Part shown: positions 1 to 64,000 of the stretch, one piece after another
Position numbering within the stretch: the first letter of the stretch is position 1
Layout of the letters: every line of letters starts with the position of its first letter
DNA from: Gammaproteobacteria bacterium
GTDB taxonomy: Bacteria; Pseudomonadota; Gammaproteobacteria; CAJXQU01
NCBI GenBank assembly: GCA_965238175.1
Contig: CBDEGZ010000003.1
Location: forward strand, 2,176,001 to 2,240,000
Direction: 5' to 3'
Length of the DNA stretch: 64,000 bases
Program-made: the position numbers and the translations under genes
Notes under the pieces: model-generated
Databases searched by the model: none
What the model was told of the DNA's origin: nothing
What the model saw: only the letters and a program-made list of their open reading frames with translations

Positions 1-36
1 TGTTTTTGTTCTTTAACTTTAGTAATTAAAAACACC

Positions 37-558
37 TCACTCCTTCAACCTTGGGATCAACTCAGCCAAATTACATGGCCGAGTTCTATAATCCAACTGA
101 TGCTGAATGATTTTATCCCAAGCAGTAGCACAAGCATTTGATGAGCCCGGCAGCACAAAAACATAAGTGCCATTTGCAACACCCGCAAGTGCTCTGGATT
201 GTAGTGAAGACGTTCCAATATCTTCTACTGAGATCTGTCTAAACATTTCACCAAAACCATCTAGCTGTTTATCAAAAAGTACACTGATCGCTTCTGGTGA
301 TCCATCTCTTCCAGTTACGCCTGTCCCGCCAGTTGTGAGAACAACATTGACATTTTGATCAGCGATCCAGCAGGCGACAGCAGCACGGATTTGATAGACA
401 TCATCAGGAACGACAATTTTATCCTGACAAATATGTCCAGCTTTTTCTAAACGTTTAACCAGTAACTTTCCTGATTTATCTTCCTTTTCTGATCGTGTGT
501 CACTGGCGGTGAGCACGCATATATTTAACGGTCTGAACTCTCTTTTTTTAGTTGCCAT
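37..558 (-). CDS. moaB: Molybdenum cofactor biosynthesis protein B
   Basis: Motifs VLTASDTR, TTGGTGVTGRD, GFGEMFR, LPGS..AC and RPCN. ATG at 558 (MATKKREF) is preferred over the ORF-track start at 618. Confidence 0.93.
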   Translation of the reverse strand: MATKKREFRPLNICVLTASDTRSEKEDKSGKLLVKRLEKAGHICQDKIVVPDDVYQIRAAVACWIADQNVNVVLTTGGTGVTGRDGSPEAISVLFDKQLDGFGEMFRQISVEDIGTSSLQSRALAGVANGTYVFVLPGSSNACATAWDKIIQHQLDYRTRPCNLAELIPRLKE

Positions 559-723
559 TATTTTTCCAATATCGCGAAAGTTATTTCGCTCCCACGCTGT
601 GTTGAAAACATGCTCCATCGGTCATTTATAAAGCATAAACTCCCTCTTTGCGCGTGTTTTCGCCTTGCCTGAAAACTAAATATTCTTCCGTGCATATATT
701 TCTCTTTATTTCATTAAGTTAAC

Positions 724-2580
<1,857 letters not shown>

Positions 2581-2612
2581 TCATGGATTGGGAACGATTT
2601 GATGCCGCTAGA

Positions 2613-2692
2613 GTAGCTTCCCTACGTCGGTTTTAACCGAATCAGGTTCAAAGGGTGAATCTCAGCTCGTCTTATCGAGCACCCCTAGCTGC
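2613..2692 (-). ncRNA. TPP (THI-box) riboswitch
   Basis: The minus strand reads CTAGGGGTGC...GCTGAGAT.CACCCTTTGAACCTGATTCGGTTAAAACCGACGTAGGGAAGC, matching the TPP consensus, directly upstream of thiC. Confidence 0.95.
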
Positions 2693-2746
2693 AAGTCGTT
2701 TTGAAGCGCTATAATAGCACGCTAATACAACACACGATAACGATAT

Positions 2747-3406
2747 ATGATGAATATAGAACAAGCTCGTTTTAATATGGTGGAACAACAGATCCGCCCA
2801 TGGGATGTTGTTGATCAAAAGGTACTCGACTTGATCACAAATACACCACGTGAGAAATTTGTTTCCGATCAATACCAACACCTGGCTTTTTCTGACACCA
2901 ACATTCCATTGGGTCATGATCAAATTATGATGACACCAAAATTTGAAGCCAGAATGCTACAAGCTTTAGAGATCCAGACTGATGAAGAGATCCTTGAAAT
3001 CGGCACTGGCAGCGGCTATGTAACAGCATTGTTAGCACAACTAGGTAAGCATGTTACAAGCGAAGAAATTTTTGCAGATTTTTCTAACAAAGCGGCAGAA
3101 CGAATATCGGCGATAAACCTAACCAATAATGTAACCTTGAACGTCACAGATTCTACCAAGAAACGTAAATTTTATAATCGCTATGATGTGATTGTAGTAA
3201 CAGGCTCAATGCCAGAATATGATCCCATTTTTCAAGAACAATTATCCATCGGTGGACGCTTATTTATCATCGTTGGAGAATCCCCTGTAATGGAAGCACT
3301 TTTAATAGAACGACTTTCAGAACGAGAATGGCAAAAGCAGATCTTATTAGAAACAAATTTACCAGCCTTGTTGGGACTATCTACTCCTAGTAAATTCGTT
3401 CTCTAA
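2747..3406 (+). CDS. pcm: Protein-L-isoaspartate O-methyltransferase family protein
   Basis: ARFNMVEQQIRPW, SAM motif LEIGTGSGY, YDVIVVTGS. Confidence 0.88.
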   Translation: MMNIEQARFNMVEQQIRPWDVVDQKVLDLITNTPREKFVSDQYQHLAFSDTNIPLGHDQIMMTPKFEARMLQALEIQTDEEILEIGTGSGYVTALLAQLGKHVTSEEIFADFSNKAAERISAINLTNNVTLNVTDSTKKRKFYNRYDVIVVTGSMPEYDPIFQEQLSIGGRLFIIVGESPVMEALLIERLSEREWQKQILLETNLPALLGLSTPSKFVL

Positions 3407-3425
3407 CGCACTTTAACATATACTG

Positions 3426-3746
3426 ATGGACTCCATAACGGTTACCCAACTTTCCAATCTAATCAAAGATCCAGAAGCAGAAATCATCATTGTCGATGTG
3501 CGCGAAGAATCGGAGCTTGAAATTTGTAAAATTGAACCCAGCTTACATATTCCCATGGGCAATATCCCAAACTCGCTCGATCAATTAGAATTTAATTTGC
3601 CGATTATCGTTTATTGTCATCATGGTCTTCGCAGCTTGCAGGTCGCTCATTTTTTAGACAATCAGGGATTTATCCATGTTTTGAATTTGGAGGGTGGCAT
3701 CAATGCATGGGCTCAGAATGTTGACCCTACGATGGCAAAGTATTAA
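3426..3746 (+). CDS. Rhodanese-like sulfurtransferase
   Basis: DVRE..E, active-site loop YCHHGLRS, NLEGGINAW. Confidence 0.9.
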   Translation: MDSITVTQLSNLIKDPEAEIIIVDVREESELEICKIEPSLHIPMGNIPNSLDQLEFNLPIIVYCHHGLRSLQVAHFLDNQGFIHVLNLEGGINAWAQNVDPTMAKY

Positions 3747-3919
3747 ATGAGAAAATTTTTAACACTAACAACAAGACTTCTTACCGTTTTATTTTTCTCT
3801 CCCGTTTTTGCACAACCTCAAAACGAAAACTTGCTCTAAAAAATGATCTCAAAATCAGAGCGCAACAAGCGTCACTTGAAACAGAACTCAAAACCCGTTT
3901 TCAAGCAAAGGTATACTAG
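3747..3919 (+). pseudogene. tolC: N-terminal remnant of a TolC-type outer membrane channel
   Basis: An ATG right after the rhodanese stop gives the signal peptide MRKFLTLTTRLLTVLFFSPVFA, then ENLL*. A shifted frame gives LALKNDLKIRAQQASLETELKTRFQAK, resembling the TolC N-terminus. The pcm-rhodanese-tolC-waaA gene order is common. Confidence 0.6.
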
Positions 3920-3968
3920 AAGACATAGAACAAATAAACTCGCTTTTATCAGCTAAACAAATTTCAAA

Positions 3969-4553
3969 ATGACCCACTCTACAAACAATACCTCAAACAA
4001 TGTCTTATGCGATGTAAATAACAGCGTATTAGTCATCATTGATATTCAAACAAGATTAGGTAGCGCAATGCCGGCGAAGGTATTAAATCGCGTGATTGAG
4101 AATAGTGCTTTTTTGATCAAATCTGCTAATTTTCTCGGCGTACCCGTTATTGCAACAGCTCAATATCCAAAAGGTCTAGGCGGGATTGTTGAAGAAATTA
4201 ATGACAATCTTTCTGACTCGTCTCATTACGTTGAGAAAACGTGTTTTTCTTGCTGTGGTTCAGATAAATTCATGCAGACATTGAAAGAAAGTGGGCGTCG
4301 ACAAGTTATTCTAACGGGAATGGAGACACATGTTTGTGTTCTACAAACAGCCATAGAATTACAAGAAAATAGTTACGATGTTTTTACTGTCAGTGATGCA
4401 ATCTGTTCACGACGATCAGATAACTATCACAATGCAATTGAACGGCTGAGTTTATTAAATATTCAACAGACCAACTCAGAATCGGTTGCTTTTGAGTGGC
4501 TACGCGATGCTAAAAACCAACACTTTAAAAAAATCTCAAGTTGGTTAAGGTAA
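3969..4553 (+). CDS. Isochorismatase-family cysteine hydrolase
   Basis: IIDIQ, QYPKGLG, EKTCFSC, GMETHVCVLQT, SESVAFEWL. Confidence 0.9.
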   Translation: MTHSTNNTSNNVLCDVNNSVLVIIDIQTRLGSAMPAKVLNRVIENSAFLIKSANFLGVPVIATAQYPKGLGGIVEEINDNLSDSSHYVEKTCFSCCGSDKFMQTLKESGRRQVILTGMETHVCVLQTAIELQENSYDVFTVSDAICSRRSDNYHNAIERLSLLNIQQTNSESVAFEWLRDAKNQHFKKISSWLR

Positions 4554-4574
4554 ACTCGAAATTTATCCCCTTAT

Positions 4575-5042
4575 CTACCGTATTAAAGAAGAAAGAATTT
4601 CCTGCACCGATAGCTCACCACTTTTTGAAAATGGAATCTGTCCAACCGACGTTTCCACACCACCACTAAAATTATAATTAGCCTGTCGTTTAGTAAATAC
4701 GCTTTTTGCAGCTTCGATCAATGCATTTTGATCTAATTGCACTGGAACAGTAACTGTTTGCGTTGTATTCGCAGTCAAACTTTTATCACTACTCACATCA
4801 AGACTACCAATAGCTAACTTATTCAAACTCATATTTCCACTCAAACCTGTCAGCGGCAAAGTAAAGGGATTAGGGTTAAATAAGTCGACCTCAAAGACCA
4901 CCTTCTTATCCTGTGCTGAAAACGATTTAAGTCGAATATTTTTCACCTGTGGCGGCTCAATAAACTGTTGAATCATTTCCGAACCACAACCCAATAAACT
5001 CATTGAAAATAATACAATTACAAATATTTTTTTCATCCTCAC
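4575..5042 (-). CDS. LEA type 2 / WHy-domain lipoprotein
   Basis: Lipobox LLGC and NPNPF motif. Confidence 0.8.
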   Translation of the reverse strand: MRMKKIFVIVLFSMSLLGCGSEMIQQFIEPPQVKNIRLKSFSAQDKKVVFEVDLFNPNPFTLPLTGLSGNMSLNKLAIGSLDVSSDKSLTANTTQTVTVPVQLDQNALIEAAKSVFTKRQANYNFSGGVETSVGQIPFSKSGELSVQEILSSLIR

Positions 5043-5119
5043 CTCTCCTTAATTACGGATATTTTAAATGTTTTTCATTAATAAAGTATGAATCCAAGAC
5101 CTTAAATTTTTTGTAACGA

Positions 5120-6424
5120 TTAACTATCTTTTATCTCTAATAGCTCTTTGATTAAATCCATATGCTTTTGTGTTGAACCCTGGTTTCTTTCCACAAGATC
5201 TTTCGCACGTTTTCCTATCGCAAATCGTTCCTGCTCATTTTGTAAATATGATACTATTTTTTCAGTGAGTTCATCCGTATTATTTATACAAACTACTGCA
5301 TTCTCATCAACAAAGGTTTGAAATATTTTTTCTATTTTAAATGTATGTGGTCCCATAATGACGGGAACGCCTAGACTCACAGGCTCAAGTAAATTATGGC
5401 CACCAATTTCTGCAAGGCTACCACCGACAAATGCAACATCTGCCGCGCCATAGCACAACAGTAAATCACCCATCGTATCAGCCAGGTAAACCTGGTTATT
5501 AGCTTGTTGTTGTTCATTATTTTTCTCAAGGCTACGCCGACCAGTTTTAAACTTCGATTTTTCACATAGCGCATATACGTGATCAAACCGCTCTGGATGC
5601 CGTGGTACTAGGATGAGTAAACAGTCTGGGATTTTTTTAATGATTTGTTTGTGTGCCACAAGTACTTTTTCTTCTTCACCTTCGTGTGTACTGGCAGCAA
5701 TCCAGACAGGTCTTTTTGATCCAAAATTTTCTCGCAATTCAAAAGATCTTTTTTCTATATCCACAGGTAGTTTTTGATCAAACTTTAGACTACCAGAAAC
5801 AACTACATTATCTGTTTTAGCTCCCAAAGAAATGATCCGTTTCGCATCTTGATCTGTTTGAGCTGCAACTGCATTCAATTTCGAGAAAGTAGGCTTTGAT
5901 AGTGATGAAAGTCGTTGATAGCCTTTTGCTGATCGTTCTGACATTCTGGCATTTGCTATCATTATTGAAATATTTTTTTGATCACAAACATGGATAAAAT
6001 TTGGCCAAACTTCTGTTTCCATAATGATTATTAAATCTGGATTTGCTTTTCTTATAAAACGACTTATTAAAATAGTTAAATCATAAGGAATATAAAAATG
6101 TTTTATCCGTTTATCAAACTGAACTGGATAACGTCGTGCAACTGTCTCTGCTCCTGTTGGCGTAGTAGTAGTCATTATGATTTGAAGATCAGAATATTCT
6201 GTAAACAACTTTTTAACCAAAGGAGCCGTTGCTTCAACTTCTCCAACAGAAACCGCATGGATCCAGATTACTTTTTGAGAATTATTATTTTTTATTTCAG
6301 GAATAATAGCCAACCGCTCTTTCCAGCGCTGACGATACATTGGATTTAGACGACCCTTAAAATACAACCGTCCAAAAATAACAGGAAGTGCAAGGAAGAG
6401 CAGAAATGAATAAAGTCTGCGCAT
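5120..6424 (-). CDS. waaA: Kdo transferase
   Basis: WIHAVSVGE, ETEVWPN, AASTHEGEE, VPRHPER, GGHNLLEP. Confidence 0.96.
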   Translation of the reverse strand: MRRLYSFLLFLALPVIFGRLYFKGRLNPMYRQRWKERLAIIPEIKNNNSQKVIWIHAVSVGEVEATAPLVKKLFTEYSDLQIIMTTTTPTGAETVARRYPVQFDKRIKHFYIPYDLTILISRFIRKANPDLIIIMETEVWPNFIHVCDQKNISIMIANARMSERSAKGYQRLSSLSKPTFSKLNAVAAQTDQDAKRIISLGAKTDNVVVSGSLKFDQKLPVDIEKRSFELRENFGSKRPVWIAASTHEGEEEKVLVAHKQIIKKIPDCLLILVPRHPERFDHVYALCEKSKFKTGRRSLEKNNEQQQANNQVYLADTMGDLLLCYGAADVAFVGGSLAEIGGHNLLEPVSLGVPVIMGPHTFKIEKIFQTFVDENAVVCINNTDELTEKIVSYLQNEQERFAIGKRAKDLVERNQGSTQKHMDLIKELLEIKDS

Positions 6425-6433
6425 ATTAGAAGA

Positions 6434-7369
6434 TCAACTATTGATCAAATCGAGATACGCTTTTGTACCTTCTTCTACAGTTTTAAATTCAGAAGCATAT
6501 CCAACTGAACGAAGATCAGAAATATCTGCTTGAGTAAAACTTTGATAACGACCGACTAAATGTTCAGGGAATGGAATATATTCTAATTCACCTTTGCCAT
6601 GCCATGCTAAAACAGCATTAGCAACATCATTAAAAGTTTGGGCACGACCCGATCCCAAATTAAAAATACCACTTACATTTGAATTTTCCATTAGCCACTG
6701 GTTCACATCGACAACATCTCCAACATAAACAAAATCACGTTGTTGTTCACCATCAGCATAACCATCGCAACCTTCAAATAATTTTATTTTCCCAGTTTCT
6801 TTTATCTGATTATTCAAGTGCCATGCAACACTCGCCATACTACCTTTGTGTTGTTCGCGCGGCCCATAAACATTAAAGTATCTCAAACCGACAACCTGGC
6901 TATTTATTTTATGTTCATTCTGACGCACATATTGATCAAATAATAATTTTGAGTATCCATAAACATTTAGTGGTGCTTCATTCTCAGGTGTTTCCTTGAA
7001 GGTTTCATTGCCACCATAAACGGCAGCACTTGATGCATAAACGAAAGGGATCAATTTACCAACACAATATTCGAAAATATTTTTCGTGTAGGTGAAATTA
7101 TTTTCCATCATAAATTTCCCATCCCACTCTGTGGTGGTGGAACAAGCACCTTGATGAAAAATAATATCAATACGACCACTTAATTGATCTAACTTTTTAG
7201 TAAACTCGTCTTTATCAAAATAATCCATAATCGTGCAATCAGCGATGTTTTTAAATTTGGTTCCGTCGCTTAAATCATCGACAACGATAATATCTTCACG
7301 TCCCATTTCGTTAAGACGTTTTACTTGATTACTACCGATAAAACCGGCACCACCTGTAACAATAATCAT
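6434..7369 (-). CDS. hldD: ADP-L-glycero-D-manno-heptose 6-epimerase
   Basis: [56 protein letters not shown]. Confidence 0.97.
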
Positions 7370-8805
7370 TTATCTTCACCTTGATTTTTTTGTGCAGTCT
7401 CGATCAATTTAGTGGTTGAATATCCATCAAGAAAATCTAGCACAATCACCTTCCCACCATTTTCTGAAACCTGCGTACCACCGGCAATTTCTTCTGGTTT
7501 GTAATCCCCACCTTTGACTAAAATATCTGGCAATAAATTACCAATTAATCTTTCTGGCGTATCTTCAGAAAAAGGCACCACCCAATCGACGCATGACAAA
7601 GCTTCAAGGACTTTCATTCTATCATTGAGAACATTTAATGGTCTTGTTTCACCTTTTAACTTTTGTACTGAAGCGTCATCATTCACGGCAATAATTAAAC
7701 GGTCACCCAATGCTCGTGCCTTTTCCAAGTAGTTAATATGTCCAGCGTGCAAAATATCAAAACATCCATTTGTCATGACAATGGTTTCACCACGTAGTCG
7801 TGCAGCTTCCATTTGAACGATCATTTGTTCTTCATTGACTGTACCAGTATCTTCCTTGCGCGGTTCATGCAAAGCAGTATGTAATTCTTCCAAAGTAACC
7901 GTTGCGGTTCCGAGTTTTGCCACGACTAATCCCGCGGCAGTATTCGCTAATGCAGTCGCGTGCAATAGGGTTCCACCTGCAGCTAATGCGCTTGCAAGTG
8001 TTGCAATAACTGTATCTCCTGCGCCAGTTACGTCAAAAACCTCTGCCGCACGGGCCGGAAAATGCGCTGACTCTTCAGTAGGCTGAATAAGTGTCATGCC
8101 ATGTTCTCCGCGTGTTACTAGTAAAGCATCAAGCTTAAGATCTTTACAAAGCTTATTACCCTTAGTAACTATTTCTTCCACGTTCTGACATTCACCAACA
8201 ACGGCCGTAAACTCACCAAAATTGGGTGTTATTAAGGTAGCATTTTTATATTTTTGAAAGTCACTTCCTTTTGGATCAACGATGACTTTTTTTCCAGCCT
8301 TGCTGGCTATCTCGATCAATTCTTCTACGTTAGTTAAGCAACCTTTAGCATAATCCGACAAGATAACAACATCGATTTCTTCAAGTAGCTTTCGATATTT
8401 TTTGATCAGTTTTTCATGATCATACTTGATTGAAGTAGATTCAAAATCCAGGCGGATCAATTGTTGATGCTGACTCAATACGCGAAGCTTTGTGATCGTT
8501 GGAAAATCTTTCAATTGTGAAAAGTGGCAATCTACCCCTGATTGTCCAAGCTTATGCTCCAATACATCTGACGCTTCATCTTCACCGGTCAATCCCATCA
8601 AGGAGGCATGGGCACCCAAACTTGCAATGTTTAAGGCTACATTTCCAGCACCTCCAGGACGTTCCTCGATCTTTTCAATTCTAACAACAGGCACTGGCGC
8701 TTCCGGTGAGACGCGTTGCGTTGGCCCCGACCAGTATCGATCAAGAATAATGTCTCCAACAACGAGAATGCGGCTAGATTCAAATGGGAGATATGTAGAA
8801 AGCAT
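7366..8805 (-). CDS. hldE: Bifunctional heptose-7-phosphate kinase / heptose-1-phosphate adenylyltransferase
   Basis: SPEAPVPV and DVTGAGDT (PfkB kinase), followed by [12 protein letters not shown] and KGGDY. Confidence 0.97.
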
Positions 8806-8842
8806 GAAACTATGGCAAAATGGAAAAGTCGAATTCTACCAT

Positions 8843-9598
8843 ATGCCTATGAAACAATACTTATTTCCTGTCATTTTAACGTTTCTCATCAATATCTCCG
8901 CCCAGGCCGAATTGCCTGGGTCATTCTCAGCTGTTTATACGCTCCATTACGACGATCTTCGTGTTGGTATTATGGAACGTCACTATATAGATAAGAAAGA
9001 TGGCACAGGCACTTTTGAGTCGTTTGGAAAATTAACCGGTTTGGCTGCACTCTTTCGTAAAGATCAAATAAATGAAAGTAGTCGTTGGGAGATGAAGCAC
9101 GGAATGTTACGCCCTGTTGTTTATAAATATGAAAAGACTGGCGGTGACAAGGTGAAAAAGGAAGTACATCGTTTTGACTGGAAGAAAAACACCGTCACCA
9201 GTGTTACTGATTCAGGTAAAAACCAATTAGCCTTAAAACCTGGCCTGTTAGATAAACTACTCTATCAACTGGCAGTTATGCAGATTGAAGATCCAAAAGC
9301 AGGACTAAGTTATAATTTGATCGATGGTACTGATCTGAAAAATTATCAGTTTGAGTTTATGGGGGAAGAAGAATTATCAACCCCAATGGGTAAATTAAAG
9401 GCTTTTAAGTTTCAACGTAAACGAGACAATAAAAAACCCAAAGAGCAGACGAATGATTTAACAAATAAAAGTGCTAAACGAAGCACAATTATCTGGTGTG
9501 CTCCGTCCTTGCATTACTTACCGATTCGGGTTGACAATATCGACAAAAAAGGCCATCTGACCTCTATTGTTATTAAAAGTGTCAAAGGTCTGAATTAA
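8843..9598 (+). CDS. DUF3108-like exported protein
   Basis: Signal peptide after ATG 8843/8849, with motifs G.LDKL.YQL, GEEELSTPMG and W.APSLHYLPIR. The ORF-track extension to 8492 overlaps hldE and is unlikely. Confidence 0.7.
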   Translation: MPMKQYLFPVILTFLINISAQAELPGSFSAVYTLHYDDLRVGIMERHYIDKKDGTGTFESFGKLTGLAALFRKDQINESSRWEMKHGMLRPVVYKYEKTGGDKVKKEVHRFDWKKNTVTSVTDSGKNQLALKPGLLDKLLYQLAVMQIEDPKAGLSYNLIDGTDLKNYQFEFMGEEELSTPMGKLKAFKFQRKRDNKKPKEQTNDLTNKSAKRSTIIWCAPSLHYLPIRVDNIDKKGHLTSIVIKSVKGLN

Positions 9599-9636
9599 AT
9601 TAACAACACACAGGATTAATCATCATGATCTATTAT

Positions 9637-10371
9637 TTATAATCCGCCCTTAAAAAATCGAACCAGTTCTTCAGCAGGAATGTAACCACCCATTTCTTTG
9701 CCCGTAGACAAATAAACAGAAGGTGTGCCACGCACACCCATTGATTTACCCATATTATATTGATCTGCAACGCGGCTATCACACACCGCCGGATCTATAT
9801 TTTGACCAGATTTTGCAGCTGTTAAAGCTGACTTTTTATCATCCGCGCACCAGGCTGATTCAGCTGCAGTATAAGCAGATGACTCTAATCCAGCTCGAGG
9901 AAACGCAAGATAACGAACCGCAATGCCATTATCATTAAGTGTCTTCATCTGATTATGAAATTTTTGACAGTAACCACAATCAATATCAGTGTAAACGTAG
10001 AGGACATGTTCAGTTTTTTCAGGAGCGTATTCGATCAGTTTATTTACATCAATATTTTCAAAAGTCGTACCTCTCGCAGCCATTCGAGTATTCTCAGTTA
10101 AATTTTGTCGATCAACCAAATCCATTAAATCGCCTTCAAAAACATAGCGACCATCGTCCGACATATAAACAACCTTGCCATTATCAAAAACGATTTCATA
10201 CAAACCAGCTACTGGTGTAGGTGTAATCGAGTTCAATACAACATTCTCGCCGAGCACTTCTTTAATTTTTCCCGTGAGCATTTTTTCCGTTTCCGGATTT
10301 GTCTCTGCATGTGCAGAAGTAATCAACGTAGCCGTGAACAACAACGCGATAATTAATTTAAGTTTTTGCAT
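9637..10371 (-). CDS. dsbC: Thiol:disulfide isomerase
   Basis: Signal peptide, TPVAGLYE, TDIDCGYCQK, RYLAFPRAG, GVRGTP. Confidence 0.93.
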   Translation of the reverse strand: MQKLKLIIALLFTATLITSAHAETNPETEKMLTGKIKEVLGENVVLNSITPTPVAGLYEIVFDNGKVVYMSDDGRYVFEGDLMDLVDRQNLTENTRMAARGTTFENIDVNKLIEYAPEKTEHVLYVYTDIDCGYCQKFHNQMKTLNDNGIAVRYLAFPRAGLESSAYTAAESAWCADDKKSALTAAKSGQNIDPAVCDSRVADQYNMGKSMGVRGTPSVYLSTGKEMGGYIPAEELVRFFKGGL

Positions 10372-10512
10372 GTTTAAGGTGGCTCCTATAAATTTTTAGA
10401 TTGATCTAACAAGGCAAGTTTTATTCCTGAAAATACTTTATCAGCTAATTCTATCAGACTACAATTCCTATGGCAGGTTCCCTGAAGAAAATCACTGTAA
10501 CCTTAAATAAAA

Positions 10513-11904
10513 TTAATAGCGTTGCAGAACTTTAGTAATAAAATCTAAAAAACCAATGTCGTCATAACCAGATCCGACTAAATAAACAACCACAAAGACA
10601 ACTGTAACTATCCCAACTCCTATAATTAAAAACATAAAAATCCTTTCTATAAACTGGACAATATTCTTTAGAGTTATTGCTAATCCATTAATAAAATAAT
10701 TTATTGCAGCTATAAATCCAGAAATAACCTTTGAAAAAACAAGACTAATCAATCCAAAAAAAGAATGCTTTTCTGAATGGCCAGAAGGCGATCCTAAATT
10801 TTGTGCAAAATGCCTAGATCGTTTTTCTAGTAGAATTTGTCTTTCTAACTCGTTGCGCTTTGCATCTTCATTAATGACAGTCCTCAGTGCAGCAGGAAAA
10901 AACGCTTGCTCTGATGCTTCTATTTCCGCGACGTCTTCTGAAACTTCCGCAGCGACGACATCTTCTGAAACTTCCGCAGCGACGACATCTTCTGAAACTT
11001 CCGCAGCGACGACGTCTTCTGAAACTTCCGGAGCGACGACGTCTTCTGAAACTTCCGGAGCGACGACGTCTTCTGAAACTTTCGCAGCGACGACATCTTC
11101 TGAAACTTCCGGAGCTACGACGTCTTCTGAAACTTCCGGAGCTGTTGTATCCGGAAATCTATGTTTTTTGTGGCTGCGTATTACTCGAGCAATAAAATCA
11201 TCAGCAGCCTTTATAGCTCTAGTCAGCTCAAAAAGTGACGCTTTTTCAATTTTATCTTCAATCTGATGAGCAACTTGTAAACAATGCACCGATAGTTGTT
11301 TATACTTTTTAGCTCTAGTTGGAATAACAACAATATCTCGTTGTAAAATATCTGCCTGTTTTTTAAGTGTATGGACACGTTGTGTCAAAAGCATAATCGC
11401 TTCTTCTCGCAACTTAATTCTTTGAGCCTGTCGAAGATCTATACTTTTTTCGTATAACTCACTGGCCATGATGAGTAATTCTTCAATATCCGGTAAGGCA
11501 GCAATATCAACACTTTCTTTACAAACTGAGGCTATTTTCCGGCAATCTTCCGCAAGCAATTTAAATTCTGCTTTTAAACCAGGCCATCTACCTGCCTCTA
11601 GTTCAAGTCCTGTGGCTTCCTGTTTGAGGTGGTTAATCCGTAATTTTAACCGTAGACGACGGCCTTCTGTAAGAAAAGCATTCGCTGTTCTCAGAGACGA
11701 TAACTCTAGATCTCTATTGTTTTGTTGGCGATTTTGTTGAATTTTTTTAGCAGCGACACTGCAATCGGCCGAATGTTTCTTTAATGATCGTTCGTAATCC
11801 GGGAACTGTCGAGATAACTGATCAAAATAACGCACCTCGCTTTGTAGTTGTACGACAGCTTGTTCTATGTTTTGTACTTTGATATTTTGCTTACCTACCG
11901 ACAT
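10513..11904 (-). CDS. Hypothetical protein: helical/coiled-coil N-terminus, acidic 9-aa repeat linker, C-terminal membrane anchor
   Basis: 463-aa ORF with eight EVSEDVVA(P/A) repeats and a hydrophobic C-terminus. Confidence 0.7.
   Translation of the reverse strand: MSVGKQNIKVQNIEQAVVQLQSEVRYFDQLSRQFPDYERSLKKHSADCSVAAKKIQQNRQQNNRDLELSSLRTANAFLTEGRRLRLKLRINHLKQEATGLELEAGRWPGLKAEFKLLAEDCRKIASVCKESVDIAALPDIEELLIMASELYEKSIDLRQAQRIKLREEAIMLLTQRVHTLKKQADILQRDIVVIPTRAKKYKQLSVHCLQVAHQIEDKIEKASLFELTRAIKAADDFIARVIRSHKKHRFPDTTAPEVSEDVVAPEVSEDVVAAKVSEDVVAPEVSEDVVAPEVSEDVVAAEVSEDVVAAEVSEDVVAAEVSEDVAEIEASEQAFFPAALRTVINEDAKRNELERQILLEKRSRHFAQNLGSPSGHSEKHSFFGLISLVFSKVISGFIAAINYFINGLAITLKNIVQFIERIFMFLIIGVGIVTVVFVVVYLVGSGYDDIGFLDFITKVLQRY
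10927..11143. repeat. 27-bp tandem repeat (about 8 copies), coding VNTR
   Basis: Unit close to TCTTCTGAAACTTCCG(C/G)AGCGACGAC(A/G), repeated head-to-tail with no spacers. Confidence 0.95.
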
Positions 11905-12047
11905 TTTAGGCTTAATTATCTTCCTTTTATAATTGATTAATCCTTAGTGTAACTTATAATAATAAATAGTTAAAATATTGTTTTTTAATAAATATTAAAA
12001 AATTTTAGTACTAGATATCTAGTACTTCTCTATAGTGAGTTCTCCTA

Positions 12048-12441
12048 TTATTCACCCATACAAATCTGAAGAAATGCCTGAACGGCTCTAGAACGTAAAT
12101 CCTTTTTCGGTGCAATCAGGTTTAAGTGCCACATCAAACCATAAAGATGGATTGATTTTGAGTGGCACTAGTTCTGACGTTGCGTGACGTAGCGCTTGTA
12201 ATGAAGCAAAACTAATTCCAAGTTCAGCTCTTACAGAACCTAAAACGCCAGCAGCACCTTGTACTTCTATGTTTATAGGAGCGGTCTATTCCGTGATCGA
12301 CCAATGTCGATTCAATAAGTTGCCTCGCACCTGATTGAGATTCCCGCCATATGACCTGATACTCATTAAAAACCCTTTAAAGGCACTCCGTCGGGGGTAT
12401 TTTTTGATCAATTCGTGATCATCACGAACAACCAGAACTAT
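12048..12441 (-). pseudogene. Frameshifted duplicate of the 3' ~390 bp of the LysR gene at 27167-28063
   Basis: Near-identical to 27167-27556 in the same orientation, with scattered substitutions and three 1-bp insertions. Confidence 0.93.
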
Positions 12442-13150
12442 GGCTATCGTGCTGCCCAGAAAACACTCTGTTTTGGGTGTAAGCTCCATGTGGTATCTAC
12501 ACAGGCTTCTGTCCATGACATCCATTATCTCAATGATGTTAAAACGCCGTTTTTAGAGGCCCTTAAACGTAAAAATCAAACGAATTTCAAAGCTGTAGGA
12601 ACTAAGCCGCATTGAGTAACATTTGTATTTATTAGTGCTGGCGCTATATATCCAATCGTCGAATTAATTCTTTTGTTGTTATAATTCCGGATGTAATGCT
12701 CAACAGCTGACACAACTGCTTGATGATTAATGAATGATAGTCCGTTTAAATATTCGCTTTTTAGACTTCTAAAAAATCGTTCTTGAACAGCATTATGCCC
12801 AAAACACTTCGTGGGGCAGGCTCTCCCAGCAGTTACCTCTTCTACTCATACTTTGAGTGATGTTGTGCAATGACAATGTTTGTTTGAATAGGCTATCAAG
12901 TCCTACAAGTTTATTAAACCATTGCAACCCTTCAATCCGACACTGAGGAAAGCAAAAAAGCGTATCAGAGACACTTTTCTCGCCGCTGTACCAATTTATG
13001 ATCAGGCGCATTTATGTCAAATCATTTCATGGCTTTTCGACGAAAATACTGTCGAAAATTACAGCGTTAACTATCCTTTAATGGTTCAGTAAATAGATCT
13101 GGAATAACATCAATCACCTGAAATCGTGACCGCCTAAACACACTACGGGT
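12441..13150 (+). mobile_element. IS982-family transposase remnant, interrupted by an IS3 remnant
   Basis: GY.AAQK...GCKLH and ASVHDIHYLNDVK at 12441-12590; RKAKKRI...QFMIRRIYVKSFHGFSTKILSKITALT at 12944-13130; end sequence CACACTACGGGT. Confidence 0.8.
12620..12900 (-). mobile_element. IS3-family OrfB C-terminal remnant carrying a 28-bp insertion at 12796-12823
   Basis: QSMSRRGNCW-[insert]-NAVQERFFRSLKSE...YNNKR..STIGY.AP. Confidence 0.85.
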
Positions 13151-13168
13151 TGTCTATAGTTATCAACC

Positions 13169-13186
13169 ATGCGTCAAATGACGTAG
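13169..13186 (+). promoter_or_regulatory. Candidate operator upstream of urtA (ATGCGTCAAATGACGTAG)
   Basis: Imperfect palindrome; a near-copy at 24414-24431 lies upstream of the porin. Confidence 0.6.
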
Positions 13187-13278
13187 TTCGGTAGTGTAAT
13201 TAACTAATTCTGAGATCTCATATCGTTCAGCATAATTACCTCAAAACACTTTTACAACCAAAGTAGAGAGGTAGGAAA

Positions 13279-14541
13279 ATGCGACAATTTAATAAAAATA
13301 ACCCGCTATTTAGCATACGGCGGCGTTTTGTGAAAAGTTTGATGATATTACCAGCAACCCTTTTTTTCTCCACGATAAGCCTTGCTGGTGGGCCAGCTAC
13401 GTCTGAAGTTAACACAACAGGCCTCGCTGTGACTGATGATACTGTTACAATCGGTATCCTCCATTCTATTACCGGCACTATGGCGATTAGTGAAACGGGT
13501 TCTGTGCAAGCCGAAAAGCTTGCAATCGAACAGATTAATGCGAGTGGCGGCGTATTGGGTCGCCAGATTAAATTCATACAGGAAGATGGTGCTAGTGACT
13601 GGCCAACTTTTGCCGAAAAATCTAAAAAGCTTCTGGTTAATGACAAAGTAGCAGCGGTGTTTGGATGTTGGACATCAGCTTCCAGAAAAGCAGTTCTACC
13701 TATTTTTGAGCAATACAACGGAATGTTGTATTACCCTACCTTTTACGAAGGTTTAGAGGCGTCACCAAACGTTATTTATACTGGGCAGGAAGCAACCCAG
13801 CAGATTCTTGCAGGAATCGATTGGGTTGTTGAAAACAAAGGAGCTAAAAGTTTCTTCTTGCTGGGTTCGGACTATATCTGGCCGCGAACTTCAAACAAAA
13901 TCGCTCGAAAACACATTGAGAAGCTTGGACTTAAAGTTGTGGGTGAGGAGTATTATCCACTTGGGCATACACAGTTCAATTCGGTTATCAATAAAATCAA
14001 ACTGAAAAAACCTGATGTTATCTATCCAATTGTTGTTGGAGGCTCAAATGTGGCTTTCTACAAACAACTTAAAGCAGCAGGTATTGATATGACCAAAGAA
14101 AAACCTTTGCTCTTAACAAATTCAGTTACTGAAGATGAGGTTCTGGGGATTGGTGGTGAAAACATCGTTGGTGCTTATACTGCTGCGAAATACTTTCAAC
14201 GTTTGGATAATGAAAATAACAAAGCATTTGTTAAAGCATTTAAAAAACGTTGGGGGGATCAAATAGTTATTGGTGATGTTACTCACGCAGCCTACCTCAG
14301 CGCATGGTTATGGAAGGGAGCGGTAGAAAAAGCTGGATCATTTGATATTGACAAAGTTCGTGAAGCATCTGTAGGTATTGAATTAACCACTGCTCCAGTA
14401 GGTTATGTGAAGATTCACGCTAATCACCATCTATGGGCTAAAACAAGAATTGGTCAGGCTAGAAGTGACGGCCAATATGACATTGTTTTTGAAACGGATG
14501 AGTTGGTTGAACCCGATCCTTTTCCAGAAGGTTATCAATAA
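13279..14541 (+). CDS. urtA: Urea/short-chain amide ABC transporter substrate-binding protein (FmdD-like)
   Basis: GILHSITGTMAISE, EDGASDWPTFAEK, FGCWTSASRKAV, YEGLE, GSDYIWPRT. Confidence 0.93.
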   Translation: MRQFNKNNPLFSIRRRFVKSLMILPATLFFSTISLAGGPATSEVNTTGLAVTDDTVTIGILHSITGTMAISETGSVQAEKLAIEQINASGGVLGRQIKFIQEDGASDWPTFAEKSKKLLVNDKVAAVFGCWTSASRKAVLPIFEQYNGMLYYPTFYEGLEASPNVIYTGQEATQQILAGIDWVVENKGAKSFFLLGSDYIWPRTSNKIARKHIEKLGLKVVGEEYYPLGHTQFNSVINKIKLKKPDVIYPIVVGGSNVAFYKQLKAAGIDMTKEKPLLLTNSVTEDEVLGIGGENIVGAYTAAKYFQRLDNENNKAFVKAFKKRWGDQIVIGDVTHAAYLSAWLWKGAVEKAGSFDIDKVREASVGIELTTAPVGYVKIHANHHLWAKTRIGQARSDGQYDIVFETDELVEPDPFPEGYQ

Positions 14542-14558
14542 GTAAACACGTGGTCATT

Positions 14559-14590
14559 GCGGCCTGGATATCTGTCTAGGCCGCCTTTTT
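14559..14590 (+). terminator. Hairpin plus U-tract between urtA and urtB
   Basis: GCGGCCTGGA-tatctg-TCTAGGCCGC followed by CTTTTT. Confidence 0.65.
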
Positions 14591-14632
14591 CCTACCGACT
14601 TATTTAATTACCTAACATAAGAGGATAATGTA

Positions 14633-15559
14633 ATGTTTGCTGAATATTCAATGGCCGAACTTACTTCGATTTTTGCAATGCAAGGTTTTGCCGGTCTTAT
14701 ACTATTTTCAGTTTTTGTGTTGATGGCGTTAGGTCTGGCAATAATTTTTGGACAGATGGGTGTCATCAACATGGCTCATGGTGAATTTATGATCCTTGGT
14801 GCTTATATCACATACCTCACTTCTACATTTTTCACAAACTATTTACCCAGTTTGTTCACGGGTTACTTTTTTATAGCAATGATCTTGGCTTTTATCGTGA
14901 CCTTTGTTTTTGGTGCATTTGTTGAGTGGGCAATGATACGGCATTTGTACAAAAGGCCACTCGATACTCTACTTGCCACTTGGGGATTAAGTCTGATTAT
15001 GCAACAAGCGTTTCGCACAGTTTTTGGAGCCCGTGAAGTGGGAGTATCTTTACCAGACTGGATGATAGGTTCCTATGCTGTTACTGATGTGATTGAGATC
15101 CCAATCAATGGAATCTTCGTAATGATTCTAACTATTGTAGTCACCACGGCAGTTTATTTGATAATGCAGAGAACACGATTCGGCAAACAAACTCGAGCTG
15201 TTGTTCAAAATCGACCCATGGCTGCTGCAGTCGGAATTAATACAGAAAAGGCCGACCGTTATACTTTTGCATTAGGTTGTGGTACGGCCGGCATTGCAGG
15301 CTCAGCTTTCACTATGATTGGCTCAACTGGGCCAACTTCCGGTCAGCTCTATATCGTAGATACCTTTTTGGTTGTCGTTTTTGGTGGAGCATCAAGTTTA
15401 CTTGGTACAGTCGCTTCTGCATTCACTATTTCGCAGGCTCAATCAACAATGGAGTTTTTCCTGAGTGGTTCGATGGCTAAAGTACTCACCTTACTAACTG
15501 TTGTCGGGATTCTAATGCTTCGTCCGCAAGGTTTATTTTCACTCAAAATTCGTCGATAG
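14633..15559 (+). CDS. urtB: Urea/amide ABC transporter permease
   Basis: GLAIIFGQMGVINMAHGEF, LYKRPLDTLLATWG, RPQGLF. Confidence 0.92.
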   Translation: MFAEYSMAELTSIFAMQGFAGLILFSVFVLMALGLAIIFGQMGVINMAHGEFMILGAYITYLTSTFFTNYLPSLFTGYFFIAMILAFIVTFVFGAFVEWAMIRHLYKRPLDTLLATWGLSLIMQQAFRTVFGAREVGVSLPDWMIGSYAVTDVIEIPINGIFVMILTIVVTTAVYLIMQRTRFGKQTRAVVQNRPMAAAVGINTEKADRYTFALGCGTAGIAGSAFTMIGSTGPTSGQLYIVDTFLVVVFGGASSLLGTVASAFTISQAQSTMEFFLSGSMAKVLTLLTVVGILMLRPQGLFSLKIRR

Positions 15560-15568
15560 GAGATCACC

Positions 15569-16708
15569 ATGTCGTTTACTAAAATATGTGCATTAGTGCA
15601 AAAGAATAATCTGTTAAGTTTTGCAGTGCTAGCATTAATCATCATTGTTGTGATGCCATTGTCCCTAGATATTTTTCGTCTGAATCTAATGGGGAAATAT
15701 TTAACCTATGCTTTCGTTGCACTTGGACTCGTACTTTGCTGGGGTTATGGAGGTATTCTAAGCCTGGGACAAGGAGTATTTTTTGGTCTGGGTGGATATT
15801 GCATGGCAATGTTTCTTAAGATTGAAAATTCAAGTCCAGAACTTACTGCAATCCAGTCTACACCGGGTATCCCTGATTTTATGGACTGGAATTCGTTGAC
15901 TGAACTCCCATGGTTCTGGGAACCGTTTCATAGTTTTGGATTCACTTTGATAGCTGTATTAGTTGTTCCTGCTTTATTTGCATTCATTATCGGCTTTGCA
16001 ATGTTTAAACGACGAGTTAGCGGTGTTTATTTCGCCATTATTACTCAAGCTATTGCTGCGATACTAACGATCCTGATTATCGGACAACAAGGTTATACCG
16101 GTGGCTTGAATGGAATAACTGATTTTCGGACTATGCTTGGATGGGATATTCTCTCCGACTCAGCAAAATACGTACTCTATTTTGTCAATGCGATTCTGTT
16201 ATTTGTCTGTTTATTTGCTGCACAGTACGTTCTTAAAAGTAAACTTGGACGACTACTCGTTGCAATGCGTGAGCGTGAAGATCGAGTGAGGTTTTCTGGC
16301 TACGATGTGGCAAGTTTCAAAATATTTATATTCTGCTTAGCAGGAGTATTTTCTTCCATTGGTGGGGCAATGTTTACCTTACAGGTTGGTTTTATGTCAC
16401 CTTCTTTTGTTGGCATCGTCCCTTCAATTGAGATGGTTATATTTTGTGCTGTCGGCGGACGTCTTTCTATTCTTGGTGCTGTCTATGGAACTCTGATCGT
16501 TAATTATGCAAAAACAATTTTTTCTGAATCATTTCCAGAGTTGTGGCTTTTCGCGATGGGAGCTCTATTTATTGGTGTGGTGTTGGCGTTTCCTAACGGT
16601 CTCGCTGGGTTATATGAATCTTATTTTCAACCCACGTTGAAAAAGCTAAAAGTATATTTGCCAGCTCAGTTAGATGGTCAAAAAACAACAAGTAAAATCA
16701 CGGAATAG
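15569..16708 (+). CDS. urtC: Urea/amide ABC transporter permease
   Basis: WGYGGILSLGQG.FFGLGGY, PGIPDFMDW, GVYFAIITQA, SIEMVI..AVGGR. Confidence 0.92.
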   Translation: MSFTKICALVQKNNLLSFAVLALIIIVVMPLSLDIFRLNLMGKYLTYAFVALGLVLCWGYGGILSLGQGVFFGLGGYCMAMFLKIENSSPELTAIQSTPGIPDFMDWNSLTELPWFWEPFHSFGFTLIAVLVVPALFAFIIGFAMFKRRVSGVYFAIITQAIAAILTILIIGQQGYTGGLNGITDFRTMLGWDILSDSAKYVLYFVNAILLFVCLFAAQYVLKSKLGRLLVAMREREDRVRFSGYDVASFKIFIFCLAGVFSSIGGAMFTLQVGFMSPSFVGIVPSIEMVIFCAVGGRLSILGAVYGTLIVNYAKTIFSESFPELWLFAMGALFIGVVLAFPNGLAGLYESYFQPTLKKLKVYLPAQLDGQKTTSKITE

Positions 16709-16718
16709 GAGAGTAGAT

Positions 16719-17486
16719 ATGGGCATAACAAGCACAAAAAAAAAGAACCCTCAGGAAAACGTTTTAAGTGTTGAAGGATTAACTGTTTCGTTCGATGGGT
16801 TTAAGGCTGTTAATGATTTGTCACTATGTTTGAAGGATCAGGAAATACGAGTAATTATCGGTCCAAACGGTGCTGGCAAAACCACAGTTCTGGATTTGAT
16901 CTGCGGACGTACAAAAGCCACGTCAGGAACTATTAAATTTAAAGGACAGGAGCTTACGAAATTGAAAGAACATGGAATTGTTCGAGCAGGAGTTGGCAGA
17001 AAATTTCAAAACCCATCTATTTATGAAGATTTAACTGTTTTCGAAAATCTGGAAATTTCTTTTCCACGAGGACGTAGTGTTTGGGGCGCGCTAAAGTTTC
17101 GTAGAGATGCTGAGGTGATCAACAAAGTAAAAAAAATTGCCAGCATGATTTTCCTTGAAGATAAGCTTGAAACCTCGGCTGATTTGCTTAGTCATGGTCA
17201 GAAGCAGTGGTTAGAAATTGGCATGTTACTTATTCAGGATCCAGAGTTATTGATGCTCGATGAACCAGTCGCAGGAATGTCTGCTTCAGAAAGGAAACAA
17301 ACAGCAAAATTACTGCAAAGCATTACTAAAGATCGATCAGTTTTAGTCATTGAGCACGATATGCAATTTGTAGAAGACATCGCTGACAGCGTCACTGTAC
17401 TCCATCAAGGACAGGTGCTTTCGGAGGGTTCAATGGAACAAGTGCAGGCCGATCCTAAAGTTATTGAAGTTTACCTGGGACATTGA
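16719..17486 (+). CDS. urtD: Urea/amide ABC transporter ATPase
   Basis: GPNGAGKT, GRKFQNP, LSHGQKQWLEIGM; ATG 16719 follows AGGAGAG. Confidence 0.92.
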   Translation: MGITSTKKKNPQENVLSVEGLTVSFDGFKAVNDLSLCLKDQEIRVIIGPNGAGKTTVLDLICGRTKATSGTIKFKGQELTKLKEHGIVRAGVGRKFQNPSIYEDLTVFENLEISFPRGRSVWGALKFRRDAEVINKVKKIASMIFLEDKLETSADLLSHGQKQWLEIGMLLIQDPELLMLDEPVAGMSASERKQTAKLLQSITKDRSVLVIEHDMQFVEDIADSVTVLHQGQVLSEGSMEQVQADPKVIEVYLGH

Positions 17487-17496
17487 GGGGAAAATT

Positions 17497-18186
17497 ATGT
17501 TTGAACTTAAAAATTATCACGTTGCATATGGCCAAAGTAAAGTGATTGATAATTTGAATTTCTCATTACATCCAAAAGAAATTGTAGCCATTCTAGGACG
17601 CAATGGTATGGGAAAAACCACCTTGATGAAGTCAATGATTGGCATGATTCCAACACGAGAAGGATCGATTAAATTAGAAGGGATAGAGCTAGGCGATATG
17701 AAGAGTCATCAACGTGTTGCAGCTGGGCTCGGTTTTGTTCCACAAGGACGCATGATTTTCTCTACGATGACTGTAGAAGAGAATATTGAGACAGGGTTAA
17801 CAAGCACAAAGGTAAAAAAAATCCCTCAGGATCTTTACTCTCTTTTTCCTGTGTTATCTGAAATGAAAGATAGACGAGGTGGTAATTTATCTGGTGGACA
17901 GCAACAACAACTGGCTATTGCGCGTGCTTTAGCAAGTGAACCCAGTGTGCTATTGCTCGATGAACCCACAGAAGGCATACAGCCTTCAATTATCAAGGAT
18001 ATGGCTCGCACCCTGAAGAAAATCCGTGATCAAAAAAATTTATCCATCATTGTATCCGAACAAGTTTTAAGTTTTGCACTTGATATAGCGGATCGAATCA
18101 TCGTCATCGAAAAAGGAAAGATCGTTCACGATGATCCACGTGATGCTGTTGATGAGACCAAAGTCGCTGCTTATCTATCAGTATAA
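17497..18186 (+). CDS. urtE: Urea/amide ABC transporter ATPase
   Basis: GRNGMGKTT, LSGGQQQQLAIARAL, DEPTEGIQPS. Confidence 0.92.
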   Translation: MFELKNYHVAYGQSKVIDNLNFSLHPKEIVAILGRNGMGKTTLMKSMIGMIPTREGSIKLEGIELGDMKSHQRVAAGLGFVPQGRMIFSTMTVEENIETGLTSTKVKKIPQDLYSLFPVLSEMKDRRGGNLSGGQQQQLAIARALASEPSVLLLDEPTEGIQPSIIKDMARTLKKIRDQKNLSIIVSEQVLSFALDIADRIIVIEKGKIVHDDPRDAVDETKVAAYLSV

Positions 18187-18232
18187 CTTCAGATAACTCG
18201 ATACTACTAAATAAAATATAGGAGAAATTACT

Positions 18233-19465
18233 ATGACTGAAACTATTATTAAAATAGATCTTAATACTTCTGCATACGAACACGATAATGTTCACAATCG
18301 CTGGCACCCTGATATACCAATGGCTGCTATGGTTAAATCTGGCGATGATTTTAAAATAGAATGTTTTGACTGGACTGCAGGTCAAATCAAAAATAATGAC
18401 GATGCCTCAGATGTAAGAGATGTGGATCTGAGTCAAGTACACTTTTTGTCAGGGCCTGTTGGTGTAGAAGGTGCTGAACCTGGTGATCTTTTGGTGGTAG
18501 ATATTCTTGACATTGGCACATTCGAAGATAGTCAATGGGGTTTTAATGGTTTCTTTTCTAAGCAAAATGGTGGTGGTTTTTTAACAGAGCACTTTCCTGA
18601 AGCGCAGAAATCGATCTGGGATTTTAATGGCATGTTCACCAAGTCACGGCATATTCCAGGTGTGGAATTTGCAGGATTAATTCATCCAGGTCTGATTGGT
18701 TGTTTACCATCTAAAGAACTTCTTGATGAATGGAATACTCGTGAAACTGCGTTATTCAATACTGAACCAGAACGAGTCCCCCCTCTTGCAACGTTACCTT
18801 ATGCAGAAACTGCACATATGGGGCGTATGAGTGGTGATGAAGAAAAAACAGCGGCAGCAGAGGCAGCGCGCACCGTACCACCAAGAGAACATGGTGGAAA
18901 CTGTGATATCAAGGATTTATCTCGCGGATCAAAAGTTTACTTCCCTGTTTATGTTGAGGGCGGCGGTTTATCTGTTGGAGATCTTCATTTTAGTCAAGGT
19001 GATGGGGAAATCACATTTTGTGGTGCAATTGAAATGGCAGGGTGGATACACTTGCGCGTAAATCTGATCAAGGGTGGTATGGAGGAATACAGTATTAAAA
19101 ACCCTATTTTCAAGCCTAGCCCCATCACTCCACGATATGACGATTATCTCATTTTCGAAGGTATTTCAGTCGATGAGCAAGGTGAACAGCATTATCTGGA
19201 TGTGCAGATTGCGTATCGGCAAGCATGTTTGAACGCAATAGAATACCTTAAGAATTTTGGTTACTCGGGTGCACAAGCTTACGCTTTATTGGGTACAGCA
19301 CCTGTTCAAGGTCATATCAGTGGCGTCGTAGATATACCTAATGCCTGTGCAACACTTTGGCTGCCAACTGATATTTTTGAATTTGATATAAATCCTGGTG
19401 CAGATGGTCCTACAGAGTATCTGGATGGCAGTATTGATGTGCCATTAGCGCCTGATAAAAAATAG
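18233..19465 (+). CDS. fmdA: Formamidase (FmdA/AmdA family)
   Basis: HNRWHPDIP, VHFLSGP, PPREHGGNCDIKDL, GDLHFSQGDGEITFCGAIEMAG, VDIPNAC. Confidence 0.95.
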   Translation: MTETIIKIDLNTSAYEHDNVHNRWHPDIPMAAMVKSGDDFKIECFDWTAGQIKNNDDASDVRDVDLSQVHFLSGPVGVEGAEPGDLLVVDILDIGTFEDSQWGFNGFFSKQNGGGFLTEHFPEAQKSIWDFNGMFTKSRHIPGVEFAGLIHPGLIGCLPSKELLDEWNTRETALFNTEPERVPPLATLPYAETAHMGRMSGDEEKTAAAEAARTVPPREHGGNCDIKDLSRGSKVYFPVYVEGGGLSVGDLHFSQGDGEITFCGAIEMAGWIHLRVNLIKGGMEEYSIKNPIFKPSPITPRYDDYLIFEGISVDEQGEQHYLDVQIAYRQACLNAIEYLKNFGYSGAQAYALLGTAPVQGHISGVVDIPNACATLWLPTDIFEFDINPGADGPTEYLDGSIDVPLAPDKK

Positions 19466-19482
19466 AAAGGGAGTAATATAAT

Positions 19483-19836
19483 ATGCCAGTTTATGACTAT
19501 AAGTGTACTGATCATGGTCTTTTTCACGAGCTCGCGACAATAGATGAACATGCCAATCCATCACCTTGTCCGGAATGCCAGAATTTGTCTCCTCGTGTCA
19601 TTATGATTTCTCCAGATATCCTGGATATGGATTTAGGAAAAAAACAGGCTATCGAAAAAAACGAAACAGCTCAGTATGAACCACAAATATCAACTATAGA
19701 TACTCGAGCAGAGAATACTGAAAAGCTAGCGCATGGCTCTGGATGTCAGCATAAGAAACGAAGTTCAAAACTTTTGTATCTAGCAGACGGTAGTAAAATT
19801 TTTCCATCAATGCGTCCATGGATGATTAGCCATTAA
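19483..19836 (+). CDS. fmdB: FmdB-family zinc-ribbon regulatory protein
   Basis: MPVYDYKC..HG, CPEC, C-terminal RPWMISH; directly downstream of fmdA. Confidence 0.88.
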   Translation: MPVYDYKCTDHGLFHELATIDEHANPSPCPECQNLSPRVIMISPDILDMDLGKKQAIEKNETAQYEPQISTIDTRAENTEKLAHGSGCQHKKRSSKLLYLADGSKIFPSMRPWMISH

Positions 19837-19841
19837 ATCAT

Positions 19842-19883
19842 GATCAGATAAACCTCATGTACTTCTATGGGGTTTATCTGATC
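19842..19883. terminator. Long hairpin between the convergent fmdB and regulator genes
   Basis: GATCAGATAAACCTCAT...ATGGGGTTTATCTGATC inverted repeat. A second hairpin, AAACTAAAGTGA-gtt-TCACTTTAGTTT, lies at 19942-19968. Confidence 0.65.
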
Positions 19884-20037
19884 TTATAACTTGACATTAT
19901 TTTAGGATGTGCGGAAGAATCGTAATATAGAGTTAACGAATAAACTAAAGTGAGTTTCACTTTAGTTTTCAATAAGTATAATTTTGTGATAAATCCTCTG
20001 AAAAATAAAACCGTATCATCAAATAGATCTAAATTAT

Positions 20038-20952
20038 TTATTGATAGTTATTATTTAATATATTAATGGCAGCAGCGGCAGCTGATGTGCGGTTATCCAC
20101 TTCCAGTTTGCGATAAATTTGCTCCAGATGCTTGTTAACAGTACGTGGGCTAATTTTTAGTATTTTTGCAATTTCCCAGTTTGATTTGCCAAGTGATATC
20201 CACAATAGGACATCTGCTTCTCTTTTTGTAATGGGTAATTTTTTTATAAGCTGGTCACTGGTTGGTTCAATGTGCTGTAAAGAGATCTTTACAAGATGGT
20301 CAAATTCACTTTGCTTGCCGATATAGATAACTTTTATTGGTTCAATAAACTCTTGGAATAAAAGATCGTTTCTTTCATTTGATTGGTTCAACCATTTTTC
20401 AAGTTCTCTGGTGAATCTGGTGAATGCTTGATTATCTTTTCCTGAAGTAGTGATACTTTCAAAAAAATCCTGTGCTTGTTGGGTTGACCATAATATATTC
20501 CCGAGACTATCAACAGAGAAAATATGTTGGCCAGTGCTATCGAGAGCCGCTCTTGCACTTATCGTCTTTCTTGCATTTGCGATATGTACCCTTGCACGAG
20601 CAATTACCTCTTCAGGTTTAATCGGTTTGGTTACATAATCAACTCCACCAGCATTAAAGCCTGCAACTATATGTTCAACTTCAGTTAAACCAGTCATAAA
20701 AATCACAGGAATATCAGGAAAGTTTTGTTTAATTTTTTTACAAGTGTCAAAACCGTCCATCCCAGGCATCATAGCATCTAGTAAAACAACATCTGGTATG
20801 ACTTTTCCAAGGATAGATAGTGCTTGTTGTCCGTCTAGGGAAACGAGTACTGTATAGCCAGCTTCACTTAGAGCCATATTTAACATGCCAAGTGAATTAG
20901 GCGAATCATCGACTACAAGTATTGTTGTATTTTTGGTTAGTTTCTCAGTCAT
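20038..20952 (-). CDS. Response regulator, receiver plus LuxR HTH
   Basis: ILVVDD, LLDAMMPGMDG, DYVTKP; C-terminal TKREADVLLW..GKSN.EIA..L.ISPRTVNKHLEQIY.KL. Confidence 0.92.
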   Translation of the reverse strand: MTEKLTKNTTILVVDDSPNSLGMLNMALSEAGYTVLVSLDGQQALSILGKVIPDVVLLDAMMPGMDGFDTCKKIKQNFPDIPVIFMTGLTEVEHIVAGFNAGGVDYVTKPIKPEEVIARARVHIANARKTISARAALDSTGQHIFSVDSLGNILWSTQQAQDFFESITTSGKDNQAFTRFTRELEKWLNQSNERNDLLFQEFIEPIKVIYIGKQSEFDHLVKISLQHIEPTSDQLIKKLPITKREADVLLWISLGKSNWEIAKILKISPRTVNKHLEQIYRKLEVDNRTSAAAAAINILNNNYQ

Positions 20953-23900
20953 TGATTAGTTTTTTTTAGAGTTTTTATAAATTCATTAAAGTTGTACGAA
21001 GAAAGCTGTGCATCGAATTCATTGAATAGAATATCACTGATTTCTCCTTTTTTATTCAGTAAATTTATCTCAAGGTTTAGCGCGTTAAGATGTCCAATTT
21101 CTGCCAATGAGTAGAGTTTCTTAACTATTTCGGGTTCAATATTCCGATCAGTTACTACCGGAGATAAATCAAGAATGGTATGAGGGTTTTGAGGTGCATA
21201 AATCCAGTCGAGTTGTAAAAACACACCTATTTTTTCAAGCAATAAATGAAGTTGTACAGGTTTAGCCATGTTCACAATATCAAGCTGTTTCGAAAGTTGA
21301 ACATGCTGAGGTTCCTTATGACTGGCTGAAAGCATAAAAATGGGTTGTTGGTAACCTGAGTCACGTAATTTTTGTGCCAGTTGCCAACCGTCAATATCTG
21401 GCATAGATATATCTAACAAGAATAAATCAATCGATATTTCTTCCAGTAAGCACATACATGTGTCGGCATGATCGGCTTCAAAAAAATTAAAGTTCCGAAT
21501 ACTAAGAAAGTCAAATAACAGACGGCGGTGAGAATGATCATCGTCAACAACAAGAATATTCTTCCGAGAACCCTGATATCCTTTGATGTTTTTATCAATG
21601 TCTATATAAGGTCGATATGGTTTTGCTAGTTTTGATAACATTAAGCTTAAAGTAAAAGTACTTCCATTATTCAGGGAGCTAAGTAACGAAATTTCACCGC
21701 CCATTGCATTGGCAAGTAGACGTGTAATTGAAAGTCCTATCCCTGTACCGGATATTTCTTGTGTGGTTCGATTCCGGACTCTCTCAAAAGGTTCAAAAAT
21801 AAGTTCTTGATCCTTCTGGTCTATACCAATTCCGGTATCTTTGACAATGAATTGTGCAACTTGATTGTAATAGATCACCTTAAAGGTTATGGCGCCCTCG
21901 CATGTAAATTTGATGGCATTTGATAGCAAGTTATATAAAATTTGGCGTAGTCGTTTGATATCAACAAATACATATTCAGGAATATCCTTCGATATTTCAT
22001 ATATAAAATTTAAACCATTTTTTTGTGCTTGCAGGCTAAATATCGTGACAATTTGATCGATTAAGGATGTAAGACGTACTACACTTTTTTGCAGCTCAAG
22101 CCTTCCAGCTTCAATTATGGAAATTTCTAGTAACCCCTCTATAAGAGCAGTTAGATGATCACTGTTTTTCCTGATCAGTTGAATAGATTGTTTGTGCTTA
22201 TCAGAAATATCAGGAGCACCCTCCAGTATCTGTGCGTAACCAAGAACAACATTCAATGGCGTTCTCAATTCATGGCTAATGCCAGTTAAGTATCTGCTTT
22301 TTGCGAGATTGGCAGCATCAGCGGACTCCTTGGCCTGTTGCAACTTTTTATCAGTTTTATCGTGGGCTTTGACTTCATTTGCCAATAATTGTGTTTGTTG
22401 CTGAGATTCTTTTAATGCGCTATTACGACTTTGCCGACTTAGAACATAAAGCCAGGTCAATACGCCAAGTACGATGAGTAATATCAAAAAAGCTTTGATT
22501 AAAATACTCGACATAAACTGTTGCTCGTCGGCACTATTGAAAGGTATCTGGAAATAAATTAATGCCAATAAACTAGCCACAACAGTACTGACACAAATAA
22601 AAACAACAAAAAAATGTGTCAGCGTTGGATTGATTTTGTTAAGTAACTTTTCTGGAAATAATACACGCATTCCTTGTGCTAATTGGGCAGAAAAACTTGC
22701 ATCTGGACGACACTTGTCTCCACAACGCGAATCGAGAGAACAGCATAGTGAACAGATAAACCCTCCATAAGCAGGACAGGAAGTCATATCTTCATGATCG
22801 AAAGAATGTTCACAGATGGAGCAGGTGAAAGTATCATTGTCGGGTAAATCTAGAGCATCCCTACTGACCAAGTAATATTTACTTTCAGTTATCCATGCAA
22901 TAAATGGTACTGTAATAAAAGGTACAAATAATGCGATAAAAGGTGATAAAGCCTTGGATAGATCACCAAAAACACCAAGATGAGCAAATATGGCGAGTGT
23001 TGAGCCTATAGCCATTGAACCAACACCCACGGGGTTTATGTCGTAAAGGTGTGAACGTTTAAATTCGATGTGCTTGGGACTCAAACCTAAAGGTCTATTT
23101 ATAACCAGATCCGCCACAATGGATCCTATCCATGCCAGAGCTAAGACTGAGTATATTTGCAGGATCTCCTTTAGAAGCTCAAAAACCCCCAATCCAACAA
23201 GGAGCAAGGCTATAGCTACATTGAAAACTACCCAGACAACTCGTCCTGGATGTTGGTAAGTTATTCGAGAGAAAAAGTTTGACCAAGCTAAGGATCCGGC
23301 ATATGCATTTGCGACATTGATCTTCAGTTGACAAACCATCACAAATACACAGGCAAGAATGAGAGCAATTTCAGGTGAGTTTGTTACATATTTAAATGCG
23401 ATTTGATACATGTGTGTAGGATCAACCGCATAAACTGCTGCTACACCATGCTTGATTGCCAGAAAAGTCAAAAACGAACCTGCCAGTATTTTTAACATTC
23501 CAAATATTACCCAACCCGGACCTGCTGTGATCAATGCTATCCACCAGCTAATTTGATTGCCTTTTTTCTTCTCAGGTAGAAAGCGTAAAAAATCTACTTG
23601 TTCACCAATCTGTGCGACCATTGAGAATATGACAGCACAGGCTCCACCAAATAAAAAAATATCAAATTGATTGTTATTTTGACCTTCCTGCACATTCAGT
23701 CCCTGGAATTCTTTCCATTCGTTAATCGAAACAAGATCGTTTTGAAAGATATAAATAAATGGCAGGATCTGCAAAACGATCCATAGCGGCTGAGTCCAGA
23801 CCTGAAAACGACTGATCATAGAAATACCATGCGTAACCAGAGGAATGATGACGATAGAGCTGATTAGGTAACATAGCGCTAATGGAATTTTAGACAGAAT

Positions 23901-24344
23901 ATTAAGTGCCACCGACATAATGGTGGCTTCAAGTGCAAAAAATATGAAGGTGAATGAAGCATAAACCAGAGAGGTAATAGTCGAGCCTATATAACCAAAA
24001 CCAGCTCCGCGTGAGAGAAGATCAATATCGACGCCGTACTTGGCCGCATAATATGTGATAGGCAAGCCTGTAAGGAAAAAAAGAGTACAAAATACAAGGA
24101 TCGCATAGAGCGAATTTGTAAAGCCATAACTGAGTGTGATACTACCGCCAATAGCTTCAAGTACCAGAAAGGAAACAGTTCCTAGAGCAGTATTAGCAAT
24201 ACGTGCAACAGACCAGCGTCGTGCATGTTTGGCGGTAAAACGCAGGGCAAAGTCCTCTAACGTCTCATTCGCGACCCATTTGTTATAGGTTCTTCGAGTT
24301 AACGGAACTTTCTTGACCACTTCCTTAGCTGATGATTGATCCAT
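20949..24344 (-). CDS. Hybrid histidine kinase with N-terminal NCS1/purine-cytosine-permease-like membrane domain, Cys-rich linker, HisKA/HATPase and receiver
   Basis: Multi-TM N-terminus (NETLEDFALRF, DIDLLSRGAGFGY, KINVANAYAGSLAWSNFF), H-box ISHELRTPL, N-box NLLSNAIKFT, G-boxes, receiver LLDISMP. Confidence 0.9.
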   Translation of the reverse strand: MDQSSAKEVVKKVPLTRRTYNKWVANETLEDFALRFTAKHARRWSVARIANTALGTVSFLVLEAIGGSITLSYGFTNSLYAILVFCTLFFLTGLPITYYAAKYGVDIDLLSRGAGFGYIGSTITSLVYASFTFIFFALEATIMSVALNILSKIPLALCYLISSIVIIPLVTHGISMISRFQVWTQPLWIVLQILPFIYIFQNDLVSINEWKEFQGLNVQEGQNNNQFDIFLFGGACAVIFSMVAQIGEQVDFLRFLPEKKKGNQISWWIALITAGPGWVIFGMLKILAGSFLTFLAIKHGVAAVYAVDPTHMYQIAFKYVTNSPEIALILACVFVMVCQLKINVANAYAGSLAWSNFFSRITYQHPGRVVWVVFNVAIALLLVGLGVFELLKEILQIYSVLALAWIGSIVADLVINRPLGLSPKHIEFKRSHLYDINPVGVGSMAIGSTLAIFAHLGVFGDLSKALSPFIALFVPFITVPFIAWITESKYYLVSRDALDLPDNDTFTCSICEHSFDHEDMTSCPAYGGFICSLCCSLDSRCGDKCRPDASFSAQLAQGMRVLFPEKLLNKINPTLTHFFVVFICVSTVVASLLALIYFQIPFNSADEQQFMSSILIKAFLILLIVLGVLTWLYVLSRQSRNSALKESQQQTQLLANEVKAHDKTDKKLQQAKESADAANLAKSRYLTGISHELRTPLNVVLGYAQILEGAPDISDKHKQSIQLIRKNSDHLTALIEGLLEISIIEAGRLELQKSVVRLTSLIDQIVTIFSLQAQKNGLNFIYEISKDIPEYVFVDIKRLRQILYNLLSNAIKFTCEGAITFKVIYYNQVAQFIVKDTGIGIDQKDQELIFEPFERVRNRTTQEISGTGIGLSITRLLANAMGGEISLLSSLNNGSTFTLSLMLSKLAKPYRPYIDIDKNIKGYQGSRKNILVVDDDHSHRRLLFDFLSIRNFNFFEADHADTCMCLLEEISIDLFLLDISMPDIDGWQLAQKLRDSGYQQPIFMLSASHKEPQHVQLSKQLDIVNMAKPVQLHLLLEKIGVFLQLDWIYAPQNPHTILDLSPVVTDRNIEPEIVKKLYSLAEIGHLNALNLEINLLNKKGEISDILFNEFDAQLSSYNFNEFIKTLKKTNQ

Positions 24345-24413
24345 ATGACAACATTGCAACCTTAAAATAGCCTTAGGCTAGTTAATTTTAGCTCGAATAT
24401 TCAATATATCAAT

Positions 24414-24431
24414 ATGCGTTGAATGACGTAT
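24414..24431 (+). promoter_or_regulatory. Candidate operator upstream of the porin (ATGCGTTGAATGACGTAT)
   Basis: Near-copy of the site at 13169-13186. Confidence 0.55.
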
Positions 24432-24667
24432 GCATCTAGTTAATTTTGCCCATTCTAACTTTCTTTTGTGCAGTTCAGTATCTGGTACTTAGGATTTATT
24501 GAAAGCGATGATTAACATGGAGATAACTATAGTTCTTACCACATATAGTTATCAAATTTTAGAGCTAGGGAAAGCATTGGCGGTTGATATTTCCATACAG
24601 ATTTATCCGATCAACCAAGAACTATATTAACGCCAATCAAGGGCAAACTTAAGGAGAACATAATATT

Positions 24668-25828
24668 ATGAAAATCAATAAATCATTATTAGCTACAGGG
24701 GTTGTTAGCAGTTGTCTAATGTTCTCGTCGGGGACATTTGCTGGAGCCAAGATAGTTGTCGACGATACTAAGTGGATCAGTATAGGTGCAGGTTTGAGAA
24801 CTTCGTTTTCAGCAGTTGAAGACTCAGCTGGATCGAGAGGAGATGATTATTCGTCTGATTTTGCTGTGGAAAGCATGCGATTATATATCAGTGGCCAGAT
24901 TCATAAGTACTTAAAAATGACATTCAACACTGAGTGTCAAACCACTACGCCGGGTGATTGCACGGAGGATCCAGATATTGAAATACTAGATGCCATTGCC
25001 CAATTTGAATTTAGCCCTGGATTTAATGTTTGGGCGGGTCGCATGTTAACACCTGCTGATCGTATTGAAATGAATGGCCCTTACTATGCTCTATCCTGGA
25101 ATCAATACACAGTACCTCTATTGCCATCAGACCAGTTTGGCGAAGCAGGTGCTTATGGTCGAGATGAGGGTGTTACTGTTTGGGGTACATTGGGAAAGTT
25201 TCAATATGCTGTAGGTGTTTTTGACGGTCTCGAAGATGGTGCAAATGTAGATGATAACTTTCTCTATGCTGGTCGTTTTGCATACAACTTCCTTAATATG
25301 GAAGGTAATCCAGCTTATTACACGAGTAGTACCTATTATGGTGGTGCGGGAGATGTCTTTACCGTAGGTCTGTCTTTACAGCATCAGTCTGATGGTACAG
25401 GAACAGCTGCCGAGCCTGGTGATTTCACAGCCTACATTGTTGATGCTCTGTTTGAAAAGCCATTGGCAAATGAAGGAGTAATAACCATTGAAGGGGAATA
25501 TAAAGTATTCGATGCAGATAATAGTGCAATAGCGATAGCCGATCCCGCATGTTTTTGTTTGTTTGATGGTGACTCCTATTTTGTGACAGCGGGCTATTTA
25601 TTTCCACAAAAAATCGGATTTGGGAAGGTACAACCTTACATTCGATGGAATGAAAATATGCCGGAAGCAGGTGATGACAGTGATCTGCTTGAAGTTGGCT
25701 TGAATTATATCATCTCAGGACATAACGCAAGGCTTAATATTCACTGGAGAACGGGGGATGCTAATGCATCTGGTGCAGCTGGTACCGATGTTGATACGTT
25801 CTTATTAGGTGCCCAATTTCAGTTGTAA
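24668..25828 (+). CDS. Outer-membrane porin, probably short-chain amide/urea porin (FmdC-like)
   Basis: Signal peptide, amphipathic beta-strands, C-terminal AQFQL, YGRDEG and GRFAYNFL; located in the amide cluster. Confidence 0.75.
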   Translation: MKINKSLLATGVVSSCLMFSSGTFAGAKIVVDDTKWISIGAGLRTSFSAVEDSAGSRGDDYSSDFAVESMRLYISGQIHKYLKMTFNTECQTTTPGDCTEDPDIEILDAIAQFEFSPGFNVWAGRMLTPADRIEMNGPYYALSWNQYTVPLLPSDQFGEAGAYGRDEGVTVWGTLGKFQYAVGVFDGLEDGANVDDNFLYAGRFAYNFLNMEGNPAYYTSSTYYGGAGDVFTVGLSLQHQSDGTGTAAEPGDFTAYIVDALFEKPLANEGVITIEGEYKVFDADNSAIAIADPACFCLFDGDSYFVTAGYLFPQKIGFGKVQPYIRWNENMPEAGDDSDLLEVGLNYIISGHNARLNIHWRTGDANASGAAGTDVDTFLLGAQFQL

Positions 25829-25850
25829 TCATTGTAGACAACCCAAATAA

Positions 25851-25890
25851 AGATAACCCTTGAGGATTTTCTCTTCTTCGAGGGTTATCT
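25851..25890 (+). terminator. Hairpin after the porin
   Basis: AGATAACCCTTGAGG...CTTCGAGGGTTATCT. Confidence 0.55.
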
Positions 25891-25912
25891 CTTCAACGAG
25901 AAGGAAAAAAAT

Positions 25913-26095
25913 ATGAAAGTAGTTACATCAAGACATCACGATGTATTGCTTTTGGAATCCCAATCATGTCAGCTAGTTTCCCCTCTTATGTGGAAGACAC
26001 AATCAAGATTGGTGTTTTACATTCACTACCTTGGATCCTGGCTATTAGTGAAACAACTCTTTAAAGACACTACTTAATATTAATCGAAGAGCAGT
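25913..26095 (+). pseudogene. 5' remnant of a second urtA-type gene
   Basis: RBS and ATG at 25913. Frameshifted translation EDTIKIGVLHSLPWILAISETTL-KDT-LILIEEQ matches the canonical UrtA N-terminus. Confidence 0.8.
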
Positions 26096-26156
26096 ATGCT
26101 AAAAACTGTTGGGAGAGCTACCCTACGAAGTATCTTGGGCATAATAGTGTGATGGA
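26095..26156 (+). mobile_element. Tiny IS3 fragment with a degenerate hairpin insertion at 26115-26141
   Basis: AACTGTTGG-GA-[GAGCTACCCTACGAAGTATCTTGGGCA]-T-AATAGTGTGATGG, translating as NCW[..]NSVM. Confidence 0.75.
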
Positions 26157-26268
26157 TCGTGATGCAAAGAAAATACGTGATGATAAACCTTTATGTATTT
26201 GCTAATTTGAAAACCGAAAAGGGTTTGGAACAGGTTGTCGATTTTATTATGTAAGGAGAGGTTGTTAA
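26149..26268 (+). pseudogene. ureG: 3' remnant of urease accessory GTPase gene
   Basis: VMDRDAKKIRDDKP / YVFANLKTEKGLEQVVDFI matches the UreG C-terminus; one frameshift and a stop. Confidence 0.78.
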
Positions 26269-26271
26269 ATC

Positions 26272-27135
26272 ATGATTAAGAAAAATTTAAGATTATTAAA
26301 GCCGATCAGACATATCGATGAGATAGTGACACTTTTTTGCCTATGTTGCCTGCTTCCATCTTCGCTATTATATGCTAATGATGAAATAGAAAAAGCAGAC
26401 GTTTCATTATCCACCCTGATTCATTTTAGTGATCCTTCCATGTGGACTGATCTGGATAATAAAACACAGGAAGATCTTTCAATAAACCTTGAACAGGAAT
26501 GGATGAAACGTGGCTTACCTGAAAACAAACAATCCATTTGCATCAACATTGAATGTACACCTGCGGCTATGAGTGATTATTTGCTTGAAATCACTGTTGC
26601 TGGCGTAACCAAGGGAAAATTAACACAGGGAATATCCATCAGTATTGAACAATCTGACCCACGCAAAGCACATATCCACGAACAGATTGTATTACCAATC
26701 ACATGCACACTAAGATATGTAGAGAATGCGAAAATGATCAATTTGAATCAATGGAATGCTCCTTTACCTGCGAGAGTAAAATCCGGAGAGCAAACTGATG
26801 GCCACCATCTCGCAAGATTGCTGGTAGATGCCTGCCAAGGTACAGTCTTCAATAGTGGTATTCAATATGCGGGCATGTCGCCAAAAAATCAAACTGATTA
26901 TTCAACTCCATTTCCCGAAGTTACAGTAGAAAAACGGATAATAAAATCAAATTCAGATACTGCCTCTCCTCATTCCGCATTGCTTAATAAGGTTAATGAT
27001 GATGTAACGGAAGCGGATGATAAGAAAAAGAATCAGCTCAAAATCACTAGAGATAATTCAGAAAACGAACATACACAATATGTCATCAAAAATCCTGCAA
27101 GCGAAGTGATTATAGAATTTGGGCGACAGAGATAA
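26272..27135 (+). CDS. Hypothetical exported protein
   Basis: 287-aa ORF with a possible signal segment; family not recognised. Confidence 0.6.
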   Translation: MIKKNLRLLKPIRHIDEIVTLFCLCCLLPSSLLYANDEIEKADVSLSTLIHFSDPSMWTDLDNKTQEDLSINLEQEWMKRGLPENKQSICINIECTPAAMSDYLLEITVAGVTKGKLTQGISISIEQSDPRKAHIHEQIVLPITCTLRYVENAKMINLNQWNAPLPARVKSGEQTDGHHLARLLVDACQGTVFNSGIQYAGMSPKNQTDYSTPFPEVTVEKRIIKSNSDTASPHSALLNKVNDDVTEADDKKKNQLKITRDNSENEHTQYVIKNPASEVIIEFGRQR

Positions 27136-27166
27136 AGTGTATTAGTTAACCTCTCATGGGATCGCC

Positions 27167-28063
27167 TCACTCACCCATACAAATCTGAAGAAATGCCTGA
27201 ACGGCTCTAGAACGTAAGTCCTTTTTCGGTGCAATCAGGTTTAAGTGCCACATCAAACCATAAGGTGGATTGATTTTGAGTGGCACTAGTTCTGACGTTG
27301 CGTGACGTAGCGCTTGTAATGAAGCAAAACTAATTCCAAGTCCAGCTCTTACAGAACCTAAAACGCCAGCAGCACCTTGTACTTCTATGTTTATAGGAGC
27401 CTCTATTCCGTGATTGACCAATGTCGATTCAATAAGTTGCCTCGCACCTGATTCAGGTTCCCGCCATATAACCTGGTACTCATTAAAAACGCTTAAAGGC
27501 ACTCCGTCGGGGTGTTTTTTGATCAATTCGTGATCATCACGAACAACCAAAACAATTTCATCTTCTCGCCAGGGAAATAGATCATAATCTGCGGGCAAGC
27601 AATCTTTTCCTACCACTCCCTCAATAAAAACAAGATCTAATTCATCAAACTTTTCTAATAATTCCTGGGTACTACCCGTGTTCATAAATATCTGCAGCCC
27701 AGGAAATTGGGTCTGTGCTAACACTAGGTATTTCGGTAGAAAATAGCTGGCGATGGTTGTTGTACTACCGATTCGTAACTCACCAGTATCCATATCCTGG
27801 AGACAACGAACATATTCATTAGATAAGTGTAATGAATATTCTAGTTTTTCCGCATATTCAAGCAGAGTTTTACCCACAGATGTCAATTCAATATGATGTC
27901 CTTTACGGTGGTAAAGAGGCTCCCCTACGCGTTCTTGCAATAACTTGAGCTGACCCGATACCGCAGGTTGACCGAGATGGAGGTGCTCTGCAGCTCGAGT
28001 AACACTTTTCATTCGTGCGACTACTGCAAAAGTAAGAAGTTGGTTAGGGTTAATGTTTTTCAA
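27167..28063 (-). CDS. LysR-family transcriptional regulator, divergent from formate dehydrogenase
   Basis: HTH SVTRAAEHLHLGQPAVSGQLKLLQ; GELRIGSTTTIA; WREPESGAR. Confidence 0.93.
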   Translation of the reverse strand: MKNINPNQLLTFAVVARMKSVTRAAEHLHLGQPAVSGQLKLLQERVGEPLYHRKGHHIELTSVGKTLLEYAEKLEYSLHLSNEYVRCLQDMDTGELRIGSTTTIASYFLPKYLVLAQTQFPGLQIFMNTGSTQELLEKFDELDLVFIEGVVGKDCLPADYDLFPWREDEIVLVVRDDHELIKKHPDGVPLSVFNEYQVIWREPESGARQLIESTLVNHGIEAPINIEVQGAAGVLGSVRAGLGISFASLQALRHATSELVPLKINPPYGLMWHLNLIAPKKDLRSRAVQAFLQICMGE

Positions 28064-28244
28064 TCTGCTTCCCTGTGAAATTAAAAACCAGGATCATGAT
28101 TATTATTAACTCCAGGTAATCACTACGGAGTATCCCTTTGTAAGTATTCCTTTATAAGTACCTGATAACCCAATGATAAATAAATCCAAAATCACCTTTA
28201 CTTAATGATATTAGCAAGGCAGAATTCAAGCATGATCTTTTCAA

Positions 28245-28261
28245 TATCATTTTTTATGATA
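28245..28261. promoter_or_regulatory. LysR-type binding box TATCAT-N5-ATGATA
   Basis: Palindrome containing T-N11-A in the lysR/fdh divergent region. Confidence 0.55.
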
Positions 28262-28402
28262 GATCTGTTCAAAAAGATGATTTGTATTGTATATCACCGA
28301 TACCTAACATTAAAACTCTACATTCAGGACTAATGAGCATGGTTCATGTTTTTTGGTAATGTAAATAGGCAATAAATATTTAATTAGGGGAGACCATTTC
28401 TT

Positions 28403-30103
28403 GTGGCGGCAAATGAATCAACCGTTGATATAAGCCAGATTAAAAAGAGACGCATGGGTGGCAAGGGCCGTATCATCGATCTCATAACGCTGGAAGAAAT
28501 TCGTCAGTTGCTGGGAGATCAACCTCGGCAAAAAGATCTGTTAATCGAACATCTCCATAAAATTCAAGATAAGTACCAATTTATTTCGTCAAAACATTTG
28601 GTCGCACTTGCCCATGAAATGAGCATTTCCACCACTGAAGTCTACGAAGTTGCCACCTTTTACCACCATTTTGATGTCATCAAGGATAACGAAACACCTC
28701 CGCCACCTTTAACCGTTAGAGTTTGCGAATCAGTCTCGTGTGAACTTGCAGGCTCCGGTGATATGGTAGAAGCACTGAAGGCTAGCATGGGTGAAGGTGT
28801 TCGCATTCAGCCCGTCCCGTGTGTTGGCCGATGTGACAGAGCCCCCGTAGCGGTTATCGGACAAAATGCTATCGATCACGCAACAACAGAAATGGTAACT
28901 AAAAAGGTCAGTGAAAACGCGATCGAGTCTGCCGTCACTGAATATATCGATTATAAAGAATATCAAAATCAAGGCGGCTATAAGCTTGTCTCAGAATGCT
29001 ATGCTGGTACTCGCAGCATAGATGATGTTAAAAAAACGATGGAAGATTCAGGCCTGCGCGGTTTAGGTGGAGCAGGTTTCCCTGCCGGTCTGAAATGGAA
29101 AATCGTCAGCGGTTTTGAAGGACCTCGCCTGATGGCCGTCAACATTGACGAAGGTGAACCTGGCACATTTAAAGATCGTTATTATCTGGAAATTGATCCT
29201 CATCGTTTTTTCGAAGGCATGCTAGTCGCTGCTTGGGCTGTGGGTATTGATGAGATCTACGTTTACCTACGTGATGAATATGCGGGTGTAAGACACATAT
29301 TGACTGAGGAATTAAATAATCTCCAGACTAATCCACCGACAGAGCACCCATTACCGAAAATCCACTTACGTCGGGGTGCTGGAGCGTATATTTGCGGTGA
29401 AGAATCAGCAATGATCGAGTCAATCGAAGGCAAACGTGGTATGCCGAGACTCCGTCCCCCTTTCGTCGCTGAAGTTGGCTTGTTTGGAAAACCGACACTT
29501 GAACACAATATGGAAACACTCTATTGGGTTCGCGAAATCATTGAAAAAGGTCCTGATTGGTTTACTTCCCACGGACGTAACGGACGCAAAGGCTTACGCT
29601 CATTTTCAGTCAGTGGTCGAGTCAAAAAACCGGGTGTGCATCTGGCACCTGCTGGGATCACAATCAAAGAATTGATCGAAGAATATTGCGAAGGAATGCT
29701 TGATGGCCATGACTTTTATGGTTACTTTCCTGGTGGTGCATCTGGCGGTATTCTCCCTGCAACAATGGGTGATATCCCATTAGATTTTGATACTTTAAAC
29801 GAATATGGCTGTTTTATCGGTTCTGCTGCTGTGATGATATTTTCTGATCAAGACAGTGCAAAAAATTTAGCCCTGAATGCGATGAAGTTTTTCGAAGATG
29901 AATCTTGCGGTCAATGTACACCTTGCCGAGTTGGGACAGCAAAAGCTGTTGATCTTATGAAAGAAGAAGACTGGGATACCGATCTTCTTGAAGAACTGGC
30001 GAATGTGATGGTCGATGCTTCAATTTGCGGCCTTGGTCAAGCAGCACCAAATCCACTGCGTTGTGCAGTGAAATATTTCCCTGAAGAATTTAAAAGAGGT
30101 TGA
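28403..30103 (+). CDS. NAD-dependent formate dehydrogenase flavoprotein subunit (NuoE-NuoF fusion, Fdh1B-like)
   Basis: EVATFY and 2Fe-2S cysteines (RVCESVSC, CVGRC); GLRGLGGAGFP, DEGEPGTFKDR, GAYICGEE, ESCGQCTPCR. Confidence 0.92.
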   Translation: MAANESTVDISQIKKRRMGGKGRIIDLITLEEIRQLLGDQPRQKDLLIEHLHKIQDKYQFISSKHLVALAHEMSISTTEVYEVATFYHHFDVIKDNETPPPPLTVRVCESVSCELAGSGDMVEALKASMGEGVRIQPVPCVGRCDRAPVAVIGQNAIDHATTEMVTKKVSENAIESAVTEYIDYKEYQNQGGYKLVSECYAGTRSIDDVKKTMEDSGLRGLGGAGFPAGLKWKIVSGFEGPRLMAVNIDEGEPGTFKDRYYLEIDPHRFFEGMLVAAWAVGIDEIYVYLRDEYAGVRHILTEELNNLQTNPPTEHPLPKIHLRRGAGAYICGEESAMIESIEGKRGMPRLRPPFVAEVGLFGKPTLEHNMETLYWVREIIEKGPDWFTSHGRNGRKGLRSFSVSGRVKKPGVHLAPAGITIKELIEEYCEGMLDGHDFYGYFPGGASGGILPATMGDIPLDFDTLNEYGCFIGSAAVMIFSDQDSAKNLALNAMKFFEDESCGQCTPCRVGTAKAVDLMKEEDWDTDLLEELANVMVDASICGLGQAAPNPLRCAVKYFPEEFKRG

Positions 30104-30107
30104 AATC

Positions 30108-32885
30108 TTGTCAGCTAATCCAGAAGATCTAAACATCAATAAAATCGCATTTGATCTCAATGGCAAAAGCATTGAGGCCTATGAAGACGAAACTATTCTT
30201 CAGGCGGCTAAACGAGAAGGTGTCGAAATTCCACATCTCTGTTATACCGACGACATGCGTGCAGATGGCAACTGCCGTGCTTGTGTTGTAGAAGTTGATG
30301 GCGAGCGTGTACTTGCACCGTCTTGCTGTCGATATCCAACAGATGGGATGAAGGTAAATACAGAGAGTGAAAGAGCTCTCAAATCTCAGAAGATGGTTCT
30401 GGAATTATTGATCTCCGACATGCCAGAACAAGGTGAGTCGCCCTACTCCAATGTCTCCGAACTTGATAGCTGGGCAAAAAAACTGGAGGTATCAAAACCT
30501 CGTTTTGATCAGCGAAACCAACCAGCAGAGGATATATCTCATCCTGCTATCGCGGTTAACCTTGATGCCTGTATCCAATGTAATCGCTGTGTACGTGCCT
30601 GTCGTGAAGAACAAGGTAATGATGTAATCGGCTACGCTCATCGTGGCTCGCACTCAAAAATCGTTTTTGATCTTGATGATCCAATGGCTGAAAGTACCTG
30701 TGTTGCTTGCGGTGAATGTGTACAAGCCTGCCCTACTGGTGCATTAATGCCGGCCAATGAAGTAGCTCTGGTTAAAACTGATAAAGCGGTCGATTCAACA
30801 TGCCCGTATTGTGGTGTCGGTTGCTTGATCAAATATCACGTTAAAGATAACGAAATCCTATATACCGAAGGCCGAATGGAAGGTCCTGCGAACAAAGGAC
30901 GGCTGTGTGTAAAAGGTCGTTATGGTTTTGACTATATTCATAATCCATTGCGTCTGACTAAGCCCCTCATTAGAAGAGAAGGAGTCGCTAAGACAGTTGA
31001 GCTTCTTGATCCTGCTGATCTTGATAAGGTATTCCGAGAAGCATCATGGGATGAAGCACTCGATTTTGCCGCTGATGGTCTTAAAAAAATCCGAGATGAA
31101 ATTAGTCCAAAAGCACTCGCAGGGCTCGGCTCGGCAAAAGGCAGTAACGAAGAAGCTTACTTGTTCCAAAAATTGGTGCGGACTGGATTTAGAAGCAATA
31201 ATGTCGATCACTGTACGCGACTTTGTCATGCATCATCTGTTGCAGCATTACTGGAATGTATTGGATCCGGTGCTGTTTCGAATCCTGTTGAGGACGTAGC
31301 TTTAGCTGAAGTTGTTATTCTTATTGGTGCAAACCCAACCATAAATCATCCGGTTGGCGGCTCATTCATCAAAAATGCCACAAAAAACGGAACGAAATTG
31401 ATCGTCATTGATCCCAGACGAAACGGCATGGCCAACTATGCAAGCCATTATCTTCAATTCCGTCCTGATACTGATGTTGCCCTGTTAAACGGGATTATGC
31501 ACACCATTCTCGATGAAGGTCTGCAAAACGATGAGTACATGGAACAGTATACAGAGGGTTTCGAGAAACTCGCTGAACATTTAAAAGATTACCCTGCAGA
31601 AAAAGTCGCCCCAATTTGTGGGATTGATGCAGATACTATCAAAGAAGTAGCACGTTTATATGCATCATCTAAAGGCTCTATGATTCTCTGGGGCATGGGT
31701 ATTTCTCAACACATCCATGGTACTGATAATTCACGCTGCCTGATCTCTATGGCATTAATGACAGGTCAAATTGGTCGTCCAGGATCAGGGCTACATCCAT
31801 TACGTGGACAAAATAATGTACAAGGTGCATCTGATGTAGGTTTAATTCCAATGGTTTATCCAGACTATCAACCTGTCACTAACTCAACAGTCAGAGAGAA
31901 ATTTGAAAAACTTTGGGGTACAGATCTCGATCCGGAAAATGGCCTGACTACTGTTGAAATGGTTCATGCAGCCTATGACGGAAAAGTTAAAGGAATGTAC
32001 ATAGAAGGTGAAAATCCTGCCATGTCAGATCCAAACCAGAACCACGCACGTGCAGCCTTTACAAAATTAGATCATATGGTTGTCCAGGATATCTTTTTAA
32101 CTGAAACAGCAGGTTTTGCAGATGTTATTTTACCGGCTTCAGCTTTCTATGAAAAAAACGGTACTTTTTCGAATACTGATCGTCGCGTACAAATGGGTCG
32201 GCAGGTTATTGATCCTCCTGGTGAAGCAAGACAAGATCTAGAGTTAATACAAGAAATTGCCAATCGTATGGATCTTAACTGGAACTATTCTGGGCCAGCT
32301 AATGTATTCGAAGAAATGCGCCTTTGTATGGGAAGTATCGCCGGAATGACCTGGGATAGACTTGATAAAGTTGACTCATTGACCTATCCATTAGAAAAAG
32401 AAGGTGATCCTGGCACACCGATCATTTTCACCGATGGATTCCCAACAAAATCAGGTAGAGGATTATTTGTTCCTGCAACTTATACTCAGGCTGATGAGCT
32501 ACCAGATGAAGAGTTTCCAATAATCTTTATCACAGGTCGTCAACTTGAGCACTGGCATACAGGCAGTATGACAAGACATGCGAGTAAGCTTGATGCTATT
32601 GAACCAGATCCAGTTATCAATGTTCATCCAGAAGATTTAGAGGCTCTTGGCTGTGTTGCCGGGGAACTTGTTACTATAGAGTCCCGACGCGGCTCGATAA
32701 CTGCTTTTGCTCGGTCGGATATCGGTATTCAAAAAGGTACGCTTTTTATGGCCTTCTGCTACAACGAAGCGAGTGCAAATTTATTGACTACTGATGCGTT
32801 GGATCCTTTCGGCAAAATCCCGGAATTTAAATTTTGTGCAGCTCGCGTAACCGCAGGTGGTGAATTAGCAAGACGAGTCAACTAA
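30108..32885 (+). CDS. fdhF: Formate dehydrogenase alpha subunit (bis-MGD, Cys ligand)
   Basis: N-terminal 2Fe-2S and 4Fe-4S motifs, CPYCGVGC, DHCTRLCHASS, LRGQNNVQG, KIPEFK. Confidence 0.93.
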   Translation: MSANPEDLNINKIAFDLNGKSIEAYEDETILQAAKREGVEIPHLCYTDDMRADGNCRACVVEVDGERVLAPSCCRYPTDGMKVNTESERALKSQKMVLELLISDMPEQGESPYSNVSELDSWAKKLEVSKPRFDQRNQPAEDISHPAIAVNLDACIQCNRCVRACREEQGNDVIGYAHRGSHSKIVFDLDDPMAESTCVACGECVQACPTGALMPANEVALVKTDKAVDSTCPYCGVGCLIKYHVKDNEILYTEGRMEGPANKGRLCVKGRYGFDYIHNPLRLTKPLIRREGVAKTVELLDPADLDKVFREASWDEALDFAADGLKKIRDEISPKALAGLGSAKGSNEEAYLFQKLVRTGFRSNNVDHCTRLCHASSVAALLECIGSGAVSNPVEDVALAEVVILIGANPTINHPVGGSFIKNATKNGTKLIVIDPRRNGMANYASHYLQFRPDTDVALLNGIMHTILDEGLQNDEYMEQYTEGFEKLAEHLKDYPAEKVAPICGIDADTIKEVARLYASSKGSMILWGMGISQHIHGTDNSRCLISMALMTGQIGRPGSGLHPLRGQNNVQGASDVGLIPMVYPDYQPVTNSTVREKFEKLWGTDLDPENGLTTVEMVHAAYDGKVKGMYIEGENPAMSDPNQNHARAAFTKLDHMVVQDIFLTETAGFADVILPASAFYEKNGTFSNTDRRVQMGRQVIDPPGEARQDLELIQEIANRMDLNWNYSGPANVFEEMRLCMGSIAGMTWDRLDKVDSLTYPLEKEGDPGTPIIFTDGFPTKSGRGLFVPATYTQADELPDEEFPIIFITGRQLEHWHTGSMTRHASKLDAIEPDPVINVHPEDLEALGCVAGELVTIESRRGSITAFARSDIGIQKGTLFMAFCYNEASANLLTTDALDPFGKIPEFKFCAARVTAGGELARRVN

Positions 32886-32893
32886 TATAAGTG

Positions 32894-32979
32894 TTGGCTT
32901 CCATAGAAAAATCCGTCAGTTAAATTCACGACCAACGAAGTTAACACCTCATGAGGGAGGCAGAAAAATAAAGGTTACA
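32894..32979 (+). repeat. Dispersed ~86-bp repeat; second copy at 50819-50903
   Basis: Shared core TCAGTTAA.TTCAC.ACCAACGAAGTT.ACA.CTCATG..GGAGG.AG.AAA..AAA.GTTACA. Confidence 0.8.
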
Positions 32980-33043
32980 TAATCAAGTTGGCTTGTATCC
33001 TAGAAATGTGTCAATCAGAAACAATGAGTTACACTATTCAACA

Positions 33044-33319
33044 TATAATGGTCAACTAACCTTGCAACATCTGTTTAGGCACTTTTTATCTCCCATATTC
33101 CACAATCTATAATGTTGTAGTGTTCAAGTTTTTTTATACTAAGTATAAATGGATTACGCGGCCTCAGCTAATACAGGTGCTACATATTGGTTATAGCCTT
33201 GCTTTAGCTTAAACTCAGCACTGAATGTGCGTCTATTACTCATAAGTTGTACCTTCTTTTCTATGGGCAAATAAAGCCTTACCACTTATCTTTTGGTACA
33301 AATTTATTAGATCACTACA
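33044..33319 (-). mobile_element. Internally deleted IS3 derivative (33116-33319) plus an adjacent IS3 right-end remnant
   Basis: Ends TGTAGTGATCTAATAAATTTGTAC and TGTAGTGTTCAAGTTTTTTTATAC; OrfA start MSNRRTFSAEFKL joined to an OrfB tail YNQYVAP..AEAA*. A further end TATAATGGTCAACTAA lies at 33044. Confidence 0.7.
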
Positions 33320-33494
33320 AGAGTGGGATCCTCATACTTAACAAATTACTACAACGGAAAGATTGAGCCAGGTCCAATTTTAATAAAGTCTGGAAACACT
33401 AAATAAGATAATATAGCGAACTGTTGTGAAAAAAATGATTTGATTTGCTCGCTGTGCAATGTTGATTGTGATGCAAAAGCTTCTCTAAAACCAT

Positions 33495-34988
33495 TTATTT
33501 TGTAGGTGACGTTACAAGAGGTTTTAGATCCGGATCTGCACTTCTCCACCCTCCTCCTAATGTTCGATATATGCGTATCAATCCTTGCGCAAGTTCAATA
33601 TCCGAAGATGTCAGTTGTCGCTCTGATTCGAGCAGTGTCCGTTCTGCATCAAGCACATCCAAGAAAGATTCTGCTCCTGCATTGTAACGAATCTGGACTA
33701 ACTCAACGGCTTCACGACTAGCTCTTGTTGACTCCAGTAACGCGGCATTTCTATTACGTTCTTCTATGTGTTTGATAAGTGCGCTGTCGACTTCTTCTAA
33801 TGCTTTTAGTACCACGCCATCATAACGAGCGAGTTGTGCAACAACACTCGCTTCCGCTTGCTTGATACGTGCTCGGGTAGCATCTCGATTAAATAAATTC
33901 CAGGTGATTCCTGGCCCAATAGTGTAATTTGGAGCGCCCTTTTTCGTTAAGTTTCCAGGTTGGTTCGCACTTATCCCGAAGCTTGCTCCAAAACTTACAG
34001 TAGGGAAAAGATCTGCGGTCACCACACCTATTTGCGAGGTTAACGCTGCCAAACTTCTTTCAGCCTCGCGTATATCGGGTCGACGACGAATTAACTTTGC
34101 AGGCTCTCCTACTGGTAAAAATGCTGGTAACTCTGGTAAGGGTTCTATTTTTTGTAGATCAATATTCAGTTTTTGTGGCGCTTCACCACATAGAAGTGCC
34201 AGCTGATTACTCGCAATCACTCCGTCACTGATGACCGTTGGTAGTTGTGATTCTGTTGATCTTAATTGTGCTATCGCACGCACCGTGTCTAATTCAGAGA
34301 CCATACCCTCTTCAGACATGACAATCGTCAGTTCTAAAGTTTTCTGTTGATTTTCTATATTTTTCTCAATGACTTGACGTTGCTTTTGAGCACCTCGTAA
34401 CCTAATGTAGGTTTCGGCAATATCGGCGATCAATATCCGTTTTACGTCATTATATAAGGCTTCCTGACGTTCGATGTTTGCTTCAGCGACCTCGATACTG
34501 CGCTGAATTCTTCCAAACACATCAAGTTCCCAGTTAAGACCTAGTGAAGCTGTGGTTACAAGGTTATCATCCTGCGCTTCATCCGGAGATCCACCCATCG
34601 TGCTAGATATACGCGAGGCTTCGATTGAACCATTTGCATCAATAGTCGGCTGTAATTGGGTTCTGGATTCTGTTAACAGCGATCTTGCTGCCATTACATT
34701 AGCAAAGGCGACTCTTAAATCCGTATTTTTGGTAAGCGCTTCATTGATCAGGTCATTTAACGCCAGATCTTGTAACTGCCTCCACCAACGATCAGTAGGC
34801 TCTTCATCACTATAGATCAATTGCTTATCTTGTTGAGTTGTCTCAGCTGAGGGAAACGACTCATTTTCTTCGACAGGAGCTTCAGGTGAACCAGCATACT
34901 CAGGACCGACAATAGCACATGCACTAAGAAATAATATAGATGAGATAACTAATATAGCCAATTGATTCATAAAATTAAAATTTCTCAT
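33495..34988 (-). CDS. RND efflux outer-membrane lipoprotein (NodT/OprM family)
   Basis: Lipobox LSAC, WELDVFG, RRRPDIREAE, YRTLGGGW. Confidence 0.93.
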   Translation of the reverse strand: MRNFNFMNQLAILVISSILFLSACAIVGPEYAGSPEAPVEENESFPSAETTQQDKQLIYSDEEPTDRWWRQLQDLALNDLINEALTKNTDLRVAFANVMAARSLLTESRTQLQPTIDANGSIEASRISSTMGGSPDEAQDDNLVTTASLGLNWELDVFGRIQRSIEVAEANIERQEALYNDVKRILIADIAETYIRLRGAQKQRQVIEKNIENQQKTLELTIVMSEEGMVSELDTVRAIAQLRSTESQLPTVISDGVIASNQLALLCGEAPQKLNIDLQKIEPLPELPAFLPVGEPAKLIRRRPDIREAERSLAALTSQIGVVTADLFPTVSFGASFGISANQPGNLTKKGAPNYTIGPGITWNLFNRDATRARIKQAEASVVAQLARYDGVVLKALEEVDSALIKHIEERNRNAALLESTRASREAVELVQIRYNAGAESFLDVLDAERTLLESERQLTSSDIELAQGLIRIYRTLGGGWRSADPDLKPLVTSPTK

Positions 34989-37900
34989 CATTAATCGTTT
35001 CGGATGATCCAACCAAGTCACCAAGCCATCGACAAAACACATAAAAAACCGGTGTAAATATTAAACCAAAGAGTGTTACGCCAATCATGCCAGAAAATAC
35101 CGTCGTGCCGAGTGCCCGGCGCATTTCCGCACCTGGTCCGGTTGCGATAGCCAATGGCAATACACCAAGAATAAATGCAAATGATGTCATTAGTATCGGC
35201 CGCAGACGCGTTCGGGCTGCTGTCACTACTGCATTCATACGACTTAGTCCGCTGTCTTCGCCCTGCTTTGCAAATTCGACGATCAATATTGCGTTTTTTG
35301 CAGCCAGGCCAATCAGCACAATAAAACCCACTTGCACAAGAATATTGTTATCAATTCCTCTAAAAGTGATCCCAGTTACTGCCGCCAACAGACACATTGG
35401 GACGATCAATATGATAGAAAGTGGTAGCAACCAACTCTCATATAATGCCGCTAATAACAAAAACATAAACAAGACAGCTAATCCAAAAATTGCCAGGGTT
35501 GATGTCCCAGTTAGTTTTTCCTGCAAGGCTAATTCTGTCCATTCGAATCCAACACCTTCAGGAAGCAGTGTTTCCAACATACTTTCAACTTTTTCTAACG
35601 CCTGGCTAGTTGCGTAATCTGCATTGGTGCTGCCTGATATATCAATCGCACTGTAGTTGTTATATCTGGCAAGTCTGATTGGACCTGTTCTATCTTCAAT
35701 GGTTAGCAGTGAACCTAACGGCACCATATCACCATTTTCTGATCTCACCCTTAAATTATTTATATCTTGCGCCTCATCGCGAAATGGTCCATCAACTTGA
35801 GCAATAACATTATAAGTTCTTCCTATAAAATTAAAATCATTAACATATCTTGACCCTAGATAGATCTCTAATGTATCAATAATATTTTGGAACGGCACGT
35901 TCAACATTTCAGCACGATTTTGATCAATATTTACAAAGACCCTGGGTGTTTTCGTATTAAAAAAGCTATACACACGTGATAATTCTTTTTGTTGATTCGC
36001 CTCAGTAATAACGCCTTGTGCGATCTGCTCTAACGTACTGATACCAACACCACTTAGATCTTGTAAATAAAGCTTCCAACCGCCTGCTAAGCCTAAACCT
36101 CGGACAGAAGGTGGCATAATCATAAACGCCACAGCTTCCTCAATTTGCCCAAGTGCCTGTTGGGCATTTTGCAAAATATCGCGTGCATGCAGGCCTTTTT
36201 TCTCACGCTCTTCAAAAGGAAATAATGGCGTGAATATTACGCCAGCATTAGAAGCATTGGTAAACGTTGCCCCATCAAGTCCGGCGAACTGAACAGCATG
36301 TTTAATACCATTAACACTACGCAGAATATCGGAGGCTTGCCGAATAACCTTATCTGTTCTTTCAAGACTTGCGCCTGGAGGTAACTGGATCACGGTGATC
36401 AAATATCCTTGATCTTGTTCAGGAATAAAACCCTGCGGGACTTTCTCAAATTCAACGAAGGTAAATACGATCAAGCTGCCATAGACGATCAACATCAGAA
36501 TGATCAACTTCACAAACCAACGGGTAAGGACACCATATCCGCTGGCTAATTTTTCGAAACACAGGTTAAAAGCATGCCCAGGGCCATTTAATAACCGTTT
36601 AAATAAGCTTTGATTTCGATAGGCAGTATGCGGCTTTAACAGCAAAGCTCCTAGTGCTGGAGACAAGGTTAATGAGACGATCAGAGATATTAACGTTGAT
36701 GCAGTAATTGCAATGGCGAACTGTCCATAAAATGCGCCTGAGACACCAGAAATAAAAGCAGTTGGAATAAAGACTGCGATCAAAACCAGTGACATTGCAA
36801 TTAAAGCACCACCTACTTCATCAACGGTTTTATGTGCCGCTTCAATGGGTGACAACCCTTTTCGAATGTAGCGTTCAATATTTTCGACAACAATAATCGC
36901 ATCATCGACAACAATCCCGATAGCCAATACAAGCCCAAACAAAGAGAGATTATTTAATGAAGAGCCCAAAGCTGACATGACAGCGAAGGTTCCTATCAAC
37001 GAGACTGGAATGGCGATAATCGGGATCAATGATGCGCGCCAACTTTGCAGGAAGAACAAAATAACGATGACAACCAGAAATACCGCTTCGAAGATGGTTT
37101 TGTAGATTTCTTCAATAGTCGTTTTGATGAACTGTGTTGGATCATAAATTATCTTATATTCAATACCTTGTGGCATTGTTCTAGAAATGAATGACATCTC
37201 ATCGCGTAAGGCCCGAGCAGTTTCAAGCGCATTTGATCCGGGGCGTTGGAAAATGACAATCGGTAAAGCTTGATCATCATCAAGATAACCATTCGTAGCG
37301 TAATTTCTGGCGGCGAGTTCAACACGAGCAACATCACGTAAACGGATAACCCGTCCATCATCACCTTGTTTTACGATAATGCCGGAAAATTCTTCGGGTT
37401 CTAAAAGTCGTCCGCGAGTTGCTAAGGTGTATTCAAACCCGCCTTTAGACTCAATCGGTTGCTGATTCAGCACACCGGCAGCTATTTGCACATTATTTTG
37501 GCGTAGGGAATTCACTACCTCATCTGCGGTTAATCCACGGGCAAACGCACGTTCTGGATCAATCCAGATCCGCATTGCGTAGGCACGTTCAGCTGCTAAG
37601 AAGGTTTCACCTACACCTGAAATGCGTGCCAGGCGGTCAATAACTTGTGTACGCGCATAATTAGAAACATAAAGTGCATCACGACTGCCATCGGGCGAAA
37701 GTATATGAATTACCATCATTAAATCAGGTGAATTCTTTTTTACATTTATTCCTTGTCGCTGTACTTCTTCAGGCAAGAAAGGCTCAGCTAAGGCGACGCG
37801 GTTTTGTACCAATACCTGGGCAATATCAATATCTGTCCCTTGCTTGAAGGTAACCGTTAACGATGTACGTCCATCTGCTGTATTTTCAGATTTCATATAC

Positions 37901-38133
37901 AGCATGTTCTCGACACCATTGATCTGCTGCTCTAACGCTGTCGCTACCGTTTTCGCAGCAATCTCTGCGGTTGCACCTGGGTAATTCGCGGTGACACTGA
38001 CGCTAGGCGGAGCAATTTCTGGATATTGTGAAATAGGTAGGCTTAAATATGAGATCGCACCAAGTAGCGTGATTAAAATTGATACGACACCAGCAAAAAT
38101 GGGCCGTTCTACAAAAAAATGGGCAATTCTCAC
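34975..38133 (-). CDS. RND efflux permease (HAE1, MexF/BpeF-like)
   Basis: FFVERPIFA, GIVVDDAIIVVEN, GLAAKNAILIVEFA, RLRPILMTS. Confidence 0.95.
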   Translation of the reverse strand: MRIAHFFVERPIFAGVVSILITLLGAISYLSLPISQYPEIAPPSVSVTANYPGATAEIAAKTVATALEQQINGVENMLYMKSENTADGRTSLTVTFKQGTDIDIAQVLVQNRVALAEPFLPEEVQRQGINVKKNSPDLMMVIHILSPDGSRDALYVSNYARTQVIDRLARISGVGETFLAAERAYAMRIWIDPERAFARGLTADEVVNSLRQNNVQIAAGVLNQQPIESKGGFEYTLATRGRLLEPEEFSGIIVKQGDDGRVIRLRDVARVELAARNYATNGYLDDDQALPIVIFQRPGSNALETARALRDEMSFISRTMPQGIEYKIIYDPTQFIKTTIEEIYKTIFEAVFLVVIVILFFLQSWRASLIPIIAIPVSLIGTFAVMSALGSSLNNLSLFGLVLAIGIVVDDAIIVVENIERYIRKGLSPIEAAHKTVDEVGGALIAMSLVLIAVFIPTAFISGVSGAFYGQFAIAITASTLISLIVSLTLSPALGALLLKPHTAYRNQSLFKRLLNGPGHAFNLCFEKLASGYGVLTRWFVKLIILMLIVYGSLIVFTFVEFEKVPQGFIPEQDQGYLITVIQLPPGASLERTDKVIRQASDILRSVNGIKHAVQFAGLDGATFTNASNAGVIFTPLFPFEEREKKGLHARDILQNAQQALGQIEEAVAFMIMPPSVRGLGLAGGWKLYLQDLSGVGISTLEQIAQGVITEANQQKELSRVYSFFNTKTPRVFVNIDQNRAEMLNVPFQNIIDTLEIYLGSRYVNDFNFIGRTYNVIAQVDGPFRDEAQDINNLRVRSENGDMVPLGSLLTIEDRTGPIRLARYNNYSAIDISGSTNADYATSQALEKVESMLETLLPEGVGFEWTELALQEKLTGTSTLAIFGLAVLFMFLLLAALYESWLLPLSIILIVPMCLLAAVTGITFRGIDNNILVQVGFIVLIGLAAKNAILIVEFAKQGEDSGLSRMNAVVTAARTRLRPILMTSFAFILGVLPLAIATGPGAEMRRALGTTVFSGMIGVTLFGLIFTPVFYVFCRWLGDLVGSSETINDEKF

Positions 38134-38136
38134 GGA

Positions 38137-39339
38137 TTATTCTTCTATCTTTTCTGGTATACGATTTTCTAAAGTCTTTTCATGTGGTGCAACTTCAGCT
38201 CCAGGTCTTGCCCTCAATAAGCCTTCTGTAATCACGCGATCTTGTTCGGTAAGACCCGATTGAACAACTCGTAATCCATCATAGATAGATCCGAGTTTTA
38301 TTTGCTTAGGAACCACTCGGTTTTGATCATCTACAGTCATGACTATTTTCTTATCCATATCTGATAAAATGGCATAATCGGGAACTAATAAAGCCTCACT
38401 AGGGGGACCAGAAGGAATTCGTACACGTCCAAAAACACCCGGTAATAATAATCCGCCAGCATTATTATCAAACGTAGCACGAATTCTGATCGTTCCTGTT
38501 GCATTATCCAGTTGGGTATCGACAAAATCTAATTTGCCTCGATGTTCAAAAGTTGTTTCATCAAGCAATTTCACGCCTACTTCTAAAGCCTGATCAAACA
38601 TGTTATTTAAATTCGAACCTTGTCGAATATACTTAAGATAATCACCCTCAGAAATATCAAAGACAAAATAGATCGGCGTTTGTGCAACAATAGTGGTTAA
38701 ATTCTGTATTCCACCAAGCTGAATAAGGTTACCCACATCAATTTTACGATTAGAAACTCGACCTGATATTGGTGCCGTTATCTGACAATACTCCACCTCA
38801 AGCTCTGCACTACGAACCGAAGCCTTGGCTGCAGCTATGCTGGCTTTTGACGTTTTCATACTGGAATTTCTAACGTCAGCTTCTTCTTGCGACATGGCTT
38901 TTTTCTTTACCAAGCGTTTTGCTCTACCGAGTTCTTGTGCGGCAAGAGAATACTCAGTTTCGGCTCTAAAAAGCTCAGCTTTGGCCGCTTCTACGACAGC
39001 TTCATAGGGGCGTGGATCAATTGTAAAAAGCAGATCGCCCTTTTCTACAAATTGCCCATCTTTGAAATGAATCTTATTTAGGTAACCCGATATTCGCGAG
39101 CGAATTTCAACATGCTGTGAGGCTTCAAAACGTCCTGTGTATTCATTCCATTCTGTTACGGTACGTTTTTCTGGAGATGCTACGGTTACAGACATAGGAG
39201 GTGGTGCTTGAGGCTCCTCTGCAGTTCCTTCACCTGCAGCACACAAACCATTCGAGTTGAGAGAGAGCATTAGTGTCACTAACAGCACCAACACCGGTTT
39301 CGATACTGTGGGTATCAAAGACAGGCCTGAATTATTCAC
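38137..39339 (-). CDS. RND periplasmic adaptor (MFP)
   Basis: EYTGRFEA..VEIRSRISG, ITAPISGR, TGTIRIRA. Confidence 0.93.
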   Translation of the reverse strand: MNNSGLSLIPTVSKPVLVLLVTLMLSLNSNGLCAAGEGTAEEPQAPPPMSVTVASPEKRTVTEWNEYTGRFEASQHVEIRSRISGYLNKIHFKDGQFVEKGDLLFTIDPRPYEAVVEAAKAELFRAETEYSLAAQELGRAKRLVKKKAMSQEEADVRNSSMKTSKASIAAAKASVRSAELEVEYCQITAPISGRVSNRKIDVGNLIQLGGIQNLTTIVAQTPIYFVFDISEGDYLKYIRQGSNLNNMFDQALEVGVKLLDETTFEHRGKLDFVDTQLDNATGTIRIRATFDNNAGGLLLPGVFGRVRIPSGPPSEALLVPDYAILSDMDKKIVMTVDDQNRVVPKQIKLGSIYDGLRVVQSGLTEQDRVITEGLLRARPGAEVAPHEKTLENRIPEKIEE

Positions 39340-39483
39340 ATTCTCCCCTTTTATATTATTAATTGGTGTGGCTTCGGTTCATTCAAATCATAATAAAATT
39401 GAAAACAGTGTTATGACTATCCCATACACTTTCCTTTCAAGAAAGTTTATCAGCTATCTGATCGATAATGGAATAATAAAATA

Positions 39484-39835
39484 ATCCGTGGTGTATTTAA
39501 GCAATCACAATTTTCAGATGACTGATGATATTCCTGTTCTGTTTATTGAACCATTGGAAGATAGTTAACACCGTAATTTCCACCTGTATTCTCGTCGAAA
39601 AATCTTGAAACGATTTGGCATAATTACGCCCGCTCATAAATGGGTCACACAGCTGAGAAAAAGTGTTTCAATACTTTTTCTTGCCTTTTTGAGCATGGGT
39701 TTGAATGGTTTTAAATCCGTTTAGTTTTTACGTTTAGGTACTTCTGCGCGTGTCGAATAAATTGCGTTGGTAATCACTACTTAAGTAGCCTTTATCACCG
39801 ATTAAAACACAGTCCTCGAACTGTGTTTTGACAAT
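39484..39835 (-). mobile_element. IS982-family transposase 3' remnant
   Basis: CVLIGDKGYLS, KARKSIETL-SQLCD.F..RNYAKSF..FSTRI; end TACACCACGGAT. Homologous to 12944-13150. Confidence 0.82.
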
Positions 39836-40126
39836 GAGTTTTAATATGCGAATTTGTCAGAGGAAATCTCTAATAGGCGTAATATCCTGCGATAACCAGT
39901 GTATAAAGCTCATATCATTGTTTTTTTTGCAAAAATACAATGATACTTCTTGACGGGTAATGAGCAACTTACTTCGTTGAATTTAAATAGTATTTTCTAA
40001 AGACACCACAGATTATCGATAAATACTTTTGAAGCTTATCAAGTATTTTAAACTTATGCCGATCAAAGCATTTAGACATAAGAAATGTATAAGCTAATAC
40101 TAAATAAGGACTAGTAAAAAATAGAA

Positions 40127-41155
40127 ATGGATTATTCTGATAGTTTTGACCAAGCACATGAGTTCTTACGAACCGCTCTACCTCTGATTAATAAACATAA
40201 AGTTACTCCTGACCCGATAAATTATGCAGTTTGGTACGCATATTCTGGTGGCCACAATTCCAAATTAACAGAAGCAATTGATAGAATCATTAAATCAGAA
40301 GCCGTTGTTACAAATGAAATTTGTCGAGAGTTATATAATAGCTACATTCAAAACCATGATTTAGTCTCTGCCCAAGTACATGAAAGTGTGAATAAAGTAA
40401 TGAATGCGCTTTCTGTTCAACTATCTGAATCATCTAATAAAACTGAACACTTTGGACAAGTTTTAGATTCTGTCGATAAAGAATTAGGTGAATCTAATCT
40501 TGGTGAAAGCCTGCAAAGCATGGTTGAAAACCTTTCTACAGAAACAAGAATAATACGAAACGTGAATAATGATCTTACTGAAGAATTAATTAACTCTTCA
40601 AATGAACTAGAACAATTAAAGCAAGATCTTGATGACGCTCGACGCGCTGCGAATACAGACGTACTGACAGGAATCCCTAATAGACAAGCGTTCGCAAACC
40701 AAATGGAATTATTGATCAATGAGCAGCGTCCGTTTTGTTTACTGTTAACAGATATAGATTTCTTCAAAAATTTCAATGATACCTACGGCCATATACTCGG
40801 TGATAAAATTCTAAGACTTGTCGCACAATCGCTACAAAAACAATTAAAAGGTCAGGATATGGTCGCTCGCTTTGGTGGAGAAGAGTTTGCAGTCATCCTA
40901 CCAGAGACTCCTTTTTCTGGTGCGCTAGTCGTAGCAGAAAATCTCAGAAAAACCATCCAAAATCAAAGGTTACGACGAACTGATAATAAAGATTATATCA
41001 GTAGTATCACTCTCACTATTGGTGTAAGTATGTATCGGCCTGGCGAAAATATTGAAGATATTATTGAGCGAGCAGACGTCGCACTTTATCAAGGGAAAAG
41101 TGATGGTAGAAATTGTGTTGTTCCTGAATTGCCAGAATTAGTGCCTACTGCTTAA
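40127..41155 (+). CDS. Cytoplasmic diguanylate cyclase
   Basis: P.NYAVWY N-terminal domain, coiled coil, D.LTG..NR, DIDFFK.FND.YGH, ARFGGEEF. Confidence 0.93.
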   Translation: MDYSDSFDQAHEFLRTALPLINKHKVTPDPINYAVWYAYSGGHNSKLTEAIDRIIKSEAVVTNEICRELYNSYIQNHDLVSAQVHESVNKVMNALSVQLSESSNKTEHFGQVLDSVDKELGESNLGESLQSMVENLSTETRIIRNVNNDLTEELINSSNELEQLKQDLDDARRAANTDVLTGIPNRQAFANQMELLINEQRPFCLLLTDIDFFKNFNDTYGHILGDKILRLVAQSLQKQLKGQDMVARFGGEEFAVILPETPFSGALVVAENLRKTIQNQRLRRTDNKDYISSITLTIGVSMYRPGENIEDIIERADVALYQGKSDGRNCVVPELPELVPTA

Positions 41156-41200
41156 AACAACAAGTATCAATACGCTTTTTTCTTAAGCTTTAATAAATAA

Positions 41201-41225
41201 AAAAGGGCCGCGATGCGACCCTTTT
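41201..41225. terminator. Bidirectional terminator
   Basis: AAAAGGG-CCGC-gat-GCGA-CCCTTTT between convergent genes. Confidence 0.65.
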
Positions 41226-41252
41226 GTTTATCTATTAGAAAATACTTCTCTA

Positions 41253-42845
41253 CTAATGAGTAGGATTCACCCCTAGAGCTTTAACAGTCTCAATAGTCAG
41301 GAAACGGGTCGGTGTTAAACCTTTCGTTCTCTGATATTTCTGAACAGCATTAATCGTTTGAGTACCTACAATACCATCAATTGGACCATAATAACTACCA
41401 TTTGATTTCAAAGCAGTTTGAATTTCCTGTACTTTCGCAGTCGTCATATTAGCTTGGCAAAGAACGGGTTTCCATTCCATATGGCCTTCACTAACTCTCT
41501 CTGTTTTTGTAACTTTTCCATATTGAGCAGGTATTACAGTACGACGCTCTTGTGGTGACGTTACAAGTTTACGGATAGAAACTGTTTTATACTCAGCAGG
41601 GATCTCAACAGTTCGTGTAGACGCTGGTGTTTTGACCACTTTTCTAGTAACTGTTTTGTACACAGCAGGCTTCTCTGTTAGACATAGCGCATTACCTGTC
41701 GCGTGGCCAGCAGATTTTGCACCTGCTGAACCGGCCAAATGCCAACTCGTAACTGGATCAGAACTTTTTACAGTTTTAGTAATCGTTTGATACGTTTCAG
41801 GTATAGCTATTACTCGCTCCTGTGCAGGTGTAGCCAACTTGCGAATCTTCTGAACTTTATATTGCGCTGGCGTACTCACAGTTTTTGTAGTCGCAGGTGT
41901 TTTCAACACACGCTTAGTGATCGTTTTGTATTGAGCAGGGATCTCAATCAAACACATAATTTCACCAGTGGATTGATCAATACGATCTACAGATCCGGCA
42001 ACACGGTTAGGAATGTTACCTGTCTGACAAGCACCTCCCGAGCATTCTGAGACTTTCCAGGTTGTATAAGCAGGCTTCACTAATACTTTTTCTGTAATAG
42101 TTTCATAAGTTTCAGGTATGGTGACCAATTTTTGAGAAGCATCACTGACCAGCATTCTTTCTTCTGCAGTCTCATATGTTGCTGGAATAACTTCAATCCT
42201 TTGTGAAGCTTCAGACTTAAGCATTCTTTCAGTTACGTTACTGTATTTTGCTGGTTGAATATATTCTGCGTAGCATTGACCAGGTTGAACACTGTTAGAC
42301 ATACCCAATGAACGTGCATAATTTAAGTAGGCATCAGCCGGGTGTGCCGTTTTAGAGTCTCTTGCTGAAGCAACACCATTACGGCCATAATGCCAGTGAT
42401 GTTCAGCATTTTTTACTAAAATCTTCTCAGAAGCGGTTCCATAGGTAGCTGGAACGACAACTAATTTTTGAGAGGCTTCTTTAGCTAAAATTCTTTCTGT
42501 GACAGTTTCGTACTTGGCAGGTATGATTTCTAAACTTTCTCCTGCAGGTTTTGTTTCAACTGTCTCTGTTGAATTTTGAAACTTTGGTGGAACCCAAATA
42601 CGTGCGTAGCATTGACCTGGTGTTGCATTAGGTGGCAACAGATCAGCATTCATAGCGGCCCCAGCAGCAATAGGTGCTGCAGCAACAGCTGTACCAGTTG
42701 CAAGACCAATGCTTGTCGCAATAGGTGCTTGAACGTTTATAAGTTGTGATGAAACTTCATCAGCATGAGCAACACTTGTTCCCAGCGCATATAACCCCAG
42801 CGCACTGAAAGCAACAATATTTTTATTACGAGGTTTAATAGACAT
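41253..42845 (-). CDS. Exported repeat protein with C-terminal peptidoglycan-binding domain
   Basis: Signal peptide, many (I/V)PA.Y.TV repeats, PGQCYA twice, C-terminal IQTAL...GYYGPIDGIVG..T..AV..YQ; RBS AGGAGGGAGG. Confidence 0.8.
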   Translation of the reverse strand: MSIKPRNKNIVAFSALGLYALGTSVAHADEVSSQLINVQAPIATSIGLATGTAVAAAPIAAGAAMNADLLPPNATPGQCYARIWVPPKFQNSTETVETKPAGESLEIIPAKYETVTERILAKEASQKLVVVPATYGTASEKILVKNAEHHWHYGRNGVASARDSKTAHPADAYLNYARSLGMSNSVQPGQCYAEYIQPAKYSNVTERMLKSEASQRIEVIPATYETAEERMLVSDASQKLVTIPETYETITEKVLVKPAYTTWKVSECSGGACQTGNIPNRVAGSVDRIDQSTGEIMCLIEIPAQYKTITKRVLKTPATTKTVSTPAQYKVQKIRKLATPAQERVIAIPETYQTITKTVKSSDPVTSWHLAGSAGAKSAGHATGNALCLTEKPAVYKTVTRKVVKTPASTRTVEIPAEYKTVSIRKLVTSPQERRTVIPAQYGKVTKTERVSEGHMEWKPVLCQANMTTAKVQEIQTALKSNGSYYGPIDGIVGTQTINAVQKYQRTKGLTPTRFLTIETVKALGVNPTH

Positions 42846-43264
42846 TAATACCTCCCTCCTTTCTATAGTAAGTTTGATTATCAAAAAAAAAATTATAGTC
42901 GCCTTCTTTAAAGTAGTACTTTTAGGTGACTCACAGCCAACTATACTTCATGACCTGCTTACAATTGTAGATTAATGTAAAATTAATTCAACCATAATCT
43001 TAATACCACTCATATATAACTGTTATTTAAGATTTTTTAATAGATTTTTAAATTATGTTATTACTTAATATTTTACTTTAATAAGAGTCTGTAACTATTT
43101 TAATTTATGAGTTTAATTAACATTTATTTGCATAACTACACCTCTTTATATTTTTTTGATTCATAATAACAATAATATATATTGTAATACTGAAAGCTAA
43201 TAACTTTCTATTATGTTTAATAACTAAAAGTATCAACTTACATTATTTAATAATGTTCAGTTTA

Positions 43265-43957
43265 TCAATAATACTGTGGGGATTCGTATGCATCCTGCTC
43301 TTGTCCTTCAACAATTGGTTTAACAAAGATCTCCACTCGTCGATTTAACTGCCGGCCTGCATCAGTCTCATTTGTATCACGCGGCTCAAGTTCCCCACGC
43401 CCTTCCGTTTGCAATCGTCTATAAGGAACCCCATGCCCTGTGAGATAACTACCCACCGATTGTGCACGTCTTTCTGAAAGCGCTTGATTATAAGTTTTTG
43501 ATCCAACGCTATCGGTATGTCCAATAACATGCACAACGGTTCTATCGTATTTCTGCAGTACTTCAGCCAACTTGTCTAGCGTAGGAAAAAAAGCCGGTTT
43601 TAAACTATCTTTTCCGAAATCAAACGAAACTTCATTATTAACACTTAATTTCAGAGTATCGTCTTTTAAACGCTCAATTTCAATATCATTCTGTCGCTGT
43701 TCATTAGCTAATTCAGCTTCAAACTCAGCCTGTTGTTTATCCATATAATGGCCAACAGCACCACCAGCAAGTGTACCCACTGCAGCACCAACCAACGTTC
43801 CTTTAGTATCATCACCAACAATTTGTCCAACAACAGCACCTACAGCAGCACCTACAGCAGCACCCGTTTTTGCACGTCGGTTTGGATCGTCCGTAGTAGC
43901 GCATGCTGAGATAGCTAGTGCTATTGTCGATGCCACAATCAAGCTTACCTTTTTCAT
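43265..43957 (-). CDS. OmpA-family lipoprotein with glycine zipper (YiaD-like)
   Basis: Lipobox ISAC, GAAVGAAVG repeats, YMDKQ, GHTDS.G..YNQ.LSERRA, NRRVEI. Confidence 0.92.
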   Translation of the reverse strand: MKKVSLIVASTIALAISACATTDDPNRRAKTGAAVGAAVGAVVGQIVGDDTKGTLVGAAVGTLAGGAVGHYMDKQQAEFEAELANEQRQNDIEIERLKDDTLKLSVNNEVSFDFGKDSLKPAFFPTLDKLAEVLQKYDRTVVHVIGHTDSVGSKTYNQALSERRAQSVGSYLTGHGVPYRRLQTEGRGELEPRDTNETDAGRQLNRRVEIFVKPIVEGQEQDAYESPQYY

Positions 43958-44076
43958 AAGAAACTCCTTTGTTTAATATCATTTAGCGTTGACAGGAATC
44001 TATCGTTTGTAGATTAAACGAAACCTGAATAACCTTCATTAGAAGTATATAGCCAGTTTAAGCTAAATGAGTTAGT

Positions 44077-45228
44077 TTATTTTGAGACTATATCTAGTCG
44101 TTTTTCTAGAACCGATACACTCAGTTCACCATTAAGAAAAGCATTTAACTCGTCACCAATCATTCGCTTACGCCAACTACTAGTCACTATTGAGACGTCA
44201 TTTTTTAGAAGACGTTCAATCTCTTTCCTTGGTGCAAGCGATGAAGGACTTAGATCATTTTCTACAGCTCTTATTCGTACTATCGACATCATCACATCCA
44301 CTAAAGCTTCTTGTTCAGGCTTTAACGACTTATTTCGTTTTTTGACGTCTAAAGGTTGTGGGTCAGCATTTTGTGCTTCGTCAATTATCCGGATTAGCTC
44401 TGTACTGTATTTCCTGGCCACTCTTTCGTGGATCCCCTTAATAGAAAATACTGCATTCTTGTTATCGGGTAATTGATGAGACAAATCAATTATGGCATCG
44501 TCTCGCAATAACCAGGTACGCGGTCTATTTTCATTTCTCGCCGTTTCTTCCCGCCATTTAGCTAAAGCTTGTAAAACAGATAACTTTTTCCCTTTTAGTC
44601 TATTTGCACTACGGATTTTTTTCCAAACCTGATCCGTCTTTGGTTCATAAACCTCCGGATCTGTCATTTCCTGGAAATCTTTTTCCAACCAGTCTAGCCG
44701 ATCAAGTTCTATGAGCTGTTCAACCATTTTTTCGTATATTTGACCAAGGTAAATCACATCATCAATTGCATAACGTAACTGCCCTTCATTTAAAGGTCGA
44801 CGTTTCCAATCAGTACGAGTATGCGATTTACTCAATTCAACACCTATCATCGCATTAACCAAATTCGCATAACCAGTTTGTTCTGGAAAACCAAGTAAAG
44901 GCGCTGCAACCTGCGTATCAAAGAGCGGTGCAGGAATTGATCTCCTAAGGTTGAAAAATATTTCGAGATCTTGTCGGGCAGAATGAAATACTTTTGTTAT
45001 TGAGGTGTCATAAAATAGATCCATGATCGGAGTTAAATCTTCTATCGAAAGCGGATCTATAATCGCCGCATTCACCCCATCTGTTACTTGCAATAAACAC
45101 AGCTCTGAGTAGTAGGTTTTTTCTCGTTCAAATTCAGTATCAATAGCTAACCATTTAGCGCTATTTATTTTGTCACAATAGTCAAGCAATGCTGTTTGGG
45201 TTGTTATTACAATAAAATTTTCTGACAT
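44077..45228 (-). CDS. rnd: Ribonuclease D
   Basis: AIDTEF.RE.TYY, VFHSARQDLE, FDTQVAA, TDW.RRPL, YA.DDV, HRDC domain. Confidence 0.95.
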   Translation of the reverse strand: MSENFIVITTQTALLDYCDKINSAKWLAIDTEFEREKTYYSELCLLQVTDGVNAAIIDPLSIEDLTPIMDLFYDTSITKVFHSARQDLEIFFNLRRSIPAPLFDTQVAAPLLGFPEQTGYANLVNAMIGVELSKSHTRTDWKRRPLNEGQLRYAIDDVIYLGQIYEKMVEQLIELDRLDWLEKDFQEMTDPEVYEPKTDQVWKKIRSANRLKGKKLSVLQALAKWREETARNENRPRTWLLRDDAIIDLSHQLPDNKNAVFSIKGIHERVARKYSTELIRIIDEAQNADPQPLDVKKRNKSLKPEQEALVDVMMSIVRIRAVENDLSPSSLAPRKEIERLLKNDVSIVTSSWRKRMIGDELNAFLNGELSVSVLEKRLDIVSK

Positions 45229-45390
45229 TCTTTATATTCCAGTTACTTATTTTCCATTTATTTTAAGGAAGACTTAATGGCAGGAACATATTTGTATAGT
45301 TAAGACAGTATTGTCTACAAAGTAGCTTAAGTCTTACAAAAACATTTTCCATTAGCGGCAATCAGAGCATTGTATTTATTAATCGATTGT

Positions 45391-46281
45391 CTATTTCCGG
45401 CGATTGTTCCATACAGATTTTGAAGGTGAAGGACTAGATCTACCTTGCCTTACTCGGTTCTGATTTTTTGCTTTGTTTCGGCCTGCACTTTTGGATACAT
45501 CCAAAGACTCGGTTTTGAAATTCCTGATTCCAGCTAACTCAGCTAATGATTTAGCTTCGGCAGCTTCAATATCCCAGAATTTCCCAAGCCTGATATTACG
45601 CGGTAACAAAATTGTTCCGTATCGAACCCGCGTTAGTCGACTTACCTGTACACCTTGAGATTCCCACAATCGTCTAACCTCACGGTTACGACCTTCACGC
45701 AGAATTACATGGTACCAATGATTCGCACCTTCCCCTTCGCCGGCTTTTTCTATCTTATAAAAGCTGGCAACCCCATCTTCCAATTCAACGCCCGCCTTTA
45801 GTCGTTGAAGCATAGAGTCATCAATTTTACCAAGTACTCGTACAGCATATTCCCTTTCAATTTCTCTGGCGGGATGCATTAGCTGATTAGCTAATTCACC
45901 ATCCGTGGTAAATAAGATTAGACCAGAAGTGTTGAGATCCAGACGCCCAACAGCAACCCAACGCCCATTATGTAGTTTGGGCAGATTTTCAAAAACAGTC
46001 TTTCGCCCTTCCGGATCGCTACGACTACAAATCTCTCCTACAGGCTTGTGATAACCAATGATACGAATACTCTTTTGATAGAGGCGTGAATTCTGGATTA
46101 CATGTCCATCAACACGTATCATATCCTCCTCCATGACCGACTCACCAAGAGTAGCAACCTTACCATTGATGCTGGCACGCCCTTCTTTGATCAATTCTTC
46201 CATTTTACGGCGAGATCCAAGTCCTGCGCGTGCTAGTACTTTGTGCAGTCGTTCCTTATTGTTACCCATTATTTGAGTCAT
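45391..46281 (-). CDS. rluB: 23S rRNA pseudouridine synthase B
   Basis: S4 domain ERLHKVLARAGLGSRR, VGRLDLNTSGL, EGRNREVRRLWESQG. Confidence 0.9.
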   Translation of the reverse strand: MTQIMGNNKERLHKVLARAGLGSRRKMEELIKEGRASINGKVATLGESVMEEDMIRVDGHVIQNSRLYQKSIRIIGYHKPVGEICSRSDPEGRKTVFENLPKLHNGRWVAVGRLDLNTSGLILFTTDGELANQLMHPAREIEREYAVRVLGKIDDSMLQRLKAGVELEDGVASFYKIEKAGEGEGANHWYHVILREGRNREVRRLWESQGVQVSRLTRVRYGTILLPRNIRLGKFWDIEAAEAKSLAELAGIRNFKTESLDVSKSAGRNKAKNQNRVRQGRSSPSPSKSVWNNRRK

Positions 46282-46433
46282 TATTTTGGACCACTAGATT
46301 AAACCTGTAGTTTGATCAGGTAAAAACCGAGCATACTCCCACAATAACATTAAAATAAATAGTGATGAGAAAATTAGTTGAGGAAACTGCTTCGAATTGA
46401 ACCGACAAATGATGGGTTAAGGAAATTGAAGAT

Positions 46434-47297
46434 CTAGAACAGATCCACATCGTGCTCCAACGGTAATACCTCAGTAAGTCCATAACTTTCTACTAGACTC
46501 TCTAACTTTGCAGATATTCCGGTAAATAAAATTTCTTTTTTATGCTTCGATGAAAATCCATTAATTAACATCATCAAAGCAACAACATTGGACGGTAACA
46601 TATCACTCATCGCCTCTAAATTAAATTGCACATACTCAACGGATGTTGATAATAATGCCATTTCGATTTTCTCGACATAATCATCTATCGTATCACTGGT
46701 AGCCGAAAGTACGCGATCATTTCCTAGCTCAATTTTTAATCCTTGCCCTATTTCTGAGACACCAAGAAACAAACGAGTCTCATTTAAACTCTCGATTTCT
46801 TTATTACGAAAACTAGCCAGTGACTGTTCTACCTGGAATTTGATATTTACATCATCAGGGTGTAAGTTAATTATCTGACGATAAAAATCAGCCACCGTCC
46901 AAGGCGTCACCAACATACCCAGCTTCAGCGTCCCTTTGGAAGCCTTTACTGGCTTCATAATACTAATAACTGTGTCTCGATTATTATCATCACAGACTAC
47001 GAGCACCTTAGATTGTCTAGTTTTGAACACACTCATTTGAACAATCTGGTCGAGAAAGTCTGCGCTGCTCATTCCCTGCAAATGGTTATCAATAACAATT
47101 AAAGACGGATCATTTTGAACATATCTTTTCAGGATCTCAACACTATCTCCAGCTTGAACAATATCTAAACCGAGCGTTTTTAACAGCTCATAAATTCTGT
47201 CGAAACCGTTTGTTGAACTAGCGAATATCACTGCTGCCGAGTTCGCGTCTGAAGGAAATGGATTAACCTTCTCATCATTAACAATTGCACTATTCAT
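46434..47297 (-). CDS. Hypothetical protein, receiver-like N-terminus and STAS-like C-terminus
   Basis: P.LIVID..L.GMS..DFL receiver-like fold; C-terminal pattern resembling anti-sigma-factor antagonists. Confidence 0.55.
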   Translation of the reverse strand: MNSAIVNDEKVNPFPSDANSAAVIFASSTNGFDRIYELLKTLGLDIVQAGDSVEILKRYVQNDPSLIVIDNHLQGMSSADFLDQIVQMSVFKTRQSKVLVVCDDNNRDTVISIMKPVKASKGTLKLGMLVTPWTVADFYRQIINLHPDDVNIKFQVEQSLASFRNKEIESLNETRLFLGVSEIGQGLKIELGNDRVLSATSDTIDDYVEKIEMALLSTSVEYVQFNLEAMSDMLPSNVVALMMLINGFSSKHKKEILFTGISAKLESLVESYGLTEVLPLEHDVDLF

Positions 47298-47413
47298 AGT
47301 TTTCTATCTATTACTAATTAAATTGAGTAATGTCTGACATTCTCCAATGTTTTTGGATATCCTATCTCATGGCTAGCGACACAATATCAAATTACTTTAT
47401 GGTAAAAACCTCA

Positions 47414-48598
47414 CTATTGGTTACTTTCTTTTTTAACAAAAACACGATGCCAGTCCATCTTTGCAGTTAACATCATTAGAACTGCTAACGTTAAGATTGA
47501 TCCCACCGTAACAGTTAACCCAGTCATTCCTTTGATAAAAAACGAATATGAAAAGAGGATCAGGTAAAAAATTTGTCCTATAGCCGCAATTCTCCAAGGA
47601 AAGGTTATTCCTAATGCTGACCGCAAATACAGAATAACCAATCCGACAGACACAATTGATGAAATCAAAAACGCCACATGGACATTAATCACATCAACCA
47701 TGTAAGCGAACGATAAATGGAAGGCAAAAAATCCAGCTGTCACAAAAAGATAGTGCATAGGATGAACATTGATCTTTTTAATCACACTTAACGCGCTTAT
47801 TAAAACAAAGAAAAACAATAAACAAACCGGGGCAAAGAAACTCATCCTTGCTGACAATGGTCCGGGATTTATCTTTTCAGGCATTAATATTGCTACATTT
47901 TGCTTAGTGATAAAATCTTTTGCAACCCACTGCAATGTTGTGAGATTGTCTTTCGTGTCAACCAACATCGGCGATAAGCTTCCATTTTGATAATCCACCT
48001 CTTCAAAATTAGTTGATACCAATAAATCCAGATTTTTTACTCTCCCGTCATTCGATAAAGAATACTGCCATGCTCGCAATCCTCGGGTTTGATATCGAAT
48101 GGCAAAAGAACGCATTTGATCAGGTGCTAATTCGATCAAGTAGTTAACACCTTCACTCGTTTTTAAATCTAAACTTTGACTTTCACCATCAACCATAAAA
48201 TCAAAATGATCATATGTTGCAGATTCCGACGGCAAAGTAAAATGTAATCTGACACTCTGACTAACCGCATCGGTGTTTTTAATGGTATAGACACCATCAA
48301 ATTTAACTTTATAGGTTGGGTACCAGATCAAGCCTTTTTTGCGCTGCTCTAGTTGCAGATCAACCTTAACCAGATTACTTTCCGGCATTAATACGCGATC
48401 ACGTTTTGACCCTGGTACCTTTACCGACAAATAAGGAGCTTGTTGCGCAAGACTAGAACCCCATAATTGTTCGACTTCATAATCGAGAGAGCTATAGAAA
48501 TTCTTTGCCCGAAACTCGCTGGTCGTTCCCAAGGTTACCCAGCCTGCAACACCGAGCAAGAAGATCAGGATCACAGAAAATATTTGTTTTATTGTCAT
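47414..48598 (-). CDS. CreD-like inner membrane protein
   Basis: N-terminal TM, periplasmic domain, about 6 C-terminal TMs with HPMHYLF and FFAFHL. Confidence 0.65.
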   Translation of the reverse strand: MTIKQIFSVILIFLLGVAGWVTLGTTSEFRAKNFYSSLDYEVEQLWGSSLAQQAPYLSVKVPGSKRDRVLMPESNLVKVDLQLEQRKKGLIWYPTYKVKFDGVYTIKNTDAVSQSVRLHFTLPSESATYDHFDFMVDGESQSLDLKTSEGVNYLIELAPDQMRSFAIRYQTRGLRAWQYSLSNDGRVKNLDLLVSTNFEEVDYQNGSLSPMLVDTKDNLTTLQWVAKDFITKQNVAILMPEKINPGPLSARMSFFAPVCLLFFFVLISALSVIKKINVHPMHYLFVTAGFFAFHLSFAYMVDVINVHVAFLISSIVSVGLVILYLRSALGITFPWRIAAIGQIFYLILFSYSFFIKGMTGLTVTVGSILTLAVLMMLTAKMDWHRVFVKKESNQ

Positions 48599-50274
48599 TA
48601 TCCCTTCTCCCCTAAAAGTTTATCTCCTACACGTTTATCCAAGGGCTCTTTATAAAAGATCGCCGCTTGCAACGCATTACCACGATAAAATGGATATTGG
48701 AATAAATAAGGTTTCCCTGCAGAAAAACTTTGTACAATAGGACATTGTGCGTATTCGTCAGGTGTCAATTCCCCTTCAACAGCCACCAATTCGATACGTG
48801 ATGTTAAACCAACACTGACAATGACTTTTTGCGCGGCCAAGCCAGTTTCTGGAATTGTGATTGGTAGCTTTCCTTCTAAGCCTAATTTTTTATGCTTCTG
48901 GCTATAAGTTAACTCAATGACTGAACTACCCTGTTCTGCAAGTGGAATAACCCAAACAGGAACCTGCTGATCAGTTTTTTGTGTAAAAATATCCTGTTTT
49001 TTCCCATTGACTAATAATGACCAAACCTCCGTTCCTGGAATCGAGTTTAGTAACAAACGATCACCCGAGTTTTCTGGTAGTTCTACTCTGATAACCGAAA
49101 TCTCATTACCATTATCAGCAAAGCTGGTATAAAAAAACAATTCATCTAAAACAATTTGTGGAGATTCAACAGTTTCGAATCGCTTAAGTTTTAGATCAAA
49201 ACTTTCTGCCTTATTATAGGTACCCGTAATATTATTTTTTTGTCTCAACTTTACCGGTAGTCGACTATAAGAGATATTTTGAGTAAGTGATTTTCCGCTC
49301 ACACCTATTTGTGCTGCAATCGGTTCAATAATCTGGAACCCATTTTCCAGACCAATATTATTTTTGATGGTGGGTAATTTAAGATTTACTAAACTTTGTT
49401 TAGTATCGACTTCAAATCTAACCTCAAATGTATTACTTTCACCCTGCTCAGTATCAATCAGTAAATTACTCGTATCAGTAGAACCACCTTCTAAAAACTT
49501 TGCATGCGACACAGGTAATGAGCTATCCAGATATCGTAGTGGCGCTTCATAGTTAAGCTCAATATCCTGTTTAGAAAATTGATCGGACACACTATAAAAA
49601 GTGAAAATATATTTATCACCGTCCAACTCAATCTGAGTGAATGTATCAACATCAACAAACTGTTGATCACGATTGTTTGAATCTGTAAAGCGTAAGTTCA
49701 TTTCATTCGCAGGTGGAAAATAATAACGTTGTAGAGATTGTTGAATTCCAGGATGGTTAATAAGCTCAACACCCGGTGGTAATTCAACATCAAGAATATT
49801 GCGTACCGCAGTAGGAATATTAAATGCTAACTCCTGTAATGCCCTGTCTTCGATCAAAGTAATTACCAAAGTTAAATTAACCTGAAAAGAATGACTTTCA
49901 TCTGTCGCATCAATATAAAAAAGATAGCCAGAATCATCACTAATAATGGCACCGCCTTGCACCTCCCTGATCTGACTAATAGCAACATTATGATCAAATA
50001 GTGATATCGGTTCAGGCTTACCTTGAAGTTGCTTACCTTTGATAGAAACATCAACCAAAGCCTCCGTTCCATTAACAGCCACTTTGTAATGTGCTTCATC
50101 AATCGACACTATCGCGACAGGTTCGATAACCTTTTTACTCTGATCAAATTGTTGCTGAATCTTTTCGGTGTAAAGTGTTTTGAATTCATCCCATGGCAAT
50201 GTCAGGCTGTTATCTGCCCGAACTACCTGTGATGCCAACATCACAGCCGTTGTTAAAACTAATCGACGCATCAT
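48598..50274 (-). CDS. Hypothetical exported protein, translationally coupled to the CreD-like gene
   Basis: Signal peptide, LTLPWDEFK.L motif; stop overlaps the next start. Confidence 0.75.
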   Translation of the reverse strand: MMRRLVLTTAVMLASQVVRADNSLTLPWDEFKTLYTEKIQQQFDQSKKVIEPVAIVSIDEAHYKVAVNGTEALVDVSIKGKQLQGKPEPISLFDHNVAISQIREVQGGAIISDDSGYLFYIDATDESHSFQVNLTLVITLIEDRALQELAFNIPTAVRNILDVELPPGVELINHPGIQQSLQRYYFPPANEMNLRFTDSNNRDQQFVDVDTFTQIELDGDKYIFTFYSVSDQFSKQDIELNYEAPLRYLDSSLPVSHAKFLEGGSTDTSNLLIDTEQGESNTFEVRFEVDTKQSLVNLKLPTIKNNIGLENGFQIIEPIAAQIGVSGKSLTQNISYSRLPVKLRQKNNITGTYNKAESFDLKLKRFETVESPQIVLDELFFYTSFADNGNEISVIRVELPENSGDRLLLNSIPGTEVWSLLVNGKKQDIFTQKTDQQVPVWVIPLAEQGSSVIELTYSQKHKKLGLEGKLPITIPETGLAAQKVIVSVGLTSRIELVAVEGELTPDEYAQCPIVQSFSAGKPYLFQYPFYRGNALQAAIFYKEPLDKRVGDKLLGEKG

Positions 50275-50320
50275 ACATACCTCTTTTATTTAAAAATAAG
50301 TAGGTACTTTAAATTACTAA

Positions 50321-50347
50321 TATGCAAATGGTATGGATCAAATATGG
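50321..50347 (-). promoter_or_regulatory. Triple 11-bp-spaced repeat CCATA-N6-CCATA-N6-GCATA (OmpR/CreB-type site)
   Basis: TATGC, TATGG and TATGG at 50321, 50332 and 50343, just upstream of a TAAAGT -10-like hexamer on the minus strand. Confidence 0.45.
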
Positions 50348-50818
50348 CCTAAAAAAGGCATTATGTCAGGAAGTGTTATTTATCGATCTAGTAAGGAGCA
50401 GCTAGCTTGATTTAGAGTCTACCTTTCTGTAGGGTTAATCAGGTGGTTTGATTATATAAAAATAATATTCTTCCAACCAACCTTTATATTTTTGCATTGA
50501 GGCAATAACAAGCAGAGTGCTTTTAAAATGAAAAAGATACGGTTTGGATAAAAAAGATATAAAATACACTCTACTAAAGTTAAGTTGTTTTTTATTCCTA
50601 TGTTACTAGGATTAATCACTTACACCTCCGCAACGCCAGCGAGTAAAGTAATGTGTTGAGCACATAAACAGCTTAACAACCGAGCAATATACTACATAAC
50701 GGTTAGCTAGGGATCTTGAGCAGCGCTATAAAAACTATAGGGCGCTATTGGATACATTTAATATGGAAAAACACCAATAGTTAATAGTACAAACCACGAT
50801 ACGAAGCTTATGGTAGCC

Positions 50819-50903
50819 TTGGCTCCCGTAACATAATCAATCAGTTAATTTCACAACCAACGAAGTTGACATCTCATGGGGAGGTAGGAAAGCAAAAGTT
50901 ACA
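50819..50903 (+). repeat. Second copy of the dispersed repeat, probably a decayed transposase C-terminus
   Basis: Aligns with 32894-32979; translates as NEVDISWGGRKAKVTI. Confidence 0.7.
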
Positions 50904-50968
50904 ATACAAAAACAGGCTGATTCCTTGATTGATATTTTTTAATATTTTGAAAGTTAACGAGACAGCAG

Positions 50969-51712
50969 ATGAATTATAATAAAACTATTTTTTTATATTG
51001 GGTGGGTCGTGATTATAATTTAATTAAAATATTTAGAGATTATATGCACACACATTCTGATAATGAAAAAAAATATAATATTGTATTAATTAACAATAAT
51101 AATATAAATAATTATATAAAAAATTTACCGCATTATTTTTCAAAGTTATGCCCAGCGCATCAAGCAGATTTTGTGAGAGTAAATGTTATTTGTGACTATG
51201 GTGGTATATGGCTTGATAGTGATACATTAGTAATGAATGATTTATCATCTTTATTTGATTTAATTAAGAATAAAGATGGGTTTTTTATAAAAGAAAATAA
51301 TGAAGCTTTATCAAATGGGGTGTTTGGAAGTAAAAAACAAACTCCTTTAATGATAGAATGGAAAAAACAAATGATACATATATTGAATGAAAAAAAAGAG
51401 GGTGTTGGCTGGACGGAAATAGGTAGTGACATACTTCAAAATATATATAACGTAGACAAGGACATTTATAATAATTATAAAATATTTGATGGCTTAAATA
51501 ATATGTATCCAGTAAATTGGGATGGTTGTGTAACTGAATTTATAGATAAACCATATGATAATTATAAAAATATCATACGTGATTTTCAACCAATAATTGT
51601 TTTAGTAAATTCCGTATATAAAAGGTTAGACTACATGGATGAAGAAGAAATATTAAATAGTAAAATGCCTTTAAATTATTTTATTAATAAATCATATAAT
51701 AAATCAATATAA
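50969..51712 (+). CDS. DXD glycosyltransferase (GT32 / capsular polysaccharide synthesis family), AT-rich
   Basis: IFLYW, PAHQADFVR, YGGIWLDSD. Confidence 0.82.
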   Translation: MNYNKTIFLYWVGRDYNLIKIFRDYMHTHSDNEKKYNIVLINNNNINNYIKNLPHYFSKLCPAHQADFVRVNVICDYGGIWLDSDTLVMNDLSSLFDLIKNKDGFFIKENNEALSNGVFGSKKQTPLMIEWKKQMIHILNEKKEGVGWTEIGSDILQNIYNVDKDIYNNYKIFDGLNNMYPVNWDGCVTEFIDKPYDNYKNIIRDFQPIIVLVNSVYKRLDYMDEEEILNSKMPLNYFINKSYNKSI

Positions 51713-51744
51713 TTTTATATGAATAAAGAAATCAAATGGTGTTC

Positions 51745-52076
51745 GAGTGTGTCAATAATTCTGTGTAACTGTCCGGTTTAAATATAATCCGCTAGGCAGT
51801 CTTCGAATTCAATAATAAATCTATTCAGAGCAGATTTCCAATTTCGTATTGGCATCGTCCATTTCTGTGACGCTTGTTTTATCGCAAGATAGACCACTTT
51901 TCTTGCCGCATCATCCGTGGGAAAAAGCTTGCGCTTTTTAATCACTTTTCGAATAACACTATTGAGTGATTCAATCGCATTGGTCGTATAAATCGCTTTT
52001 CGAATATCCGCCGGGTAACAGAATATAGTATTCAGGCTCTGCCAGTGTTTCCGCCAAGTTTTACTAATCTGTGGGC
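51745..52076 (-). mobile_element. IS256-family remnant (transposase C-terminus and right end)
   Basis: YPADIRKAIYTTNAIESLNSVIRK..K.RK.FPTDDA..KVVYLAI..AS.KWTMPIRNWK.ALNRF; terminal GAGTGTGTCAATAATTCTGTGTAACT. Confidence 0.9.
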
Positions 52077-52340
52077 TTTTTTCATTTCTGCGTTTCTCTG
52101 TGCTGGGGTAATATATCCCAATGATGAATGTAGTCGTTTGTAGTTGTAAAAATAGATGTAACTTTTTACGGCAGTAACGACTGAAATATGATTGATAAAA
52201 CTTAACCGGTTTAGTCGCTCAGTTTTTAAGCTCCTAAAGAAACGCTCCATCACACTATTCTGCCCAAAGCACTTCGTGGGGCAGGCTCTCCCAACAATTC
52301 CCCCTTCGACTCATACTTTGAGTAATATTCAGTGCGTTAA
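52077..52340 (-). mobile_element. IS3-family OrfB remnant with a 28-bp insertion at 52261-52288
   Basis: ITQSMSRRGNCW-[insert]-NSVMERFFRSLKTE...YIYFYNYKRLHSSLGYITP. Confidence 0.9.
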
Positions 52341-52527
52341 ACATCCAAAAAGCACCGGTTTTTTACTTATAGTGTGGTGTGACACATGGTGTGATCTATA
52401 TGGGATATAGCGGCATTAATAGAAACATAGTGGGATCGGTTTTTAAAACAAGAACTTAGGCAGCGAAGAACAAAAAACGGTCTCGAATAAAGTGACACAT
52501 GGAAATATAACAGTGAGTGAAACCAGG

Positions 52528-53013
52528 TCAGATGGTTTGATCGGATTTAGTTTTGTCCGTATTCTCGTAATCGGCCTTTAATGCCCTTATAAGTATCAAT
52601 AAACCGTCGGGTGTTAGTTTATTTGTAAAAAGCATGGTTTTAATCGTTTCTTGCAAAAAAACACTAGGTGAGAAACCGGCTTTATTAAAGACCTTGTTAA
52701 CCTCATCATTAATGTCGTTATAACGATCAACAGAAACGTTGAGAGATGAAGATTTGTTGCAATACTTTGCTTTTTCTTCCTTTACAGCTGCGTATTTTCG
52801 TACAGCCTCTACTTTACTATCAGAAAGTCTAAGTTTTAGAAGGTGCTCGAATTCAGTACCTGTGTGAGCTGCGAACTTTGCTAAATAATCTACTTCAGGC
52901 AAGGGATCTTCGTTTTCGTGATTTGCAACAGTGTTTTTATGAAAACCTAATTCAGCAGCGAAATCTGCCCGTGAGACTTTACCTCTAATACGCTTTAATT
53001 CTGCTCCTAGCAT
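52528..53013 (-). CDS. Prophage repressor (XRE HTH)
   Basis: LKRIRGKVSRADFAAELGFHKNTVANHE; divergent from ner; no S24 peptidase domain seen. Confidence 0.8.
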   Translation of the reverse strand: MLGAELKRIRGKVSRADFAAELGFHKNTVANHENEDPLPEVDYLAKFAAHTGTEFEHLLKLRLSDSKVEAVRKYAAVKEEKAKYCNKSSSLNVSVDRYNDINDEVNKVFNKAGFSPSVFLQETIKTMLFTNKLTPDGLLILIRALKADYENTDKTKSDQTI

Positions 53014-53097
53014 GAAAAAATTCCGCTAAAGTTACCACGTACATGTGAAAAAGCTAGAACAATAATCCCATATTCAATATTTCGTTCCATCTTTCAG

Positions 53098-53110
53098 TAA
53101 CTAGTTGATT
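53098..53110 (-). promoter_or_regulatory. IHF binding site in the c-ner intergenic region
   Basis: AATCAACTAGTTA is a perfect match to WATCAANNNNTTR, at the position where phage Mu has its IHF site. Confidence 0.65.
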
Positions 53111-53247
53111 TTATAATATTTAAAATAAGTAAATGTATATTTATAACAATATACACATACTGAAAGTTAGAACTAAATTGATATTTTTTAACTAATATAC
53201 ACATAAACATATTTTATTTCACACGAACGTGTGATATTGTTCCTATC

Positions 53248-53517
53248 ATGAAAGGAAATATTACCACGAAAATGGACGACTGGCATCGAGCAGATATCGT
53301 CGCTGCGTTGAAAAAAAAGGGTTGGTCATTACGTGGTTTGAGTGCAGCAAACAACTATTCACCAACCGTGCTAAGCGGTGTCTTAAATAGTCCGTGGCCA
53401 AAGGGTGAAAAAATAATTGCAGATGCGATAGGTGTTGCAGCCGATCAGATATGGCCTAGCAGGTATAAAAATGGAGTATCAAACCGACGACCAGGGCGAA
53501 GGAGAAAAGTAGCATGA
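53248..53517 (+). CDS. ner: Ner-like DNA-binding protein
   Basis: DWHRADIVAALKKKGWSL..LS, PWPKGEKIIADAIGV...IWPSRY. Confidence 0.93.
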   Translation: MKGNITTKMDDWHRADIVAALKKKGWSLRGLSAANNYSPTVLSGVLNSPWPKGEKIIADAIGVAADQIWPSRYKNGVSNRRPGRRRKVA

Positions 53518-55682
53518 TGTTCACAAATAAGGATATAGCGGATCAACTAAATATGTCGGTTCGTGGCGTTGCAAAAAAAGCAGGAAGAGAAGGTTGGGCT
53601 TACTCAGAAATGAGTATTCGAGGTGGCAAGCAGCGCCAATACAACCTTGATGATCTACCATTGGATGTTAGAGCAGAAATGACAGGGAGAGTGCTAGAAA
53701 GTGATATGGCGGTTGATGGTGAAAAAGACGCTCAAAAAATCCAGTTTAAAACCTCATTAGAAGAAACATTAAAACAGTCAAAAAATAGCCGTAATTTATC
53801 TGCACTAGAAGATGAAAATAACAGGATAAATCCACGCATAACCATTTTACGGGCCTGGCACACTTTTACTCAAGAATCGGGTAAATGTAAAAGTACCTGC
53901 TCCGCACTATTCGCCGAAATATACAACGCTGGAAACGCCAACCTTCCGGCTGATGTTATGGCGGCGATACCTTCAGTGTCAGGCCCATCTTTATTACGTT
54001 GGGAAGCGCAAATTAAAAAAGAAGGAACTGCTCGGCTTGGTGGTAATTATGGCAATCGAAAAGGTCAATCAAAAGTGGATCAGAATGAAAATTTGAAGCA
54101 ATACATTATCGGTTTCATTTATCAATACCCACATGCAGATGTAAAGCATATTTATGACGGCTTAAAAGCCCGTTTTAGTGATGATAAAACGATTGATTTT
54201 CCAGGTAAGAGATCTGTTCAGCGATGGGTCGCAGCATGGAAGATTGAGAATGCACAAATCCTGACGGCTGTAAGTAATCCTGACGAGTGGAAAAACAAGT
54301 TTATGGTTGCTCATGGTTCATTATCTGACGGTATTGAGCGGCTAAACCAGGTGTGGGAATTAGATTCAACACCGGGCGATATTCAATTAATAGATGGTCG
54401 TCATTCTTTGGTCGGAATTATTGATGTTTATACACGAAGATTGAAAATTGTCGTCAGCAAAACCAGTAAAGCGACAGCTGTAGCAGCAGTACTGAGACGT
54501 AGCTTAATCGACTGGGGTGTGCCTGAAATTGCTAAGACTGATAATGGTGCGGATTACGTCGGATTCCACATAAAAAGATCATTAATAGACTTGGGTATTG
54601 AACAAGTTCTGTGTCCACCATTCCAGCCTTGGCACAAGCCACATATTGAGCGTGCTTTTCGTACTTTTTCACATAGTTTACTTGAATTAATGCCAGGTTT
54701 TTGTGGCCATAATGTTGCTGAAAAATCAGCACTGCAAGCGCGAGACTCATTCGCTGATCGTTTGTTTAAAAAGAATGAAGTAATCGAAATCAAAATGAAC
54801 TCTAAACAGTTGCAGGAATTCTGCGATTCATGGGTTGATCAAATCTATTCTCACGATCAGCACAGTAGTCTAAACGGCAAAACGCCATTTGAAATGGTGT
54901 CAGATTATATTGGCGAAGTTCAAATCATAGAAAGTGAACGAGCACTGGATATTTTGCTTGCTGAGGCACCTGGTAATCATGGTCGTCGAACAGTCCAGAA
55001 AAAAGGCATTCGGATTAAATGGAAAGGTGAGCCAGCAAGTCACTGGTACAGTGCTCCTGAGTTGGCCACACATCTTGTAGGACGCGATGTTCGAGTGACT
55101 TTTGATCCCACAGGTGAAATGGGTCAAATCTTTGTATTCGATGATAGCGGTTTTGTCTGCATTGCTGAATGTCCAGAATTACTTGGTTTAGATCGTCAAG
55201 ATCATGCTGTTGCTGCTAAGACAATTCAACAGCGTTACGTAAACCAAAGCCGTAAGGCAATGAAAGATGCTGCCAAGCAAGCTAATACTCAATCAGCAGC
55301 AGAAGAAATACTGGCTCATGCAGCAAAAAAAGCTGGCAACGTGTCGATGTTTCCGAAGCCGCAAAACACCTATACATCATCAGGACTTGAAGCAGCAAAA
55401 GAAGCTGTGGAAATGGAAAACCGTGAGCCTACACCCTCCCCTGTTAGTGATGAAACTCGCGCTAAATTAGCGAAAGAAATGGCATCACAAAAAACGATCG
55501 AAAATCTACCTGAAACACGCCAACAACGGTATTTACGTTGGTGTGCATTAGATCGTTCTGTCAAAGCGGGGATAGAAATATCAGGTAACGACAAAGTTTT
55601 TTGGAAAGGATACCGAGACACATCGGAGTGGAAATCACTAAGGTTAATGGAAGAAGAGTTCGGGAAATCCGAGCAATCGTAA
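53514..55682 (+). CDS. Mu-like DDE transposase (A protein)
   Basis: N-terminal Mu DNA-binding domain; DDE motifs WELDSTPGD, KTDNGADY, KPHIERAFRTF. Confidence 0.92.
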   Translation: MMFTNKDIADQLNMSVRGVAKKAGREGWAYSEMSIRGGKQRQYNLDDLPLDVRAEMTGRVLESDMAVDGEKDAQKIQFKTSLEETLKQSKNSRNLSALEDENNRINPRITILRAWHTFTQESGKCKSTCSALFAEIYNAGNANLPADVMAAIPSVSGPSLLRWEAQIKKEGTARLGGNYGNRKGQSKVDQNENLKQYIIGFIYQYPHADVKHIYDGLKARFSDDKTIDFPGKRSVQRWVAAWKIENAQILTAVSNPDEWKNKFMVAHGSLSDGIERLNQVWELDSTPGDIQLIDGRHSLVGIIDVYTRRLKIVVSKTSKATAVAAVLRRSLIDWGVPEIAKTDNGADYVGFHIKRSLIDLGIEQVLCPPFQPWHKPHIERAFRTFSHSLLELMPGFCGHNVAEKSALQARDSFADRLFKKNEVIEIKMNSKQLQEFCDSWVDQIYSHDQHSSLNGKTPFEMVSDYIGEVQIIESERALDILLAEAPGNHGRRTVQKKGIRIKWKGEPASHWYSAPELATHLVGRDVRVTFDPTGEMGQIFVFDDSGFVCIAECPELLGLDRQDHAVAAKTIQQRYVNQSRKAMKDAAKQANTQSAAEEILAHAAKKAGNVSMFPKPQNTYTSSGLEAAKEAVEMENREPTPSPVSDETRAKLAKEMASQKTIENLPETRQQRYLRWCALDRSVKAGIEISGNDKVFWKGYRDTSEWKSLRLMEEEFGKSEQS

Positions 55683-55707
55683 AAAAGCCGAAGCGGTAAC
55701 TTCGGCT
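55681..55707. terminator. Hairpin between transposase A and B
   Basis: AAAAA-AGCCGAAG-cggtaa-CTTCGGCT; the U-tract is on the minus strand. Confidence 0.5.
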
Positions 55708-55750
55708 CAGTACAACTTAACGGTCTTAGATGACCATTGGAGAAATAATT

Positions 55751-56479
55751 ATGACACAAAAATTAAACAACACAACTGCACCTTTGCAAAACGTGTCGCT
55801 ATGCGTTGAAGCACTGGATAAGGCGGTTAATAGACCAGAGCATTTGCCAGGACTGGTTTGCTTTCATGGCCCTTCTGGGTTTGGAAAATCGACGGCCGCA
55901 GTCTACGTGGCAAACAAGATGAGAGCTTACTGTGTACAAGCAAACGAATCATGGAAAAAGAAAGCATTTTTAGAAGCCATCTTAAATGAGATGGGCATAA
56001 CCCCGGAAAAGGTAATTTCTAAAATGGTTGATCAAATCTGTGAACAGTTAGCGCTTTCAAATAGACCGTTAATCATTGATGAAATGGATTTTATTGTTGA
56101 GAACAATCTGGTCGAAATTGTTAGGGCCTTATACGAAGGATCAGGAGCTGCAATTCTTCTGATCGGTGAGGAAGCCTTGCCAATTAAGTTATCTAAGTGG
56201 GAACGATTTCACGGACGTATTCTTGACTGGATTCCGGCACAACCTGTCGATATGGATGATGCACTCCACTTAAGAGATTTGTACTGCAAAGATGCAGATG
56301 TTGACGATGGATTAGTTGAATTGATCCATAGCCAAGCAAAAGGATCTGTCCGTCGAGTTTGTATCAACCTTGAGCGAGTGAGTTCTGAAGCCAGAAAAGA
56401 AGGTCAAGAAACAGCCAACGTCAGCTGGTGGGCAAACCGACCTTTATATGTTGGCAAAGCTCCGATTAGAAAACTCTAG
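55751..56479 (+). CDS. Transposition AAA ATPase (B protein)
   Basis: Walker A GPSGFGKS, Walker B LIIDEMD; follows the transposase. Confidence 0.9.
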   Translation: MTQKLNNTTAPLQNVSLCVEALDKAVNRPEHLPGLVCFHGPSGFGKSTAAVYVANKMRAYCVQANESWKKKAFLEAILNEMGITPEKVISKMVDQICEQLALSNRPLIIDEMDFIVENNLVEIVRALYEGSGAAILLIGEEALPIKLSKWERFHGRILDWIPAQPVDMDDALHLRDLYCKDADVDDGLVELIHSQAKGSVRRVCINLERVSSEARKEGQETANVSWWANRPLYVGKAPIRKL

Positions 56480-56499
56480 CAAACATGGGAGGGGAAACC

Positions 56500-57105
56500 A
56501 TGAAAACAAAGTCAAGCCCTTTTGGGTACCGCGAAAATCGCGATCAGATGTGGATCGTTATTCGCGAAAAACAAGAATTCACTATCAATGATATTGAGGA
56601 TGAAACACGCATTATTAGAACTACGATTAGATCATATTTGCAGGGTTTAGTTAGCGGCGGTTACTTACAAATATTGAATCCTGGCGAACGCAAAAAAGCT
56701 GGAAATACTTTTTTGCCAGAACGTTATGAATTGATTAACGATATTGGCGTGGAAGCGCCTCAAGTAGATAGAAAAGGTCAGGAAGTAAACCGAGGCGCTC
56801 GACGTGAACAGATGTGGCGCACAATGAAGGTACTTGGCCAATTCAATTATAAAGATCTGGCGATAAACGCAAGTTTAGAAGATTCGTCGGTAAGCGAAAT
56901 GGATGCCAAGAAATACTGCAACATGCTTTATAAAGCTGGCTTCCTTGCACTGAAAAAACGTGGCAAACCTGGTGGAACACTGAATGTTTATCTTTTCTTA
57001 AACAGCAAGAATACGGGGCCTAAACCACCGCGTATAAAGCAGATTACACAGGTATGGGACGCAAACACTGACAAGGTGATGTATGAATCTGGCGGTGCAT
57101 CATGA
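56500..57105 (+). CDS. Mu-like phage early protein with tandem winged-helix-like repeats
   Basis: Two QMW..(I/M)R...F motifs and TGPKPP. Confidence 0.7.
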   Translation: MKTKSSPFGYRENRDQMWIVIREKQEFTINDIEDETRIIRTTIRSYLQGLVSGGYLQILNPGERKKAGNTFLPERYELINDIGVEAPQVDRKGQEVNRGARREQMWRTMKVLGQFNYKDLAINASLEDSSVSEMDAKKYCNMLYKAGFLALKKRGKPGGTLNVYLFLNSKNTGPKPPRIKQITQVWDANTDKVMYESGGAS

Positions 57106-57464
57106 GCTTGCATACAAATAATGCCAAAAAGAACTGGGGAAATGATTTACCTGAATGGGTGCTGCGTCTCGCGAAAGATTGTGATCAAAATTCACTATCA
57201 ATTGTGGCGAGGAAAATAGGCGCTTCAAATACCTACATCCAACAAGCTATTAATAAAACTTCTCCAAGTGCAGTCACAACGATCGAGAAATTAGCTCAAG
57301 GATACTACTTAGGTAGAACGGTAGACTGCCCTGCTCTTGGTGAAATTTTAGCCAACGACTGTGAGCATCACCAAAAACGTCCCTTTTCTACAACAAATCC
57401 TCAACGCGTCAGGCTTTATAAAGCCTGTAGAAACGGCTGCCAGTATAGCCGCCTGGAGAAATGA
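57102..57464 (+). CDS. Phage HTH / Cys-rich protein
   Basis: W...LPEWV..LA..C, VDCPALG, AC..GC.YS. Confidence 0.7.
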   Translation: MSLHTNNAKKNWGNDLPEWVLRLAKDCDQNSLSIVARKIGASNTYIQQAINKTSPSAVTTIEKLAQGYYLGRTVDCPALGEILANDCEHHQKRPFSTTNPQRVRLYKACRNGCQYSRLEK

Positions 57465-57739
57465 AAATGTCAAAAAATGATCAGAATAAAATTTTAGAAA
57501 ATAACATCGGCAAAGCAAGAGATGTCGTTGTAAAGCTAACTGAAAAAGGCTTGAAGGTGCTTAAAGTCAGTGTTGAAAACGGCACACCTCTAATCGAGAT
57601 AGCCTACTCCCATGAGTGTAAACGAATTGTCTCAGGAACGAAGGTGAGAAAGTTGATACGTGGTCGTATGGTTAATACAAAAGTCTCGATAATGAACGGT
57701 TGCTGTGTTCAATGGGATCAATATCAGGAGGCTGCGTAA
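57461..57739 (+). CDS. Hypothetical phage protein
   Basis: Coupled ORF ending GCCVQW. Confidence 0.65.
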   Translation: MKMSKNDQNKILENNIGKARDVVVKLTEKGLKVLKVSVENGTPLIEIAYSHECKRIVSGTKVRKLIRGRMVNTKVSIMNGCCVQWDQYQEAA

Positions 57740-57900
57740 TGAGCGTAGAAATACTTATATATTTATTGGTTTTTGTCATGGGCTTCACAGCTGATTGGGT
57801 GTTACGAAAGCTGATCGCTGCAATCAATGGGCAGGTTGCTAAAAAGCAATGGAGGGATCATGAACATAAATCGATTATCGGTTTTAACCGCACTTTCTGA
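57739..57900 (+). CDS. Small hypothetical membrane protein
   Basis: RBS AGGAGG, TAATG overlap, one TM segment. Confidence 0.5.
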   Translation: MSVEILIYLLVFVMGFTADWVLRKLIAAINGQVAKKQWRDHEHKSIIGFNRTF

Positions 57901-58204
57901 TCATATTGGCGAAAAGCAAGGCATCAAAGGTAAAGACCTTACGGATCTTGTAACAGGTGAGCCAGCAACCGAAGCAACCCAACGCTGCATTCGTAAAGTA
58001 ATTGAAGATTTACGACTGGAAGGCTTTCACATTTGCGGGATACCGAGTTCTGGCTACTACATGGCAAGCTCAGAATCTGACCTTAACCGGACATGCTTGT
58101 TTATGTACGCCAGAGCTATGAAAACGCTGACACAAATTGCCGCGATGAAACATAAATCACTGCCTGATTTAAAAGGCCAGCTGAATTTGTTAGCTGATCA
58201 ATAG
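57860..58204 (+). CDS. Phage winged-helix protein
   Basis: HIG...GI...DL, R.IRKVI..LR.EG.HICG.P..GYY.A. Confidence 0.7.
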   Translation: MNINRLSVLTALSDHIGEKQGIKGKDLTDLVTGEPATEATQRCIRKVIEDLRLEGFHICGIPSSGYYMASSESDLNRTCLFMYARAMKTLTQIAAMKHKSLPDLKGQLNLLADQ

Positions 58205-58218
58205 GGGAAATAATAATC

Positions 58219-58737
58219 ATGGAATTAAAAGACATCGACAAACTGGCTGAGAAACACAGTAAAAACCAACAGGAATTGGTGACGCTAGTAAAAAACATTG
58301 AAGAACAAATGGACTTGGTTAAGAAAAAACATCTAAAGCAGCTTAGAACAAAAGTTGATCAGCTTAACATCAGTAACGAACTTCTTTTCATTGCTGTGGA
58401 TGAGAATAGAAGTTTGTTCGAGAAACCGAAAACACATAGCCTTCACGGCATTAAGGTTGGGTTGCAAAAAGGTAGAGGGGTGATGGACTGGGATGACACT
58501 GGCAAGTTGATCAAATTGATTAAAAAGAAATACGACGATCATTATGGCGTCTTGATCGACTTAAAAGAAACACCAAATAAAACAGGGCTTGAAAAACTTC
58601 CCGCTGATGAATTAAAAGCCCTGGGCATCACTATTTCAAATAGCGGGGACAGAGTGTTGATCAAGGATGCAAAAAAAGATATCGGCAGAGTTGTTGTGGC
58701 GTTACTGGATGATATTGAGGAGCTTACGTCATGTTGA
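58219..58737 (+). CDS. gam: Gam-like host-nuclease inhibitor
   Basis: LFEKPKT..LHGIKVG.QKG, ETPNK..L...L..LGI; position in the Mu early region. Confidence 0.65.
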   Translation: MELKDIDKLAEKHSKNQQELVTLVKNIEEQMDLVKKKHLKQLRTKVDQLNISNELLFIAVDENRSLFEKPKTHSLHGIKVGLQKGRGVMDWDDTGKLIKLIKKKYDDHYGVLIDLKETPNKTGLEKLPADELKALGITISNSGDRVLIKDAKKDIGRVVVALLDDIEELTSC

Positions 58738-58804
58738 GTCAAGGGCAGGATTTAAAATGTCCCGGCCTGGTTGCTAACAATGATTCAATCGAGTGGCTTT
58801 CATC

Positions 58805-59254
58805 ATGAGTCGTAAGCCGAAAAACAATCGTAATGCAGATCTGGCAAAAATACATATTCTCGCCGAACAGGCGGGTATGGACACCAAAGATAAAGATCCG
58901 GACTCTACCTATCGACGCATGTTGTGGACGCTAGGACGTGTTCGATCAGCTTCCAAACTGGATCAACATGGCAGGCAAAAAGTCATTCAACATTTGACGC
59001 CTAAAAGAGGTAACAAATACCAGAAACGGCACGAACTAGGTAAGCCACCTGCAAACATCAACAGCGAACAATTTGGCCCAATGCTGCGAAAAATTCAGGC
59101 ATTACTGATTGATTCGAAAAAGACCTGGGCTTATGCCGACGGTATTTCAAAGACTATGTTTGGGATAGACAAAATCCAATTTTGTGGAGCGCAACATCTA
59201 CGTGCAGTTATTTCAGCACTCACCAAAGATCAACAACGGAGGGTAACAAAATGA
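58805..59254 (+). CDS. gemA: GemA/gp16-family protein
   Basis: LAKIHI....GM....YR.ML....GRV.SA.KL, KI.ALL.....WAYADG...MFG. Confidence 0.82.
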   Translation: MSRKPKNNRNADLAKIHILAEQAGMDTKDKDPDSTYRRMLWTLGRVRSASKLDQHGRQKVIQHLTPKRGNKYQKRHELGKPPANINSEQFGPMLRKIQALLIDSKKTWAYADGISKTMFGIDKIQFCGAQHLRAVISALTKDQQRRVTK

Positions 59255-59667
59255 CAGGTATTGGAGAGGAAATTCAGCGGTTATTAGAGCGACCACCGCA
59301 GGGGTTGAATTCAGGTAGAAGGTTAAGTGGCCGGACTAGAAAGGGAATGAAAGTTTCTCCGTGGAGTCAAGAAGAGCAACAGCTGCTGATGAAATATCAC
59401 AACGAAGGATTATCAGCAAAAGAAATTAGTACCTTAATTCCAAACAGAGCAATCCAAGCGATCAGGGTCAAACTAAAAAAAATAAAAGATAACGGTGGTG
59501 TTATCAAAATCACAAACAACCGACCTTGGTCAGCAGAAGATGATCGTTTATTAACAAAAATGAAAATACAACTTGCGAACAATCGGGCAATAAGCGAACG
59601 CCTCGGTAGGTCTGTTTCGGCAATACATGGTCGTTGGCACAAGTTAAATAATACGGTGGTTTCATGA
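59251..59667 (+). CDS. Protein with two Myb/SANT-like HTH repeats
   Basis: PWSQEEQQLL...RAIQAIR and PWSAEDDRLL...LGRSVSAIHGRW. Confidence 0.65.
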   Translation: MTGIGEEIQRLLERPPQGLNSGRRLSGRTRKGMKVSPWSQEEQQLLMKYHNEGLSAKEISTLIPNRAIQAIRVKLKKIKDNGGVIKITNNRPWSAEDDRLLTKMKIQLANNRAISERLGRSVSAIHGRWHKLNNTVVS

Positions 59668-60230
59668 AAGGCATCTGCCCAGACTGCGGCTATGCCGGTG
59701 ACTTGATCAGCTTTATCTCTGGTTCTGAAGCGCGTGAAGCCATGCGGCAATGTTTAAAAATTATGCCCGATATGGAAAACATTGTTTTTCGTTATATAGG
59801 TATGTTCAGACCTGCCACAAACGCACTCACCATGAGTAGGACTGTAGCCCTGTTCCAGCAGATAGCGAATGATATGGCGGCTGGCAGAATCGAACGGCAT
59901 GGCCGCAAATGGCCTGCGCCACGTGACAACTGGAAAGCCGCAATGGAACAAATGATCGACGCTAGAGCCAACATCACATTGCCATTAAAGAGCCACGGAT
60001 ATTTGCACGAAATTCTCATGCGGATGGCAAATGGTGTTGAAGCCAAACAAGAGGCCAAAAAAGAATCGGAAAGGAAATCCGGACAGCATCGACGCACGGC
60101 GAAACAAGAACAGACTCAAGAAACCAAGCAAAAAAAAGATACACGGAAAAAGGAACTTCAAGCTACAAATCCTGATAAAGCCAAAGAATTAATTGGTGGA
60201 TTGGTTGAGTCTATGAAGGCGGGAAATTAA
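59664..60230 (+). CDS. Conserved Mu-like phage protein
   Basis: CPDCG, Y.GMFRP, LPLKSHGYL.EI. Confidence 0.72.
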   Translation: MKGICPDCGYAGDLISFISGSEAREAMRQCLKIMPDMENIVFRYIGMFRPATNALTMSRTVALFQQIANDMAAGRIERHGRKWPAPRDNWKAAMEQMIDARANITLPLKSHGYLHEILMRMANGVEAKQEAKKESERKSGQHRRTAKQEQTQETKQKKDTRKKELQATNPDKAKELIGGLVESMKAGN

Positions 60231-60233
60231 AGC

Positions 60234-60647
60234 ATGGATAATAGCCGTTTAAACATCGATTTATTGCCTGTCGTTGTACGGGATATAGCTGACCGCTTTG
60301 ATTTGTCAGTTGCGATGCTGATCGTCGAAAAATACGGTGGTACACGATTATGGGTTCCTGAAGATATTGGGTCGGATCATGAACTGGTTGTGCTGCTTGG
60401 TTTAGATACTGCCAGAAAATTTTGTCATGAATATAGTAAGGAGTTTTTGCCTATTTCAAAATCTGAAAAAGCACTCAGAGTAATTCGTGATCAAGATATC
60501 ATTCTCCGTCTTGAAAACGGAGAAACTAAAGCCAGCGTAGCTCTGGCGTATGGCCTTACTGAGCGGCAGATTTATTACATTCAACTTAAACATTACGAAG
60601 AAACTGAAGCTGAAAAACTAGAACCTTCTCAAGCGAGTATGTTTTGA
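60234..60647 (+). CDS. mor: Mor/C-family transcription activator
   Basis: YGGTRLWVP, RDQDI, ASVALAYGLTERQIYYI. Confidence 0.85.
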   Translation: MDNSRLNIDLLPVVVRDIADRFDLSVAMLIVEKYGGTRLWVPEDIGSDHELVVLLGLDTARKFCHEYSKEFLPISKSEKALRVIRDQDIILRLENGETKASVALAYGLTERQIYYIQLKHYEETEAEKLEPSQASMF

Positions 60648-60931
60648 TGGTTGTCATTCAAAAAGATCTGTTCGGAAGTGAAAACGATCTTCCTGAAAAA
60701 AAGCTACTTAAAAAGAAAAGAACTCAGGCTAATGGTTATGCTGCAAGACCTGGTACAGGGCCAGACGGTGAAAAATGTAAAACTTGCAATCATCACGTTA
60801 TAAGAAGGATGTCAAAACGATACCACAAGTGTGGGTTAGTGATAGCCAATAATTATCATACTCATGGTGTTGGTACAGATATTCGTGTTAATTCACCTGC
60901 ATGTACGAATTGGGAAGAGAAGGAAAGTTAA
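60647..60931 (+). CDS. Hypothetical Cys/His-rich phage protein
   Basis: GYAARPGTGPDGEKCKTC.H, YHKC, DIR..SPAC..W. Confidence 0.7.
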   Translation: MVVIQKDLFGSENDLPEKKLLKKKRTQANGYAARPGTGPDGEKCKTCNHHVIRRMSKRYHKCGLVIANNYHTHGVGTDIRVNSPACTNWEEKES

Positions 60932-61116
60932 TGAAAAATATAAAGACGATTACTAATTGGCAGGCTTTTGTTTTTTTGTGGCGGCACGATCCTGAAGCAC
61001 GATGGTTCTGGTTTAAGTGCTTTATTAAATTTACAGATTTGCGTGAAGATGTGGAAATAAATCTCAGATCTTTTGGCCCAAGTAGTGAAATAGAACTGGA
61101 TAATCAATGGGATTAA
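60931..61116 (+). CDS. Hypothetical phage protein
   Basis: TAATG-coupled short ORF. Confidence 0.5.
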   Translation: MKNIKTITNWQAFVFLWRHDPEARWFWFKCFIKFTDLREDVEINLRSFGPSSEIELDNQWD

Positions 61117-61466
61117 CCGCCTCGCTACTCTGCATGACGATGACTTTGTACCACGAAGCACGCGGTGAACCTATTGGCGGTCAATTCGCCGTGGGCATGG
61201 TTATTTTAAATCGGGTTCAATCCGAAGATTATCCGAATACCATTTGTGATGTTATCACCGAAGAAAATCAATTTACATTTGAATGGGAACCACCAAAAGA
61301 TGACCATGCCTGGTCACGTTCCGCACAGATTGCAAGCCAGCTTCTTAACGGGAAATTGGACGATGTGACTAAAGGTGCATTATGCTACGCACGACACGAC
61401 TCAAAAAGAGCGTGGAAGTGTGCTGATAATCCACTATTGATCGGTTCGCATCGTTTTTGGTATTAG
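61107..61466 (+). CDS. SleB-like cell wall hydrolase (Hydrolase_2)
   Basis: YHEARGEP..GQ.AV..VILNRV....YPNTICDVI....QF, IGSHRF. Confidence 0.88.
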   Translation: MGLTASLLCMTMTLYHEARGEPIGGQFAVGMVILNRVQSEDYPNTICDVITEENQFTFEWEPPKDDHAWSRSAQIASQLLNGKLDDVTKGALCYARHDSKRAWKCADNPLLIGSHRFWY

Positions 61467-61501
61467 GTCTTGCAGGCGAGTTATTTAATAGATGAATAAT
61501 T

Positions 61502-61819
61502 ATGAATTTAGTACAACACATAATAGCAGTCGATGAGATCAAAAATAGGTTTGATTACTTAGTGGATGAGTGTGGTTTGGATCCATGTTTGTCGGAGACA
61601 ATCCAAATCGCATGTAACAATACCAGGCGAAGTTTTGACTTGGATAAACGGATATGCCAGGCATTCGTCAAAGGTGCAGCAGACTCAAATGAAATTGCCG
61701 CGATCAATCATGAAGGGCCAGGTATATTCCTAAACATAAATCAAATTTATGCTAAAGCTCGTTTCGTTGGTGAGGTAACTTGGGATGAAATTGTGGAGCA
61801 GTTGAAACTTAATTGGTAA
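61502..61819 (+). CDS. Hypothetical protein
   Basis: 105-aa ORF; family not recognised. Confidence 0.5.
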   Translation: MNLVQHIIAVDEIKNRFDYLVDECGLDPCLSETIQIACNNTRRSFDLDKRICQAFVKGAADSNEIAAINHEGPGIFLNINQIYAKARFVGEVTWDEIVEQLKLNW

Positions 61820-61852
61820 CACATTATTTGAAAAAATAAGGATAGTACAATT

Positions 61853-62221
61853 ATGATCAGAAAAGGAATTTATGCATTTATATTGATAACCGTGGTGATT
61901 TCCATCTACGGTCAAAGTCGACAATCAACTAGCGTCGAAAAAGCAACTACTCAACAAGAACGTGAAATTCTTTGGATAGAAAAAAACAAAGAAGTCGTCA
62001 AGCAAAAATTAAAAGATCCCGGCAGCGCGACATTCGAACACACGCGGGTGATGTACATTGCTGATGCCAATAAAACACCTATCGTCTGTGGTGAAGTGAA
62101 TTCAAAAAATTCTTATGGCGGTTATACAGGCAACAAAAAATTCATCTCCGCAGGAAGCGCACTTTTCCACATGGAAGGTGAAGACGGTTTCGATAATGTT
62201 TGGGTCGACCTTTGTTTTTAA
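61853..62221 (+). CDS. Membrane-anchored protein of the LKDP.SA.F / CGEVN.KNSYGGY.G family
   Basis: N-terminal TM plus these motifs. Confidence 0.7.
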   Translation: MIRKGIYAFILITVVISIYGQSRQSTSVEKATTQQEREILWIEKNKEVVKQKLKDPGSATFEHTRVMYIADANKTPIVCGEVNSKNSYGGYTGNKKFISAGSALFHMEGEDGFDNVWVDLCF

Positions 62222-62281
62222 CTTGCAAACTCTCATAAAAAACCGTTAAATAAAATAAGCTAAACACCCCAAAAAGCTACC

Positions 62282-62297
62282 GCTGAAGCCCTTCAGC
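62282..62297. promoter_or_regulatory. Candidate Mor/C activator box of the late promoter
   Basis: Palindrome GCTGAAG-cc-CTTCAGC upstream of the lysis cassette. Confidence 0.55.
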
Positions 62298-62334
62298 TTC
62301 CGGCAGATCAAACCCATAGGCAAACTCATGACCT

Positions 62335-62868
62335 ATGGGCAAAAGGCAAACACCAGAATCAATACGCATAATAGGAATTCATTGTGCTGCAACGCCTAAT
62401 GGATCCAACCATAACGCGACTGATATTGATCAATGGCATGCTGTTAGAAACTTTCGGCGCAACATGTCTCTGGCACCTGAACACGCCCCACACCTAAGAC
62501 ACATCGGCTACCACCAGGTGATCCGAACAAGCGGTGTTGTTGAGCTTGGGCGGCCAGAACACGAACGTGGTGCTGGCGTAAAAGGCTATAACAATGGTGC
62601 GATTTGGATCTGCTTGATCGGTCGAAATAAATTTACCGTTGCGCAATGGTTCGCGCTCAAATCACAAGTGGAAGTGTTGACGCAGCGGTACCCATTTGCA
62701 CGGGTCTGTGGTCATCGAGATTTATCACCTGACTTGAATGGCGATGGGTTAATAACATCTAACGAATGGCTGAAAACATGTCCTGGATTTGATGCGGTTA
62801 GTTGGTGGCAGAACGGACACGGGCCACTAAAAAATAACATCTATTATCCGAAGAAGGTAGCGACATGA
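62335..62868 (+). CDS. Endolysin, N-acetylmuramoyl-L-alanine amidase (T7 lysozyme-like)
   Basis: IHCAAT, IGYH.VI, GVKGYN, GHRDLSPD, KTCPGFD. Confidence 0.92.
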   Translation: MGKRQTPESIRIIGIHCAATPNGSNHNATDIDQWHAVRNFRRNMSLAPEHAPHLRHIGYHQVIRTSGVVELGRPEHERGAGVKGYNNGAIWICLIGRNKFTVAQWFALKSQVEVLTQRYPFARVCGHRDLSPDLNGDGLITSNEWLKTCPGFDAVSWWQNGHGPLKNNIYYPKKVAT

Positions 62869-63302
62869 TAAATAAAATTATCGGTGCCGCCGCTATTCCT
62901 GCTGTCAAAGTTATCGGTAATGTAATCGATAGTATATTCACGTCTGACGAAGAGAAACTCGATAAGAAAATCATTCTTGAACGTTTAGCCTTACAGCCAC
63001 AGCTTGCACAGATTGAACTTAACAAAGTTGAAGCAGCACATCGTTCAATATTTGTCGCTGGCTGGCGTCCATTTATTGGCTGGGTTTGTGGTCTGGCATT
63101 GTTTTACAACTATGTGATCCGAGACATCATTGGATGGCTTATGAATGTTGTTGGTGTTTATTCAGATCTGACGATAACGCAAATGAATGCCATTTCCACA
63201 CCTCCCGAACTTGCCATCGAAACACTAACATCGGTGTTATTAGCACTTTTGGGTTTAGGCGGCCTTCGCACAATAGAAAAACTACAGGGTCGAGCAAAAT
63301 GA
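62865..63302 (+). CDS. 3TM holin family protein
   Basis: TSDEEKL, EAAH.S.FVAGWRPFIGWVCG, LLGLGGLRT.EK. Confidence 0.85.
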   Translation: MINKIIGAAAIPAVKVIGNVIDSIFTSDEEKLDKKIILERLALQPQLAQIELNKVEAAHRSIFVAGWRPFIGWVCGLALFYNYVIRDIIGWLMNVVGVYSDLTITQMNAISTPPELAIETLTSVLLALLGLGGLRTIEKLQGRAK

Positions 63303-63418
63303 GTGAGGAACGTCGGCAAAGTAAACAGATAGGTCGTGCGCCAACAATTACCTTGTTCTTGTTTGTTTGTGTAATAGCAGCGGTAGTTTATGGAATTTAT
63401 TGTGGGATCTTCGCATGA
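63299..63418 (+). CDS. Small membrane protein in lysis region
   Basis: ATGA overlap with the holin stop; one TM segment. Confidence 0.45.
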   Translation: MSEERRQSKQIGRAPTITLFLFVCVIAAVVYGIYCGIFA

Positions 63419-63582
63419 CTACAAGGCAGTACTCAGACAAAAATAAAACGCTAAAGAAGATCTCAGTTAAAGCACTTTGTTTTATCGCATTTTGCTACGT
63501 CGTGGTTATCGGTTGTGTGCTTGGCGCGGGAGCTTATCAGTTAGATTGTGAAACGAATTGGTCGAGATATCTTCATGACTAA
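63415..63582 (+). CDS. Small membrane protein in lysis region
   Basis: ATGA overlap; one TM segment. Confidence 0.45.
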   Translation: MTTRQYSDKNKTLKKISVKALCFIAFCYVVVIGCVLGAGAYQLDCETNWSRYLHD

Positions 63583-63669
63583 ATATTCTTTGATCATGTT
63601 GTTATTTTTGACCTTGTGTATGCCTGAAGCATACGCATTTATTTGTTTATAAAGCGGTAGATTAATTAC

Positions 63670-63891
63670 ATGCCTGATGAAGTAGATAGATCCGAACTTT
63701 CGATGGAGCTGCATAACAATCTGGCGATTGAAAAAGCAAGGCAAGAAAAAAGCTATGGCACCCCTCGCATTAAAAACGGACGGCATGAGTGTTTGGATTG
63801 TGAAGATTTAATTAGTAAAGAAAGGTTGGAAGCATCTCCAAACGCGGTGCTTTGTGTTCAGTGTCAGGAGCTACGAGAAGAATGGAAATGA
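63670..63891 (+). CDS. TraR/DksA C4 zinc-finger protein
   Basis: D.VD, CLDCEDLI..ERL.A.P.A.LCVQCQ. Confidence 0.88.
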   Translation: MPDEVDRSELSMELHNNLAIEKARQEKSYGTPRIKNGRHECLDCEDLISKERLEASPNAVLCVQCQELREEWK

Positions 63892-64000
63892 ATTATACAG
63901 CATACAAATTTTGGCTTGATGCTGTTCAGGTAATGGCCGTTGTTTTGCTGGGTATCTATACCTGGTGGAAAGGTCGAGCTACTGCGAATCAATCTGCAAT
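63888..64000 (+). CDS. DUF2730-like Mu phage membrane protein (truncated by window edge)
   Basis: MNYTAYKFWLDAVQ...GIYTWW, coupled to the TraR gene in its usual Mu-like position. Confidence 0.55.
   Translation, partial: MNYTAYKFWLDAVQVMAVVLLGIYTWWKGRATANQSA

Follow-up and report, generated by a model that had tools for sequence, protein, structure and literature searches.

How did nearly identical 28-nt hairpins come to lie within the same codon of diverged IS3 transposase remnants? We addressed this question for a stretch of 64,000 nucleotides (the window), which corresponds to G000:C3:2176001-2240000 and belongs to an IS-rich genome of 3.35 Mb with 40% G+C. Three copies of the hairpin lie in the window, each within an IS3 remnant.

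Three hairpin copies split one IS3 codon

12635..12864, minus strand: IS3-family transposase remnant, host of copy 1 (BLAST extent against other genomic copies)
12796..12823, minus strand: copy 1, 28-nt hairpin element with a GAGCC tail and a TGCCCCAC-GAA-GTG-TTTT-GGGCA hairpin (exact pattern match, sequence read, fold)
26103..26159, plus strand: IS3 fragment of ~57 bp that holds copy 2 (58 bases align at 86% identity with the copy at G000:C3:2158347)
26115..26141, plus strand: copy 2, decayed, 27 nt, with upper stem TAC-GAA-GTA (sequence read, degenerate pattern)
52076..52332, minus strand: IS3-family transposase remnant, host of copy 3 (BLAST extent)
52261..52288, minus strand: copy 3, 28-nt hairpin element (exact pattern match, sequence read)

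The 28-mer GAGCCTGCCCCACGAAGTG(T/C)TTTGGGCA matched the window exactly at the positions of copies 1 and 3, where none would be expected from 100 shuffles. These two copies differ by a single base, T versus C, in the bulge, and copy 3 is identical to the commonest CAC-type sequence found elsewhere (18 of 176 catalogued instances). Copy 2, GAGCTACCCTACGAAGTATCTTGGGCA, folds poorly (-1.0 kcal/mol), and a BLAST search of the window's genome revealed no similarity of its IS3 fragment past the 58-base stretch. In all three cases TG(Y)TGGGA stands immediately to the left of the insert and TAAT or GAAT immediately to its right. Uninserted IS3 copies read tgctgggataatgc, TGCTGGGATAATGC or similar at the same site. 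Because these uninserted sequences are known, the insert can be seen to split the Asp codon of the C-W-D-N motif, with a register that is ambiguous by one base at the IS3 site, there being an A on both sides.

The surviving parts of the copy 1 host are the end of the rve domain and part of rve_2 (12636-12794, 45.8 bits; Pfam), and the copy 3 host retains rve_2 at 52098-52259 (43.4 bits). In both remnants the rve_2 match begins immediately after the insert, and in IS3s from MAGs the rve match reaches profile position 102/102 immediately before it. The frame that runs from TGG through copy 1 encodes E-S-L-P-H-E-V-F-W-A and then meets TAA. The two hosts are 64% identical over 60+60 flanking bases and 70% identical across 230 bases by BLAST, versus 27/28 for their inserts. 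The initial annotation had placed all three copies within this Asp codon, had remarked that copies 1 and 3 are one base apart in diverged hosts, and had proposed that the insert breaks the transposase frame; each of these observations held, with TAA directly after the insert and the rve_2 part beyond it. For annotation, the element explains a recurrent exact 28-bp frameshift in IS3 pseudogenes.

Two other features were observed near the copies. A 390-bp repeat (95.6% identical by BLAST) lies at 12052-12441 and 27171-27556, close to copies 1 and 2 and in opposite orientation relative to them. Adjoining the third IS3 remnant, 53514-57105 on the plus strand carries, in this order, a gene for a 722-aa protein in which rve and Mu-transposase C-terminal domains are present, a gene for an AAA_22 protein and a 206-aa ORF; these genes resemble a Tn7- or Mu-like transposon core.

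The hairpin is supported by covariation

The element consists of a 5-nt GAGCC tail and a 23-nt imperfect hairpin with stems of 5 bp (lower) and 3 bp (upper), a 4-nt pyrimidine bulge and a GAA loop. As single-stranded DNA, the 28-mer folds at -4.3 kcal/mol into the structure that had been drawn at the outset. The z-score against shuffles is modest (-1.1 to -1.6), and we accept the hairpin because covariation supports it. Among 60 distinct sequences, pairing is present in 96.5% of 480 cells, and pair 12-18 is GC in 29, AU in 28, GU in two and another combination in one, as in CAC-GAA-GTG versus CGC-GAA-GCG. The covariation score was reached by none of 500 shuffles. This count is in part ascertainment, since the two big scans each fixed one paired variant; a pattern open to all four letter combinations at pair 12-18 gave 52 Watson-Crick pairs among 54 matches, so the covariation of which the initial annotation had seen one instance also appears with an unbiased pattern. 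Pair 7-27 is G-T in 18 of the 60 distinct sequences and in 69 of 176 instances, a frequency that fits RNA better than DNA.

The tail is GAGCC or GGGCC, with G3 and C5 at least 90% conserved among the 60 sequences, and neither GTAG nor CGTC stands beside the stem on either strand. By eye, the tail variant (GAGCC or GGGCC), the stem variant and the 3' end show no link to the kind of target, and so nothing points to an internal guide. When four element-rich loci were searched against Rfam 15, the sole matches were to two miRNAs, both at chance level (E 0.19 and 0.3) and both lying outside the element.

The element recurs across Gammaproteobacteria

An exact 20-mer scan that covered one genome per species identified 38 loci in 24 assemblies other than the window's genome. 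Twenty-three of these assemblies are labelled Gammaproteobacteria or groups within the class, with Tenderia, Chromatiaceae, Porticoccaceae, Spongiibacteraceae, Haliea and Pseudomonadales as named carriers. By eye, 34 of these loci also have the 8-nt 5' extension, which is absent from the one Acidimicrobiales match; that match is probably due to chance. Scanning with the CGC-GAA-GCG variant yielded 90 metagenome stretches containing 95 full elements. Among 61 relatives of the Tenderia MAG G062, 11 had matches and five carried 22-47 each, and G064, one of these five, contains 85 right halves versus four for a reversed control. No match was found in a plasmid collection (blastn, 32-base query) or among viral contigs (degenerate 20-mer). 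The element is found in many marine and sediment Gammaproteobacteria.

One further arrangement is a tandem satellite with a period of ~118 bp (L197, 6780-7290; L129, 2760-2910). Each unit holds one element, which is an amplified passenger there.

Filled and empty sites differ by exactly 28 bp

At two loci of G062, comparison of orthologous filled and empty alleles, in genomes that are 87-95% identical, shows a difference of exactly 28 bp and no target duplication. G062 and G068 carry the element at GTAGCCCGG[A...]ATGTAAC, and G064 and G066 have the empty site; at CTTCGCAA[...]TCGTGG, the element is present in G062 and absent from G067. The second of these sites (GCAA^TCG, with the element ending in GGGCG) fixes the register, so that the moving unit is GAGCC...GGGYR, placed after an A. 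The 28-mer is therefore very probably a mobile micro-element. The unnamed, non-autonomous micro-element that had been proposed from the window is thus supported by exact gain or loss at filled and empty sites, and its 28 nt place it among the smallest bacterial elements for which filled and empty sites give direct evidence of mobility.

We grouped 147 simple sites into 77 context clusters. Position -1 is A in 65 of the 77 clusters, position +1 is a pyrimidine in 72 (46 T, 26 C), and positions -2 and -3 lean to G or C. The element is inserted in a single orientation relative to the target. No target duplication was found across the 77 contexts or at either polymorphic site, and on these grounds we rejected a classical MITE moved by a DDE enzyme. 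Though many contexts look palindromic by eye, the folding energy of the 77 reconstructed empty sites does not differ from that of 1364 control windows (p = 0.18), giving no indication of target hairpins. Strand bias with respect to replication in the window's genome (7/10) was not significant.

The element also enters itself, at two fixed internal points (CCCCA^CG and CGCGA^AGCG). L078 contains a perfect nest three units deep, and in L081 three right-hand pieces stand behind one full unit. Halves also occur as orphans, right ones of 13 and 16 nt and left ones of 12 nt, and these start or end exactly at the internal insertion points. Such nests and sub-pieces would be expected of an enzyme that nicks behind certain A's and can join any pair of the resulting ends. 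The family thereby provides natural records, at base resolution, of the gain and loss of a single hairpin, of self-nesting and of sub-fragments moving alone; together, these records define the cut points of the responsible enzyme.

Many kinds of DNA are entered

The IS3 motif had been put forward as the element's target. This proposal was not supported in that form: the motif is one recurrent site among many. The 28-mer also lies in IS4 (L201), IS6 (L206 and L141), IS30 (L049) and IS91 (L032) genes, in a group II intron gene for reverse transcriptase (RT) and maturase (L036), and at a second rve site, the D-N-G motif of L044 (all by Pfam). L047 is a further RT gene that serves as a target. Beyond these, copies were found in MITEs, in REPs, in unique intergenic DNA and within other copies of the element itself. 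A tally of flanks across the genome and its relatives, as the initial annotation had envisaged, thus confirmed recurrence in the IS3 codon but added other targets. In total, at least 16 of the 77 context clusters fall within mobile-element genes of seven kinds, and most other recurrent contexts are MITE- or REP-like repeats. An IS110 target read by eye in L094 was not confirmed by Pfam. Clustering of ORFs near the element returned only the target families IS3, RT, IS6 and IS91, along with the Y1 loci that had been fetched on purpose. Because it lands in transposase and intron genes, the element can be described as a parasite of parasites, and possibly as a brake on them.

The IS3 codon was entered or left repeatedly

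From 12 inserted and 12 uninserted IS3 segments (24 in all) we built a tree, leaving out the decayed sequences c514, c1363, c1282, L123 and L022 as well as c2202, which was too short. The tree requires five state changes (five to six in bootstraps), and a single clade of all inserted sequences was rejected (AU test, p = 2e-9). Three inserted/uninserted sister pairs have support of 91-100. The element entered or left the same IS3 Asp codon at least five times. Two IS3 genes, at L165 (11039-12016, minus strand) and G067:C116:6379-6675 (minus strand), are open for 322-326 aa right up to the insert, and look like recent hits in otherwise intact elements.

An alternative for the window itself is that the ancestor of one IS3 lineage was hit once, that this lineage spread by mobilisation in trans and then decayed, and that all three window copies inherited the insert. 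Copies 1 and 3 (c2188 and c2228) are indeed sisters (93/88), in a clade where 6/6 placed IS3s are inserted (93/84), one of them from a Tenderia MAG. Moreover, a later DNA search found that, in one congener, the corresponding site of this IS3 group holds a decayed insert of 23 nt, which indicates that the insertion is old in the genus. Nonetheless, the insert is far better kept than its surroundings: 27/28 identity between c2188 and c2228 against 64% for the flanks has P = 6e-5 at the flank rate, and across the window's genome the insert is better conserved than the flanks in 45 of 45 pairs (0.84 versus 0.66). A single ancestral event for copies 1 and 3 is unlikely for this reason. Another inserted IS3 of the window's genome, c3279, groups with an uninserted IS3 (91/91), the inserted IS3s have no intact transposase of their own, and the tree that rejects one inserted clade does so with c2202 and the five decayed rows omitted. 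We consider one ancestral insertion improbable overall. The independent entries inferred in the initial annotation therefore stand for IS3s at large, in which this codon was hit more than once, but less securely for copies 1 and 3, which belong to an all-inserted clade.

The loose target S-S-A^Y does not account for repeated hits on the same IS3 codon. The site DNA, TTGGGA^T, is similar to the 3' end of the element, TTGGGCA^T, and the C-Y-D-N versions of the motif are not. Among 20 rve_2 matches in five element-bearing MAGs, four were inserted, 13 were uninserted and three could not be assessed (4/17 assessable), so the site is far from saturated.

A RAYT-like family appears to co-occur with the element

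In agreement with the initial annotation, no mobiliser was found within the window. Elsewhere, Y1_Tnp genes are present in all five genomes tested, including the window's own, and the long Y1 proteins score 70-77 bits on the NCBIfam model REP_Tyr_transpos (REP-associated tyrosine transposase), which has a cut-off of 80. This RAYT-like family occurs in 11/11 genomes with the element versus 3/9 without (Fisher p ~0.002, by hand), in a comparison of related, non-independent genomes of uncertain completeness that took in nine of the 50 zero-hit genomes; the control family rve occurs in 9/11 and 6/9, respectively. The copy-rich genomes G064, G066 and G071 contain only fragments of the Y1 family or weak matches to it. 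Among 28 loci around Y1 genes or their fragments, none is bracketed by the element; copies near Y1 genes are a degenerate one ~100 nt upstream (L101), one at 1.5 kb (L237) and one at ~8 kb (L106). The suspected tie to RAYT or Y1 genes is suggested by co-occurrence but not by linkage.

The hairpin found ~100 nt upstream of a RAYT-like gene of G062 (L101, ~2383-2410) is GCCGTT-CGC-GAA-GCG-TTTT-GGCTA, a sequence related to the element but distinct from it; it occupies a MITE site in which the canonical element is found elsewhere. In the window's genome, RAYT-like Y1 genes at G000:C3:631104-631823, 925238-925957 and 971160-972014 are flanked by short repeats of their own, ccaaggggtcagcc / ccccttg... 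and gggtcaggccttac / gtaagtcctgaccc, and the latter kind also brackets the IS3 remnant at C3:3039541. These repeats look like a separate REP-like family. We rejected one candidate for an autonomous copy, in which a gene would lie between left and right halves: in L077, an orphan left half and an occurrence of TTTGGGCA 2.5 kb from it proved to be chance, the TTTGGGCA match being inside another transposase frame.

A model for movement and its alternatives

We propose that the element is a non-autonomous, REP-like single hairpin that is moved as single-stranded DNA by a trans-acting HUH/Y1 enzyme, and assign a probability of roughly 45% to this statement as a whole. An enzyme of the REP-associated (RAYT) or IS200/IS605 kind would bind the tail and the bulged hairpin, make one cut 3' of an A in the left flank and another at the hairpin's 3' foot, and rejoin the ends at another S-S-A^Y site. 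This model is drawn from the anatomy of the element and from what PMC8266576 says of related systems, with no Y1 gene flanked by the element; by this analogy, an HUH/Y1 identity for the enzyme is slightly short of an even bet.

The element could instead be mobile through a different kind of mover: an RNA intermediate and reverse transcriptase, a recombinase acting on hairpins, or short-patch gene conversion between repeats. The frequent G-U-type pairs at 7-27 would suit RNA, group II intron RT genes occur in 10 fetched loci, and no Y1 gene is linked to the element. Conversion would be permitted by the flanks of the IS3 site, which are the best conserved DNA between IS3 groups (e.g. 85% over 61 bases between c2158 and c3279), but it cannot put the element into unrelated contexts or unique DNA. 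The RT genes are themselves targets, the element has no Rfam match, and sub-pieces with fixed cut points fit a nick-and-join enzyme better than retro-copying. We therefore regard a non-HUH mover as unlikely.

A more radical possibility is that the host runs the system against transposons. A domesticated RAYT-like enzyme would take the 28-nt hairpin as its whole substrate and paste this cassette into single-stranded replication or transposition intermediates of IS3, IS4, IS6, IS30, IS91, group II introns and MITEs, the pair forming a genome-encoded anti-transposon device. If so, the target enzymes would be truncated, IS3 would be left with a Glu-less protein that binds DNA but is catalytically dead, and seamless excision would make the block reversible. 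The concentration of contexts in mobile-element genes and MITE- or REP-like repeats is consistent with this idea, as is the position of the IS3 insert, which ends the frame after two Asp residues and before the rve_2 part; RAYT genes, according to PMC8266576, also act like single-copy housekeeping genes. However, 13 of the 17 assessable IS3-type sites are untouched in element-bearing genomes, with five open sites kept in G062, and the element also occupies unique intergenic DNA. Frame-breaking inserts persist only in dispensable DNA, which would by itself enrich for repeats and dead IS, and copies on MITEs and IS were multiplied by hitch-hiking. A host device thus appears quite improbable, more so than a non-HUH mover.

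Finally, the insert could be programmed into an active IS3 subgroup, as a recoding signal or regulatory switch, and several inserted IS3s with long open frames up to the insert (326, 299, 270 and 322 aa) would be compatible with this. The reading is close to refuted, because the seven intact identical IS3 copies and a 298-aa copy of the window's genome lack the element, TAA follows the insert directly, the variable bulge provides no conserved slippery site, and the element occurs in many unrelated contexts.

Relation to known small repeats

Under the model of a REP-like hairpin moved by an HUH/Y1 enzyme, the closest known relatives are REPs. In PMC8266576, REPs are palindromes preceded by a conserved motif and interrupted by a bulge in one group, and TnpA-REP cuts them on single-stranded DNA at CT or CA, 5' or 3' of the structure. 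The element shares with them a short, imperfect, bulged palindrome that follows a conserved short motif and is strand-specific, and its 23-nt palindrome, 4-nt bulge and 5-nt tail fall within the description of a REP palindrome (20-50 nt, a conserved motif, a bulge in one group). Dinucleotide cuts 5' and 3' of the structure would yield exactly the element's unit. Copy numbers in the tens per genome within one lineage, and apparent co-occurrence with a RAYT-like family, are further points of likeness. The differences are that the tail is GAGCC rather than GTAG, that the element lacks REP/iREP pairing (BIME, REPIN) and a Y1 gene flanked by copies, that its arrays are nested, and that it lies inside mobile-element genes and inside itself, whereas REPs are mainly intergenic. 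Its single units also come and go at base resolution, a behaviour that the consulted part of PMC8266576 does not demonstrate for REPs. The element works like a REP but lacks the GTAG tag and the REPtron.

For the IS200/IS605 family, the mechanism is likewise outlined in PMC8266576. This family and its short derivatives, PATEs, resemble the element in the absence of target duplication, insertion 3' of a short target, strand specificity, single-stranded DNA hairpins and seamless loss. IS200/IS605 elements, in contrast, have two distinct ends, each with a subterminal hairpin, and a target of 4-5 nt, and the element has one hairpin and a target of about A^Y.

Small palindromic repeats within coding sequences, of ~100 bp or more, are known as Rickettsia palindromic elements and MITEs in genes. 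Rickettsia palindromic elements preserve the reading frame, and classical MITEs carry terminal inverted repeats along with target duplications. The element resembles both in lying within coding sequences, but it shifts the frame and makes no duplication. The small dispersed repeats (SDRs) of Nostoc, which are shorter than 30 nt, reportedly behave as mobile elements without a known mobiliser. They are alike in being very small mobile repeats, but belong to a different phylum and differ in sequence. SDR5 may insert at HIP1 sites, and SDRs are found only in Nostocaceae, according to PMC5861425. A CRISPR repeat was rejected, since copies of the element are solitary or nested head-in-loop and the sole regular array (118-bp period, L197 and L129) is a satellite. 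Literature searches by sequence and by keyword, which did not extend to supplements, found no description of the element; the keywords led to REP/RAYT papers, 11-mers matched only unrelated human primers, and 18-mers gave no match. The element is unnamed, and is REP-like but distinct from REPs, classical MITEs, CRISPR repeats, Rfam families and programmed IS3 features.

The window's genome carries an old relic

The window's genome has 10 copies of the element, all at the same codon of decayed IS3s. Three further matches with three mismatches lie outside IS3 and have no tail, and were taken as chance. The uninserted IS3s of this genome are the seven identical copies, which have a 300-aa frame, the 298-aa copy, and remnants. 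At up to one mismatch, no match was found in six congeners and 54 genomes of the same class, and a search of sequencing runs detected the stretch in its source sample only, with no RNA run among the runs that contain it. The element in this genome is an old relic that persists only in dead IS3s, cutting their transposase short immediately before the rve_2 part. Other insertion sequences are abundant in the same genome: G000:C3 has ~60 near-identical copies (e.g. 4754-5257) of a 353-aa transposase that matches rve and rve_2 weakly, and the genome is in a phase of IS expansion.
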